Part shown: one piece after another, positions 1-64,000 of the stretch | How positions within the stretch are numbered: position 1 is the stretch's first letter | Layout of the letters: each line of letters begins with the position of its first letter | Assembly: GCA_045837725.1 (NCBI GenBank) | Contig: JBEWZL010000179.1 | Location: 1-64,000, forward strand | Source: Vermamoeba vermiformis | Taxonomy: Eukaryota | Direction: 5' to 3' | DNA: 64,000 nucleotides | The notes under the pieces: model-generated | What the model saw: the letters and a program-made list of their open reading frames with translations, nothing else | Database searches by the model: none | What the model was told of the DNA's origin: nothing | Translations under genes and position numbers: made by a program

Positions 1-484
1 AGCTTGCTACAAAAGTACTACTTACCATTGGAGTAGTAGTGAGTAGTAGATATTGGTTGTAAACTGTGCGTGTGCTCGAATAGCGTGCACCAAATGAACC
101 ACCGGAGCGTTAAATATCAAGTCGACACGCGTTTATTGGTCGGAAAGCGATACAAGCACGTGACGCCGACGTGGCAGCTCCGCATCAAATGTTGGCTACA
201 AAGTGGGAGAACTTATGAGTGGAAGTCTTCGGTGGTAACACTTGGAATGTTTCTTGGTTGGATCCATCTGGATCGAGCAGGATTTTCACCCAATACTCGA
301 CCTCTGTTGACCTATGCTGCGGGGGAGGAGGTATGGCAGGGTAAAAGCTGATTCGTCTTCCAGGTATGCCATTCTTTATCTCACTCTCTGTTTGCGGTTT
401 GGAGCCTGGCTGCAGTGTCAGGTGCACGAATCTGTCCCAAAGCTCGGAAAAGTACCTCGGCGAATATATAAGCCGCGGTACAAG

Positions 485-2587
485 TTATTCGTTGTCAAAA
501 GCAAACCTAATTTACAAGAATTAGAAAACATAATTGTGTAATTGTGAGGACTTACGGTCGTTTCTGAACTACATCCTCGAAAATTTTTGTTGTGATATCG
601 AGGTCAGTTCCACCCAAGTGTAAAGTTGGTCCTTTAGGCATATAATCTTCTTCAAAATCTTCGTCGAAAGAGTCATCACTCTCCGGGATTGGCGCAACGA
701 AAAAGTTGATCAGCGAAAGATTCACAAAAGATAACAAGCCCAATGCACGCAGGTCAACCCGCACATTGCCCTTGAGACACACTAACTCTAGCAAACGCAG
801 TGTGGATGGAAGTTGGCATTTGGCCAGGAAACCGACATCCAAAGTGAAATCCGACTGGGTTGGCAGCGGTAAACGCAAGCCAACAAGCTGTCTTGCCTCT
901 TTTGCAATGGTACGAACAACGGTAAGGAGGTTTGTTGAGCCAAATGCGTCAAGTAGCCGGCTGTTGAAAGTTTTCGAACCCAGATGTACGAATCTGAGAT
1001 TTGTCAACTTTTGCTTCTCTAGCAACAACGCCGTCGAGCAATTGCTACTGATATATGTGATAGAGCCAATATTTGGGCAATTTCGCCATACAAAGTTGAC
1101 CACAGAGGGCGGGGTTGAGTCCGCAACCAAAACACGAATCTGATCTAGCCTAAAAAAATCAGAAAAAAATTGTAACGCGAGTAATAATCGCTACGTACTT
1201 GCTTTTGGCTTCTTTTGAGAGAGAGGGTCGCTCACCTAGTAGGTTCATGCTGGAAAAGCCAAGCCACCAACATTTTGCGGATAAATGGGCAAGATCTTCA
1301 ACCTCAAAGCGAAAACTGCACAGGGTAACTTCGTCGTAATCAAACGACATTTCTTTGCGCTTGATGGCATTCAAGTCGTTTTGCCACACTTCAAAGCTGA
1401 CTCGTAACGGGGGAACGGTTTCTTCGCGATTGGAGCCGGAATCCGAGCTTTCAGAAGGAGACCGAGCAACTGGAGAATCCTATTGCTTGTGTTAGAGAAT
1501 ATAAACGGAGATATTTAAGACTTACTACTATTGGCGGCGTCTGAGGTTTTGGGGAAGCGGGCAGTAGATCTTCGTCTTCGTCTTCACTGCTAACTAGCAC
1601 GGGTTGTGGCTCTTCGTGAAGGACTGGTTCTTGCACAACGGCCTCAATGGAGGGTTTCGCTTTTTTCGGCGAAGGAGCATTTTCATTTGGGGCAGGGGCC
1701 TTTCGTTTTGCTTGATTTGAGAAAAGAGGCCGGTCCTCAGCAGCAAAAGTTGGCAGGTGAAACCAATGATGACCTAAGCCACGGCATCCCTCAATGAAGT
1801 CTAACGGGCTGTCCTTAGTCGGGACATTGGAGTTTGACGTGGTTGGGTTTCGAGCTGCCCGACCTAGTAATAATTAGAGACAAATAAATATTAATGCGTG
1901 CACCTACCTTGCTGTTGCGGCTTAAAGGTATCGCTAACAAATGACGCGAACTTTGTGAATAGTGGTCGGTTGTAGTCACAGTCGCACGGGTACTTTAAAT
2001 CTTTAGAGGTGAATAGCGCGCGAAGACTATCGTCAGTTTTCCAATATGAGTAGTGGTATCGAAGCGCTACCCACAGCTTGTGATACTCTATGTGAATAAG
2101 TTGGGTGTATTCCTCGTTCGGGTTGGCCAAAAACTTCGCCTGTACGGCTTCCTCGCAGATGCGCTTAGCTGCTTCGAACCGTGCGTAGAAGCCTTTCAAA
2201 AAGGTACCAACATCTCTCCACTCAAGTGAGTCTCCAATCGGTACGCCCAGTGCGTCTGAGATTAAGTCGCGGTATGTTTTATACCACTGCGGGTAATAAC
2301 GGGTTCCCTCTGCAGGGTCCTGCAGCATCTGGTGGAAGTCGAAGATGCAGAACAGAAGGACAAAATCCTCACGCTTAGTGAATGTCGAGTAAGCGGATAT
2401 TTTGCGCTCTGCATTTTGTATAGCAGCTTCGATGCCGCCCACTTGTAGTCGGTTTCTGGCCAAGCTTAAGAACTGAAAATAGTTCCGAATCTTGATCGGT
2501 AGAGGAAGATCCGTAATTTTCGGGTTCTAAAATGAAATGCTATTAATAAATCGTCATTAAATAATTATTTCTGTAATTTTTTACCAT
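485..2587 (-). CDS. Multi-exon hypothetical nuclear protein with a C-terminal LRR-like region
   Basis: ATG at 2587 is followed directly by a GT-AG intron, giving MNPKITDLPLPIKIRNYF. Exons join ORFs 1891-2463, 1451-1636, 1159-1389 and 552-1130 in frame. Contains a bipartite NLS-like KRKAPAPNENAPSPKKAK and Leu-spaced LRR-like segments. Confidence 0.6.
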
Positions 2588-3021
2588 TTGAAACCTTTGA
2601 TCGAGCCAGATTGAATTTAATTAATTTTAAATAAAATCGAGACGGAGCCTATTGGGAACCGTGCGACGATATTACAGACTACGTAATTAATATATTGTTA
2701 TATTAATTTAATACAGAGGACTAGCTTTTAGGAAAGCCCTCAATTCCGAGCGAATCTGCTTTGATGCTCGATGATTACGCAGTGAGGTATTGCCGGACTG
2801 CGTACTTAACAGCTCAGTGTATTGCAAAGAGCTTTTGTGTTTCTTTTGAAAATAATTGGGAAAGTGATTGAAGCGTAGATTCGGAATTTGAGCACGTGAC
2901 AACCACGTGCTTCAACCAAAAATGGAGCGTGATCTATTATTGCGCGTAAAAATGAATCCAGTCAGAGTTGACCAACAGGAGTGAATACGCACGAGTTGTT
3001 CTTCGAATTTTTAGTTTTAAC

Positions 3022-3077
3022 CCGATCTTGTCCGATCTTGTCCGATCTTTCCGGATCTTGTGATCTTTCCCGATCTC
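3022..3077. repeat. Short tandem repeat (CCGATCTTGT-like, ~10-bp period, 6 GATCT cores)
   Basis: ccgatcttgt ccgatcttgt ccgatctttc cggatcttgt gatctttccc gatct read directly. Confidence 0.85.
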
Positions 3078-3328
3078 TTTCTCAAACGCGTACGATTCAA
3101 TTTACAATTTAATAGTATGATAATTATGACACTTAATAGATACGAGCCAGGTAAGATGCTAAATTTCTTTATTTACTGGTGAACGCGTACATCTACATCC
3201 GCATCTGTGTCGACGCAGAATAATAATCGTTTCTTATTATTTTAACTTAATTATCATAAACATAAATAAAATCACTACTTTCCAAAGCAAGCTCAAAAGA
3301 CCCAAAGGTGAGAAACCTTACCCGTCAC

Positions 3329-3552
3329 AAGCGTAGTCTTCAGCGCGACGCTCCAGAGTTGATAGTGTAATCTCCAGGACTACGCTCAAGTGTTGAGAGC
3401 GTAATCTTCAGGACTACGCTCAAAATTAGCTTGCCGTCATCGTGTGATTTGGGTTCGCGGTTTTGTGATGGTATCGAGCGTAGTCCTTGAAACTACGGGC
3501 ACAGAGCGTAGTCTTCAGGACTACGCTCCAAAATCAAGAGCGTAATCTTTGG
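3329..3552. repeat. Cluster of 25-nt palindromic repeats, consensus GAGCGTAGTC-TTCAG-GACTACGCTC
   Basis: Copies start at 3329, 3363, 3397, 3476, 3504 and 3538 (partial). The consensus forms a 10-bp stem with a 5-nt loop. The period is 34 bp for most adjacent copies. Confidence 0.85.
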
Positions 3553-4251
3553 TACAACATTGCCAAGTCTGATTTCGGTTTTAATATGGAAAATTTGTAT
3601 CGTAATTTGCATGGGATTTTGCATGCTATTTTTGCATGCTGAAACGCTCAAACCCTTAAATGGCCAAACCCTACTCATCTGTATTAATCTGTCGACTTTT
3701 TGGTGTCGTCGTTATTCTGTTAAATAAATAAATTAGGCCCTGCATAATTAAGTATTTAATTTCTAAATACGACCAATAATATTCGGACTTTTTTTAAAGT
3801 CCTCTGTAATAATTAAAATTTCCGAAATTTTTTGAAACAGATTTTACCATTCCAATCGAGATTTAATTGCGATAAGTACGATAATAATTCGTATTCCACG
3901 ATTATTCGTAGTATACGTAATATTGCAAGCGGATTTACGCTCTTTTGGAGACTAAAATCCGTAAGTACGCTCGAGCAGCTTGTGGCCGCGAGGATCACCA
4001 ACGAAGTCTTTTGGACTCGCTAGTAATTTATGTAAAAAATAGGTGCAGACTCACTTGTGGTGACGCACACTATTTTTAAATTGAAATGCTCGAAGCAAGA
4101 ACGCAAGATTTGGGCATGTGACGCACACGTGATCGTCACGTGTCATTGCCAAAAAAAGAAGATTTCCAAAAACGGATTACAATTCAAATCAAACTGTCAT
4201 GTCAACAGCACGACTAATTTATTACTGTTCGCGTATTTATTTACAACATAG

Positions 4252-4499
4252 AGTAACGCGCCGCGGTATCAAAACCGTTCCAGCGCGAGTTTTTACGGAT
4301 TTGGAGCTGATGCGAAAATGATCGCGTCAGAATTCTTTAAACGTCAGCAGATCGACCACAAGGGTCCAAATCTCGAGTAATTTTGGTTATTAACAGCTGA
4401 TAGTGACGCGCCACGGCAGCCAGGGCCGTTCAGCGCGAGTTATTTGGATGGAAGTCGATGCGAAATCTAGATACGCAGCAGATCGACTTACAAGGGCCG
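4252..4499. repeat. Degenerate direct repeat, two copies, 150-bp period
   Basis: Shared blocks AGT(A/G)ACGCGCC(G/A)CGG, CCGTTC(C)AGCGCGAGTT, GATGCGAAA, CAGCAGATCGAC and ACAAGGG at 4252-4367 and 4402-4499. Confidence 0.75.
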
Positions 4500-4729
4500 A
4501 TTTTTGTCACAATATACCGCCATAACGGGTTAACGGCGGATTTTGGTAAGTTCGTGTTGATACTCGTTCGATCCAATCCGGAGGATTCGGATTTGAATTT
4601 TATTTAATACTAATACTAAAATAAATCACTAATTTTTGAAAACATAGATCAAACGGTCCTGAATTGCCAATTCTGTAACTTGCGTTGGTAAAAATAAAAA
4701 CGATTTTAAGTTAATTTTTTTTATTTGTA

Positions 4730-5103
4730 GATCGTCTCCACGATGGAGACGACCCTTTCGGACTTAATTTTTGTTTACTAGATCGTCTCTGCGCTGGAGA
4801 CGACCCGCGTGGACTTTGTTTTTTTTGGAGATCGTCTCCGCGCTGGAGACGACCTATACGGACTTCGTATTTTTTTAGGAGATCGTCTCCGCGCTGGAGA
4901 CGACCTGTACTGACTTAATTTTTTTAGGGGATCGTCTCCGCGCTGGAGACGACCTTTGGGGACTTTGTATTTTTTCGCAGATCGTCTCCACGCTGGAGAC
5001 GACCCTTACGGACTTTGTTTTTTTTGTAGATCGTCTCCGCGCTGGAGACGACCCTTACGGACTTTGCATTGTTTCGCAGATCGTCTCCGCGCTGGAGACG
5101 ACC
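4730..5103. repeat. Array of 8 hairpin repeats GATCGTCTCC-GCGCT-GGAGACGACC separated by semi-variable T-rich linkers
   Basis: Units start at 4730, 4781, 4830, 4881, 4930, 4980, 5029 and 5079 (period 49-51). The stem is TCGTCTCC/GGAGACGA. Each linker is 5 variable nt + GGACTT + a T-tract. Confidence 0.95.
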
Positions 5104-5307
5104 CCTGGGTACATAATTTTTTTGCAGGTTGGTTGTGAGTGCGGGTAAGGGTTAGGTACGGGATTACCTAAGCAAAATTTTGCTTAAGTAAAATTCAACG
5201 GGACTTTTGTTTATTTTAGTAACTTTTCAAGGCTAGCCCTATATGGCCAGGCCCTTTTACATATATGAATTGGGATTTGCATTCTTCCACCAATTCTAAA
5301 GGATGAC

Positions 5308-5712
5308 TTACATTGGCAGGGTTCATCTTTGGCCAAACATGGTCCAGTTGTGGTCAGATCCCGTGATACAACAATGAAACAATGACTGCATTCCATGGAC
5401 ATCTTTTGAGTATGTCATGATCTGAACCCATGGCAGACCAATAAAGACTGTGAACTTTATATCAGGGGTTGCTATGCCTTCAAGAATCACTGAAAAAAGA
5501 CAAGTCAAATCAGTTACAAACTCCTTCGTATTTGATTTTTGGGTCAGTGATGTCAATCAATAGATTGAGTTTTTCAAGTTTGGATCCTTCTCCATTAACT
5601 TCTTTTCTTCTTCCCGTTGCTGAGCTGTCTCAAGGTTGATCTGACTTCACCCCCAGTGCTCCAAATTTTTTTGAAATTGCTGAATGTCTTCATTTTCATT
5701 GTTTAGTGGCAT
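5308..5712 (-). pseudogene. Possible decayed ORF in a CpG-depleted segment
   Basis: The 135-codon frame MPLNNENEDIQQFQKNLEHWG*SQINLETAQQREEEKKLMEKDPNLK... is interrupted only by three TGA codons. Only 3 CpGs were counted in 5201-5930. Confidence 0.35.
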
Positions 5713-5923
5713 GCTATTTCTTTCTTTTTTGAACCTTAGAATACATCAAGATGCAATTATCACAGACAAAGTACTATCAACAATATAAACCAATAAAGTA
5801 GTATTAATACCAAGCATTTCCTTTGTACAGCCCATGATAACTGATTATTGTTATAATCAAGAGCAAAATCCATAAATGGCTGTTTATTTTTCCTTAATTT
5901 ACAATTATTTAACACTATTAACA

Positions 5924-8900
5924 CTAATTGCGCTGCTTAATTTGAATGTTTCCAATTAACTGCATTACTTTGCGCTCCAAACGGTCTATTCTGTCCAAAA
6001 GTGCTGTTGTGGAAGCAGAGCCAGTAGATTCAGTCTTTGTTGAAGTCTCATCCTTTTCCAATGCAACACTACGACCCATTGGGAAGAAATCTAAAATGGC
6101 TCCTCTGCTCTTGATTTGTCGATAGATCTCACGTTCAACCTTTGAAAGTTGGCCAGTCTCTTTCTTAGCTTTAACCTCCTTCAAATAAGCGAGGAAGTAC
6201 AAATAGTGCAGAAGATTGTGGTCTTTGTCAATGTGTGCTTGGAAATCTGTAATTTGATTAATAAGTAAAAACCTTGTTTGATTGCTCGATTCAACGTACC
6301 AATGCCTTTTTCTCTGAACGAGTCGCGTTGAATTGAACAAATGAAGCAGCTGTTATCAACCTCTTCTTTGGCCTCCTTATATTGTTCACGGAATTCTAAG
6401 GATAGTTAGATGGCTTGCTTCAGTGTTTGCTCGCTTTACTTACGCGCAAAAGCATCGACTAAAATAGCCAACGTTACGTTCAACAGGATCAAACCAATGA
6501 TGAAGTAGAAGAGGATAATGTATATCACCCAAGCAAAACGAAGGCTTGAAAGATCAGGACCAGCCAAGTATTCGAACACACCTCCTTCACTCGAGATACC
6601 ATAGTAACTCAGCGTCAACATGCATTGCAGCAGTGTACCGCAATGTGTGTTTAGGCCCATCGTGTCGTAGTAAGATTGGAAAAAGAAGTAGCTGAAGATC
6701 GACAAAATGAAAACACAGCAAATAACAACCAGCATCTACAAGACCGTTAGATTACAAGTTGTAGGTTTAAAGGACATACCATTAAAAGCAAGCTGACAAT
6801 TGTTTGCTTGAGTGCCTTCAAAATGAACAGCAGGTAGCGCGAGCGCAAAATAATTTGCGAGAGATGGAATGCGTAGAAGTATGGTGTCACGACCACGCCC
6901 AATATGGCACAAGCTGTATACAAGAAGAGGTAGATCGCGTACGGATTGAGGACCCAGTGCCTGAAGGACTTTGCGTAGTACTTTGCAACGGTAACTCCTA
7001 GCTTAGGCCTAATCTCAGCCCAACTATGCAATATAAGTGACAGATTCTGGTTGCCCTCGTAGTTGCGCTTCTTGTGGTTGTAGCGCCGGTCGGTGGAAGC
7101 TGACTGCGTGCGCAAGTTTAGCCAACCTATTGAAGTTAATAACGGAGCACCAAACAAATGCCTGTTCAACGCGTACCTATCTGATTCATCTCTGTGCCGT
7201 GCTTTAAGAAATACGTGCCCGTGCTGAACAAACTGAAGGCTGCTCCAATAATACACAAGTAGAACAGGGCGTCTGCGAGTTCTGTTGATGCAATTTCAGA
7301 AACAGCAAGCAGCATTACGTTGATGGCCAACGAAATCAAGAACGACAAGTTCCAAAAGATATGATGAGCCCAATTCAAGCCCTTGTACTTCGATCCAAAA
7401 CGTCGCTTGTTGATATTTCTTTGTTCTTGACGCAACAAAAGCACGTGGGCCCATTCCATAAAACCTGCCAACTTTTCGCCTGCTCGTTTCCAGTCCACGT
7501 TTTGTTCGATTAACGACTCTTCCATGCGCTTCATTAGGGTCTTTTCTTTTTGCTTGTTGACCTTCTCACTCTTTGCTGGGTTTCGCGGAATAACTTTGCG
7601 GAATACCGTTGGCACGGGGAAGTAAATCTGAAAACGGTCAGCTTGCGGAATTTGAAGCTATAATTAATTAAATAACTTACCGTATGCAGTTGCTTCTTGT
7701 GCGCCACTTCAATATGAGCAATCTTGTTCTGGCAATTAGATTCGCAGATCTTGAACGAGTCTGTGAGCTCTTTGTTGTCCGTTGCTTCATTTTTATCGTA
7801 AAGAATTTGAACCATTCTGAACGATAGCGCTGCAAGTGATATCGCTCGCTTATCACTGCACAATTCGCTGCTGTCGATGATCAGACCCGTGTTGTTTTCT
7901 AACGAACGCAAATCGAGTTGAGTAGTGACTTTGGATATGACTGCGCTCTCCGCTTCGTCAACCAACATCAAAAGGAACTCCATCACCGTAATCTTAATGA
8001 CAAGTGTTAGTGCTAATTAACAACGGTAGCAAACACAGTACCTTGAGGCCAAGAATAACATCGGCGAAATCCTTGTCAGTCGGGATAACACGTGACAAAA
8101 TCTTGTTCACTGGCACCAACACCTGAGCATCCAGCACAATTTTCTGGTTGGGCGGTGAAAGCTTCACAATTTCAGTAAGCGTTCGGAACATTTGGAAGGC
8201 CAAGTCCACGTTTGATTCGTCAAGCACACCTTCGAACATCTTCAGGTAGAGGATGATTTCACGAAGCAGCTCATTTTGCTGTGCCAAGGCAGTCTTGAAT
8301 ATAGCTGAATCTTGAGTCATCAATCGAAGAGCCAAGAACAAGTTCGGTACGATAGAACCAATCTTCAGCTCGTTGCCAACAATGTGTGTGTTCTCGTACG
8401 TGTTGAATATTCTTGGCGAGCTAACGTTCAACTTTGATTCGACAATCTTTGGCTTGCTAAGTGCCTTTGTGCCAAGAGCGCCACCAAGTGCACTGGCCAA
8501 GTTAAACGCAGCTAAGTCTGTAGGTGCAGGTGCGTAGGAATTACCACGCTCGCGCATTCGTGTGCCAAACGCAATGAATGCGGCCACGCGCTTGTAGTCT
8601 TTGATGATCATTCGACTGGACTGAAGAATGCGCACCAAATCGCTAAAGAATCGCTGACCACCAGCGCGTGAAGTCAACGATGCAATCAGCGTGTCCTTGA
8701 CTTTGTTGTTGACCTTCAAGTACGACGGGTTAGTGTTGGCACGTCTCTCATCTTCGAGCGCCAGCATCTCCTTCAAAGTAGCAAGTGCCATGTCAACAAG
8801 AGCGGGAGGATTATTTGGAGTGATGAGACCAACAATTGCTGCAGGAGCTTCGAGCTGCGTTAACTTTGCCTGCGCCTCACGTCTATATCGATCAGCCGCG

Positions 8901-11900
8901 CCAACTGGAGCGGGAAGAGCCACGCCTAACAAGCTGTTCCTGGGATCGTGTTCCTTCAGTGTAATATACGCTTGAATGATGCGAAGTGCCAAAATTTTGA
9001 GTTTGATGTCCGGTGACAGCACGTTTCGAATCTCGTAAACCATTGTTTCAATGCATGCTTGGCCTTTGCTATCAAGTTCTGTCATCATCTCCACGATTCT
9101 ACGCATAATTGCTTGGTCCCTAAAAAGGAATTAGTGGCTATTAAGGCGAGAATAAGCTCTCCAAACGTACAAGGCAGATGTGAACTGATTTGTCGAAGAT
9201 CCCTCTCCCGAGCCTTGGCCTTCGTAGTGAACACGCGGGCCATTGTCACCTTTAGAAGCTGCTTTGTCGCTCCAAGGAGTCACCACCGACATTTTAATAT
9301 CTTTGTCACTCTTCTTTTTGCTGTTTTTGAAAATTTTCTCGCGCTTTTGATCTTTCTCGGGCTCTTCAACGTGCTTATTAAGATCGTTCTCATCTCTCGG
9401 GCTGAAAGCAATATCGTCTTTGTCGATGCGATGAAGGTTTGTATTGCTCTTACCACGGAAGTTAAACTCAATCGTATCCGTGGCGTCTCCGCTGATGAGC
9501 TCTTCGAGACCTGCACTACTTAACGCGCGCAGAGTGTCCTGCACCTTCTTGTAAAATACTTCGTTCAACACATATTTACGGGTCAAGCGCATTAGTCCAG
9601 CGAGCAGTCTCTGCAAAGTAACCTTCTGCTCTGCAGTTGACTTGGCCTTGATGAAGTAGCGAGCGAAGAAGTGTTGAATGAAGCCCAAACAGTTATTGAA
9701 AAACTGTTCGTAAATTCGCTCGTCCGTAGGACTCGGTGCCAAGATGAACTTGAACGCATTGACCATCATCTCGAACAGACTCCAAAGCTTCTTGTTGAAC
9801 TGCAACAAGAGAACAGCAGGTCTCACTTGAACGGAACTCTCCGTGTTCAGATAGACTTCATCCATGAAGTTAAGGTACGCTTGAATGATCATTAACTGGC
9901 TTGCGGTGAAGCTTGAATGCTCAAAGGTGCAGTAGTCGAGGCATTCTTCTAGGGTCACCAACTTTTGATTGGTCACTTCTGTGAAATAATTCTTGCCCTC
10001 GCACACCAAAGCCAAAATAGCGATTAGTCCGGCTCGTAGCACTGATAACTCTTCATTTGTCATCGAGGTCATTTCTCTCTTGATTTTCTTTTTAGACTTC
10101 ATCTTCGTCAAAGCCGCATTCAAGCCACTGGTAAATCGTAAGTACACCGTTACTAAAAGTCATTATTTAGTAATTATTAACTTACCCTTTGTGCGAAGTT
10201 CCACTTAATAACGCTTTTGTCTCTTTGCGCGATATCAACATCTTCAAAATGACGTTTTGATTGGCTTTGAGCGGTAAGTTTTCGGGGCTAATGATAGTCT
10301 GCGATAACGATTAATCACTAGTATTAACTCGTCAAGAATGATACTTACGTGCATCAGTTCTTGATAGATTGGACTCGTGCTACGCTCGAAAGCTAACAAC
10401 ACAAATGGATAAATTTGACGCTCAGAGAGCTTCATACAGAGATGTTGATTGTTCTTAAACATCGCCGTAATGGTCTCCATAATGATCGAGCAGATATCTT
10501 CATTGGCGCGGAACCACGTCATTTGATTGGAAATGAACTCCAAGTATTTGAATAGAACACGTTGGTTACGTTCGTTCTCCCAGCAAAACTAAACGCCAAA
10601 GTTAGTTCGTCAAGAGTAGGCACGTCCAATATTACTTACAGATTTCAGGAATTTGAAGCCGGCAGCAATAATCGACAAGGCTGCCTCAGAGTAGTTCATA
10701 TGATTGTCTTTGTCTTCGTTAACAACTGCGATAGGTCGTCTCAGAATGCTCAACACTTCTTCGTGGATGTTCATATTTCGGCAAATCCGTTGATACACCT
10801 CATTCACATCCCTTGTAGATTGAGAGCATCGGTTACTGAACTCCTCCAAAATATCGCACACGGTCTGGCAATGATCTGGGCCCATGGTAATTGCCGTCAG
10901 TCCTTGAAGCATTGCAAGTCTTTCTTCAAATCGTCTGTACGAGCCTTGCTCTTTCAACTTCATCAAGATCTGCACTTTAGGAATGTACTTCAACAGCAGT
11001 GCGTTAGTATTTCCGGAAATGAGCATTTGTGCGATGAGTTGAAGCGATTGACTGGTCAGCTGGGTATCATCGTGGCTCAACACCGTTAACAAACTGCTGC
11101 CAAGCTCAAACTTGTCGGACACCAAATCTGCCGTTTTTGTTTGTAGAAGTTGTTCCATGATTATTTGCTTCAATTTCTCCTCGGAGTTTGCATTGCCAGG
11201 GGGCTCGAGGTTCTTCATGAAGTCATCGAAAACTGTGTTCAACCAAACTTCGAAATAGCGCTTCAAGATTTTCAGTGCTTCTCGTTTGATAGCCTTATTT
11301 TCGATGTGTTAGTCGGGCAAGTTACAAGCGTTAAGACTTACCAACAAGATTGACTTGGCCTCGTCGCTTTGATCTTTTCTACCTGCAAGAGGATCCGTCG
11401 CAATGATTTCCTTCAATTTAGATACCAACAGGTGCTCTTTGTGTCTGAAAATACCGAAGAAGAATGCCTTTCTAACGAGGATCATCACGCGGAGTAACAA
11501 CTGTGGCTGACCGGTTTCAAGCTGACGATCATCAAATCTGAACGAGTACTTGTCGAATATGAAGTCCAACAAGAATTCGGATAATGAGCGAGGATTCGAC
11601 GATGCCACTTTAGTGAGGATTTGTGGGTCGTTGGTGTTGATTGTGGTCACGGGAACCTCGTCGAATCTGTAGACCGTGCTGAAGTGACTGACCGGGCCTT
11701 CATCGTCATTGTTATGTGCGCCTTGACTGGTGAACCAAATGCGTCGGAAACGAGTTTTCAAGTTAGTATTTGGATGCAAATCCAGCACCAAGTTCTCGTA
11801 ACACGCAGCATATTTGGCTCTAACACGAGGATCCATATGTCGGTCCTTCAGTACCATAAATGCCTCGCTATCACTGAACTCCAGGTTCTGAGCGACCATC

Positions 11901-14612
11901 TTCTGGCAAGTGAAGTTTCGTCCCTCGCATAGTGTGGAGATCAAGTCCAATACTGCCGAATAGAACAGGACGCGATGAGATTTCGATTTTGTAGGCTCGT
12001 CCATTGCACTCAAATCTGCGCTCCAATCGGTATCCGCAGTGAAAGCACGAAGGCTCGTCCATTTGTCGTCCGCTGAGTATTGAATCTCGATTTCACCATC
12101 GTTGATTCTTCTCTTTGGCACAATGCTGCTGTGCTTCACCAACTCGTAGCAGATCATCTTTTGGTTGTTGGCAATAATGGTGTTCGAACAACGACAGAGC
12201 GTGCATAGGAGTTTCAAGAACTCAATGTCACGGGTCTTATCGATTATTGCGAAGATTTCCTCTACGAATGTTGGAGTAACTTCATAAAGGATTTGATCGT
12301 TGTTCTCGTACATTTCGTTGAAGACTTGCGCAACCATGGCACGACGGAAATGATCGACCTTTAAACCAACGGTTAGTTATACCACGAAAGGCAACAGGGC
12401 AAGTGTCGCTTACAATTTGCGCGTTTCCTTTAGCATAGAACGACAAGCTCAGGTAGTCTCTCAACACTGTTCCGTTTCTTTGATTATTTTTCGCGATGAG
12501 CTTAAGAAGTTTGTAGGCGTAGCGCGTGACTTCAGCGGGCTGAGCAGGTCCGACTTCAGCAATTCCAGAAACAACGTCTAGTACTGCGTGCTTGCCAAGC
12601 AGTTTCTGGTGACTAAGAATAGGTACTCCCTCCCGTGTCAGAGGGTCGCTGTTATCGGAGTGAGTGCAGAAGCAAATGAGTTCACCGAGCACGCTGATGA
12701 TATCCCTTTCGTTCACGGACTCATCTCCGTCTTTGATTGAGTTGAGGTAGTCTTTCAGAATGGGAATGCACGTCTCGACAAATTCGTAGTCTGTCACTTG
12801 TGTTTGAGGGACCAAATGAACGGCAAAGACATCCTTGTAATTGAATTTTCTGCTGCACAATATTTCAGACTCAGTGTGGCCTTTCATCTCGATTTGATTC
12901 GTGCTTCCGAACAATGCTTCCGATGGATGCAACCAAACCTTGCTGCTCACGTTCTGCAATAGCACTGTACTTCCGTACTCGATAGCCTGATCGTTTGAGG
13001 TCGCTGTTCGAAGCGGAACCAGGGCAAAAAGAGCGTATTGGTCCCAAGGATTGCTCGTCAGAGCGACCTGAAGCAATTCGTCAGACTCCATTGATGCAGA
13101 GCTCGGGATCTTGATGCCCTCTGGCCTTGGGCTACGCAAGTTAATTGTTGACATATTCAAGGCTTGAGAAACGTTCAATGTCTGTACAGAGCAATTAACA
13201 CCAAAGAGCACAAAATCCTTCCATGGTACGTACCACTCGAGTTTTCACGCTCTCCACTGAATCTGAACTACTGAGAAGAGCGGGCTCTGAACTAACATCT
13301 TGAGTTTTAACTGTCAAATAGAGCGCAGTACCAAACAGTCTTAATCTGATAGGCTTCGACCAGGTGACATCCAAGTCCATCGACTCAGCTCCTTCCGGCA
13401 ACTCCACAACCCACACAGTACTGTAGGACAAAATTGCATCGCCTGACGCTCTTCCTCCGTGGTAAAACTTGCACACAACTGACGGACCGAATGCTGAACT
13501 TGTAGGCTGTGAGCTGATCATACTTTGAGATCGACTGTCGCGAATGACGTCTGACTTGCTGTCGCTTCCTTGTAAGTAGCCTGCGTTGGGATGACAAAGC
13601 CGTATCTTGCTGCCTTGCTTTAGTGAATTCACAGTGTGTTCGATCAAGTCGGACACTTGCAACGTGAAGTAAGTCGAGTGGTTTGGGTGTAAGTCGAGAC
13701 TGTACAGAGCTCCTTCTACTCCCTCAGTGTTAGGTGTCATAAATAAACTGCCACCATAAAGCACGTGCTCAAGTCGAATTTGATCGCCCTCTGCAACGCG
13801 CTCTCCTTCGAGTTCGTAGAGACCATCCTCACTCGCTGTGCCGTGTGGCAAGATTTTGAACCAACAACGCTTATGGACACGTCAATAAAATTCTTTCAAA
13901 GACTTGCATTAATTCCTTTACCTTTGAACCCTCTTTTTCTAATCTGATCCAATCTTCAGAGGACTCTAACTCGCCGAGAGTTGATCTCTCACGAGCTGAT
14001 AACAACCTATTCGAGCGTTTGTGCAGAAGCTGAAAGTAAATGTTAAGCTCGATCCACAACTAGTGTCTAGTGTAGCTTACTTGAACAATTTGTCCATATA
14101 CAATTGATTTCCCGTCCAGTTGGGCTTCCAGAGTTTGATTAGCCTCATTTTCCAGTTGATACGCCTGAAATCACAAACTTAGATCGTGGCGCGAATGCCG
14201 AAATTCAAGTCAGCTTACTTCTAGTACTTTTCTCTCCTCCTCACCAACGGCGTTTTGATTCCTTCGTTGCATAGTCTCTTTGGCCGCATATTGAGACATC
14301 GGCATAATTTTGAAAACGCAATCTGGCCACAAACCAATTAGCTTTGTTTAACATGTCAAAAAATATACATAATTAATTATAATAATTTCATATTCGAAAA
14401 ATAATCATTAAACAAATGTGTAATTCAAAAATATTTCGAAAAGATTACTGTCAGTTTCAAAACTGGCTTTTACCTTTATCTTTCGTATTTTTTATGATAC
14501 ATTGATCGTCTGTTTTACTATCTATGCTAATAAAACCTTCTTCATCTCCAGTTTCGGAGTAGAAGACGATGTGATCGCCGATCTTCAAGTACCGCTTCGA
14601 AGTCTGAGCCAT
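5924..14612 (-). CDS. ITPR: Inositol 1,4,5-trisphosphate receptor-like Ca2+-release channel (multi-exon)
   Basis: N-terminal YLKIGDHIVFY..GFIS..DDQC and DCVFKIMPMSQYAA match the ITPR suppressor-domain pattern. MIR and RIH motifs are present (LCEGRNFTCQ, VCEGKNY), followed by the TM region and C-terminal CFIC..HIDKDHNLLHYLYF. Confidence 0.92.
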
Positions 14613-14941
14613 TAGCGTTTATCGAGCGATATTCAGCATGAAGGTAAACAATTACGCGTTGTGGGAAGCAGAATCTAATAAAAAATAGTTATGATTCAGT
14701 TTGCTAACGGCGGTTGTTTTTGATCGAGTCTAAAAATGGTGACAACAAGTCATAACAACAAAGCGGGGTGTCGGACTAGCAACATAAAATTAGCTGTTTT
14801 CTAGGTACTACGGTAATCAAGTTAAACGAAGTAATAGAGACTGGATCAGAATCCGCGGCGTAGGTAAACCACACCACAGAAGTTACCGCAAAATAATCTC
14901 GTCAATTTATTTACAAATTTACAGACGCGAAATGGCCATCA

Positions 14942-15844
14942 TTATACTAATTGGCCGTTATTGAAGTCCCGATGCAATGCTTCTAACAAGAATACAATGA
15001 CTTTCTCTTTCTTGGCGTGTTGCACGACGCGGAGCAAATTCAAAATTTGAAAAGGTGCGTAATATGCGACATACCATTCAAATTTCGAAAATTGGTCGAC
15101 GATCAGGTGATCCAAATATTTGAGCGCAATTGCCATCTTCGTCGGATCCAAATCGTCCATATTCTTCAGCATAGTACTTGTCCAGGCATATCGCGTGTCT
15201 TGGCGCCACTTAACGATGTCTTGCAGAGGCGACTCCATGAACGTGTTCAGAAAATCGATGACGTAGATCTCTTTGGCATGAAATTGACCGAGGGAATTGA
15301 TCAATATGTTAGACATGGTCAAGTCTCCGTGGCACTTTCCGACTGGTATGAGAGTCTGGCACTTCTCTGGGACGAGTCGATCTGCGAGGTACTCGCGACA
15401 TTTCTTCAAAGTCTCGGCATACAATGCATTGCTGGCGAGCACTTTCTGCGCGGACTCGTTCTTGTCGATGTTACGGAACACCTCCTCAGTCTTGGACAAC
15501 ACGCTCGTCAAATCCAGAGGGATCAACTTTGACTCGTCAATTTCCCGCTCGATGAGCTCTACTATTGCATCATTGAGCGACATTAGACCGTCCTTAGTGC
15601 TAGAACTCGCAAAGCTGAAGCACTCATTGTAGGGCAAGTACTCCATCTCTACGGTAGTGTTAGTGTCATCAGTACGAACAGATCGTATGCTAGCAGTTTT
15701 AATGCGAGCGCTACACTTGAAGCCAATCTGCTTCTCGATTTGCAAGAGCAATCTTGGATTGCCTCGCTTAATGACGACATAATCTGCACCCTGCTTGCTA
15801 ATGAAGACTTCCGCATCCGGTGAATGCCCTTGCAGTTTGAGCAT
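14942..15844 (-). CDS. Intronless APH/choline-kinase-like phosphotransferase
   Basis: Brenner-type HGDLTMSNIL and YVIDF motifs in a single uninterrupted ORF. The first ATG is at 15844; the track ORF extends to a TTG at 15907. Confidence 0.85.
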   Translation of the reverse strand: MLKLQGHSPDAEVFISKQGADYVVIKRGNPRLLLQIEKQIGFKCSARIKTASIRSVRTDDTNTTVEMEYLPYNECFSFASSSTKDGLMSLNDAIVELIEREIDESKLIPLDLTSVLSKTEEVFRNIDKNESAQKVLASNALYAETLKKCREYLADRLVPEKCQTLIPVGKCHGDLTMSNILINSLGQFHAKEIYVIDFLNTFMESPLQDIVKWRQDTRYAWTSTMLKNMDDLDPTKMAIALKYLDHLIVDQFSKFEWYVAYYAPFQILNLLRVVQHAKKEKVIVFLLEALHRDFNNGQLV

Positions 15845-16056
15845 TTTAAGACTTTTTTGATGTCGGTGTTGTTGATGGTGATTTTGCAATGAAAAACAAT
15901 TCAACATTGAAATGCTGAAGCTTTACATGTAAAACGTCAAACCTTGGAAATTGTGATTCAGGTATGTGCTCGCATGATTTTCAAAATTGCAATTTGCTCG
16001 GTATGACCACACCGTCGATTTCACTAACCACTTGTCGTGAAGCTAATGACACCAAC

Positions 16057-18328
16057 ATGACATCAAATGATGGCTCGACAAATCAAAACCGGTTCATTAC
16101 CGTTGTTGCCTTGGTTGGACTAGTTGCTGTGCAGACTTTAGTAGCGATTATCTACAAACTCGCTCAGACCAACGGCAAATATGCATTCTCGACTGCATCC
16201 GCGCTCACGATGGCTGAATTCATCAAGATCTGGCTCAGTTTTGGACTGCACACCCGAACTACCGGATGGAAAAATACGATCCCAGAACTAAGAGAGCATA
16301 TCAAAAAAGCCCCTTACTTTCAAATAGCGGGATTAGCATTTTCATACTTCGTCAATAATCACTTAAATTTCTATTTATTTTTGTGGGCAGATCCCGTTTC
16401 AATTACCGTAATGAAGTCTGGAGCATCCTTCATTACGGCAATATTATCGTGGATAGTACTTGCACGATTTATTTCCCGCGTCCAATGGAGTGCCATATTG
16501 CTACAAGTGGCAGGATTGTGCCTTCTCCAGTACGATCCGTGTCGAAATTCAACAACTTTGGAATTAAATGGCTATTTCATCATGTTTATCAGCGTCTCAA
16601 TAGCTTCTGCCAATGGAATTTGGAACGAACGATTGCTAAAATCTTACGACTGTTCCCTGAATGTTCAGAATATGATGCTCTACACATCTGGAACAGTTTT
16701 CAACTTTTTTCTCTTTTTGGTTCATAGCAATGAAATTGGCTTCTTTGAGGGTAATGCGGAATTTTGCAAATTTCAAATATTAATTGAAATTTGGTTTAGG
16801 CTACAACGTGCCAGCAATAATTGTGGTGTTTTTGAACGCAGTCATCGGCCTTACCATTACAGTCATCTACAAATACACCAATGCTATTGCTAAGACATTC
16901 TGTTCGGCAGTGGCAACTGTAGTTCTATTCATTGTCAATGCAACCCTGTTCAACACACCAGCGACACTCAATTCAATTCTCAGTTGCATCGTGGTGTTTG
17001 TGGCAACTTATTTGTATACACAAAGCGCTGCCGATAATTCGAAGCCAAAGGAATACAACAAATTGCCCACGAGTCAACTCGACGTCGAAGAGCCAGCGCC
17101 AAGCAAGTCCTGCCTTGGATTTTTGTCCGCTCGTCGCATTGGAGCAGTGGTATTCGCTGCGCTGATCATCACTTCAGTGGTAATCTCTATTCAGACTGTC
17201 AAAGCCTCAAGTTCCGCTTTAATTGCATCGAATTCAACTATCAAGACACCAATAGCCGTATTTGCACCAACTGCGTCCGCTTCTTCCGAGTTGCGAATTG
17301 GTGGTGTGGTCAGTCCTCCGAGCAGAGAGTTCTTCGACGACATTCTGGTGATCATTCACTTTCACAGTCCCCACTTTAGACATTTGCCGGTCATTCTCGG
17401 CGAGTACGGCAAAGTATTCAAAAACATCGTCATTTGCGCACAAAAGAAAGCGGATTTGGTCGATTATGTTTGCACAAAAGGTACGCTAAGTATTGAATGA
17501 AGACTTCGTCTAACGCTTGACCACAGATCAAATTACAGGAGGTGGTAACTTCATGTACACGTGCGTGGCAGACATTATGGAGGCATATCCAAACTTCAAG
17601 GGCTACATGGCTTTCCACTTCGACGTTATTATCAATTATTGGAACTTCCCTAGCTTCGACAAAACTAAGCCGTGGATTTCGTTGACCGCGGACAATACAG
17701 GTCCGTATCCCATCAACAAATACACTCAAGACCAGTGGCCAGGTACAGGATATTATTTTTTGATTGTCGCACGTGCTTAACTGGCTATCAGATGATTGGG
17801 GCTGGTGGGGCTCTGAGTACGGCGTTGTTGCGTGTAAGGAGGCCGTCAAAGAATACACAGCGGAGGATAAGAACAAAATGGGAAAAGCATGGGGATTCGA
17901 AGACGGAATGTACAGAGGTAATACTACCTTCTCACCCACTCCATGTTTTAACCGTGTATTTTAGGCATGGGTGATCTCTACTATATCCCCAAAGCCAAGA
18001 TCACCGAGTACAGCAGATTGGCACGCATGTTCCAACGAAACAAAGTCTTTCTTGAAATCGCCGTGCCTACTATAGCGAGCCTGATTGACTTCCCAGCCTA
18101 TCCAACGAACATAACGGGTAAGTAAACTGCTCGACAGAATGATTGTCTAATTGCACTGCAGGCGTTTACGATTGGAGCTATTTGGGTGGTTGGGATCAAG
18201 CAAGGTCGTGGAGTTCCATTTACCTAACTAATTTGCACTTTGTGCACCCGTATCCTTGGTTTAAAGACACGGCGTACGAGGACTTTAGAAAAATGATGCA
18301 GTTCGGCTACACAGCGAATAACTTGTAA
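16057..18328 (+). CDS. SLC35A-like nucleotide-sugar transporter fused to a STELLO/DUF288-like glycosyltransferase domain
   Basis: Transporter helices (AEFIKI, YFVNN, QWSAILLQ, NERLLK, YKYTNAIAK). ORF 16784-17500 runs in frame from the last transporter helices through a further TM segment into DDILVIIHF. Later exons carry FDVIINYWNF, DLYYIP, VFLEIAVPT and HFVHP. Confidence 0.8.
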
Positions 18329-18368
18329 ATATACTCTTTATGAATACAACATCTAACACTAAAGATTT

Positions 18369-21300
18369 TTAAAACAAGCCAGCGTCCTTCTTTACGCGCA
18401 ATTGTTTCCATTTCGGGAATGCTTTGAAGGCGGCACGTTTCATCTTGAATCGCTTTTCAAACTCTTCTTCACTCAAGAAGTCCTCCAATCGCTCAGGATC
18501 GACACCAGGAGGATACGGCTTAACTTTCAATCGATCAAAGTCAAAAATCAAAGCGCCGTCAGCAGCCTCGGTGACTTGCTTGTCGGTCGTGGTGATCGAT
18601 CCAGTTGGCGTTGGTCGTGCGTTCTCTTTAGGGGCCTCGCTTGCCTTTGTACCCTCCATCTCCTTCTTGACCTCGTCAACCAATGCGGGATCAACATTGA
18701 TCAATTGGGTGGAGAAGTGCTTGATCTCAGCCAACTTGCGAGTCCACGGATCTTGACCGGACTTCTTCGGGTCCCAGCCGTGGAAATGAGCAGTAAATTG
18801 AGGAGTCTCGTGTCCTTCGTGGCACAAGACGAGAGGGCAGGTCTCAGAAGTACGACCATCATCTGCATACTTGATGTAGTCCTATAAAGTGCGTGTCAAA
18901 ACCAACCCGGATCTAAAAATGGATCTTAGTGCTTACGACTGCGGTGTTCATGCCCATTTCCTTCTCGTTCTGAGTGGACTTGCTGCCAACCCAAACGAAG
19001 ACAACGTCAAAAGCATCCAGCAACATTACGTCGTCTGAAGTGGATGTCAGATGTGCAGAACAGAAAACCGAATCAAATCAATTTAAACTTACCGATATCC
19101 AAGTCGTCTTGCGAAAAATTGTGAATTTCGAACACTTTGAAAACACCGGTGCGGTCAGAGCATTGAAACAAGCGAGCTTTGATGTCGTGCGCAGCCAGAT
19201 ACGGTTCGTTGGAGTACGGCTGTTTGCCGCCCAAAGCGGACCAAAATTCATCACTCTCGCTTCCTTCTTCAACGACAGTTACGGGTTTAGTAGCATTCTA
19301 GAAAAAAAAAAGGCGGTTAGGGTCGGATCGAGGCAAGATCGTGACCAGATCAAACAAGATTTTCCAAGGACAAGGTCCTCGATCAAAAAGAAAGCAACCG
19401 TTCGATCAGCTCAGCAAAAAAGCAAAAAGAGCACAACACCTCCGATTCCCAGGTAGTCTCCTACCCCAGTACTAAGAAGGCCTGAACAAGCTTAACTTCG
19501 CTGATCGGACGGGAAGCGGTGCATTCTTGTTAGTGTGGTCGTGCCCGAGACGCTTTGCAACAACGTGTTCGGGTCACTACTTGCGAACACTAACAAATCG
19601 CGCACCAATTCCATCCCGGTCTCCGGACAAATTTCATTTTTGGATACGATCTACGAAAAAAAAATCTGGTCTGAAAGTGAACTTACTGCAATAGCGCGCT
19701 GAGCAATCAAGCCAGTAGCCATAGAACGCTCAAATTTGTTGGCTCCCTTGCCAATCCAAGTGAAAGCTTTTTCAGGCAGATCGAGCACAAAAGCGTCGTT
19801 GGAGTTCAGCGAAGTAGCAACCTACACACATTAGTATACTGCAACGGTAGTATTAATAATACGGCTTACAGCTTCCACTTGAATGGCACGAGTGTTGACT
19901 TCATTTGTGCCGCGCAATTGGAACAACACTTTGGTGGGCTTGTTGTCGACCCACTCCTCACGCGAACCCTTGCGAAGGATGTACGTGCCTTCGAAGTGCG
20001 ACAAGAAGTGATCGGGCTCTTTGTTTTGGATAACACGGATCTAATGCGCATGAATTAGTAAATGTTAGACATGAAACCCAACAAGTACCTGAGATGCAGA
20101 TCGTCCAAACTTATTGGCGTAATCTGATGACAATAGCGAGCCAGCACCTTTGTCGTCCTTAAGAGAGCAGTTAGCTTGATAGTGCAACGAATTAAATGGC
20201 ATACTTGGCTCGAGTCACGTCCTTGCCAATTGTACACAACGTGACGATAACCACCACCGCGCAAGTGCACGGAGAAGTGAATAATGTAGCTGTTGCCAGA
20301 GTGGAACAAGCCGTATTCTTCCATAGGCAAGCTGTGCATCTTGGAATCCTTGACGAACCAGATCTGCAACTCGCTCTCGAGATCCGGATCCTTTGAAGGC
20401 ACAGTATCAACGAGCTCTTCGTGTGCGATTTGATATTTCTCAGGGTGATGTAACGCGTCGATGTTGACCTTTTCTTGGACGAGAGTGCCAGCCATCTTGT
20501 GCGACTTCTCGATACGCTTGCCGAAGTTCTCGGGCGTGTCAATGTATTCCTTGAAGTTGCCACGGAACTTGGCCTTGAACAAAGCGTTCTCAACGCCTTC
20601 AGTGACCTTGGTAATAGGTGTCCAGTTGGGACGTTGGAAGTCGTGCAAGAACTTCTTGGCAATGTTCATGGACTCACTCTTCTCTTGCGCGGTAGATTTA
20701 CGGCCAGTCCACACAAAGATCTCAGTGACGCAGTCGAGAATGAAGCAGTCGTTAGTGTCCAAGTGGCTGCGGTCGAGAGGCTTGCCACCCAAGTCAACTT
20801 CAGTGATCTGAATCGAGCCACTGGCATCGCTGACACGATACAACTTGGTCTCCTTGGAGTACTGCTCTTCGAACTCTACGTCATCGCCACCACTGCAAGC
20901 GCGTTAATATCACTTCTGTACAAGAAAGATACTTGGAGATTTACCTGACTTCGTCTTGAATTTCACCTTTGCCGCCCAGAGCTGTCCAAAACGCGTCATT
21001 TTCCTTGCCGTCATCGATGATTACAACCTCGGCCTTAATTCTGTTCATACGCTCATCGCGGAGGCGTACGGTCAAATCCAGTGCCTTGGCCTATAATATG
21101 GTCAGCAAACTAAGCTTGGCACTCCTATTTAAGAATTTCCGACCTTTTCCATCCGAGATGCGCCCTTGCCGTTCCATTGATAAATGACGGTGTCGGTATC
21201 CAAAATGAAGACGTCTCCCTTGTTAAGCGACTTGACTGAGACCTCAACTTGCTTGACACGAATGTTTCTTCGTCCCTACAACTCAGATGTCAGTCGGAGT

Positions 21301-22007
21301 CAATTCCGCCATGTTGTGTGCTGTGATTTTACGATGATTTTAAATTTAAAACGTACCTTCAAATGATATAACTTCGTGGGATGGTCTTCTTCACGCAAAT
21401 TGACTTGTTCTTTCAAGTGAAGAGGCTCGACGTAGCGGATACCTTGCTTGAAAAAGCTCAAAAATACCGATGACTCGTGTTCCTGGACTTCTCTTGCTAC
21501 GGTGCATTCACCACAGTGTTTTTCAAGCACTTGCAATTGTTCAGAAGCAAAATTCTAAATGTGGCGTTAGGATTTGATCGTGCGTAAGGTTGGCGTTGCG
21601 CTTACCTCTTGAGTTGTAGTCTTGCCGATCCAAATATATACGGTGTGGCTCAAATTGCCACTGTCTGCCATTAGACTCTGCGTTATACCACAAGATCAGT
21701 CGTGTAACCGTTAGAGAAAATTGAACTAAAATTTAAAATTCAAGTCTTAAATAACAATAATTACGTGCGATATAGTGCTTACATGGAGAATAAGATAACA
21801 ATCATCGGTACGGAATAGACCGTGAGTTCCTTTGCCAACAACGGAGATCTCTTGAGATTTGTTATCAATTCGCCAGATAAGCAAGCCTCTAGCAATTAAA
21901 TGTTAAAGAAAATATTTTATCAACTAAATAGAACAAAAGAGAATTGAGATTAAAGGATTATGTTTTGGATACGGTTCTTTGCCAGCCTCTTGAAACTTGT
22001 GGGCCAT
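18369..22007 (-). CDS. Villin-like actin-binding protein (gelsolin repeats + headpiece)
   Basis: Repeated gelsolin motifs (DCFILD..IFVWTG, DVFILD, DAFVLD, DVMLLD) and a C-terminal headpiece LEDFLSEEEF..F..FPKWKQLRVKKDAGLF. Confidence 0.93.
19428..19546 (-). rRNA. RNA5S: 5S rRNA, intronic in the villin-like gene
   Basis: 119 nt GGGCACGACC...CCCGTCCGATCAGCGAAGTTAAGC...TTAGTACTGGGG...CCTGGGAAT...GTTGTGCTCT. The terminal helix pairs, and a T-run Pol III terminator follows. Confidence 0.96.
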
Positions 22008-22423
22008 TCTACCGTGTTACAATAACTAGCTGATGTGGTAGATCGTTTGTATACGAAAAAAATAACTACTCCAAAACTCGCGAGTTAAAAATAGTTCTGC
22101 CTTTCAATTATAAGAAGAGACGAAAGTGCAACAGCAAAGTTGCTTCGTAGACTCTTCCTTAAGCATTATGGCCAGCAATAGGTGAATACTAATTATGGAA
22201 GATCACTGATTTGGAACGTGGTGCGATTTTGAAACAATGATCGGGATCGCGGCCGCGAACAAAAAATTGAACACGAAGTCTAGAAAATCGCCGTTTTAAT
22301 TTTCTAGAACGAATTTGAATTACCCGACAATTACTGAAATTTTACAAATCTTTTCGTTTCGAACGACACATTGAATTATACCAGCTCTTTTATTCTGCCA
22401 GTAGTTGTACACCCAAAGTTAAC

Positions 22424-23939
22424 ATGCCATTTTGCACAGAATGTGGCGCAAGGTTACCGTGGCCAGGAGCCAACTTTTGCGGTCAATGTGGTATCAAACA
22501 AACTTCCACTGTCTCCACGACTAACGAGTACGTAGATATTATTGATATTACTTGTGTTAAATACAATTTATCGCGGATGATCATCAATTAATTTCGTAAT
22601 AACCGATTTAATTAAACAAAATCACAGAAAAAATTCCATTCAGAATCTAAATTAATGCTAACAGCATCTCTTTAATCGCTAGAAAAGCTCAAATAGCCAA
22701 TAGGCCACGCCCGTCTCAAGGGTCTTGTCCTCCCAAACCAACAATCGTTAGTAAAAGCGGATCAATCCTCCAAAAAGCAAACTCGCAACCGGACATTTCC
22801 TCGAGGATTCGTGCTAATTCCAGTCCTACAACGAAAATGAGCCCTACCAGCAAGCCTGCTTTCAATAGAGAACCAGCTTCCATCTCTAAGATGTCATCAA
22901 CAACGGAAATTTCAGCGCGACCAGCAAAATTTCAAACGTCAAACGCGCAACCAAAATACAACACACAGCGAGCACCTATCACAAAGCTTAATATTACGAA
23001 TCAACCAGAGAATAAGCCGACGATGACTTTACGTGCCTTATGTTCTCCGCGAGTTATCCCTGTAGAGAAGCAAACATCGGTACCGGCTCCACGAGCTGTT
23101 AATAGGTCAAATCCCTCGAGTACATTATCGTCCCCTCGCACTCAGCACAACGATGAGGCACCTCCCGCTGCTGTTTCATCCCCTCCATCCTTTAGTCCAC
23201 GATCTCCTCGCTCAGAACCCACATTCTTGCCGATCAAAGGTACCAGTTCTACGGTAGCAAAGCAAGGGGACTCGAACACTGTGCCGAGTTCGGAGAACGA
23301 AATTATTCTTGTCAAGTCGACTTACCAAGCAGAGTCAAAGTCAGCGCCTTTGCTGTTGCAGTCAGTCACTCCGAAAACACCGCCGAGCACTGTACATACC
23401 AAGCACATGTCGTTCAATACGATGGTTGCTGGTATTGTCGGTCACGACGTAAGTGTACACACTTCATGTTATTGCTTGCTTACATCCTCTTTAGAGCGAA
23501 GAATACCAGGCGCAAGTAGTGGGGTATGAAAAACGTACAGAGAAGATCGACAGATCAAAGCCAGTTACAGTATGAAGCCGTGCTAAGTCTCACGTATTTG
23601 CTAACTATTAATTTGTTTAGATGTACAAGATAGAAGTCTCGAAAGGAGGTCAGAAGTGGTTCGTGTACCGCAGGCGTGGACAGTTTTGTAAACTCATGCA
23701 AAAGGTGCGTGCTAGCCCAACTGCGAGGCTAAAACGAACTAACCCGTTAACAGCTAAGGGCCAAAAAGATGATTGGAAATGATTTAAATGTACCGTCCAA
23801 GAAGGGTGACGTCAACGAGTGCGTAAAGTTACTGGGTTATTTTATCAAAAGTATACTGTTACGCGAAGAAATAGCAAAGAGTCATTATATTAGCAATTTT
23901 TTGAAGCCTCTCCAATTGGGCGACATAAAGCCACAATAA
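22424..23939 (+). CDS. Zinc-ribbon + Pro/Ser-rich + PX-domain protein (paralog 1)
   Basis: N-terminal FCTECG..NFCGQCG. C-terminal PX-like YKIEV..WFVYRRRGQF..L...FLKPLQLGD. Confidence 0.8.
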
Positions 23940-24117
23940 AAAATCTTTCGCCTCCGCCTGAAAGAGCTGAACCATGAACTAAATTTGGAAATGGAAAAAA
24001 TCTGTAGCTCTTGCGATTTGTGAATCAATTTGACAAACTGATTTAATACAACAACAGAGCTAGTCTTGTTTAAATAATGCAGTTCGAGTGACGGGAAAGC
24101 GAGATCATCAAAAAAGC

Positions 24118-26386
24118 ATGTCATTTTGCATTGAATGTGGAGTCAAGCTATGGCCAGGTGCGAAGTTCTGTGCGGAATGTGGAGCTAAAGTGCCAGGCTC
24201 GCTACAGTAAGCATTTGTAACATTTTTAAAAGATTTGCTCATATGAGAATCATTCACAATTTTTACTAGTTATCAAATTACAACAAATTATGAATTAAAT
24301 AACGTTCTATTACATACATATTTTCTAGAATATACATATTTAATTAAACGAATTTAATTGACCGAATTTAAATTCGATCCAGATCAGCCGACAGTCCGAA
24401 ACAGATAAGCTTTGTTCCAATGCGTAAGTGTAATAACATGATTAAATGGGCAAAGTGACTCATTATTGACCATTAGCACCAACGGCAGTTCCAAAAAGGT
24501 AGGATCGCATTTTACCGCTGACATTTACTCAGTTCTGCAGAACTGCTGAAGAGCCTATCCATCTTCGGGCTGCATCTGGTTCAGTCCCAGGGAATAACGT
24601 CGTTATTTCACCCAGCGGAGCAACGCTAAAGAAAGCGACCTCTCAGCCAGAAGTTAACTCGCGGGTTTACTCGAACTCCTATGCAGCACCTAATAGAGCG
24701 GTAGTAGCCTCCTCTCCCAAGAAGTTTGCACCCGTGGCCTCCAACTCGCCGCCATCCGTCCCACCCCCTCCAGCGAGGGGACTTATGGCCTCAGCGGACG
24801 ACATCGTGCAATCACCAACAGTTCCTGCGAGAAACAAACTAACGCGGTCTTCTCCAGATGTAACAAGCAGAACCGTTAACACGCCTCCTCAACGATCAGC
24901 ACCCAAGTTGAATATTTTGACGCCGCCGGTTTCCCCTCCAGTTCCACGTGCCGTCAACTTTGCTGATTCACCACCAACCACGGTCCCTTCCCCTCCTCCT
25001 TTGGCCTCTCGCGTACCATTCGCACCACCGCGAACAACTTCGCCAGCACGTGTGCCTGAATATGAGTCACCAAACGCACAGGCGACATCAAAATTTCCCG
25101 CTCAAACAATGCCGATGAACATTCCGACAGTTAGCCCTCGCACAGGACCGTTGAGTCCTCCACGCGGAATGTCCCCCAAAGCACCATTTACAGAACCTCC
25201 CTTAACAATTCCACCACCACCACGAGCTGTGAACTTTGTTGATTCACCGCCCAGCCGAATTCCGCCGTCTCCAACCTCCGCAAAATTAGGTTTGAGCAGT
25301 GCTTTTGCCAGTGATAATGAAGCCGACACTTCAGTAGCAACATCGCCGAGAAAAGAGTTCGGAATGCCAGCTGTTCCGAAGACTATCTCACGTCCCACGG
25401 CAGCACCGAACGGATTATCACCCCCAATTCCAATTCCACCGAGAGGAAATACAGGACCATCTCTCTCGCCGCCTGTGTCTCCACGGAGTTACGGAATACC
25501 ACCGCCAAGCTATCAAACCGAGAGTCCTGACGACGAAGAGCCACCAACGTACATTCCCCCGCCACCTCCTGTCGGAAAGAAGCCGGTGATAGGTGCACCA
25601 AGCAAAGGATGGCTATTAGACCCCTCACGAACTGTGCAAGAATCGAGTGGACCGGTGCTGATTCCAATCAAAGGCACAAGCTCCACTGTGGCTCGACAGG
25701 GCGATGTGAAGGCAATGCCGTCTTCAGAAAACGAAGTCATTCTCACGAAAACAACTTACAAGGCCGATACGAATGTTGCGCCATTGACGGTTCAATCAGT
25801 CAATCCCGGTAGCATTGCAAAAGCTCCGCCGAAAGAGCCAGGCAAGCGGATGTCATTCAACACCGTAGTCGCAATGGCAGTTGGGCACGATGTAAGTCCG
25901 CCTAATGAGGTGACCTTGGGCTGACGTATTTCACAGGGAACGGGGTACCAAGCGAAAGTAGTTGGCCATGAAAATCGAAACGAGAACTTAGACGGCTCAA
26001 AATCTATAACTGTACGAACACTTGTCAAAGGAGTTTTAAAACTGATGTGTGTTGTTAGGTCTTTAAAATTGAAGTGCAGAAAGGAGGTCAGACGTGGCAC
26101 GTTTTCAGAAGACATGCACAATTCGCTAAACTCACACAAAAGGTACCTTTTTGATCTATCACTACGCATATTTGTATGGCTAACAGTAGTTCTTCAGTTA
26201 AAAGATAAACGACTGCTCGGGTACAACGAAATGAATTTGCCATCGAAAAAGAGCGACAATGACGCGTCGGTGCAGGTCTTGAATAACTTCTTGACGAGCA
26301 TTTTGAGCCGCGAAGAGGTAGCAACGAGCCATTATGTGAATAATTTCTTACAGCCGTTGCAACTCGGAGACACAAAACCAAAATAA
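24118..26386 (+). CDS. Zinc-ribbon + Pro-rich + PX-domain protein (paralog 2)
   Basis: FCIECG..KFCAECG. Shares PIKGTSSTVA..SSENE and MSFNT..VGHD blocks and the C-terminal FLQPLQLGD with paralog 1. Confidence 0.8.
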
Positions 26387-26660
26387 GTTGTAAAATTGTA
26401 TTGTACAAAACGGAATAAAGGGAACTACCACAAGATTTGTTGCACCGATCCACACTAAAACTCGCGATATAAAATACACCCATATTATCTTAAAGATAGT
26501 TTGTGTCTCCATGGGAGACATGCGAAGAATTTACTGCTCTGCCCGAGAAACATAGAGAGTAGAGTCAAACTGTAACAAGAAACGTCGTGGAATTTCTGTT
26601 TACGTAGCAGTGTGCGCCTTTAAACAGGTCACGAAAAACTATGAGGTACTCAACGGGGCC

Positions 26661-29600
26661 TTATTGCTCGTCCTCGCTGGGCTGTTTGTTGCGCCAATAA
26701 AGATCCTCTTCAACACTGTCTTTCACGATGAATCGCACGACTTTGACTTTTTTCGTTTGTCCTTGACGGCACGCGCGACCAATTGCTTGTTTTTCCGCTG
26801 CCTGAACTTGTTCGTACGAGCTCTCGAGCGGATCCAACAAAACCACGTGACTTGCTTCGACGAGGTTGGTGCCTGAAGCAGTGCGATCGAGTGTCAGCAG
26901 AATGACTTTCACTGCCGCGTCATTTTTGAAGTTTTTGAGCGCTCGTGTCATGGTCACAATGTTGCTGAAGTTAAGTTAGTAATGCCAAATTAGGAAATAA
27001 ACAAGAAATTCCATATTAAGCGATTTTTCCGAACTTACCCTTGCATCGATGACCAGCCAATGCCAAAACCATTCAACATCAATTTCAATCGATCCAACAC
27101 CTTGAAATTTCGTGAAAATAAAATCACTCTGGCCTCGTCATCTTTTCCCGTAGTTTCTTTGAGCCACTTCGCTAGTGCCGCAATTTTTGCGCCAAAAATA
27201 TTAATTAGTTCGTCGTGCGTGAGCAGATCCATCTTTTTGAGATGTTTTTCGCGGTCCTCAAGCAGTGTAAATTCGCGCAATGCATCGATCTCTGGACGAC
27301 TGGGAACGAGCGGCTGGATAGATAATTAATGCAATTCTTTTTGGTTCCAAAAAAGGAAAGTATGTTTAGATCCGTTTGCTTACCACTTTGAGCCACCGTT
27401 GCAGTTCAGCCATGCTGTCATCGAGCTCTCTTTTGCGTGCCTCGACTAGTCTTTGTTCAATTTCATTGTTCGGTGGCGTACGAGTGAAGCGTTCGTACAA
27501 TTTGAGCGCTTTGTCGTAGAGGTCCTGGTTCATGAATACCGTTCAGCGAAAACTAATTCAATTTCTATATTTGGCATAACGTACCTGTCTAATAGCGATA
27601 TACTTTGCAATTGTGTTATTGACGGTAAATTCGGTGCGCTGACCGAGGCACAGATCCATTTTCATGGACTGATAGCCCAAACCTAGCACCAATCAAGATT
27701 AATATGAATGATATATAGGACCACTATTCTTACTGTTGTAAATAGCACGTTCAGCTTGAGAAAATTCGGCGAAAATTGTTTCTTCCTCGCTAGGCGGCAC
27801 ACTGTGGAATAATTTCACGTCTTCTTTGGTGTTGCGCCACAAAAAAATTTTAATCAGCATTTGAGCTCGCATCCAGCTAAAAATAGACACAAGTCATTAG
27901 CATATAAGCGACAATACCAAAATTATTTATACGTACAGCTCGTAGTTGGTCAACGGATAATTTTCAGGCTGTTCAAATTCCACCGATAAAAATTTATACA
28001 ACCGAGTCATGCATTTGCTAATTTCCTAATTAGTACATTTCACTAAGGTTCTGTGGTATGTAGCACGTACTACGTCGGGAACGGGGTTGCACTGACGTAC
28101 CACGAATAATTTCGTGAGATGTACGAGACCATTTCTGCGACAAGTGTTAATTTAATTTCCATATTAGGAAGGTATACGGGTTGGTATACGACTTACTCGA
28201 GGTCAACGTATCAGTCAAGACCTCGTGACCTTCATCAATGACGACACGGTGCCAGTGAAAGTGATCGAGGATTGGTCCGACAGTTTCCAAATAAGGCAAT
28301 GTCTTCAACTTTTGCAATAATTCTTTCAAAATCACGACACGCTTCTCGAGTCCCTTGCCACCGAGCGGAACTTTTTTCTTGCCGCAGCCAGCCGTGAAAT
28401 AAGTTTTGTTTCGCATAAACGGCGCGCTAACAATCACCACATCTGCAAGATTATTTCCTAATTAGTACATGTGACTCATCGTACAGATCCAGATCTACAT
28501 ACCAGCCTCGACAATGTCCTTATAAGTCACTCGCGTCATATCAGCACTGAGCGCTATTAACACCACTTTGAAGTTATTCCGATCCGTGTGCTTTTCGAGC
28601 TCATCGACCCACTGTTGCGCGATGTGGTTTGGACATATGACTAAGCAGAGTGAGACATATGGCTAGAATTGTTGCAATATTACGCACCTAGCGTCGCCTT
28701 CGTGTTAATTAGTCCGGTTTCACTGAATTCGGGCAATTCTTTTGGCGCTGGATTAGCGAGCACCAATCCAAGGACTGAAAAAGAATTAAATTCGTGCAAT
28801 GTTTTAGCGCTATCATGCGCACGCACTCTCAATAGTTTTTCCGAGTCCCATCTCATCAGCTAATATTCCGCCCTTGCCAACCTTCAATTTGGCAATCTTG
28901 TCGTGCTGATCCAGCTCATCAGCGTGAATAATCTTATTGTTGTGCAGATCAAACACGTATTCTAAACGAGACACGCGCCATGTGTTTAAGACCGAGAATT
29001 CGTGCGCTGAAAGAAAAGTTAAAAAATGATCTTTTAGTTCTTTGTTCTTACTTGTTATCGGAGTATTTTCGATTTCTTTCATGAAACTAATCGCGTCTAG
29101 TTGATAGGAATATAATTTGAATCCTTCAGAGAAGCCTTTTGGCTGCTCGATCAGATCCGGCAACTGCAAACCACAACGTCAACAATAAAGTTTCTTAGAG
29201 CAGTGAGTATATACGTACAAATGGCTTATTTGCTTTGGTAGTTTGCACTCCTTTTTTCCACAGTGCTTCAGCCTCGTCTGCGACGTAAAAAAAAAGCAGT
29301 TTTGAACGAGGAATTGGATCGCCATTCACGAGCATTTCTTCGAGCCTAATAAATCGCGTTACTATGGTATATTATCGTAACTAAGTTGTTATAATATACC
29401 TTTTTAAGTTGATATTAACACTGACGTAGGTATTTGGATTGCTAAAGGTGATGCGCCACAAATCATCGTTCCGGAAGTTCAACAACGGATTGAGCTCCGC
29501 ATCATTGGAGAAAATCCACTCAGGGCGGCTAGGAGCAGAATATTGCGATATTGGTAGGAAATTCGTGTAATGAAAGACTTTTGAGCCGTCCGGAGTTGTT

Positions 29601-30159
29601 AACTACGAATTGGAGATCCGGTTAGGCTTCGGTAACAGTTGCAAAAAGCATCTTTTAACTCGGTGAAGTATCTTATGGTTGTTTATTATTTTTTTTGGGG
29701 GGGGAATAATATGAAGATAATTACTTGGAAGTTCATCTTACACTTAATCCGAAGTGATTGAATTCGAAAAAGTGAAGTTCATTGTAATGTAAACTCGTAG
29801 CATTTTCTTCAAGCACTAAATTATATAATCTTTAATACATGCATGCATAGTATAAGTTTAAACGTACCGACAGTTGACCGTACGCCCGCTTCGAATTTTT
29901 GTAGTTCGAGCCATGTTTTGAAATAATTCAGAGTGCATTCATACCAATATCTGCACACCTCTGATGCTCTAAAAACACTACTACGATCCATAAATAAATA
30001 TATTAAATTAATTACTTCGACTGGCAGGTGATTCAAGTCATTTTGATCTGAGGGATCGATTCGAAGTTTCTTGAATAACTTCGTAATGCGCGATGGAGAG
30101 TCGCTAGGAGCATTGGGGCCAATATTAATGTCTACTTTGACGTCAGGTGTGGCCTCCAT
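26661..30159 (-). CDS. F-box + SNF2-family (Rad5/Rad16-like) ATPase
   Basis: F-box HLPVEVINLIYLFMD..ASEVCRYW; GGILADEMGLGKT; WHRVVIDEGH; HVVLLDP..QAIGRACRQGQ. Linkage of the F-box exon to the ATPase exons is inferred from colinear exons. Confidence 0.75.
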
Positions 30160-30241
30160 GAGAAGTGAAGTTAAACTTGATAGATTTTTTGGCGCGACAT
30201 TTTTCCACCCTAGTTTGAAATTCTTAAATCAAAAAATAATC

Positions 30242-30677
30242 ATGAGCGACAACACTTCAGTAAATGATCTAAAGAAAAAGTTTGATCCTCCTCGTGGACC
30301 CGGCAAGGTAACGTAGCCAAGGAAATAATTAAAGAAGCTGAAATTGAAACCAATCTTGTTATAGGTTAAATGGGAGGACAATAAAGGGCAAGGTCAAAAA
30401 CGAGTCAATACACCTGGCGAACCCGGAGTAAGAGGAATTTCAGCTAGATACTGCGAAACAAGCAAAGATTTTTTTCTATTTATTACGATTCCGTAAATTA
30501 AAATACTTATAGGGCGCCCTAATTGTACGATTGGATACAGGAGCCCTTTAATTATTTTAAAGAGGCGAAATTTTTTCAGTTATTTTTCTCGATCTTAGGC
30601 AATTGCTAACCAAATTGCAGGGCGTTTCAAAACCGACGGGTCCTCCACCAAAGAAAAGCATCACCGACCTTCCATAA
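30242..30677 (+). CDS. 61-aa three-exon small protein
   Basis: Exons 30242-30307, 30365-30427 and 30621-30677 join through phase-0 GT-AG introns into MSDNTSVNDLKKKFDPPRGPGK-VKWEDNKGQGQKRVNTPGEPG-GVSKPTGPPPKKSITDLP. Confidence 0.7.
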
Positions 30678-30774
30678 GTAATACCGGTCTATTTATGCAA
30701 CGGCGTAATTGTAATTAGGAGTATTAAATAATTCTTTTATTGTTAGCGTATCTTACATTCAGGAACTTTCAATA

Positions 30775-33700
30775 TTAATCAGAGGTAGCAGCGCATTTGT
30801 CTTTAATGCAACCTTCAGCGCCGCAATATTGGTTGATCACTCCAGTCTCAAGGAAATCTCGCATCTGATCTTGGGATGCTGTTTCTTGTCTAGGACAGCC
30901 GTGCGTATTGAAGTCAGTATTAGCAGGCAAGTTGTTATAAGGACCATCAGGAACATTGCGATACTTCCAGATCATGAATGCACTCGAGTTACTGAATGGG
31001 GCAGTGCGATCTGGCAAGCCGAAAAGAGGCTCGTATGATGGTGCGATGGCTGAAGCTCCATATGAACGCGCCATAATCATTGCACCTAATGGCGTCACCA
31101 ACGAGTCACCGTAAGCAGCTACGAAGGAGAGGTAAGTACAAACGAGGCATAAACATGTGGTATTGAGGTGTACCTTGCAACAATGCTTGTTTGGGCTGGA
31201 AGCCTGGCTGCACGTCACGATTCAACAAGTTGAGCCAGCCAGCGGACTCGGCGGGGTCCCAGAATGATTGGATGAGACTGAGCCCAACACGAATGTCAAA
31301 CCAAGAGTAGAACTGCAAGTGCATGAATTGAGAGTAGAAAGTGAACGCGCTGGAGCGGCCGAGGAGTAGCGCAAATGGAGCACCAGGCACTTGCAAGGCC
31401 ACGCGAGTGAAGTCACGTGAGTAAGTGGCAAAACCGCCACCGACGACTGCACCCTGCGAGTTGCCGTAGAACTGACGAGGCGTGTCAGCACTCAGCAACT
31501 GCACGCCGTTGGCCTTGAGTGCGTCATTGGCACTAATTTCGTTGAGCAACATGCGGAGACCCACTGCACGTGCGGCCCAGCCCTGGTTGACAGACTCGGG
31601 CAAGATCGGGAAGTCAGTCAAATCGTTGATGAGCACCTTGAGCACGGCAAGGACGTCGAATGTAGCCATGCCGTACCAGTCTGTGGCGTAAAAGATCCAA
31701 TCGTACTTGTTGGCCATAATGTCAAATTGCTTGTCCAACAACTCGTCACGATTACCGAACAAACCGTGGCCGTACTCGATTAACATCTTGGCTGGCGTGG
31801 CTTTCTTGATCAACGAGCAAGGAATGCGGAGCAAAAAGTTGTTGTTCTTGGTGGCTGTGGCTTTCGGTTCCATTACACGTTGACCATTTTCACGCGGCAA
31901 CATTGAACCACGTGCAGTTCCGTTCAAATAAAACGGTGCTGTGAAGTGACCCCAAACATTTCTTGCCATTGTCTCGTCAGTGGTGCAGTCGAACTCGTCA
32001 ACGCGATCAATGGCGAAGGTGTAGCCTCCTTGCTCATACAGTGCGAGTGCATCGTCGCGCATGTACTGAGCACGACCGAGACTGCTGTTCATAGAGTTGG
32101 TAACAAAGTCCCAAGCCATTTGCAACTCCGAGCGAGCGAAGCCTTTGTAAGTAATCGTCAGTTTGACACTTGTTGACAGGTGTCACTAAGAGTTCATACC
32201 TTCAGCGGCCAGAGCCGGGAATACAATCGTGTTGTAGTTGCTCGACATTTGATCGTTACTGGTCGTCTTATCGATCATTGTCTTCATGCCGTCAGGTGCT
32301 GCAATGACTTCGCCCTTCGAGTTCGTCAGTCCACGAATACCCACGACGTATCTCGTGTTGAAATTTAACGAGATTGCAGGCTGCATGACAACAACAGGCC
32401 AGTTAGGATCTACTTGGTCAATTTCGAGCCAGTGTGGCACTCGTTGACCGGTCGCAGTGTCGATCAAAATTGAGGTGGCGTTGGTGAGGTTGTACAGAGC
32501 CATATCCCAGAACGGGATCATCGAGGCATTGACGACATCAGGTAAGTTGAATAACAACGGCGCTGTCGTTGAAAATCCATCGAGTTCGTTCCAATATTTA
32601 GGGTTGATTCTGTCGCCCACTTTGATTTTCGGCAACGAGTTCGCGCCAAAATTGACACGGTATCCAGTTGGGGTTGAAGTGTCCGTTACGAGATAGTACG
32701 ATGACGGATAAGGCAAGATGCATGCTGACGGATCTACAGGGTTGCAATCGCTGTAGCAGTTGAGATCTCCTGGATCGCAGTAGCCCGTGTTGGATCCGAC
32801 TTGAACGGCTGAAATAATCGACATAATGACGAAAACGACAATGACTACCATCACAATAGTGTAGGCAATGTAAGTGGCTGTGAATAACGCCCATCTTTGA
32901 GCCTTAGTCTTCGGCTTAACGACGTATTTGTTTTTGGTCTTCTTTATCCACTTCCATTTCATAATTGTGACCACGATAAGGGCTGATAGTAATGCAATTA
33001 ATTGATTGAGAATTATAAGTTAAGTCTACCATGTCATTTAAAGAAAAAATCGGATTACGAGATTTCGGTGATTTTAATTAAGTAATTATGCGGTGTCGCA
33101 GGATCCTGTTGCACGAAATTACGCACGCATCGCTTGAAGCTGCGACGGAAGTTTAATATGACGCTATTCTCACTTACCAAGCTCAATAGCCATTGAGAAA
33201 GCGCAGAAAATGAAGTAAAACAGTAAAGCGCTCCACAACCAAGTCCAATCTTCATTTACGACGCCCGTAGGCTCGAATAGGTAGTCTTTTAATATAGGCA
33301 GCACGATGATAAATACGATGAAATTGCAAATGATGTCTATCCCAAGCCAAACAATGTATGCAATTTCTAATCCAGCGTGTCTCTTTCGGGAAAAGACAAA
33401 TCCTGTATTTAACATTAATAAGCTTCGGAAAATATTTCTATTAATTTTGTAACATTACCGATTCCCAAGAACAAGTAATCCAGAAAAAGCTCGAACACGA
33501 AGGGCATTACGATGAAGAATTTCCCAAGCCACGTGTACAATGCAAACGTCGCAAATATACGTAGTGAAACTACGCCGAAAGCGATGTTCAAATAAGTTTG
33601 GATGAGTGTCACGATCTGATCAATGACATGTCGTTAGAATTACATTTCATTATACAAGCTTGAACGCGTAGGGAACTATATATTTTATAAATAACGATTT

Positions 33701-33833
33701 TTTAATGTCGATAAAACCGTTTTCCGTTTTTTACCTTGATCTTTTTATCGAGCGGGCCAGATCCGGAGCTTTTCCCGTTCTGCTTCCCATTTCTGGTCTC
33801 CAGCTCTGTCGAATTCTTATCCTTGTTGCTCAT
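30775..33833 (-). CDS. Multi-TM protein with a bacterial-type lipase-like alpha/beta hydrolase ectodomain
   Basis: Hydrophobic N-terminal exons; LPYPSSYY..TPTGYRVNF..NELDGFST; HGLFG; nucleophile elbow GNSQG; candidate Asp (GDSLV) and His (NTHG). Confidence 0.75.
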
Positions 33834-33966
33834 ATCGACATGTATAAATATATAAATTAAAAAAAAGCTAGGTTCCGTTATCTCCGAGATAGATACGTGA
33901 CATAAATTTCCCATTCTTGTGAGCAAGTTAATGTTGAAACAGCCTTGAATCAAGACTACTGTAATA

Positions 33967-35505
<1,539 letters not shown>

Positions 35506-35587
35506 AATAACCAAGTACGCCATTCCAACGCGAAGCAGTCAAACTTTTTAACGAGTCCGTTCGATCGTCGACAATATTTTTCAATCA

Positions 35588-35660
35588 GCCGTGATAGCTC
35601 AACTGGTAGAGCGGCAGACTGAACATCTGTAGGTTTTCGGTTCAACTCCGAATTGCGGCA
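35588..35660 (+). tRNA. trnF-GAA: tRNA-Phe(GAA)
   Basis: 73-nt cloverleaf with anticodon loop CTGAACA, T-loop GTTCAAC and a downstream T-run. Position 37 is an atypical C. Confidence 0.85.
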
Positions 35661-35906
35661 ATCCTATTCTTTTTTTTGTCAGCTTCTCGTTAAATTCACA
35701 GAATGACCTAATTTCTCCATCGCTCCATTGCGTTTTTGCAATTAAAATCCATTCAATGTACACACGGTTAATTAGTATCGGGTATTTTGTGCTTATGGAT
35801 AATTTAAGTCGAGGTAGTCGACCGAGATTTCAAAATGTTAATTCTGAATCTAGAAACTTCTACAGTTCGTTATTTGTTCCATAAAGAATGACCACAGTAG
35901 CCTTAA

Positions 35907-38900
35907 ATGGACTTAAATATTGAATTTTATGTCGAGAGAGCGACGCAGCACAATGAGGAGGTTTTCATAAGTGGATCTATTTCAGAATTGGGAGATTGGG
36001 ATCTAAGACGAGCATTTCTTTGCCACAGAGTGAATATTTTCGAGAATTATTGGTCTTGTAGACTCACTTTTGCAAATGTCAAGCTTGGAGATACCATAGG
36101 TACGATTTACTAATAATATTGCAAATTTTAAACCGAATCCGGTGGTTAAAAGATATTTTAGAAATTTATCCGCAATTTTTGGTTATATTAGAATAAAATA
36201 ATAGATTGATTCACTCCTAATTCCTTTTAAATGCGGATCTGCAAGGTCTTAAAGTACATTTTGACAGTTCAATAAATAGCAAAGAGTAAAATTCAGTGCA
36301 AAATCTGCATTATTTAACTTATAACTCTTTTTTACATCTTGGAAATATCTTTTTAATTCAACTCGAGGTGAAGTTTAAGCAAGAATTTTACTGTGATCTA
36401 TTTTGTTCCCACTTAAATCCATTATTTCCTATTTTTCATTATTACACTTCTTAAATACATTTATTATATGATTTTGATCGTCAATTAGCCCAATTCTTAT
36501 TTTTAGATTTTTCAATGAACTTGCGATCTGACACTTTTTACTCTTAGATTTCGAATACAAGTACGTCTCGCAATATAATGGCCGTACTTCAAGTGAATGG
36601 GAGACTTGTGACAATAGGAGACTAGTATTGCTCATTGACGACTTGGATGTGCCTAATCACGTCATAATCAAGGACTGCTGGAATTACGTAAGTTAAATTC
36701 TAGGCAAAAAATATTTTCTAATTTCTATTTATAGACAAATAGTCCTTATCCGTTGCTCAAATTGCCTAACAAGCCTCACGGACTAAGACCAGATCAATCG
36801 GGTATTTTTGTTCGATTCAACGTCAACGTTGATAAGGATTATATTGGTAAGTCTTTATTTAATTATTATTAGCGAGCATTAGACATAATTCTTTCAGTTC
36901 TTTAAACAATCTAAGTACTTTTCTTTGACACGTGTCACACTTGGCAAATTAATTTACACTTTCAATTAAAATAGTGGGGCAGTAAAATTTGAGCAATTTA
37001 ATCGTAGTGTCACTTATGACTATTTTTAGATGTTCATAGTCACAGTGTGATTGTGATGCACAGTTTGAATGACTGGAAGTGGACCGAATCCAAGCAAGAA
37101 ATGAGTCCGTTAGTGAAGCCCAATCAAAGTCAATACACCACCGAACTCGCGTGGGACGAACTCGATTTTGAAGAGCGAACTATCGAGTACAAATACGTCC
37201 TCAAGAGCACATACAACTCGGGTCTGTTGTGGGAGTTTGGTGTCAATCGAACACTGACTAAGACACTGCTGTTCGGATACAGCTCCGATGACCGTTGTTT
37301 GCTCATCATCAACGACGGAAATTTCAGAGTAAGTCCGGATCTACCAACATAAAAATTAGTTAATGTTACTTGCTTATATGATAATAATACGTAAACAATG
37401 CGTTTTCAATTTTGTAATTTAATAATATTAATTATTACGAAAATAATTACGAAACTTTCTGTTTTTTACAGTGATTTTTCACCGTGTTGAATACAACCAG
37501 TCTAATTATACTAATCGTTACATATATAGGTAGGCAATGAAGTATCGCCGAGTTGGCTGCACACAGGTTATTTAGGCCTCGCCAATACTTCGGTGTTCTG
37601 CGCCATTAACTCCGTGTTGCAGACACTCTATCACATTCCCTATTTTAGAAGGGTCAGTACACCACTTTGTATCTCGATGGCGAGATTAACAGTAAAATTT
37701 TCAGAGACTTCTCGACGCGTGTGCTAAGAGGCCCGACGAACTCAAGCTAGCGAATCAATTGGCTGATATTTTTGAGGCCTTGACGCTGTCTGAAATTTCA
37801 CCCAACAGCAAGTCTCTCGGCTCATTACTAAATTTGGAAGACGTGCATGAAGTCTTGCACCATATTTTATCAAAATTACAAACCGAATTCCTCGTAAGTC
37901 AATCTTCTAGCAACATAATTGATAGTGAGAGCCTCAATTTGACACGTGTCAAACTGTCTTATCGAAAGAAATCGTCTATTGACACGAGTCACTTTAGGAC
38001 CAAAAATTGACGTCTCTGTTTCACGGCGCACTTCAACACCGCTTGAAATGTCTCGCAGTCGACTACACCTCGTCGAGAATGGAGCCGTTCTATTCGTTGA
38101 GCTTGCCCATCAAAGGCTACAAGACCATTGAGGACGCGGTGAAGCACGTGACTGAAGATCTCGAAGTGAATGATTTCAACGCCGTCAACGGCACTTTTCT
38201 GCAAGGATTTGGTTCCCAGAAAGCTATTCAGACCACTGTCTTTGCACAACTTCCGCCGCTGCTATTTTTGCATTTGAAACGGTATACTTTTGACACCAAT
38301 CTCCAGCGCGAGATCAAGGTACGTACCTCCACTAGCTTCGTTCTGAAATCTCATTGAAATTTCTTTAGCTGCGCGATCGGGTCGTGTATTCCGAGACATT
38401 AGACCTCAGTGAATATATTCCGAGCTATTCACGAAAAAACAACAAAATCAGCTCGCCGCGCGTCTCACAAATCAAATCGTCGTTCATGAACGGCCATTCT
38501 AACGGTCACTCGAACGGATTTTCTTCGCTGAACTCGAGCGGCAGTTCTCGGCGGTCCAGCGGAACATTGAGCGACGAAGAAGAAGAGCCGCCAAGTGGTC
38601 TGTACGAATTATTTGCCGTGTTTGTGCATCAAGGCGATCCTTCGAGCAACGACGGACATTTCTTTGTCTATTTAAAGCTAGATAACGCGTGGTAAGCACT
38701 GGAAAAAATTTCCTTCGTCCAAAAATTCTGATCCGGATCTGTCTTTCAGGTACAAATTTGACGATGAAAATGTAACGAAGGCCTCGCATCGGGAAGTGTT
38801 TGAAAATAATTTTGGGACTAATTCTACGTCCATGATTGATATTGAACGAGAGCCGATTACTCACGCTTGTAAGTAGCAGATCTGCACCCATCATTGCTAT

Positions 38901-38971
38901 TGTTCTAACTTCTTCACGTAGATATGCTCGGATACGTCAAGGCGAGTGAAAGTGGTTGGTTAATGCATTAA
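35907..38971 (+). CDS. USP (C19) deubiquitinase with two N-terminal CBM20-like domains
   Basis: EEVFISGSISELGDWD..EYKYV..WETCDNR, plus a second LNDW..IEYKYVLK..WEFGVNR. Cys box GLANTSVFCAINSVLQ; LPPLLFLHLKRY; His box HQG..GHFFVY..WYKFDD. Confidence 0.8.
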
Positions 38972-39139
38972 ATAGCAAGAAGAAATTAGCTGTATATAGT
39001 AAACTTCAGACTCTTTTGGGGTTGACAGATTTTTCTGTGCGCTCAAAAATGAAACTAATACTTTTATAACCTGACTCTATGTTCTGATTTTTTTTAGAAC
39101 GCTTAAGTTCGTTGGACGAGGTCAAAATCTACCAGTTTA

Positions 39140-42100
39140 TTAACAACTAAAGATCAAATTCTGCGCTATTAATGGCTTAATAATGTCCCAATCGACGACT
39201 TTGACAACCTTTGCAGTACTTTTTCTGATCGTTCTGAACGCCTTGATTGCATCCAAATACGGACTGAACGAGAACGAACTGAAGATCAACTCCCAAATCT
39301 CGATGGGCAATATGTCGAAAAGTGCTGAGCAGTGCACGATGCTGATGACATTGACGATCCAATCTTGAATCTCTGAGGTCAGTTCTTGTCGTCGCTTGTA
39401 AGCTAAGGTAGCGTAATGAATGTAGTACGAATTTGTTCGGACATTATCATCAATCAGTGAGATAACCATAGGACGACGGAATAATGCAATAATGGCGGCT
39501 TTTTCGTCCAGTCTTTGGTCCACTTCGAACCACAGTAAGTTGGGCAGTGTTTCCAGTACTGTCGCAAAGTCCGTCGTGCGTGCAACTGTGCCAAGTTTCA
39601 CAACGCGGAGTGAAGGTAGTGTTGGCAGGACATTTAATAACTGTTGCAAGAGAACGTTGGGTATAACTGTGTCCATGAATACTAAGGACTTCAGCTCGGT
39701 AAATTGTCCGAGCGAGTTGAGTATTGTCTTTGTGAACGAAATGTCAAGTTGGTGCAAAGTCAAGTACTCGATTTGATTGGTCTTTTCAGGGTCGTTGAAC
39801 TTGATAAAGTCTTGTTCTGTGCAGCAGGATGCATCATCATCTAAGCTCCAATACATCCAATTTGACTGCATCGACTCATTCATATGGCAATACGGATGAT
39901 GATACGAGGTGTCTGACACTACGTCAATCGCTGGTTTCGCGGAAACTGGTACGTTCTTCCAAGGATAATTGCTGACGTTAGAGACGCTAGCCCGAAAAAC
40001 CCATTCATCCACATTCTTCATTCGTTTGTGAACTGTCCATGGACATTGCTCATCAGTGCCTTGGGCAAGAGTTGATTCGCCATTCAACGAGCTAACGAAA
40101 TCAATCAGAACTTGCGGACTCTTAAGCGCCACTTCTATCGCCACTCGCTTCGTTGAAATCACTCGCTTTAATACGTCTAATTGGCACTCTGAAGTGAGTT
40201 TCAAAGTTTCAAGTTTCGGCAAGGAAGTGATTAATTCTTCGTACACTGCCGTCGGAAAGAGTTCGGGAGTGTTGTATTGCTCACTGGGGTATGGTGAAAA
40301 TGACAGCTGTCTGAGACTTGGGTGATATTTGAGTGCTTGTAGCAGCGGAAAATTGTTGAAATTGAGTGTCAGGTCGATCGATATCAATGACTCGTTCTCT
40401 AGCAATGCTTCACTTAATTCTTCCAAATATGGCGTGGCTTCACTATCTATTTTTATCACCGCTTTTTTCAATTTTATTCGAAATGGCTGGGCTGGTTTTA
40501 GCTTCAATAAACTGTTCAATGTCCACGGATCTGACACTTCGATATAAAACGACTTCTTTTTTTCGTCATCTGTTTGATAGACTCGATGGTTTGGCACAAA
40601 CGGCTTGTCCAAAAATCTGTTCTGAAAGAAGTCCGAAAAAGTGTCGAAGTACTTAGTAGCAGCATAAGGACAAAATATCCTCATTTTTTCGTCGATCTGC
40701 TCCAAATTTCAGCGCTGAGTTAAAATAGATTGCAATTGAATTAAATATTACCTGAAATCTTTCGTGCGAATTGGTTTGGCCCGTGCGATAAGTGACAGCC
40801 AAATGACAGGAGTGAGAGCTGTGCCGTATGACATAATGACCATAAGGCACTAGCGGTACTTCATCAGAAAGTAAGTCTCCCATAAATCCAGCGGCACTGT
40901 CAGATGCATACAATTAAAAAATTATTTCGCAGAAAATTATTGGAAATACTTGCACGTTGCCAGTTGTAATACAGTGGGGAATGTGCATATAATAAGTGCG
41001 ATAAAATTCGTCATACCATTTGCTTAAAAAGGAAAATGTTAGATGTACTTTTAAAAAGTAATATCACGTTGGTAGTCACCCACCTTTTTAAAATCCGTGG
41101 CTCAAACAAACTTTTTGGCTTCACTTCGACCCGTTGTCTGCGATACTTATAACTAACAGGCAGGTCACTACGAATTCGGTTAACGATCTGTGAATTATTC
41201 AGGGTTGACTAACCTTTCTCCATCCATAACTGCATAACCTTCATATTTGTCATAAATGTACTCAATTACAAGGGTTTTGTCAAAACTAATCAAATACACG
41301 TCCCTTGGATGTCCCTTAAGCAGTTCTTCTCCGCTCTTGCTATCAAGATGACCAAAAAACCCTCTATCGGCATTGTGATTTAATACCGCTCAGTCTTAAA
41401 AACTTTTACACTTACGGATGGTTGAGCAAGAGTTTGACGAGCGGCATATGATTGCCGAATGATCGCATCAGATCCGCAAAAGTGAAGATTGTCACGAAGC
41501 CAGTACCGAATTTGTCTAATAGCCCTTATTAGTCTTTGCAAGTATTAATCAGACACTTACCTAAGAGCGATAAGAAGCGGTCGAATTCATTCTCGTAAAA
41601 TACGCTGGCACTTGGGCAATGTTCTTTGAATCGCTGTCCAAACACCTCTCGTTGTACGATTATTTTCTAAAGTAGTTTAAATAGTCAATCCATGTAGAGA
41701 TCAAATAACACTATACGTTACGTACGTCAATACCAAACACTTTCTTCCAAAATTCTTTGGCGTGGTCTTCAATGTTGCACTCGATAAGTGCTTCGTGAAA
41801 TTTCCTTTGCGTCTCTTCATCGTCCAACCAATTCACTTCTGACTCGCGCAACAAGTAGTGCACGAATATATCCAAGTGATATTGTGCCTCTATCAACAGC
41901 TTTTGCACTTCAATGAACAAGTAGCGGGATGTGAACAGCCTGTCCTTCGCATCATCACCAGTTTTGGCCTTGATCATCGTTGCAAGGCGTTGCATGCACG
42001 TGAAGAAATGTTGATAATGATAGTCGTCTACGATATGTTTAGCCGTTGCTACTGCCTTGCTGACAATCTCGAGCTTGATCCGACACACCTTGAAATTAAC

Positions 42101-42956
42101 TCCGACTTCAATGCAATTGCCAGCGTATGATTTAATCATGTCTTCGATTTCTTGAATTATTTTCAGTTCTCTGAGAACTAGCATTTGTCTGAATTGATCC
42201 AACAAATCGCTGCTGTCTGCCTGAAAGAATGCGATAAGATCTGCTATAATTAATAGTTAAAATAACTACTTACATTGTCATTAGCTTCTATAGTCAAACT
42301 TAATCCAGGTTCGGCCCATTGATGAATCAAAGACTTGACTATTGAAGAAAAAAATTATTATACGGAAACAAAATTTAATGACGTACCTAACGTCTCTTCA
42401 AATAACGTCTTATCTTTGATACTTAATCTAGCTTTGCGTACATTCGCAAGCAAATTTTGTAGGGCTGTAATGACATCTCGTTCAAGCGAACCAACAATTT
42501 TCAGATCGATAAAAATTTTATCTAATAATCGAGTAATTAGAATACTAATACTATAATAAGTGCCCAAATTGCATACCATGCGCGTTAAAATAGATCTCCG
42601 GTATGATTGGGGCCGGAAGACGATCCAAAAGAATTATCAGATAATTGAATACTTCATTTGGATTTTCAAGTCGTATATTGTTAATATTAGGTTCCTTGAT
42701 AATTCTAAATATTTCTCGTTCGCTTTTTAGCTCCAGATTCCACTTGGTAGAGGAAAGACTTGCTTCAACTAAAATTATCACGGTTAAATACGACTTTTCG
42801 AGGACTATCATAATTTTTTAATTCATTACCTTGGTTATTTAAATAATTTATCCACTCAAAAAAAAATTGGCAACCGGATGTGCCCACATCCAACCCAATC
42901 TGCTGAAGAGATGCGCCAAATACGCTCCTTAAGAATATAGCTGGCCGCAGAGTCAT
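39140..42956 (-). CDS. RhoGAP-like + Cbl-TKB/SH2-like + LRR + C-terminal F-box-like protein (paralog 1)
   Basis: VFGASL..LDRLPAPIIP; AKEFWKKVFG; DKFGTGFVTIFTF; GFFGHL..YLISF; GHYVIRHSS; a long RNI-like LRR ORF; ILPIEIWELIF. Exon joining is inferred. Confidence 0.65.
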
Positions 42957-43258
42957 CAATATTCATCTAATTGAGTTCATAATACAATTAGTGTCGTCGA
43001 AAAGAAAAAAAAGCGAATTGCGTTTAAAATTTCGTAGGTAATGGTCCTCTTCTCCCTGTCGTTTTAATCAAAGAGTTTGATAACAGCCAGTGAATGGAGA
43101 CAACCATTGCAAAAACTGCCACAGAAAGGTCTCAACTAGCCAGGAGAAAGAAGATTTATGTCAGATCTAGATCCCCTTCAGTTTTAATCTGAAAGATTTG
43201 GTCCAAACCAACCAAAAGGCAAATTCCAGTAATTATGAATGCTTTATTCGCTCGCTCG

Positions 43259-45056
43259 TTATCCTCCACAAATCCTGTTTTCTTTGCAGAAACCAGTGGT
43301 TGGATCGTAGTGACAGGACTCGAGAACGAAGTAATTATACTGCGTCTCGTATTGCCAGTCATATCCACCACCACTCGCATGAATCACAAGTTGTTCGCAG
43401 CCAGTTGAAACGTAATCGAGCCAGACATATTGCGGCACATTCCAGTTGGTCTGATCGAAGAGCAATGTATGCTCGCTCATTGTCACGCACTCAGTGCAAT
43501 TGTAGTACCACGTTGGGCTCATAATAAACGACACTTTGACTTGGCCGCCCAATCCTTGCACTGGCGGAGCCGTCAAACTGAACGTGAAGTTATTGTTCAT
43601 GGCACCGGCCCAGATTGTCGTGTACTGCGTAAAGTTGAATCCTAAGACACAAATATATTAGACGAAGGCTTGCTTTCATTTATCTTTTCGGTCCGTAAAC
43701 TTTGGTTAAAAAAAATGTCATCGTGATACAGTGATATGCTGACATTATGGCACAGTATCACGATAAGTTATTGGATGCCACGAATTGATAATATGATTTA
43801 AGTGCCTAGTACTTGTTATTCTTACCGCTGTCAGCGTAACCGCACGAGACAGGCCAGTTGAGAGGCAATGCAAAGTCACTGTCGGACACGGACGGTTTGA
43901 AGTTGTAAAACACGCGCACAAGGTACCTAGCACAGCCGTTAATATCAATATGACACCACATGGATAATTATAATTGATTTCTTTGTTCAACGTAATGGCC
44001 CAAAAGAGCTATAGTTCGGAACCAGCTTTTTCAGTGTTTTTTCGAAATCGAAGTATACTTACAAATCAGTATCAAACGATCCTCGTGCAGCATGAGCGTT
44101 GATTTGTTTCAAAGTATATTGATTTTGATCACGTGACTGAAACACAGTCGTGCAGGCAATTTCACCATAGCCGCTGCGAACTAAATTGCATCGCTTGATA
44201 GAATCCCAACGCTAAATAGATATTAATTATTATACGTTAATTAGATGTTCATTATTAATCATATTGCTACTAAGTAACTCGATAATATGAATAAGAATTT
44301 GACTGCGTTAAAGTGCAACTTACGTCGGCGTAAACACCAAGCTCTGTAATAAATTCAACACCAATATAAGCCATGTCATCAGGGTATTGGAACATAAAGT
44401 CGTATACTGAGCTCGGGCCCGTCGGTGCAACAGTCCACCAGATCTGGTCAAATGGGGCCGAGGAATCGCCGCTCGCAGATTTATAGTAGCAGTTGTTGGG
44501 GACGTATGAAGGATATCCCGGATTAAGTACGAACTCCGTGAAGCCATTAGCCGCATGCTATGGTTAAAATTAATATAAATTGATTGCAGTGTCTCGGAAT
44601 CCGGATGTGACATACGCTTCCAGGCTCGGCTCCAGGGGCTTGATAAAGTAAATAGTGGTCCTCGAGTCTATTGTCTCTATTCGGTGCAGTCTCTCGAGCT
44701 CGCTTGTTGACCGAGTCGTAATAGAGGGTCTTCATACCCTTTGGATAGTACCATGTGAGCAAATCTGCGTATGCGTAATTAGTAACAGTAGGTATTTGCC
44801 CGACAATTGTCGTAGATAATATTAGAATTAATTATTTGGTCGTCTGTTGCTTCGTGGATTCGTCGCAATGTCATTTTTTTGATATTAACTTTAATTATTA
44901 ATGCAATTTGATGTATTATATCATCGATATTATATGCATACCTGTTTCGTTGAAATAAGCAGTAAATTGCGGCGGGAAGTTCTTCGGACCGCTTTTGAAG
45001 CCTTTGATCGCAAGCGCGACTGACGCGCAAAGCACCAAGACAAATAAAACCTTCAT
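43259..45056 (-). CDS. Secreted multi-exon protein, possibly with an ependymin-like N-terminus and an Ig-like C-terminus
   Basis: Signal peptide MKVLFVLVLCASVALA; PPQFTAYF..LYYDSVNKRAR; C-terminal FSLTAPP..LLFDQTNWNVPQYV. Confidence 0.55.
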
Positions 45057-45709
45057 TTGTTGTTGTTTTTAGCGTGGAACCGCGATAAATCAATGATAGA
45101 GCAGAAAACCAAATACTTAAAGACGGTCTAAGAAGCTTCTTTTTTGAATCCAAAGAACGTTCTTCACATGGCGATTCACACGTAACCTTCCTTTAGGAAC
45201 TTTCCATATCTACCTCCTCACGTACTACTATAAGTTGTAGATGGAGCATACGCAAAGATTGTCTCCAAGGTTAGGACTAAAAATCGACAATTAATTAAAA
45301 AAGGAAAATCAATTAAATTGTTCCAGGGAATAATCATCATGATTTTCTTCATTACCTCGGCTAGCTAAATATTTATCAAGTCAAAAAAGAAACCGAGGCG
45401 CCATCCCAATCCATGGACTTGTTGCAGAGATACGCCAAATTTGCTCGTTAATAATTCATGTGGATGGTTGTTTGGGTAACATTATATGTTGTCTGTTTGA
45501 TCAGGAATGTAAGATTGCTTACGTGTGTATGAGAGTTTATTAAAATTAACGACAATAAAAATTATTGTTTACAAATTATTTAAGTTGAACACGAGACGAG
45601 CGCTACGGATCGCGCTCTTAATCGTTACAAGGAAAACAAAAAAGCGAATGGAAAATAGCGATTTTATGTTTATCTAATTTATTCCAAACTACTTTCGAGA
45701 ATTCTCTTT

Positions 45710-48700
45710 CTAGTCAAATTGATACAATACCTCAGGAGGAGGTAAAACTTCTTGCCAATCGACCACCTTAGTTACCCTGGGAGAATTGGCGATGATTTTG
45801 CTTAGTACGCCTCGTACTTCCAAAAATGGCCTGAACGAGTACTGAAAGCTAAATATTTGCTCCCAGATCTCCACGGGGAAGCGGCACAACGCTTCAGGAG
45901 ATCGTACAATATTGTGCATAAGAACTATAAAATCTAAAATTTCGTCGGTGACTCGCCGTCTTAGTGCTCGCGTGTAGTGCTGGAATCTTCGGCCAGTCAA
46001 TCGATTTTGCTCGGTACACGATGCATGCACTGAATCTTGAAGGTCTACTATCACACACGCTGGACTTGAAAGTAGTTTTGCAAGGTCATATACGTGCAAG
46101 CCAAAAGACGCTCCGCCGATTTCTAGGCGCACCAAATTAGGAATACTCTCAATAATTTCTTGTTCGCTGAATACTCTTCGACCTCCAATTATTGAAATGG
46201 CTCTTAATGACTTCAGTTGTGATAATCCTTCGACAAACTTTGACTTGCTTTCTATTTCAACCGAGCTTTCTCTTGAATCTACTAATCGCAATACTTTGAG
46301 TCGCTGTAGCTTCTTCAGTAAGGCATTTAACTGGTTCATAAAATTGCCATCGTAACCTCGTAGACTGAGATACTCCACATCGGACCTATCTTCGAGAAAG
46401 TTGCTGAATTCAATCAGCGAATCGGGGCCAGCATGCTGTTTGCCACAACATACAACAGAATTTGATACTAAAAACACGGCTTTGCTCTTTCTAATATTCC
46501 ATATTGTGCACGAAACCTGGTGATGCATGCCGCAGAATTTCAGCTGAGGAACGTTGTAAAGTTTTTCCGCGACGCTGAATGCAGTATCGTGTATTGCTGA
46601 TGGTTCAGTGAATGCTATTAATTCTTTCAGACTCTTCATTCCGCTTGTTGTATGCAAATCTGAATCTTGCGGATCGACTAGAATCAATCTCTCAATGTTG
46701 TTGAACGATGCGCCGCCTCTTCCAGCACAGCTGTTAATACGAAGCTCTTTTAGCGGCAACTGGCCGATAGTTCTAAGCACTTTGTCGTTGTAAATTTGTG
46801 CCAACGGCTTCATGATATGCAATGCGGTCAAACTGGTATTTGTTGTGAACAGTGCTACAATGGCGTCCAGAACTTTTTCGCTGTTGATGAAATCAAGCTG
46901 AACCACCTTCAGTCTTGGTGCTTTGATTGCCGCAAGTATCAAATCAGGCGAGCCAAACCCAAAGATGACTTTGTTGAGGCGTGGCAGGGATGCCATTAAG
47001 TGAACCAAAGCTTCATTGACGAATGACTTGTCGACCATATCCGCTAATTTGAGTTGTCTTATATTAGGGTGTCTGTGCAGTGCACGCAAAAGCGGAATTG
47101 ATTGGCTTGTTGGCGCAATAGTTACACTGGTCAGAGACTCGTTATTTGCAAGCGCTGCTGCCAAAAGGTCCACTCGCTGCACTGATGTGATATCCAAATG
47201 TCGCATAGTCACAATTTTAATCGGCTTCTTCCTACGCAAATAAAAATTCATTGACGTTGGTTCTGACACTTGTCGAGCATTTAGCTGCTGTTCTGTTTCA
47301 GTCTGATGCACTCTATAATCGAACTTGTAGGGTGTAGCCGACCGGGAACCGCTTGCTTAAAATATCTTCAATACTGTCGTAATCCGCGGTACTAAAAGGA
47401 GCTCTCCATCCTTTGCCAGAGAACTGCGTTTAAGGTCAAAATGCTGCTACAGAAACGAATGTAATTATACAATACCTTGAAAAATGAACTAAGCCAACTA
47501 TTTGACCACGCCGCCCCGCATGTTATCTCCACCCCCTCGCGGTCTGCAATAAAACCAACGATGTATGTCTGAAGTAAATCTGCTAAAAATTTCTTTTCTG
47601 ACTCCGGTAGAATCCCGCAATATCCACTGTTTAATAGTCGATCGGTTAGTGTTTGTATTTTCGGAATTCAACTGACTTACGGGCAATTAACAAGTGATGT
47701 TTTTCGCATAAACGGTATTGTTAGCTCCGGTAGCGATGCTACCAAGTCATCTAACGATAAATAGATTTCGGCATTTGGCAGATCCAACGAAAATCTACAA
47801 AGTCAGATAGTTGCTATAATAAAGCTTATAATTACCCTGAGTATCCGGCCACAATGACGTGCTTCTTTATGCCATGTTCGATGTATTCAATTATCAAATG
47901 CTTATTAAACCGCAGCAAGTAACTGCCGTGTGGACGGAGATAAAGCAGTCTAGGACCTTCTTTGCCAATATACCCTAGGAAATATCTGCGTACTACTGTT
48001 AATGTCAATTAAGTGAAATTTTGCCAGCTCTTACTGGCAGTTGATTGCTTGTCTAATTAGCTTGACGTTGTTGCCAAAAGATCGCATCAGATCCGCGAAT
48101 GCAAAAAGAGTCACGAAGCCTGTGCTGAATTTATCCAACAAGCGCATCAATTCTTGAATCTCCGCATGGCTCCAATCAATCTTTGCGAACGAGCACAGGG
48201 CCTCTTGAAAGACATCGCGCTGTACTACAACTTTCTAAAATTTAATCAGCTAATTTTCCCTTTTCTGCTTGTACCTACATCAACGCCAATGTTTTCGCGC
48301 CAAAAGCTCTTCATAGTACCAGTCAAATGAGCAACTGTCAGATTTTCCAACTGCTGCACGAGCACTTCGTTTTGACTCCAATCTGCGCCAGTGTTTTTTG
48401 CAACATAATGAATAAAAATATCCAAATGATAGCTCATCGCTTTCAGTAGTCGTTGAACTTCAATGAACAAGTGCGACGACCGTGTCACTTGATCCAATTC
48501 ACCGAAACCTTGTTTGGACATGAGAAGTAAACGTAAGTCGACGAGATACTTCCCAAATACCACCAAGTGATAGTTGTCAATAAGATATTTCGTCAAAGGG
48601 AGCTGCTCTACCACCGTCATCAGCTTGACGTCACAAAGTGTCAGATGCGCTTTTGCTTCGCGCGCTCTGCGATTATCTTGGCTAAATATGACTGCAGTCA

Positions 48701-49527
48701 TCTTCACTTTCATTGAAATTTCTTTAATGTTAACCGAGCAATCCGCGATATTTCGATCGAGAGACTCCGTGGTTCCCGAGACGTCGGATCCAAACTGACA
48801 ATATTTTAGCGCTTAGCAGCGTATTAACAACTTACATGTTCAATGATATTATCCATTATATGTGATGATTTTTCTGGGCTTTTCCATTTTTTAAACAACG
48901 ATGATTCTAGATTAGATTAAGTACCAGCCATAGCTACATTAATTAGCTTGAACGTACCAATGCTTTGACGGAGTAATTGCTTGGTAGAGTCAGTCGTATC
49001 AGATTGCTTGACAAGGCGTAGCAATTCTACGATCGCGGTCAGCAGGTCAAGTTGGAGTGACGGCAGCAACCTGAGATCAGATATACCGTTTCGCTCTACA
49101 CCACCATAATGTTAGATGACGTTCATAACTTAGCGATGCGTACCATCTCCGAGAAAACTATGGAAAAGAAACTCGGGAATTAATTCGGAAGGAAGTTGAT
49201 CCAAAAAGATCTTCAAGTAATTGAAAACTTCGTTGGGTGAAGTTAATATTACATCCACGTTAAATTCATTAATTATTTTTGCCACTTCTCTGCCGTATTT
49301 GACGACTATTTGCCATTCTCGGGCGGTATTGACTAAAAAATTGCTTATTAATCAGGATTTAATTCAAATGGATTTTCTTTTAAACCTTGGTTCAACAAAT
49401 GTTGAATGCACCCAAAAATAAAATTATAAGCTCTTTTCTTGGCATTCGGGGTCGCTTCCAATTCAAGCTGCTGAAGGGAAGCTCCGAAAATGCAAGTGCC
49501 TATTCTAACCGAAGGTTGAGGCTGCAT
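45710..49527 (-). CDS. RhoGAP-like + Cbl-TKB/SH2-like + LRR + F-box-like protein (paralog 2), with a possible frame break near 47340-47420
   Basis: IFGASLQQL, FLDQLPSELIPE, LFIEVQRLL..YHLDIFIHY, DKFSTGFVTLFAFADLMRSFG, LRR ORF 45710-47311 and RFPVEIWEQIF all align with paralog 1. Confidence 0.6.
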
Positions 49528-49713
49528 TTGAGGTGTTCCGATGCAAAGGCAGCGCGGTCTTTGGCTTTCGTCATTTTTGTTGTTGCTGTCACTCGTCAAC
49601 AAAAAGCGAATCAAGCCGGCTTAAAATGAAAAGACTACGTTTATTAATAACAACTACTCTATTGCGAAAAACCTAACTAAATTATAAGAATGAAAAGATT
49701 CCTATCTTCAAAA

Positions 49714-50690
49714 TTAAAAAGCTGCGATGAGAGCCAAAGCGAGACCGCAAACTGCAGCACCGCGAATGACGTTGGCGTCGGAAGTTTCAGTCTTGGAAGA
49801 CTGCGCAGCGATGTTGTGGGGCTGGTTGTGGGGTTGGTTGTGGGGCTGGTTGTGGGGCTGGTTGTGGGGTTGGTTGTGGGGCTGGTTGTGGGGCTGGTTG
49901 TGGGGCTGGTGGTGGGGTTGGTTGTGGGGCTGGTGGTGGGGCTCGGGGTGAGGCTCGTGGGGCTCGGGGTGAGGCTCGTGGGGCTCGGGGTGAGGCTCGT
50001 GGGGCTCGGGGTGAGGCTCGTGTTGAGGCTCGTGTTGAGGCGGATTTTGAGGAGGGTTTTGAGGAGGGTTGTGAGGAGGATTTTGAGGAGGATTATGAGG
50101 AGGGTTTTGAGGAGGGTTTTGAGGAGGACTATGAGGAGGTTGAGGGCACTCGTTTTGAGGAGGCTGGATTTGCTGACAGCCTGAACACAACGGTTAGCCA
50201 ATCGTGCCTATTCAACATAAAGTATTATCTTACCTTGTTGAGGCGGGTTGAAGGGCTGAAAACCTTCAAGGCACCTAAAATGCAATTAGAACACTATTGA
50301 AGGTATTTAAGTACTAAAAGTGTCCGTACTTGCAACCGCAGCAACCTTGTCCACCATCGCACTCTTCATTGCCAACTACTTGATGATCACCGCAAACTAC
50401 GAGTTCGATTATTAGCGAGCTGTAGACTACATAATATCCGAATTGGACTTACTTGGCTCGCAGTTTTGAGACACCGGGAAAGTTGTTCTCCAACCAGGCA
50501 AACACAAGCAATCGTCTTGTTGGCAGCCCCAATGGCCTTTCTCGCATTGGAATTGGCCAGGATCGCACCCTGTATAAATGATTAATATATGACTTGATTA
50601 CCGCGAGGCATTTCATCGATGAACAAACTTACATGCGTAGGCCATCGCTACGATGCATGTCGATATTAATAAGATGCTAAGTAACTTCAT
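49714..50690 (-). CDS. Secreted, probably GPI-anchored, Cys-rich protein with His/Pro/Gln/Asn repeats
   Basis: Signal peptide MKLLSILLISTCIVAMAYA; CGDHQVVGNEECDGG; (PPQN)n, (PHEPHPE)n and (PHNQ)n repeats; hydrophobic C-terminal tail. Confidence 0.8.
49813..50145. repeat. Coding tandem repeats (12-nt and 21-nt units)
   Basis: tgtggggctggt, ggctcggggtgaggctcgtgg and gaggagggtttt units. Confidence 0.9.
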
Positions 50691-51392
50691 GCTAGTTGTC
50701 TTAGAAGTATTAGTTGTTTAAGAGCTGTTTTGTTGTTGTTCTTTGTTCGTTTGATGAATAGACTGAGTGACCTCGCGGTATTTATGTTACGACCGTTCAA
50801 TTGCAATTATCTAATTATAGCGAAGTAGAATAGAAGACAATTATAGGGTTAAAACTACGCAATGTAACTGCAACTGCTTTTGTCTGCTGTCATGTTTCAA
50901 GAAATTTCAAATTTTTGCTTTGGGAAAGCCGAAACAACGGAACAAACGATGAAAATTGACGTATGATTACCGATAACAAACTATCGGCAGAGAATTTGTT
51001 GCCGACATTCTAAAAATAAGAGGTATTTTCAATCAAAGATAATAAAGGCGACTGATTTCATCATCTTACCTTCGCCTTTCGCTCTTTGACATACGAATTC
51101 CTCAGAAAATATACGGTAATGACTTAAGCAATTTGAAATTAGTTTCATTGTCGGAACTTACCGCAATCCCATTGCGACAGCAGAATTTTATCGGCATAAC
51201 CTTGCAATTGTTAGTAAATCGTAAGACGAGAAGAATTGTAATTATCAAGCTTACTATACGCTCTATATTCTATATAGTACGCGTTTGAAAGTTACGAGCT
51301 GGCGATGGATCTTAAAAAGGAAGGTGAGGCAACACGAGTAATAAAAACGAAATATTTAAGGGTATATGTCACAAAATTATCGATTTAACGTG

Positions 51393-54389
51393 TTAAAATG
51401 AACCGTATTCTTTCTTGGGAATGCCGTCGCTGTCCTCGGAATCATCTTCCTCCCAAGGGTACTTTGGTCGAGACTTGGACACGGTCTTATCTTCAGGAAT
51501 TAACACGCGCTTATCCTCGCCTGGCTTAGGACTTGCAGTACCCTCAGACAAGGTACTAATAATAACAAATTAGATAAGTAAAGCTCGCTCAGATAGGGCA
51601 AAAGTTTTTGTTCGTGCTTACGTCATCTTAACACCGGTGTTAGGAGCAGGAGACTGTGGTTTGTTTCCTCTGAAGAAACCAAAGATCTTGTTGGTAAACG
51701 AGCCCACTGAACCTTCGCTACCGAACTAATTTTTGCGTCGTTAGATCGAGCTTCAAAAAGATCCGCATCTACTTGTACTTACAACGCTACCAGTATCCAA
51801 GTCCTTGCCTCGTGCCTTCTTCAATTCTTGTTCAAATAAGGTTTCACCGTTCAAACGGGCCTCACGTTCTAAAAACAGAATTAGTTTGTACAAATCCAAA
51901 AAAAGTTTGAATCCAGGTACCTTGAACCAATAAGCCCTTGCCAGACTCAGCTTGCTCGTCCTCTTCATCTTCGTCATATTCGAACTGCTTGATGCGGAAG
52001 CAGGCCAAGATCTTGCCCCACAAGTTGAAGATGGTGGCAATGACGAACACAGCAATGAAGATCGGGAAGTAAAGATTGAAGTAGGTGGCAATAGGCAACA
52101 CGTTAATATCACCCATAGCCTGGACGAAGGCTGATGTAGAATCGTCAGCGTTGTCTTTCGTGTAGTTAATCAAGTGCAAAAAGTTCAATGCTAACGAAGC
52201 ACTCAAACGGCTAATGTACCTATTTTGCACGAGTATATTAATACCCAAATACCATACTAATAATATGCCACTTACGAGGCCGAGAAGATAATGCTATAGG
52301 CATCAGTCTGTTGGTGCGGCAACAACTTGTAGTAGTTGAACAACTTGAGCGAGAACAACGACGTGTAGGTGCAAATGCCCATGTAGGTCAACGGCACAAA
52401 GATCAAAACTTGCAGACCAAAAGAATTGACGCCAGGAGCGTGCACGACGATCGAAGGAATGGACAGATCTTGAGACTTGATGAAAAAGACAAGTTCGGAC
52501 CACACCTAAATGGCACCAAATTAATCGCTTGAGTATGAATTATGCCGCGAGCAGTCTTACAATAGCAATAGAGAAGAGTGCCAAAAGAACGGCCAATGCT
52601 CTGAAGACCCACTTGGACAAGTAGCCCCACCAGAGCCACTCGATGAAGTTGACGGTAGACGCCAATTGGTGCGTGCGCTCCTCTCTGAACGACCAACGGA
52701 TTTTACTATATTAAGACATATTAATTTCAGTCGCAGGCGCACGTGCTATGTTTCAAACTTACTATTTAACACGCTGATCTTTCATTCGCAAAACATCTTC
52801 GTAGCCGAAAGTAGTCTTCAAAGTCTCCTCGTAAATACTAACAGACCGTTAAGCACGTGCCAAAACTACATTTGCAAACGACTTACCACAAAGCACAACG
52901 GTAATTGTGTACGGCAGACTTGAGGGTCGCATTGAGAGCAACGAGATCGTCGTAATTGGTCTTGACTGAACCATCGCCAGAGGTCAATTCGTGGTACTCA
53001 GGAGGGCACTGTGCGACAATCTTATCGAGATATTGTCTGTAAGCATCCCCGGGTTTGACTTTGTCCGAAGTCTTCTTGATCAACTGCAAAAGTAGAACAT
53101 TAGCACTGCAATATTATCAAAAGTAGATATCAAATTCGTCAAGGTCTTGACTAACTAGAATCATTTTCGGAAGTACCATTTGTTACTTGAAAATAAAATC
53201 ACGTAAAGTTCGGTACCTTCAAAACACGGTCGAGTTCTTTGTGCGCAGCGTGCATGTCTTTGTTCAAGTTAACGAGCTCGAATGTGAGGTATTTGTAACG
53301 CAAACTAACGCTAGAAATACGCCACAAGTAACGTGGAATATGCACTAGACCGAAACTAGCGAATGACACGTTAGCGAGCCTGTCTAATATTAACTATGGG
53401 CGTACTTACCCTAAAAAGGAAACAATCAAGAACAGACCCCACACGTTACCAAGTGCCTTCGTCAAATTGATAGTTTGATTGCTGGTAATTATTGGTTAAT
53501 AAGAAGCAAGACTTCACGTCGAAACCTCTGACACTTACAAGTCACGGTCTTCCTTATTTGTCGACAAATAGAGCCACAATAACAACGCAATGCCGATGAC
53601 ACCAACGACGAGGTAGTAGATCAAGTTGGCTCGGAGTGCCGCTTTGAATTTGTCCCAGAATGTAAATTCTCCTGACACGACATACGCTTGCAAAATAGGA
53701 TAGAGAGCCCTAGAATAATTTTTATAAATTATGATGATTAGTTTCGAAAATAGTTGATAAAAACGTGATTTGTTCTTAATTAATACGATAATTTTACAGA
53801 ATGGTCTGTTATTAATTTGCCTACCATGTCAATGCGAATACAGTCCAGTACATGATAGTCCAAATAATGTAGAAGACCTCTTCGTTCAGATAATTAAAGG
53901 GCTTGTCACACGCTGTTGTTTCATTTTTTCCGTCTTGACACGCATCGTATTCGGCCTAATATGGAACCACTTTTTAATATAAAAATGCATCCGAAAAATC
54001 GAAAATGGAATTTGCTTGTATAATTTCTCTTGCTTAATATTAACGAAATTATTTGTAATATGCATTTATAATTTGATTAATATGCACAGTAATATTCTCC
54101 AAAATTAAGGAAGGCAGATCGACTTGCGCGGCGAAAAATAAAATTTTACTTCGTGTAGGAAATTTATTTACGCCTTACTAATTAATTAAATACTATTAAA
54201 TGTACTTACCACTGCGACGTCAATAGGTAGAGCAAATATCATCAGAATGGAAAATAAATAACCGATCAGCACTGATATGTAGATGAACGGGGGCAGGGAA
54301 CGCCATGATATGAACCGGTTTAATATGTAAATAACTATAATAATAACTGCAACAAATTCCAACGCGAAGGAGAGCCACTGCATGCCCAT
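51393..54389 (-). CDS. LMBRD2: LMBR1-domain membrane protein (LMBRD2-like)
   Basis: LPIDV; KFKAALRANLIYY; GNVWGLFLIVSFL; CTYTSLFSLKLFNYYKL..HQQTD..SIIFSA; LALNFLHL; MGDINVLP..FN.YFP. Confidence 0.85.
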
Positions 54390-54600
54390 CTTGTTGCTAA
54401 CAAATAAAATATTAGAGCTCCTCAAATGTTGACAAAGAGTCACAATACTACCTTATATGTACATAAATATATAACAGGTATGTTCTCCTTCAACGGACAA
54501 TAAAAAGTTCTGATCAAAACGAGTTTACCGTTGTAAATTTTTCTTTCACATGTGAAAATTAAAAGTCCACATCGTAATTGTACAAGAGAAGAGAACCAAT

Positions 54601-54837
54601 ATGCAAATATTTGTCAGAGCGCTCACTGGTATGACATTTCCAGTGGAGGTGGAGCTTACCGACACCGTCGACCAGTTGAAGGTACAGATTCAAGACCACG
54701 AAGGCATGGAACCCAAATACCAAATTGTAGTAATAAAAGGCACAGAGACAATTTTAGAGGACGGGAAGACGTTGGGAGATTACAATATTAAAGCAGGTAC
54801 CATACTTGCCCTGCGATTGAATTTGAAGAAAACTTAA
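54601..54837 (+). CDS. Divergent ubiquitin-like protein without C-terminal Gly-Gly
   Basis: MQIFV..LTG..VE..DTV..LK..IQD.EG..LEDGKTL.DYNI; ends LRLNLKKT. Confidence 0.85.
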   Translation: MQIFVRALTGMTFPVEVELTDTVDQLKVQIQDHEGMEPKYQIVVIKGTETILEDGKTLGDYNIKAGTILALRLNLKKT

Positions 54838-55073
54838 ATTTGCCTTAAAAACAGCCACACTAAATCCCAAATTATAATAAAGCGATTATTCATAAAGGTA
54901 TACTATTTACGGTCTTTTACGGCAAGTCTTTGAAATTTTGATGCCCTTTGTCGAATCCCACCAGCCTTGACGATTTCGAGTTGGTAATACCAAGCAATAA
55001 GACCGTTGGAAGATAAAAATATTATTACCACAATTCATAATTTACATCGTCTGGCTTAATGGCGTTTTTGCTT

Positions 55074-56123
55074 CTAGTTTGTTCGGTCTTTGGGAGATCG
55101 CAACCAAGCGTGAGTAACGCTCACTTCAAAGTAAGTTTATTAGTAATAGCAATATTATACTCAATATTAGTGCTTACATGCCACCGCTATAATATCGGAG
55201 AGGAAGAATGGCAAGAGTACATCCATAGCCCGAGCGAGCGTCGACGTAACTTCATATATGTTAGTTACTTCACTCTAGCAGATTATATATAATAATATGA
55301 TATTATATTTCTTTTTTTCAAACAGATTGAAAGAGAAGTCTTACAAAACCATAGGCCGGCAACTGTAATGCTTGGCTCGACGGCGATTGGAATTCTATTA
55401 TGAAATACTAATGCAGCACCGTTAATTAATAACGGAATGAACAATAATCTGCGGCTAAATCTGCAGTGCGAGAATTAGTACAGATCCCAGCTATTCGGAG
55501 GCAAATAATTGTATTATTGTACTTACGCAAACAAAAGAAGCAGCCCCAAGAATATAGCGTAATAATTTAACCAATATTTTTTGAGATTAACCGCGACTTG
55601 ATTGACGTTGAACGCTGGCTTGGGGGTAGATTTGATATTTTCGACTACTCCTTGTAGAAAATCGTTCCACCGCGCTTTGTCAATCATTTGCAAGTATAAT
55701 GGCACTGTATTATTAATTTGATGAACATGTGCTCGCGCAGGTTGAGTGGAAGTTGTTTCTTGTTGACGAGGAGGAGATGACGCCGGCTTCCTCGGTGACA
55801 CAGATTTTTCAATATGCTCTACATCTCTTTCTTTTTCAATATTTCCTGAGATAATTGTTACTCTCACAAATTTGGGGATTTAATTAAATAAAAAGATTTT
55901 CCATTCAATTTCAATTTAATTTTTCGAATCTGCATCGAGCTTGTCACTTACCACCTTCCGACAATCTAGGTTTGACTTTTGATTTGTCTATTTTTTTATT
56001 CAGATCTGCTGGGAGTGATTGTCGTCTATCAAAATTTTCAGATGGCCGGGGATTTGACGGCATTTCAGACACAGACCGCGCTGGAATGTCTTCCTCGAAT
56101 CTTTCTCTTTCTAAATCAGCCAT
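55074..56123 (-). CDS. PRA1 (prenylated Rab acceptor) family protein
   Basis: RWNDF..NLKKYWLNYYAIF, hydrophobic hairpins and C-terminal THAWLR after splicing. Confidence 0.7.
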
Positions 56124-56241
56124 AGCTTTGTGGGTATAATACGAGAATAAAAAGACGAATTGTCGCCGACACCAGACTTTTTGTTTTTAGGTTTTTATTT
56201 ATAAATAGCATTCGCATTGCACTCCAGTCAACAAAAGAATA

Positions 56242-58109
56242 TTATACAACAATTAGTGCACCAACACTTCCGAAGACCGGCTTCTCGTTTGTTAGACAAG
56301 CTGAGCTGGATGTGGTTACTCGTGCCCAATTTCTTCCGTGCATAATTGATGTATTCTCCTACTTTTCCTTTAATTCATATTTACCATAGTAGTTTATTCT
56401 TTTGCTATGCTAAAGCACAACGCGTATTTACATGGTGCAGTGAAATCGAAGACTAAAGTAGCAACTCTGCAGCGATTCAAAATTAGTAAGCGTGAGCAAT
56501 AATGCAACAAACCAACTCTCCATTCTACTTACATTCGAACTATGTTGCCAATTACAATCCTCGACATTACTGCTTGTTGCTGGATTTGAGCGGGTTGACA
56601 GACGTGCTCTTCGATGGCACGTGACGTGACACTTGGCCAGTATTGTTCACTGAAGTCTGCGAGGCCAGCATCACTGACGCCGAGGGTTTAGCCACTGCGT
56701 TGGTGTTGTTTGGTGGCGGAGTTGGCTCATCTTCCATTTCTTCATCGTCGTCCGTGTCCATTTGATCGCTACTCAACACGAGCATTAGTTTCATAATTTC
56801 ATATTCAAAACAGTTCAGTATTTATGAAAAAGTCTTATCAATGATTAAAGTATGATAAACAACGCGAATATAACGTACCCTTCAACAGCAGGAACCTCCT
56901 TACGGAACAACCGAAGCAAGTCGTTTGTTGACAGATCTTTGTTGTCAGTCATATTATAAATCTCGCGTAACTCTTCAAAAGTGTATTCTTGCGTCTTCTT
57001 CTTCTTCAAATAGGACTTGACCACGTCGTCCAATGACATAGAGTCCTTCTTAGTCAACGTCATAGCGAACTTTCTCATTCTGTCACGTTCTTGGAACTTC
57101 AATTGGCGCTTAGCCAACCAGTCCTTGATGGTGACTGTTCGTTTTTTCATTTCTTCGGCCGAGAACTTGCTGTTGGGAAGAACTTCTTTTTCAAACGTTG
57201 TCTCGCCTTCTAAACGAATCAAAATGTTAAAAATAGTTCACAAATATTCCGTCGATAGCATAGTGTAATACGCTTATATTTTAAGGGTATTATCTTGTTT
57301 TATAAATTAGGCGCTTAAAATTGAATTCGTCAGATCGAGGATGCAAAACAAGATTTTTTTGAAACACCATTATTAAAGATATAAAAAATATTGTGCACGT
57401 CATAAAAATATATGCAGATAACAATATTAAGAAAAATCACTGATTCGCAAGAAAAGAATCGGATCACGCTGCCGATCAAAAAAAAAACGGTCACAAGGGT
57501 GACTTACCGAGAACTTGTTCAGTAGTCCAACCAGCATTCGCTGTATTGCTACCACCAGTGCTGGTAGATGGCGAGGCGGATGATTGGTTCGAGGATTGTT
57601 CGCTATCCGAGATGTTGGACGATTTTAGAAATTTGGAGCTGTATAATGTGGGTTCATTATCTTGCATTAAATATTCCTTAGGAATAGTTCGTGATGGCCC
57701 AGCATGTTGTAATTGCCTGCAAATTGATTAATTAATGAATTTAGATTTGAATCTTTACGTTAAATCTGTAATTATTCGTGCGGGACCATTATCGCCACCG
57801 CTAAAATTATATTAATATTATTGTGACATTATTTTCGCCAATAGTTGCGTTCTCTAACCTGTTCTTTTTCTTCCAAGCATAAACCTTTTGGTGAGATTTG
57901 ACTAATTGTGTTTTTGAAAGCTGTGAACGTGTTTTCTTATCCAAGCTAGCCAAATAATCATTTGTTTGCTTGTCTATAATATCGTCAATTTTTGTTCGGG
58001 ATTGCACCTCCACTGTTTTAGTTTCAGCATTCAATCTTCGCAGATTGTCTACTGTAAGTAAGGAGAATGAATAGGCTTCACGTCGAAATCTATTAGCGTC
58101 TGTTGTCAT
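56242..58109 (-). CDS. Multi-exon hypothetical protein (both ends uncertain)
   Basis: Colinear ORFs 57807-58109, 56845-57222 and 56567-56794 with GT-AG boundaries. No recognisable family. Confidence 0.45.
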
Positions 58110-58391
58110 CGTGGTCGTTATTAATAATGTTCTTTTGGCTAACTAGACATCGCTCGTGGTCGTCCTCTGATTTTTGCAATGTAAATAATTAGAAAGATAC
58201 GACGAGCACTAAAACACTAAACTGCCGCACCAACTAATATATATTAGATATTCAATATCTATTGTGCTCTCGTGCTGTCGGAGAATTGAATGACCTGTCG
58301 GCTAAATATTAATTGAAGAGTTCGCGCTTTTTTTGTCCTTTCAAACAAACAGACATCAACAACTAGACTTTTGATGTCTCAAATTAATACC

Positions 58392-61300
58392 ATGCGTAGA
58401 ATATGTTACGTAGGCTTGATTTTATTGTTAATTCAATGCAGTCAAGGTAAGTGATCGGATGAGTCAAGATCTTGGCAAGCTCACGCGTTGTAATTTTATT
58501 ATTAATTAATTTATTAAATATTGAACGTGTTAGAGTAATTGCACGGTTCAAGAATTAAAGAAAATCTTCAGTGTTAAAGCAGAAAATTTCCTTTTTAATT
58601 AACGAAGATATTAAGCAAATTAACAATAGCCAGATCCGATTTAACCCTCAACAATATTAATTTCAGCTATTTGATATCGCGTCGTTGCAAAATTTAATGA
58701 TTCTGACGTGTCACGTATTTCAGCCACGTCGTTCTCGTGGGAGGGCCTTGAAACAGCCAACAAAGAGCTGTTTTCTGCGCGTGCAGCCCACACAGTGAGC
58801 GTTGTGGACAATAAGAACGTATACATCTTTGGTGGTCACAAAGGAAGAAATTTGTGGTATAACGATCTGCTGATGCTTGATCTCGGTAAGTACCCTACCG
58901 CTATTGCTCTCAAAGTAAACAAGAGCACTACTTATGACCTTTGTGCGTATCAGAGACCAACCAATGGCAGACTATCGATGCTAAGGGTGATATTCCTTCA
59001 GCAAGGTGCGTGGCTCGAGATCTTCAAACATTCCTAGTTTGTTTCTAATATTTTCTTGCAGAGGAGGTCATAGTGCTGTGGTGTATAACAATAACATTTA
59101 CATCTTTGGCGGCGAGTCAACAAGCGCTCAGTTCATTAGACGAAACTTTGATGATTTATATGAGTTCAACACGAGTGAGTAGTAAATATATAGGACGTAT
59201 TGATGCACCTATTAACGGTCTCTAAAGACACCAATCAATGGCGCAAATTGTCAGCTCGTGGACGCGGACCTTCAGCTCGATCTCACCACAGCACTAGTTT
59301 AGTTGGCCACACACTCTACGTGTTCGGTGGCAATGATGGATTTGACGACTTGAACGACCTTTATTCATACAACCTTCGTAAGTGTTAATTTTATACTTGA
59401 CTTGTTGGCGGCCCATAGCTCACATCCACGAATAGTTAGCGGCGAATGGAAGTTCCATGAGTGCACAGGCGACGTGCCCTTAGCACGATCTCAACACTCG
59501 GCAGTGGTTTTTGATGATAAGATTGTTATTTTCGGTGGCAAGGCAAAGAACTTTTTCTTCAATGACACGATCGTTTTGGATCCTGGTACGCCACCTTTCT
59601 TTGCTATTCGTAGTTGTCTGATGTTGCATTCTAACAAAATAATTACTACAGCCACCTTCTTGTGGCAAAAAGTCGCAGAGCCTGCTGAAAGACCCATTGC
59701 TAAGCGCGCAGGACATTCTGCAACTGTAGCGAACAATTTGATGATCGTGACCGGTGGAGTTAACAGTGAGAGCGATCAGATCTGCTTGACCGAAATATCC
59801 GTACTCGATTTAGGTAAGTTAAATATTTCAGCAAGCGTTGTCGAGCTAACCACGAACAGAAAAACTTGTATGGAGTTCGGATGTGGAAGTCAAGATCAAG
59901 ACACGCTCCCTTCCCCTCTCGCGCAATTTGCACGCTACTACGCCTGTCATTCGTGGAGCCAATAACAATGTGTTCGCTTTGGTCGTTGGTGGACAATCGT
60001 GCTCCAAGTCTGACGTGTTTGACGATGTTTTCAAGATCAGCCTCGATCAGGTGGGATCTTTCTACACTGGTACGTGATTTCAATTTAAATTCGTTGTATT
60101 GTACTCACTACCTTCAGGTATTATGAACATGTTTGGCTCAACGACAGAAAAGCAAGGAGCTGCAGCGATCGACGCAGCAACGAAACCAGCAGCAGGAATT
60201 CGTTGGCAAAAAATTTATGCTGATGAGTCATTCCCCTCACCACGCTACTACCACGCCACTGCTTACGCGCACAAGTAAGTCATACACTTTTTCAAAACGA
60301 GAAATCTCGCGGATCCAAAAAAAGAAATTTTCGTGTTGTTGCGGTTTGATAAGGGTCGTGTTCGCGAACTACCGCGTACGGCAAGTAGTGACCCAAACAC
60401 GTTGTTGCAAAACGTCTCGGGCACGACCACACTAACAAGAATGCACCGCTTCCCGTCCGATCAGCGAAGTTAAGCTTGTTCAGGCCTTCTTAGTACTGGG
60501 GTAGGAGACTACCTGGGAATCGGAGGTGTTGTGCTCTTTCTCTTTTTTGCTTTTTGCTGAGCTGATCGCATGGTTGCTTTCTTTTTGATCGGTGCTAGGA
60601 AAATCTTGTTGATCTGGGCACGATCTTGTTGCTTTCTTTACCATCCCTTCGCTACAATTTTTTTCCATCGACTGGCTTTGCTAGTCAGATCGCCAACAAA
60701 ATACTTCTAAACCGGCCAAACACGAGACTGTGATCATTAATGGAGCTGGCACGTGCAATCGTTCTTTCTAACCGAACCAGGCCCTGTTTTTGCGCTGCGA
60801 CGGGTCAACAACGGCCGTTTAGCTCAGTTGGTTAGAGCATCGTGCTAATAACGCGAGGGTCCCAGGTTCGATCCCTGGAATGGCCAATTTTTTTTTAACA
60901 TTTTTGCTGTTGAGCACGCCTTCGCACCAACATTTTATTCGATTTTTGGTTCGGGACCTCCCCTAATATTGCCTCCAATTAACTCCTATTGCTGGCAGGC
61001 AATTCTACTCTTTTGGCGGCAAGCAGGCATCAAGTTGGACGCAATACTTCAATGAGCTGTTTGAGTTCGACATAGGTATGCTTCTACTACTACTAATCAA
61101 CACTCAAATTAACTCTTCATTTAGCCAGCCGAAAGTGGTCGCAACTTAGCGTTAGTAACGCACCCGATGCCCGTGGAGGTATGTTAACTACTCCCGCTTC
61201 GAGCACCTTTCTAATTTCCGCAGGCCACACGATGACGTACAGTCGCTCTCGAAACCAGTTAATTGTCTTTGGTGGTGAGAGCAAGTCCTATTTCTCCACT

Positions 61301-64000
61301 ACCGTAAAAAATGACGTGCACGCATTTGACATTGGTAAGCGAAAAAGTTCTCGATCTCGCGTTGTCAACTAACACTGGTTGCAGATAACTTGCGCTGGCA
61401 CCATTTGAAGCCCTCGGGCGAAGCACCTGTAGCTCGCAGAGGTCATAGTGCTGTAATGCGCGGAGATACTTTGTGGATCATGGGCGGTGACGACAGCTCA
61501 AAATTGTACAACGACTTCAAAGGCTTGGATTTGGGTAAGTTATCTACCAATACCATAGTTTGTTTAACGCTGTATTAAGACAAAATGTCTTGGCTCAACA
61601 CCGTTGTGTTTGGTCCCAAACCTGCTCCTCGTACGCAACACTGTGCTGTCTTGGTGAACAATCGCAATTTGTATGTCTTTGGTGGTCACAACTTGCAAAA
61701 CAAATACTTCGATGACTTGCACATGATGGATTTAGGTACTTTACAATTGAGCCGCGCACTTGGAAGCTAACAATATATTTAGATTCGATGACGTGGAGCC
61801 CTGTAGTTCCTACTGGTCCCACGCCAAGTGGTCGTTTCGGTCACACTTGCCACGTGTATGAAAACTTCCGTGGTCAGAAAGAGATCCTCGTCTTTGGTGG
61901 TACTGATGGTGCGGCAGTTTTCAACGACATTTGGTCGTTTAATACTGTTACCGAGAGGTGGCACCATCACGTGGTTGTACCTGATAATTTAATGGGTCGT
62001 ATTTTGCACGGCAGCGAGCTCGTCGAGTTGGATTTGTACGTTTTTGGCGGCAAAGCTGGTGCTACTCATTTGAATGATTTGGTCATCGTTGACTTGCGTA
62101 AGTAATGAGAATTTTGCATGAATTCAGCCTTTCTCACCGGTGGTGTAGGTCCTTTAATCTTCGAAGAAACAGCAACTCAGCCGACCCGTGCTTACGAGCC
62201 CACGCGTACTACTGAGCCTAACCCCACGCCAACACCCGCGTCACCTAAGGCAGATACATTGGAGGGCTTTATGGAAGAACTCAAGCGACACGCAAAGCTG
62301 TCAAGCGCAAAGCGCACTGACGCTGAGAAGTTGATCGAAAATATTCGCAGCAAGACCCGCGAAGAAGCTAAGCATGCCGTATTGAACATTGTAAGTTCAA
62401 TTAGTGAGTAGATTAATCGATTTGGCTCATCTTTATTGTCAGGACACGAAGTCGATTTTGATCAGCAGTGACTTGGAAAAGCAATTGAGTGAGCGCAAGA
62501 GAAAGTTGGAAACGTATATTTCTGACTTGCAAGTCCAATTGAACGGATACTACACCACGCAAAGTAACATCGACAGCTTCAAAGAGAAGATTCGTGCCGT
62601 TGAAGAGCTGCTCGAACAACTCCGTGCCAAGTCGAAGAAGATCGACCACTTGATGAAAGAATTGGCTGCTCGCGGCAACGAGCTCGAGCAGAGCATGAAG
62701 GACTACAGATCCACTGAAACTCAAGTCAATTCCGCCTACATTAAGATCACCAACTACGAGCAACTGGAATCTCACGCCCTCGCTAAGGAGTTGGACGCAT
62801 TGAGAGCAAAGCTCACTGCCGTGAAGAGCAACATTGAAATCACGAAGCGAGACCTCGATAAAGCGTCACGTGATCATCGTGATACCTTGTTGAGCATTAA
62901 AAACTTGAAGCAAGATGTGGAGACTTATCCCAAGGAGATCGAAAACTTGAGAAAAGTAAGCCATGCCTCTAACTAATTGATAAGACGTCTAACCTATTGT
63001 CGATAGACTAAGGCTACCCTCGAAGCTAGAATCAAAGAGTTAGAAGCTAAGATTGAAGAACAGACCAAGATTGTTACTGCTCAAACTGAGACCGTTAGAC
63101 GTGCTGAGAACGATCTAGAAAAGCTTCGCAAGAAAGAATCGGCATTCCAAGTAAGTCTCAATAGCTATAAGAGTATTATATTAACCTGGTTCTAGAATTT
63201 CTTGACCGTGGCTGAGCAACAGAAACAAAACAGCAAATTGTTGTTGGATGCGTTGGAGTCCGTTACATCTTTGTCCAAGACCGCTGAAAAATTAATGAAC
63301 GAATTGTCCGATGACGCAGATGAAGACTTGGATAATGAAGAGTTGGACGGAGATCTGATGGCTTTGAAGGAGACCCAAGAAAAGATCGAAAAATTCAAGG
63401 CCAAGTTCAACGAGCAATTGTCGACCAAGAGAAGTCAAATCAACACTCGTTTGAACGATGCTAGAGCGAAGTTGAATGCTGCCACGGAAATCAAAGAGAC
63501 TTTGAAAAGAGAATTAGAGGCTTTGTTGACTCAATTAGAGAACGTCAATCAAGAGCTGAATTCAAAGGTACATATTTTATAGTACCGCTATATTAATCTA
63601 ATATTGTCTTAGGAGTCTCGTTTGGCTTCATTCTCGGCTGAAGAAGAGCAGTTGAAATCTCGCGCCGAGATTTTCTTGAAGAACGAGAACAAGATCAAGT
63701 CCAGCTTCGAACAGTTGTTGGGTGAAGAGGCTCAAATTGATAAGCGCATCAAGGAGGTTACGGAGAATATACAAAACTCCGATAATGAAGTCATTCAAGC
63801 CAAGTAAGTACTGGATCCGCATGAGGGTTTATACTGTTCCAAATTATATGGAATTATACCAAGTATTCGAATATTAAGCATGATGTTAATCGCAATCTAT
63901 AGGAAAACGCTCGAGAAGCTCAGATCTGAATGGAAATCTCTCGTTACACGCATTGAAAAGAGCCTTGAAAATGCGGACAAAGCTTACCGTGAGTTCCTTA
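58392..64000 (+). CDS. Signal-peptide, 12-Kelch-repeat (two propellers) + long coiled-coil protein, 3' partial
   Basis: Exon 1 (58392-58446) splices to give MRRICYVGLILLLIQCSQA-TSFSW. Twelve R..H..(F/G)GG repeats follow, with heptad-rich exons from about 62250 to the window end. Confidence 0.85.
60419..60537 (+). rRNA. RNA5S: 5S rRNA, intronic in the Kelch gene
   Basis: Identical over 119 nt to the copy at 19428-19546; followed by T-runs. Confidence 0.96.
60813..60886 (+). tRNA. trnI-AAT: tRNA-Ile(AAT), intronic in the Kelch gene
   Basis: 74-nt cloverleaf with anticodon loop CTAATAA, GTTCGATCC T-arm and a downstream T-run. Confidence 0.95.

Follow-up and report, generated by a model that had tools for sequence, protein, structure and literature searches.

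A transporter-glycosyltransferase fusion with a STELLO-C-type domain and a divergent APH-fold kinase gene in Vermamoeba vermiformis, and a candidate CDP-sugar pathway

SLC35A4 is described in parts of PMC8192872 as a CDP-ribitol transporter. For Arabidopsis STL1, a protein of the STELLO (DUF288) family, passages of PMC4906169 state that the motifs DD205-206 and DVD297-299, the conserved aspartates of a putative glycosyltransferase domain, are required. In bacterial capsules, BcbE and BcbG of Pasteurella are required for the fructose branches (according to portions of PMC13552107), and KfoE of E. coli K4 functions in capsule fructosylation (according to portions of PMC7925653). A transporter-glycosyltransferase fusion beside a sugar-modifying gene, the same kind of layout as the one described here, is mentioned in passing in the literature for another unicellular eukaryote; it has a different transporter subfamily and glycosyltransferase annotation, and is set apart by this description rather than by its sequence. 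The literature searched, outside which most subscription papers and supplements lie, held no paper on an SLC35A-STELLO fusion and none on the product of the kinase cassette described below. A substrate for any member of the kinase family was likewise not found in the literature searched.

A sequence-only reading of the window, the 64,000-nucleotide stretch of V. vermiformis contig JBEWZL010000179.1 that was analysed, had placed the start codons of a phosphotransferase gene and a transporter-glycosyltransferase gene about 210 bp apart, and 212 nt indeed separate the minus-strand start at 15844 from the plus-strand start at 16057 (Table 1). The plus-strand gene was resolved into six exons encoding 678 aa with zero internal stops, and its five introns are all GT..AG and 44-49 nt long. 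Its product consists, in order, of an SLC35A-type transporter, one extra TM helix (aa 345-363, 17138-17194; hydropathy 2.37), a stem, and a STELLO-C-homologous domain. As had been proposed, the junction lies within one ORF: the transporter C-terminus, the TM helix, the stem and the start of the lumenal domain share one exon (16800-17480).

Contigs of the runs X1 and X2, which come from two studies, splice across all five introns at a depth of a single record, so the transporter and the transferase are on one mRNA; the predicted fusion was thus confirmed. The X1 contig (record 3, 1738 nt) spans 16352-18324 and the X2 contig (record 19, 1987 nt) begins at 16049, both skipping the introns; the first joint in X2 sits one base off, reading GG..TT. 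The RNA label of X1 and X2 is a guess by the search tool, and the introns are nevertheless skipped in their contigs; introns 3 and 4 are also spliced in X11, which is recorded as RNA. The kinase ORF was covered by contigs in four of four runs. Of the intergenic stretch, at most 166 nt (15883-16048) lacks contig coverage. As the gaps to the neighbouring genes are 329 and 39 nt, compared with 212 nt for this pair, a promoter common to the kinase and fusion genes is only suggested, and the spacing is ordinary for a compact genome. The other divergent pair examined, villin and its adjoining gene, lies roughly 600-700 nt apart, the villin start being only approximate.

Table 1. Positions of the features of the locus within the window
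Feature	Position	Strand	Remarks
Kinase ORF	14942..15844	minus	300 aa, without intron
Divergent intergenic region, candidate bidirectional promoter	15845..16056	no strand	212 nt between start codons
Plus-strand gene, exon 1	16057-16750	+	ATG at 16057; approximately TM1-7 of SLC35A-type transporter
Plus-strand gene, exon 2, 5' part	16800..17020	+	Last three transporter helices; PF04142 and mouse CST alignment
Exon 2, middle	17021..17320	+	Polar linker (predicted cytosolic), extra TM helix, Ser/Ala/Pro-rich stem
Lumenal STELLO-C-type GT-A domain (predicted)	17321..18329	+	aa about 406-670, exons 2-6
Plus-strand gene, exons 2-6	16800-17480, 17527-17742, 17792-17917, 17965-18117, 18162-18329	+	Spliced reading

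Along the whole transporter model, PF04142 (cut-off 27) was matched with 62 bits over positions 5-229 and 27.9 bits over 243-315, and the best-matching solved structures for exon 1 were the CMP-sialic acid transporters (CST) of maize (6i1r, E 8e-18) and mouse (6oh2, E 6e-14). The pocket was read from pairwise alignments at low identity and comprises E54, K57, Y97, N100, N101, N104, K120, A123, T127, N205 and Y209 in exon 1, and N244, I247, I251, T252 and K263 in exon 2. Mouse SLC35A1 residues E52, K55, Y98, N102, T128, N210, Y214 and K272 are kept in these alignments; the nucleotide-binding E52, K55, N102, N210 and K272 correspond to E54, K57, N101, N205 and K263, and Y214 corresponds to Y209. 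S261 is replaced by Thr (T252), A105 and A253 at the beta-phosphate positions are both replaced by Asn, G256 by Ile (I247), and K124 by Ala (A123), with K120 one turn away.

Parts of PMC8192872 and PMC8411240 state that UDP transporters carry Gly at Y214 and Ala at S261, both positions marking cytidine selectivity; with Y209 and T252, the window transporter has neither residue of this SLC35A2/A3-type UDP-sugar pattern. In the same partial sources (PMC8192872/PMC8411240), a Gln pair of SLC35A2 at the A105/A253 positions is proposed to bind the beta-phosphate, G256N blocks transport of CMP-sialic acid and not of CDP-ribitol, and K124A abolishes CMP-sialic acid activity. The SLC35A1-type pattern for CMP-sialic acid is also absent, K124 being lost and the G256 position carrying no small residue. 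We infer from these residues that the transporter may be specific for cytidine. Because the cytosine-selecting Tyr is kept, amides occupy the beta-phosphate positions, and the sugar pocket is narrowed, a small CDP-linked donor is predicted, most likely a small CDP-linked sugar. Such a predicted pocket fits a route initiated by a kinase.

The lumenal domain had been likened to the STELLO C-terminal domain, and its homologs agree. A search with exon 3 found 68 homologs, 61 of which were scanned against Pfam; PF03385 was matched at E<=0.01 by 37 of the 61, and 20 of these passed the cut-off. The HMM comparison thus supported the assignment through the homologs, while the five window pieces that bear the domain, scanned as single exon pieces, individually gave no match to PF03385. 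The spliced domain was matched by 64 of the 68, and the remaining four (P0084, P0100, P0111, P0125), showing no match to it, were dropped. A profile of 46 homologs gave 218.6 bits over aa 406-669 (264 residues), support that is independent for exons 2 and 4-6 only, exon 3 having been the search query. The two-domain STELLO proteins P0095, P0087 and P0063 match via their second domain (24-26% identity, E 3e-20 to 4e-15). The GT75-like first STELLO domain is absent, and the fusion protein has no room for a further domain. The suggestion that the locus could reveal the donor of STELLO-like domains is therefore narrowed to the second, C-terminal domain, which is present; the first domain, with the motifs required in STL1, is not.

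At 17616-17624, the window protein has H-F-D, a variant of the family x-D-D motif (consensus [NHQ]-D-D), to which we presume DD591-592 of STL1 to be equivalent. Read against the canonical metal-binding DxD motif of GT-A glycosyltransferases, the last Asp, found in 46 of 47 rows, is kept; the middle position, Asp in 39 of 47 rows, F in 4 and Y in 2, is Phe. Also kept are the GD-x-Y-x-P loop (family D-x-x-Y-x-P), the F-x-E-x-A motif (E603; the Glu is conserved in 36 of the 40 rows covering the site) and the C-terminal HP. The fold was predicted on the homolog P0107 as a stand-in for the window protein (pLDDT 92.7), and the top nine rows of its VIA-align comparison were all GT-A glycosyltransferases (Z 11.3-14.5). 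The closest was CHPF/CHSY3 (Z 14.5, rmsd 3.2, 207 aligned), and further matches included C2GnT (Z 13.4), B3GalT5 (12.5), Fringe (12.4) and the galactofuranosyltransferase GfsA (11.3). Scores were lower (Z 8.7-9.0) for CpsY and GNPTAB, which are Stealth phosphotransferases. On this stand-in model, the lumenal domain would have a GT31-like GT-A fold, in line with the expected glycosyltransferase fold. An Atlas look-up of the 57-residue start of the domain returned only leads below 0.9, to GT31 clusters. The phage protein L106, a weak match (E 0.024), was rejected as unrelated.

The kinase carries the Brenner motif HGDLxxxN and a DF motif, and matches the Pfam families EcKL (E 4e-6, over the cut-off) and APH (E 5e-3). 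Its structure model (pLDDT 93) was closest in fold to APH(4)-Ia (Z 18.0, rmsd 3.6, 248 aligned), followed by glucosamine kinase (Z 16.4) and LicA (Z 15.6, one of many similar scores). Pfam and structure comparison thus agree with the anticipated APH fold, and the protein is predicted to be an APH/choline-kinase-fold small-molecule phosphotransferase with catalytic motifs. It is not identified as LicA, whose Z is below that of APH(4), and its match to Pfam Choline_kinase is weak (16 bits, cut-off 29). The analogy with LicA and phosphocholine drawn from the sequence is weak, as the lumenal fold is GT31-like and no LicD/fukutin-type chain appeared among the 50 matches listed.

The kinase is retained in relatives at 98, 87 and 68% identity, and shares about 30-35% identity over its full length with kinases of bacterial and phage cassettes. 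Beyond the close trio, the nearest kinase is P0004/L081, a protein from a viral contig; this grouping has a support of only 93/79 (not starred), so no donor lineage is claimed. P0051, a kinase of 390 aa that is extended at its C-terminus, grouped with the window kinase in a quick tree (SH-aLRT 97) but not in the careful tree, and the match of its tail to a nucleotidyltransferase (E 0.04-0.06 in a single comparison) was not significant; for these reasons it was not used as support.

A nucleotidyltransferase-like gene was present within the fetched flanks of kinase relatives at 200 of 202 loci (genomes 80/80, viral 42/42, metagenome 78/80). It was adjacent or fused to the kinase in 76/80, 38/42 and 68/80 of these sets, respectively, and accompanied by a HAD gene in 76/80, 40/42 and 73/80. 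The commonest nucleotidyltransferase partner matches the NDP-sugar pyrophosphorylase 4EVW (E 4e-10), and the loci also hold GT2, EpsG, WavE, pyruvyl transferase and flippase genes. The kinase family occurs in bacterial and phage surface-polysaccharide cassettes. A search of the 64-kb window detected none of the partners NT1, NT2 and HAD. STELLO-C was found in 0/26 and 0/5 kinase-bearing prokaryotic and viral genomes (overlapping sets, searched without a positive control), and so no ancient prokaryotic link between the kinase and STELLO-C was found.

In the relative P0060, which is 75% identical across exon 1 and 52% across exon 2, the fusion and its layout are the same and the pocket residues of the window transporter are retained. 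A word-based search of exon 1 against longer proteins gave one match among 2866 candidates, and one with exon 3 gave none; both are weak evidence of rarity. A transporter domain was present in 0 of the 68 STELLO-C hits, and scans of metagenome contigs, viral contigs and phages for the DNA around the fusion or around STELLO-C yielded nothing.

We lean slightly towards a pathway in which the kinase, a phosphatase and a nucleotidyltransferase make CDP-X and the fusion protein imports and transfers X. In this reading, an unusual small sugar or polyol is added to secreted or surface glycans by a single pathway, with the kinase at its first step and the fusion at its last. A cytosolic kinase would phosphorylate a sugar or sugar-phosphate, which a HAD phosphatase and a nucleotidyltransferase encoded elsewhere would turn into the CDP-linked donor; the kinase-phosphatase-nucleotidyltransferase logic is that of ADP-heptose synthesis. 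The ten-helix SLC35A domain would exchange CMP for CDP-X, bringing the latter into the Golgi lumen, and the eleventh helix would place the tethered STELLO-C domain in the lumen, where it would transfer X to an acceptor, probably as an inverting, metal-dependent GT-A enzyme. That the kinase feeds the neighbouring transporter, that the fusion resides in the Golgi, and that the donor is handed over within it are inferred. X may be a furanose or ketose such as fructose or xylulose, a tentative proposal; fructose is an analogy only, as the relationship between the kinase and BcbE-type proteins is distant. One transcript, a predicted STELLO-C/GT-A domain, the linkage of the kinase family to nucleotidyltransferases and a CDP-type pocket support the sequence-only reading in part; its LicA analogy is weak, its shared promoter is only suggested, and its channelling of the donor is conjectural.

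The kinase and the fusion may also be chance neighbours, a laterally acquired kinase having landed in a gene-dense genome beside a real fusion that uses a common donor. The adjoining gaps are short too (329 and 39 nt), the window holds no partner enzyme, and the searched prokaryotic and viral genomes that bear the kinase showed no STELLO-C. We nevertheless consider this unlikely: the kinase family is nearly always found with nucleotidyltransferases, the adjoining transporter independently appears CDP-specific, the kinase is kept in relatives (98, 87, 68%) and present in spliced-RNA runs, and the villin pair is separated by roughly 600-700 nt.

A Lic- or ribitol-type route, in which choline-, ethanolamine- or alditol-phosphate is the kinase product and CDP-choline or a CDP-alditol is the donor, whose phospho-group the lumenal domain would pass on with release of CMP, is improbable. 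The pocket resembles the narrowed, CDP-ribitol-competent state, LicA is among the kinase fold matches (Z 15.6), and CMP release would directly suit antiport; however, the lumenal fold groups with inverting GT31-like enzymes, above CpsY and GNPTAB (Z 8.7-9.0), the HAD partner in most loci better suits a bisphosphate route, and Choline_kinase is matched at 16 bits against a cut-off of 29. Most doubtful is a reading in which the transporter carries a CMP-ulosonate (Kdo, Kdn or sialic acid type), the lumenal domain is non-catalytic or unrelated, and the kinase is uninvolved. The best solved relatives of the transporter are CMP-sialic acid transporters, x-D-D is changed to H-F-D, and DD591-592 is dispensable in STL1 according to parts of PMC4906169; against this, the loss of K124 and the bulky G256 position are both unfavourable to CMP-sialic acid, H-F-D or H-Y-D occurs in other family members (F 4/47, Y 2/47), and the remaining conserved residues are intact.

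In the fusion, a transporter pocket that is readable and assayable is coupled to an orphan glycosyltransferase domain present in plants, animals, protists and bacteria, and this makes the STELLO-C donor directly testable. With transporter and transferase in one chain, the fusion also offers a natural test of whether the donor is handed from the one to the other. Should the link to the kinase be true, a small eukaryotic locus would reveal the product of a common bacterial and phage polysaccharide cassette. More speculatively, and with less than even expectation, this may be a Golgi pathway using a CDP-sugar not known from eukaryotes, perhaps a ketose or other furanose, with laterally acquired capsule-type enzymes and a transporter tethered to its own STELLO-C transferase. 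Such a module would recur among protists and filamentous fungi, and both the STELLO-C donor and the cassette product would be defined by it.

Compared with known systems, the window protein resembles SLC35A1, the plant CMP-sialic acid transporters (6oh2, 6i1r) and SLC35A4 in PF04142 and in E52, K55, N210, Y214 and K272; it differs from this group in having Asn at A105/A253, Ile at G256/T260 and Ala at K124, and in adding an eleventh helix and a lumenal glycosyltransferase domain. With STELLO/DUF288 proteins (PF03385; Arabidopsis STL1/2) it shares the second domain and a type II-like topology, whereas a transporter takes the place of the GT75-like first domain and H-F-D replaces x-D-D. Neighbours of the BcbF family, taken as BcbE orthologs from their position beside TIGR01689 hits, contain an APH-type domain of a distinct kinase family, distantly like the window kinase (hhalign 83%, E 9e-6, 18% identity). 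The BcbE-type kinase is fused to an N-terminal nucleotidyltransferase-like domain beside a TIGR01689 phosphatase, whereas the window kinase stands alone; the cassette HAD2 does not match TIGR01689. The bacterial and phage cassettes, arranged as NT1 - HAD - kinase - NT2 or kinase - NT2::HAD, have a kinase of the same family as the window kinase, which lies in the window without those partners and instead beside a putative Golgi transporter-glycosyltransferase fusion.

The APH-fold gene (the kinase) and its head-to-head neighbour, in which an SLC35A-type transporter is fused to a STELLO C-terminal (STELLO-C) domain (the fusion), are a real and expressed feature. Their start points are 212 nt apart (15844 versus 16057), in line with the spacing of about 210 bp proposed from the sequence alone. 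Contigs from two studies (runs X1 and X2) each skip all five fusion introns in a single record that runs from the transporter through the whole lumenal domain; the splicing of introns 3 and 4 is also seen in run X11, which is recorded as RNA. The transporter and transferase therefore lie on one transcript, as had been claimed; separate transcripts were not seen in the X1 and X2 contigs. Contigs reach 15882 on the kinase side and begin at 16049 on the fusion side, so no more than 166 nt between them are left uncovered. Genes are densely packed in the window, which is eukaryotic, has short GT..AG introns and probably comes from an amoeba-like protist. The IP3-receptor gene starts 329 nt beyond the kinase stop, on its downstream side, and the stops of fusion and villin are 39 nt apart; given these short neighbouring gaps, the closeness of kinase and fusion is by itself weak proof of a relationship.

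Features of the two-gene locus and of the rest of the window
Feature	Position	Strand	Remarks
IP3-receptor-like gene, large	14612 to about 6750	minus	left of kinase; RIH_assoc and MIR matches
Kinase ORF	15844-14942	minus	300 aa, no introns
Fusion gene	start 16057	plus	6 exons, 5 introns of 44-49 nt, open 678-aa protein
Villin gene	right of fusion		gelsolin and headpiece matches
5S rRNA gene	19428-19546	minus	one of a dispersed pair, equal scores (104.7 bits); between villin exons, same strand as villin
Two adjoining ORFs, apparently one gene	31106-33019	minus	TM helix, then domain judged by eye to resemble secreted lipase-like proteins of bacteria; no Pfam match at E 0.001
tRNA gene	35588-35660
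Long single ORF	39140-40708	minus	522 aa; C-terminus F-box-like by eye
Long single ORF	45710-47356	minus	548 aa; C-terminus F-box-like by eye and like that of the 522-aa ORF; weak LRR match
5S rRNA gene	60419-60537	plus	second of the pair (104.7 bits)
tRNA gene	60813-60886

Residues about 11-305 of the fusion match the transporter family PF04142, which upholds the SLC35A-like assignment, and the best solved relatives are the CMP-sialic acid transporters of maize and mouse. Next come a linker of polar residues, a hydrophobic helix (345-363) and a stem rich in Ser, Ala and Pro. SLC35A proteins are described as having ten helices with cytosolic N- and C-termini (PMC8411240), so the extra helix places the last domain in the lumen. 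The same layout was found in a relative's protein, P0060 (75% identity in exon 1), which stops at the intron 2 position, consistent with genomic read-through.

Pocket residues were mapped on mouse SLC35A1 using pairwise alignments of low identity, with the numbering checked. E52, K55, Y98, N102, T128, N210, Y214 and K272 are conserved, and S261 is replaced by Thr; Y214 and S261 are the reported cytidine determinants (PMC8192872, PMC8411240). The A105 and A253 positions are both Asn, and the matching positions of the UDP-galactose transporter are reported to hold Gln, proposed to bind the beta-phosphate. Ile occupies the G256 position and Ala the K124 position, changes of a kind reported to block CMP-sialic acid transport. 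All these residues are common to P0060 and the window fusion, and in combination they predict a small, CDP-linked donor.

Searching with exon 3 matched 68 proteins among 1.84 billion representatives, and 64 of them also matched the spliced lumenal domain. STELLO PF03385 was matched by 37 of 61 scanned homologs (above cut-off in 20), and two-domain STELLO proteins align to the lumenal domain via their second domain only, supporting the STELLO C-terminal likeness; the remaining exon-3 matches are mostly standalone proteins of 250-400 aa. The model of a stand-in homolog, P0107 (pLDDT 92.7), has GT31-like GT-A enzymes as its closest folds. In the window protein the metal-binding motif of the family reads H-F-D, so that its last Asp is kept, and the D-x-x-Y-x-P loop, Glu603 and a His-Pro at the C-terminus are retained as well. 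For Arabidopsis STL1, aspartates DD205-206 and DVD297-299 are reported as required and DD591-592 as dispensable (PMC4906169). Taken with the second-domain-only matches, this means that the locus could show which donor serves the second STELLO domain, as the sequence-only reading suggested for STELLO generally, and not which one serves the GT75-like domain. In Azospirillum, STELLO-C is its own gene directly upstream of an annotated STELLO-family gene in a polysaccharide locus (hhalign 98.8%). The STELLO-C gene locus on the A. brasilense plasmid NZ_CP012919.1 (L203, 8989-11038) also carries a GDP-mannose dehydratase and glycosyltransferases.

The predicted kinase model has the expected APH fold, which is common to anomeric sugar kinases and LicA, with no single one favoured. 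Three of its 59 homologs are close (98, 87 and 68% identity); most of the others share about 25-38% identity across the greater part of the length, and the few named ones are bacterial. A nucleotidyltransferase-like gene flanks the kinase relative in 80/80 genome, 42/42 viral and 78/80 metagenome loci, is adjacent or fused to it in 76/80, 38/42 and 68/80, and occurs together with HAD in 76/80, 40/42 and 73/80, many of the 202 fetched loci being from related Bacteroidales and hence not independent. The cassettes, ordered NT1-HAD-kinase-NT2 or kinase-NT2::HAD, are set inside capsule or EPS loci, and NT2 matches pyrophosphorylase 4EVW. Across L001-L122 they are widespread, occurring in capsule loci of Bacteroidota as well as in other bacteria, in phages and in giant-virus bins. 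Judged by its predicted genes, the cassette is a parts list for a kinase-phosphatase-nucleotidyltransferase route to an NDP-sugar; our literature search found no paper on its product. Outside the three close homologs, the kinase nearest to that of the window has an NT2::HAD partner and lies in a glycosylation island of a viral contig (L081, 1-11365); by eye, the ORFs around the pair include NeuB-like, cytidylyltransferase-like and epimerase-like ones.

To make a donor that carries a diphosphate, a phosphorylated precursor is required, and such a precursor is what the family of the neighbouring kinase would supply. The predicted CDP-linked donor and this family role together form the strongest tested link between the two genes, one that depends on low-identity alignments, and we somewhat favour a shared pathway with a CDP-linked donor. 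Adjacency by chance, which this pocket prediction opposes, is the less likely reading but carries appreciable weight: the neighbouring gaps are short, neither an NT nor a HAD partner occurs within the 64-kb window, searches of 26 and 5 prokaryotic or viral genomes that carry the kinase (overlapping sets, no positive control) gave no STELLO-C, and none of the 68 STELLO-C matches is a transporter fusion. A phospho-transfer route appears improbable, and a CMP-ulosonate donor or a non-catalytic role more so, the substitutions at G256 and K124 arguing against the CMP-ulosonate.

Among known systems, fructose in the Pasteurella capsule is reported to require BcbE and BcbG (PMC13552107); BcbE-like kinase domains are only distant relatives of the window kinase, which does not belong to that system. 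In the fusion, a transporter-glycosyltransferase design that the papers found mention only in passing, for O. tauri (PMC5082852), takes a new form.

Follow-up and report, generated by a model that had tools for sequence, protein, structure and literature searches.

5S rRNA genes are normally described as arrayed, as linked to other repeats, or as scattered between genes. In the window (the whole stretch of 64,000 nt analysed here), two of them are found in another setting, namely inside introns of two unrelated protein-coding genes, one of the villin type and one comprising Kelch repeats and coiled coils. This raises the question of whether a repeated 5S unit generates introns, possibly by bringing its own splice donor, as the original prediction proposed, or whether the 5S genes reside in introns that were already there. 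The features on which the answer depends are collected in Table 1.

Table 1. Coordinates of the host genes, introns, Pol III genes and parts of the repeated unit in the window.
Feature	Position	Strand	Details
Villin-type host gene	18369..22007	-	Gelsolin repeats and villin headpiece; Pfam Gelsolin and VHP
Spliceosomal intron of the villin gene, with 5S unit	19298..19686	-	389 nt, phase 0
T-run terminator region (~19413-19427), then ~80-nt 3' flank, villin copy	19334..19427	-	
Full-length 5S rRNA gene, same direction as villin	19428..19546	-	RF00001 104.7 bits, model 1-120
38-nt upstream block, villin copy (starts GCAAGTAGTGACCC, ends CGTCTC)	19547..19584	-	
Predicted intron of the Kelch-repeat/coiled-coil gene, with 5S and tRNA-Ile	60275..60998	+	724 nt, phase 2
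38-nt upstream block, Kelch copy	60381..60418	+	2 differences from villin copy
5S rRNA gene, in sense with the Kelch gene	60419..60537	+	RF00001 104.7 bits, model 1-120
T-runs and 3' flank common with villin copy	60538..60628	+	blastn
tRNA-Ile(AAT) gene, then T9 run	60813..60886	+	RF00005 65.4 bits; ARAGORN

With regard to the villin locus, the host gene comprises about 12 introns, the ordinary ones of which measure ~48-95 nt as judged from exon HSPs, and a transcript protein with 95% identity (P0001) is among its homologues. The genome is compact, the villin stop codon being located ~40 nt from the stop codon of a converging neighbour. The intron that carries the 5S unit exhibits a GTAAGT donor, a CCCTAAC branch-like motif, and a T-run followed by a CTAG acceptor, and the reading frame is continuous across the junction (...GLIAQRAIA / NATKPVTVVEEG). 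An RNA-derived contig from run X4 (1521 nt, 0 mismatches) skips exactly the interval of this intron, with CT..AC ends, and also skips two ordinary neighbouring villin introns of 58 and 48 nt. The RF00001 match, the frame and the X4 contig together bear out the claim that a villin intron holds a full 5S gene in sense, and the exact removal of 389 nt documents its splicing at the RNA level. In the reads of run X21 (raw RNA with the same species label, 5-10% diverged), the junction left by the 389-nt intron was without cover. The position of the intron is kept in a transcript of the 95%-identical relative, and in strain X16 (~5% diverged) the intron is present with the 38-nt block and the start of the 5S gene; in two diverged relatives, the same position is thus occupied by the villin intron, and at least the edge of the 5S unit comes with it. 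A 5S-bearing intron may stay in transcripts, the transcript of one relative being an example.

The Kelch gene was likewise said to have an intron with an identical 5S gene in sense, and both are present in the sequence. Here, reading frame, repeat motif and splice signals point to an intron: a GTAAGT donor, an AATTAAC branch-like motif and a CAG acceptor are observed, and the predicted junction, ...PRYYHATAYAH(K) / QFYSFGGK, matches the gene's own Kelch repeat pattern. A search for a close homologue with which to check this junction returned none at E <= 1e-20 (proteins of 357-2000 aa). The same interval contains, in sense, the tRNA-Ile(AAT) gene, which was absent from the original prediction and is identical to a tRNA-Ile gene adjoining a 5S gene in the metagenome contig L001, described below. 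Complete Pol III genes are nested wholly in Pol II introns, namely the 5S genes at two loci and the tRNA-Ile gene. The tRNA-Phe gene of the window is intergenic, which shows that a Pol III gene need not have an intron as its host.

The two 5S genes exceed the RF00001 gathering score of 38 bits, and their printed Rfam alignments are identical. Each is preceded by the 38-nt block, of which a 14-mer is exact at both window loci, against an expectation of 0.21. This 14-mer is found at all four loci considered in this study, at position -38/-39 in three of them. In strain X16 the block is free of differences, and the next 61 nt of the intron show 8 substitutions and 5 indels; in the X21 reads, a variant of the block is located upstream of the 5S gene. 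We regard the block as a candidate Pol III upstream promoter element, a role predicted from sequence, from which Pol III would transcribe the 5S gene. Reads that fall on the 5S gene could stem from any of many identical copies and from any polymerase. T5/T6 runs directly follow the 3' end of the 5S gene in both window copies and in L001. Beyond them, the ~80-nt 3' flank of the villin copy is common only to the Kelch copy (blastn match of 94%), and a search of this conserved flank for a hidden small RNA yielded no Rfam match at E <= 1. A 5S-derived SINE, in which a 5S-related head would be fused to a transcribed body or tail and no upstream DNA would be copied along, was also considered and rejected: here, T-runs intervene between the 5S gene and the flank, the upstream block belongs to the copied segment, and the 3' flank is at single-copy depth.

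The context of further copies was assessed in the source DNA (X1). The summed word depth rises from ~390 in the flanks to ~20,000 in the bin of the block and to 222,000-328,000 on the 5S gene; the values are sums over contigs, and their ratio is not a copy number. The 3' flank of the villin copy has a depth of 228-397, which corresponds to single copy, compared with 363-391 in exons. Seventeen X1 contigs (7 at 19582 and 10 at 19584) continue past the edge of the block with low-agreement sequence, and further contigs diverge at 19413-19427, just beyond the end of the 5S gene. The likeness of most other 5S copies to those of the window ends at the 38-nt upstream block on one side and at the T-run on the other. 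As only about one tenth of the 5S depth runs into the window's version of the block, most copies could have another context. The 5S genes probably form a dispersed family, with multiple copies at unlinked loci and with unrelated flanks, as observed from the two loci 41 kb apart, the metagenome loci L001 and L002, and at least 17 X1 contigs that diverge at the block edge. A scan with a 5S 31-mer gave 0 matches in a collection of genome contigs and 0 in a collection of viral contigs.

The homology between the villin and Kelch introns is restricted to an internal core of 251 nt (94%), in which blastn aligns positions 103-307 and 322-353 of the villin intron with positions 107-317 and 324-354 of the Kelch intron. 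The 38-nt block and roughly 95 nt of 3' flank were correctly described as common to both. The parts next to the donor and to the acceptor are unrelated. The donor-proximal 35 nt, compared without GTAAGT against dinucleotide shuffles, gave z = -0.35, with 771 of 1000 shuffles scoring as high, and the acceptor-proximal tails, in which the branch-point motifs of both introns are located, gave z = -0.2 and -1.1. The common ATCCAAAAA..GAAATTT block is present as well, but it is only modestly above chance, its score being reached by 10-18 of 1000 shuffles. As the villin and Kelch copies are alike for ~95 nt past the Pol III T-run, DNA-level copying is needed for this pair, and to that extent the proposed spread as DNA holds. 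It does not extend to the family, for which conserved non-transcribed flanks had been taken as a sign of mobile DNA: a likeness limited to block and T-run is expected from a conserved promoter and terminator, and mobile DNA is therefore not implied family-wide. A crude window-wide intron scan was discarded, as many of its 32 candidates skipped exons and the Kelch intron was missed.

Two metagenome contigs extend these observations. L001 exhibits a Peptidase_M24 gene (profile reached to 96 of 208) with a 5S gene and a tRNA-Ile gene, and L002 a PIP kinase gene (PIP5K profile to 188 of 288) with a truncated 5S gene. The 5S gene of L001 scores 104.7 bits with RF00001, as do the window copies; the truncated 5S gene of L002 was not called by this search. 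L002 has GTAAGC as its donor, and part of the block, together with the first 5S bases, is repeated there in tandem. In all four loci (villin, Kelch, L001 and L002), the 5S gene lies in sense after a splice donor within the body of a gene, so that the intronic, in-sense location extends to two independent metagenome loci, and both tRNA-Ile genes (Kelch and L001) are in sense too. If ~3/4 of the non-coding DNA is intronic, which is a rough estimate from one gene, the probability of four sense-intronic loci out of four is p ~0.02; for sense orientation alone it is p ~0.06. With so few loci, the sense bias is suggestive. The tRNA-Ile(AAT) gene adjoins the 5S gene in two of the three loci with a complete 5S gene, at 256-275 nt. 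In L001 the order is donor, tRNA, T-run, 256-nt spacer and 5S, and in the Kelch intron it is reversed. The likeness of L001 to the Kelch intron is limited to CGTCTC, the 5S gene, TTT and the 14-mer, and outside the two tRNA-Ile genes only 8 nt upstream and the T-run are alike. An ancestral 5S-tRNA tandem array was rejected on the grounds that the spacers of L001 and Kelch show no homology beyond the genes, the 8 nt and the 14-mer.

These loci are probably best explained by dispersed 5S genes, transcribed by Pol III, that became nested in pre-existing introns, the window pair being linked by DNA-level copying. The genes are bona fide 5S rRNA genes and would belong to a family with many scattered copies, in an amoebozoan whose genome is very compact. 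Each most likely constitutes an independent Pol III unit, in which the ~38-nt upstream element stands at a fixed distance from the gene, and the gene contains an internal control region and is followed by the T-run terminator. The host pre-mRNA would be spliced normally, and the 5S unit would be removed with the intron. As most of the dispensable DNA of this genome would be intronic, copies landing in introns would survive. Sense orientation may be favoured, since antisense copies may lead to a pre-mRNA complementary to the abundant 5S RNA or to head-on conflicts between polymerases. A more recent DNA-level copying event, in which ~95 nt past the terminator were included, would link the villin copy to the Kelch copy at a distance of 41 kb. 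Nevertheless, if unrelated introns received their 5S units independently, two features are left unaccounted for, namely the similar distances of 140 and 144 nt between donor and 5S gene, and the ATCC..GAAATTT block.

Introners make a whole intron; they carry or co-opt splice sites, and they often have terminal repeats and target duplications. Likewise, insertion of a 5S cassette could found an intron through the cassette's own donor, or an intron could be copied in an Introner-like or reverse-spliced form. Propagation as an intron would give an always-sense orientation, the length of the host introns is 4-10 times that of neighbouring introns, and, as originally stated, both introns open with GTAAGT and have the 5S start 140 and 144 nt after the donor. 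An earlier global alignment of the 5' segments also pointed in this direction (z = 5.2), but it contained the GTAAGT consensus and was compared with mononucleotide shuffles, and it is superseded: when GTAAGT is left out and dinucleotide shuffles are used, the sole signal is the internal ATCC..GAAATTT block. GTAAGT is moreover the generic donor here, being present in the RNA-supported 58-nt neighbouring intron and, as the most frequent hexamer, in 38 of 76 heuristic intron-like patterns, and the donor of L002 deviates from it. The idea of an intron-generating unit with its own donor is further weakened by the donor-proximal and tail comparisons given above, which place the branch points in unrelated sequence. 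A search for terminal inverted repeats and target-site duplications yielded nothing convincing, and the edges of the core, inspected by eye, show no duplication. One pair of putative terminal inverted repeats (formed by the block and the end of the 3' flank, 12 nt with 83% complementarity) was rejected as no better than five others; it does not appear in the Kelch list, and two further pairs were crossed, not nested. In L001, a tRNA gene lies between donor and 5S, and flank homology was not found. The villin intron is common to the 95%-identical relative and to strain X16, and ~77 nt are left in it without the 5S unit and the ATCC block, which is an ordinary size for this gene. The repeated 5S unit is without splice sites, intron generation is not supported, and we consider it very unlikely; on present evidence, the finding has no bearing on the origin of introns.

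An active targeting of introns, although unlikely, fits several of the observations. It would involve a mobile 5S unit (block, gene and terminator, sometimes with extra flank) that integrates in a specific orientation and whose integration is tied to introns transcribed by Pol II or to Pol III genes already in place, so that the pattern would reflect insertion preference and not survivorship. The sense-intronic location at four of four loci and the sense orientation of both tRNA-Ile genes agree with this, as do the GCAAG at which at least 17 source contigs have a sharp 5' boundary in common, the distances of 102 and 106 nt between the donor and the unit (block included) in the two window loci, and the tandem re-copy in L002. 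The same tRNA-Ile(AAT) gene stands beside 5S in two introns in opposite order, which suggests insertion in the neighbourhood of Pol III genes. However, terminal repeats and target-site duplications were not found, the unit encodes no enzyme, the 64 kb contain no other remnants, and the sharp boundaries are those that a promoter and a terminator would conserve. [quoted passage not shown] A broader version, in which the 5S family of this amoebozoan lineage (possibly hundreds of copies) and some tRNA genes are housed systematically in introns, in host orientation, by preferential cassette integration, is decidedly unlikely. If it were true, a cassette with a fixed 5' end would enter transcribed introns or adjoin resident Pol III genes, introns would be enlarged and occasionally founded, and the 5S supply would be coupled to Pol II transcription units. 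Finally, snoRNAs are processed from Pol II introns and have no promoter and terminator of their own. If 5S RNA were processed from the host pre-mRNA intron in the same way, sense orientation would be a functional necessity, in agreement with the four loci, and the 18 X21 RNA reads that run from the 5S gene into the upstream block would be accounted for; the X21 library is, however, unstranded cDNA, and its reads may be pre-mRNA or DNA. In contrast to intronic snoRNAs, the 5S units have a conserved upstream block at a fixed distance and a T-run terminator after every complete gene, which is typical of an autonomous Pol III unit. The intergenic tRNA-Phe gene shows that ordinary Pol III genes exist here, and a precedent was not found in the literature searched. 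Such processing is extremely improbable.

No paper was found on 5S genes in spliceosomal introns, in a literature search that covered openly accessible main texts, and none was found on an Introner together with 5S rRNA; the accessible part of a review of TEs and rDNA (PMC10946416) contained nothing relevant. A lineage with working 5S genes in introns, all in the orientation of the host, would represent a distinct organisation of an essential multi-copy gene. It would provide a natural system for the coexistence of Pol III units with Pol II elongation and splicing, for the way in which dispersed copies remain identical, and for the insertion of Pol III genes as a possible driver of intron length in compact genomes. 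Annotation is concerned as well, since an intron with a 5S gene has an anomalous appearance and may be kept in the transcript.

Among known systems, Introners are similar in two respects, the occurrence of a repeated sequence in introns of genes that are not related to one another, and a host intron length far above that of neighbouring introns. Here, the homology stops well short of the intron ends, and neither terminal repeats nor target duplications were found. Another likeness concerns dispersed ('linearly scattered') 5S genes, which are known from Acanthamoeba castellanii, Schizosaccharomyces pombe and Neurospora crassa (PMC1635290): as far as the accessible text describes them, they also have many unlinked copies, unrelated flanks and short conserved elements, and Acanthamoeba is also an amoebozoan. 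In contrast to the four of four sense-intronic loci reported here, the accessible text of PMC1635290 makes no mention of an intron location or of host orientation. In fission yeast, 5S genes undergo frequent gain and loss, and 5S-mediated recombination, according to the accessible part of a preprint (bioRxiv 10.1101/2022.12.06.519325).

Dispersed 5S genes are tied to tRNA genes in Yarrowia lipolytica, where 48 of 108 copies are located 3' of a tRNA gene in the accessible portion of PMC2566860, and this resembles the tRNA-Ile(AAT) gene beside 5S in two of three loci with a complete 5S gene. In Yarrowia, as described there, tRNA and 5S are fused in one Pol III transcript, whereas here they are 256-275 nt apart, have their own T-runs and vary in order. 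A dicistronic tRNA-5S gene of the Yarrowia type was rejected for the present loci because of the T-run after the tRNA and the 256-nt spacer in L001, and of the reversed order in the Kelch intron. [quoted passage not shown] The accessible portion of PMC4999229 describes this nesting as conserved between relatives and an influence of the host on expression as possible. The C. elegans genes differ in being tRNA and not 5S genes and, in the same portion, in having the orientation of the host in 56% of cases, compared with four of four 5S genes and two of two tRNA-Ile genes, in a small sample, here.

Four RNA genes were identified in the window with Rfam, comprising two 5S rRNA genes of identical sequence and two tRNA genes. 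The 5S genes are located in introns of a minus-strand gene encoding Gelsolin repeats and a villin headpiece and of a plus-strand gene encoding Kelch repeats, the latter intron's junction agreeing with the host gene's own repeat pattern. The tRNA-Ile gene, absent from the original prediction, shares the Kelch intron with the 5S gene, also in sense. The predicted distances from donor to 5S gene, 140 and 144 nt, were confirmed, and re-measurement recovered both the 38-nt block directly upstream of the 5S gene and the common 3' flank, which is unusually GATC-rich. The tRNA-Phe gene is intergenic, flanked by the stop codon (35503-35505) of a methyltransferase-like gene and by the ATG (~35907) of the following gene. 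Pol III genes are therefore not restricted to introns here.

RNA genes of the window and the introns hosting 5S rRNA genes
Feature	Position	Strand	Details
5S rRNA gene	19428-19546	-	Rfam 104.7 bits vs gathering score 38; full length
5S rRNA gene	60419-60537	+	Rfam 104.7 bits vs gathering score 38; full length
tRNA-Phe(GAA)	35588-35660	+	Rfam; anticodon by ARAGORN
tRNA-Ile(AAT)	60813-60886	+	Rfam; anticodon by ARAGORN
Villin intron	19298-19686	-	389 nt, phase 0; exons ...GLIAQRAIA / NATKPVTVVEEGSESDEFW...
Kelch intron	60275-60998	+	724 nt, phase 2; ...PRYYHATAYAH(K) joined to QFYSFGGK

Two further contigs, L001 and L002, were retrieved from metagenomes with a 5S-derived 31-mer. In L001, an exon of a Peptidase_M24/AMP_N gene (Pfam), ...SDIT(R), stops at a GTAAGT donor, beyond which lie, in sense, a tRNA-Ile gene identical to that of the window and, 256 nt on, a full 5S gene (104.7 bits). 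Since the match to the M24 profile ends at position 96/208, the host gene must extend further. The order of the two genes (L001 13-575, minus strand) is the reverse of that in the Kelch intron, the 14-mer GCAAGTAGTGACCC of the upstream block is found at -81, not -38, and a degenerate second block-like stretch lies farther upstream; this arrangement suggests that Pol III loci were rearranged or received repeated insertions. L002 comes from a more AT-rich relative. An exon of its PIP5K gene (profile matched to 188/288) stops at a GTAAGC donor, and ~65 nt past it, in sense, lie a tandem-duplicated upstream block and a 5S gene cut off after ~50 nt. The tandem copy (1220-1370) comprises the block and the initial 6-7 nt of 5S, with a period of ~66 nt, and the truncated 5S has two substitutions. 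This unit is decaying or mis-copied, inside a PIP5K intron.

Four sequencing runs (X1, X4, X16 and X21) were compared with window positions 18900-20100. An RNA-derived contig of X4 (1521 nt, 0 mismatches) skips exactly 19298-19686, with ends CT..AC, and omits the adjoining introns of 58 and 48 nt, showing that the villin intron is spliced out. X16, a strain from a water metagenome, provides an 846-nt contig that reaches 5 nt into the 5S gene from the block side and extends through the block, the villin intron's 5' part and the exons as far as 20100, so the unit occupies this intron in a diverged strain too. The block shows no differences from the window, while the adjoining 61 nt carry eight substitutions and five indels and the exons few changes, which indicates constraint on the block, or its homogenisation. 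X21, a raw RNA run with the same species label, is 5-10% diverged and its reads do not cover the villin junction; they contain a block variant upstream of that lineage's 5S gene. Over 18941-19223, ~20 exon positions differ in 280 nt, nearly all reads being concordant, which suggests that lineages of substantial divergence are filed under one species label.

The original prediction suggested an intron-generating 5S element that either targets introns or carries its own splice donor. The comparisons do not support intron generation or a donor brought along by the unit, and make this reading unlikely. The two introns match only in an internal core (94% by blastn; positions 103-353 of the villin intron), of which blastn found no other remnants in the 64 kb, and the donor-proximal and acceptor-proximal parts are unrelated. 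Scored against dinucleotide-preserving shuffles, the 35 nt past GTAAGT gave z = -0.35 (771/1000 shuffles score as high) and the acceptor-proximal tails, within which the branch-like motifs CCCTAAC and AATTAAC fall, gave z = -0.2 and -1.1; the score of the ATCC..GAAATTT block was reached by 10-18 of 1000 shuffles. GTAAGT is itself generic, being present in 38 of 76 heuristic intron-like patterns in the window and in the adjoining 58-nt intron, and inverted repeats were no better than chance level. A relative at 95% identity has an intron at the villin position: its transcript-derived homologue P0001 ends ...AIA-VSYTFRPNFKSR*, reading into the retained intron and terminating there (window 19651-19686). 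More distant homologues are continuous over the junction. 5S-bearing introns may often be retained, truncating predicted proteins in transcript-based annotations. Without the unit (ATCC block to end of shared flank), ~77 nt of the villin intron are left, which is ordinary for this gene. These observations fit a unit residing in introns that own their splice signals.

We favour the reading that the 5S copies would be autonomous units, probably transcribed by Pol III, nested in pre-existing introns. This is based on the conservation of the upstream block, a candidate promoter, at -38/-39 in three of the four loci, on the T-runs directly 3' of each complete 5S gene, and on the abrupt loss of family similarity at the block edge and terminator. 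In X1, which is probably the source DNA, word depths sum to ~390 on exons, ~20,000 in the block bin and 222,000-328,000 on the 5S gene; by the tool's own warning these sums do not measure copy number, and the last value is read as many copies, nothing more. Seventeen X1 contigs (7 at 19582, 10 at 19584) extend past the outer edge of the block with poor agreement, and others diverge at 19413-19427, immediately beyond the 5S end. The predicted spread as DNA holds for the villin/Kelch pair, which alone shares ~95 nt past the terminator, at single-copy depth (228-397 on the villin flank), indicating DNA-level copying between loci 41 kb apart. Between L001 and the Kelch intron, similarity is limited to the genes themselves, an 8-nt stretch preceding the tRNA, the T-runs, CGTCTC and the 14-mer. 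The 12-mer GTTGCTTTCTTT of the shared flank (60573-60584) recurs at 60628-60639, precisely where the match to the villin copy runs out in the Kelch intron, a possible scar of template switching.

The intronic location is less surprising than the orientation. The villin gene has ~12 introns, the ordinary ones of 48-95 nt, and starts ~400 nt from a diverging neighbour; its stop and that of the converging upstream gene on the plus strand lie ~40 nt apart (18328-18369), so that their 3' UTRs must overlap or be tiny. The genome is extremely compact. At the villin locus introns make up, by rough estimate, three quarters of the non-coding sequence (a window-wide scan proved unreliable), which makes an intronic 5S location near default. 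The unexpected part is the sense orientation: all four 5S genes (villin, Kelch, L001, L002) lie in sense past a donor within gene bodies, and both tRNA-Ile genes are in sense too, which for so small a number of loci is no more than suggestive; any cause of this bias is inferred. For intronic tRNA genes of C. elegans, PMC4999229 gives ~56% on the same strand as the host.

Searches of openly accessible full-text articles yielded no description of 5S genes within spliceosomal introns. Dispersed 5S genes have been described before, among others in the amoebozoan Acanthamoeba (PMC1635290), and so have tRNA genes nested in introns (PMC4999229). A tRNA-5S association is also known in Yarrowia, where, according to PMC2566860, the two form fused transcripts, unlike in L001, where the tRNA-Ile and 5S genes are 256 nt apart.
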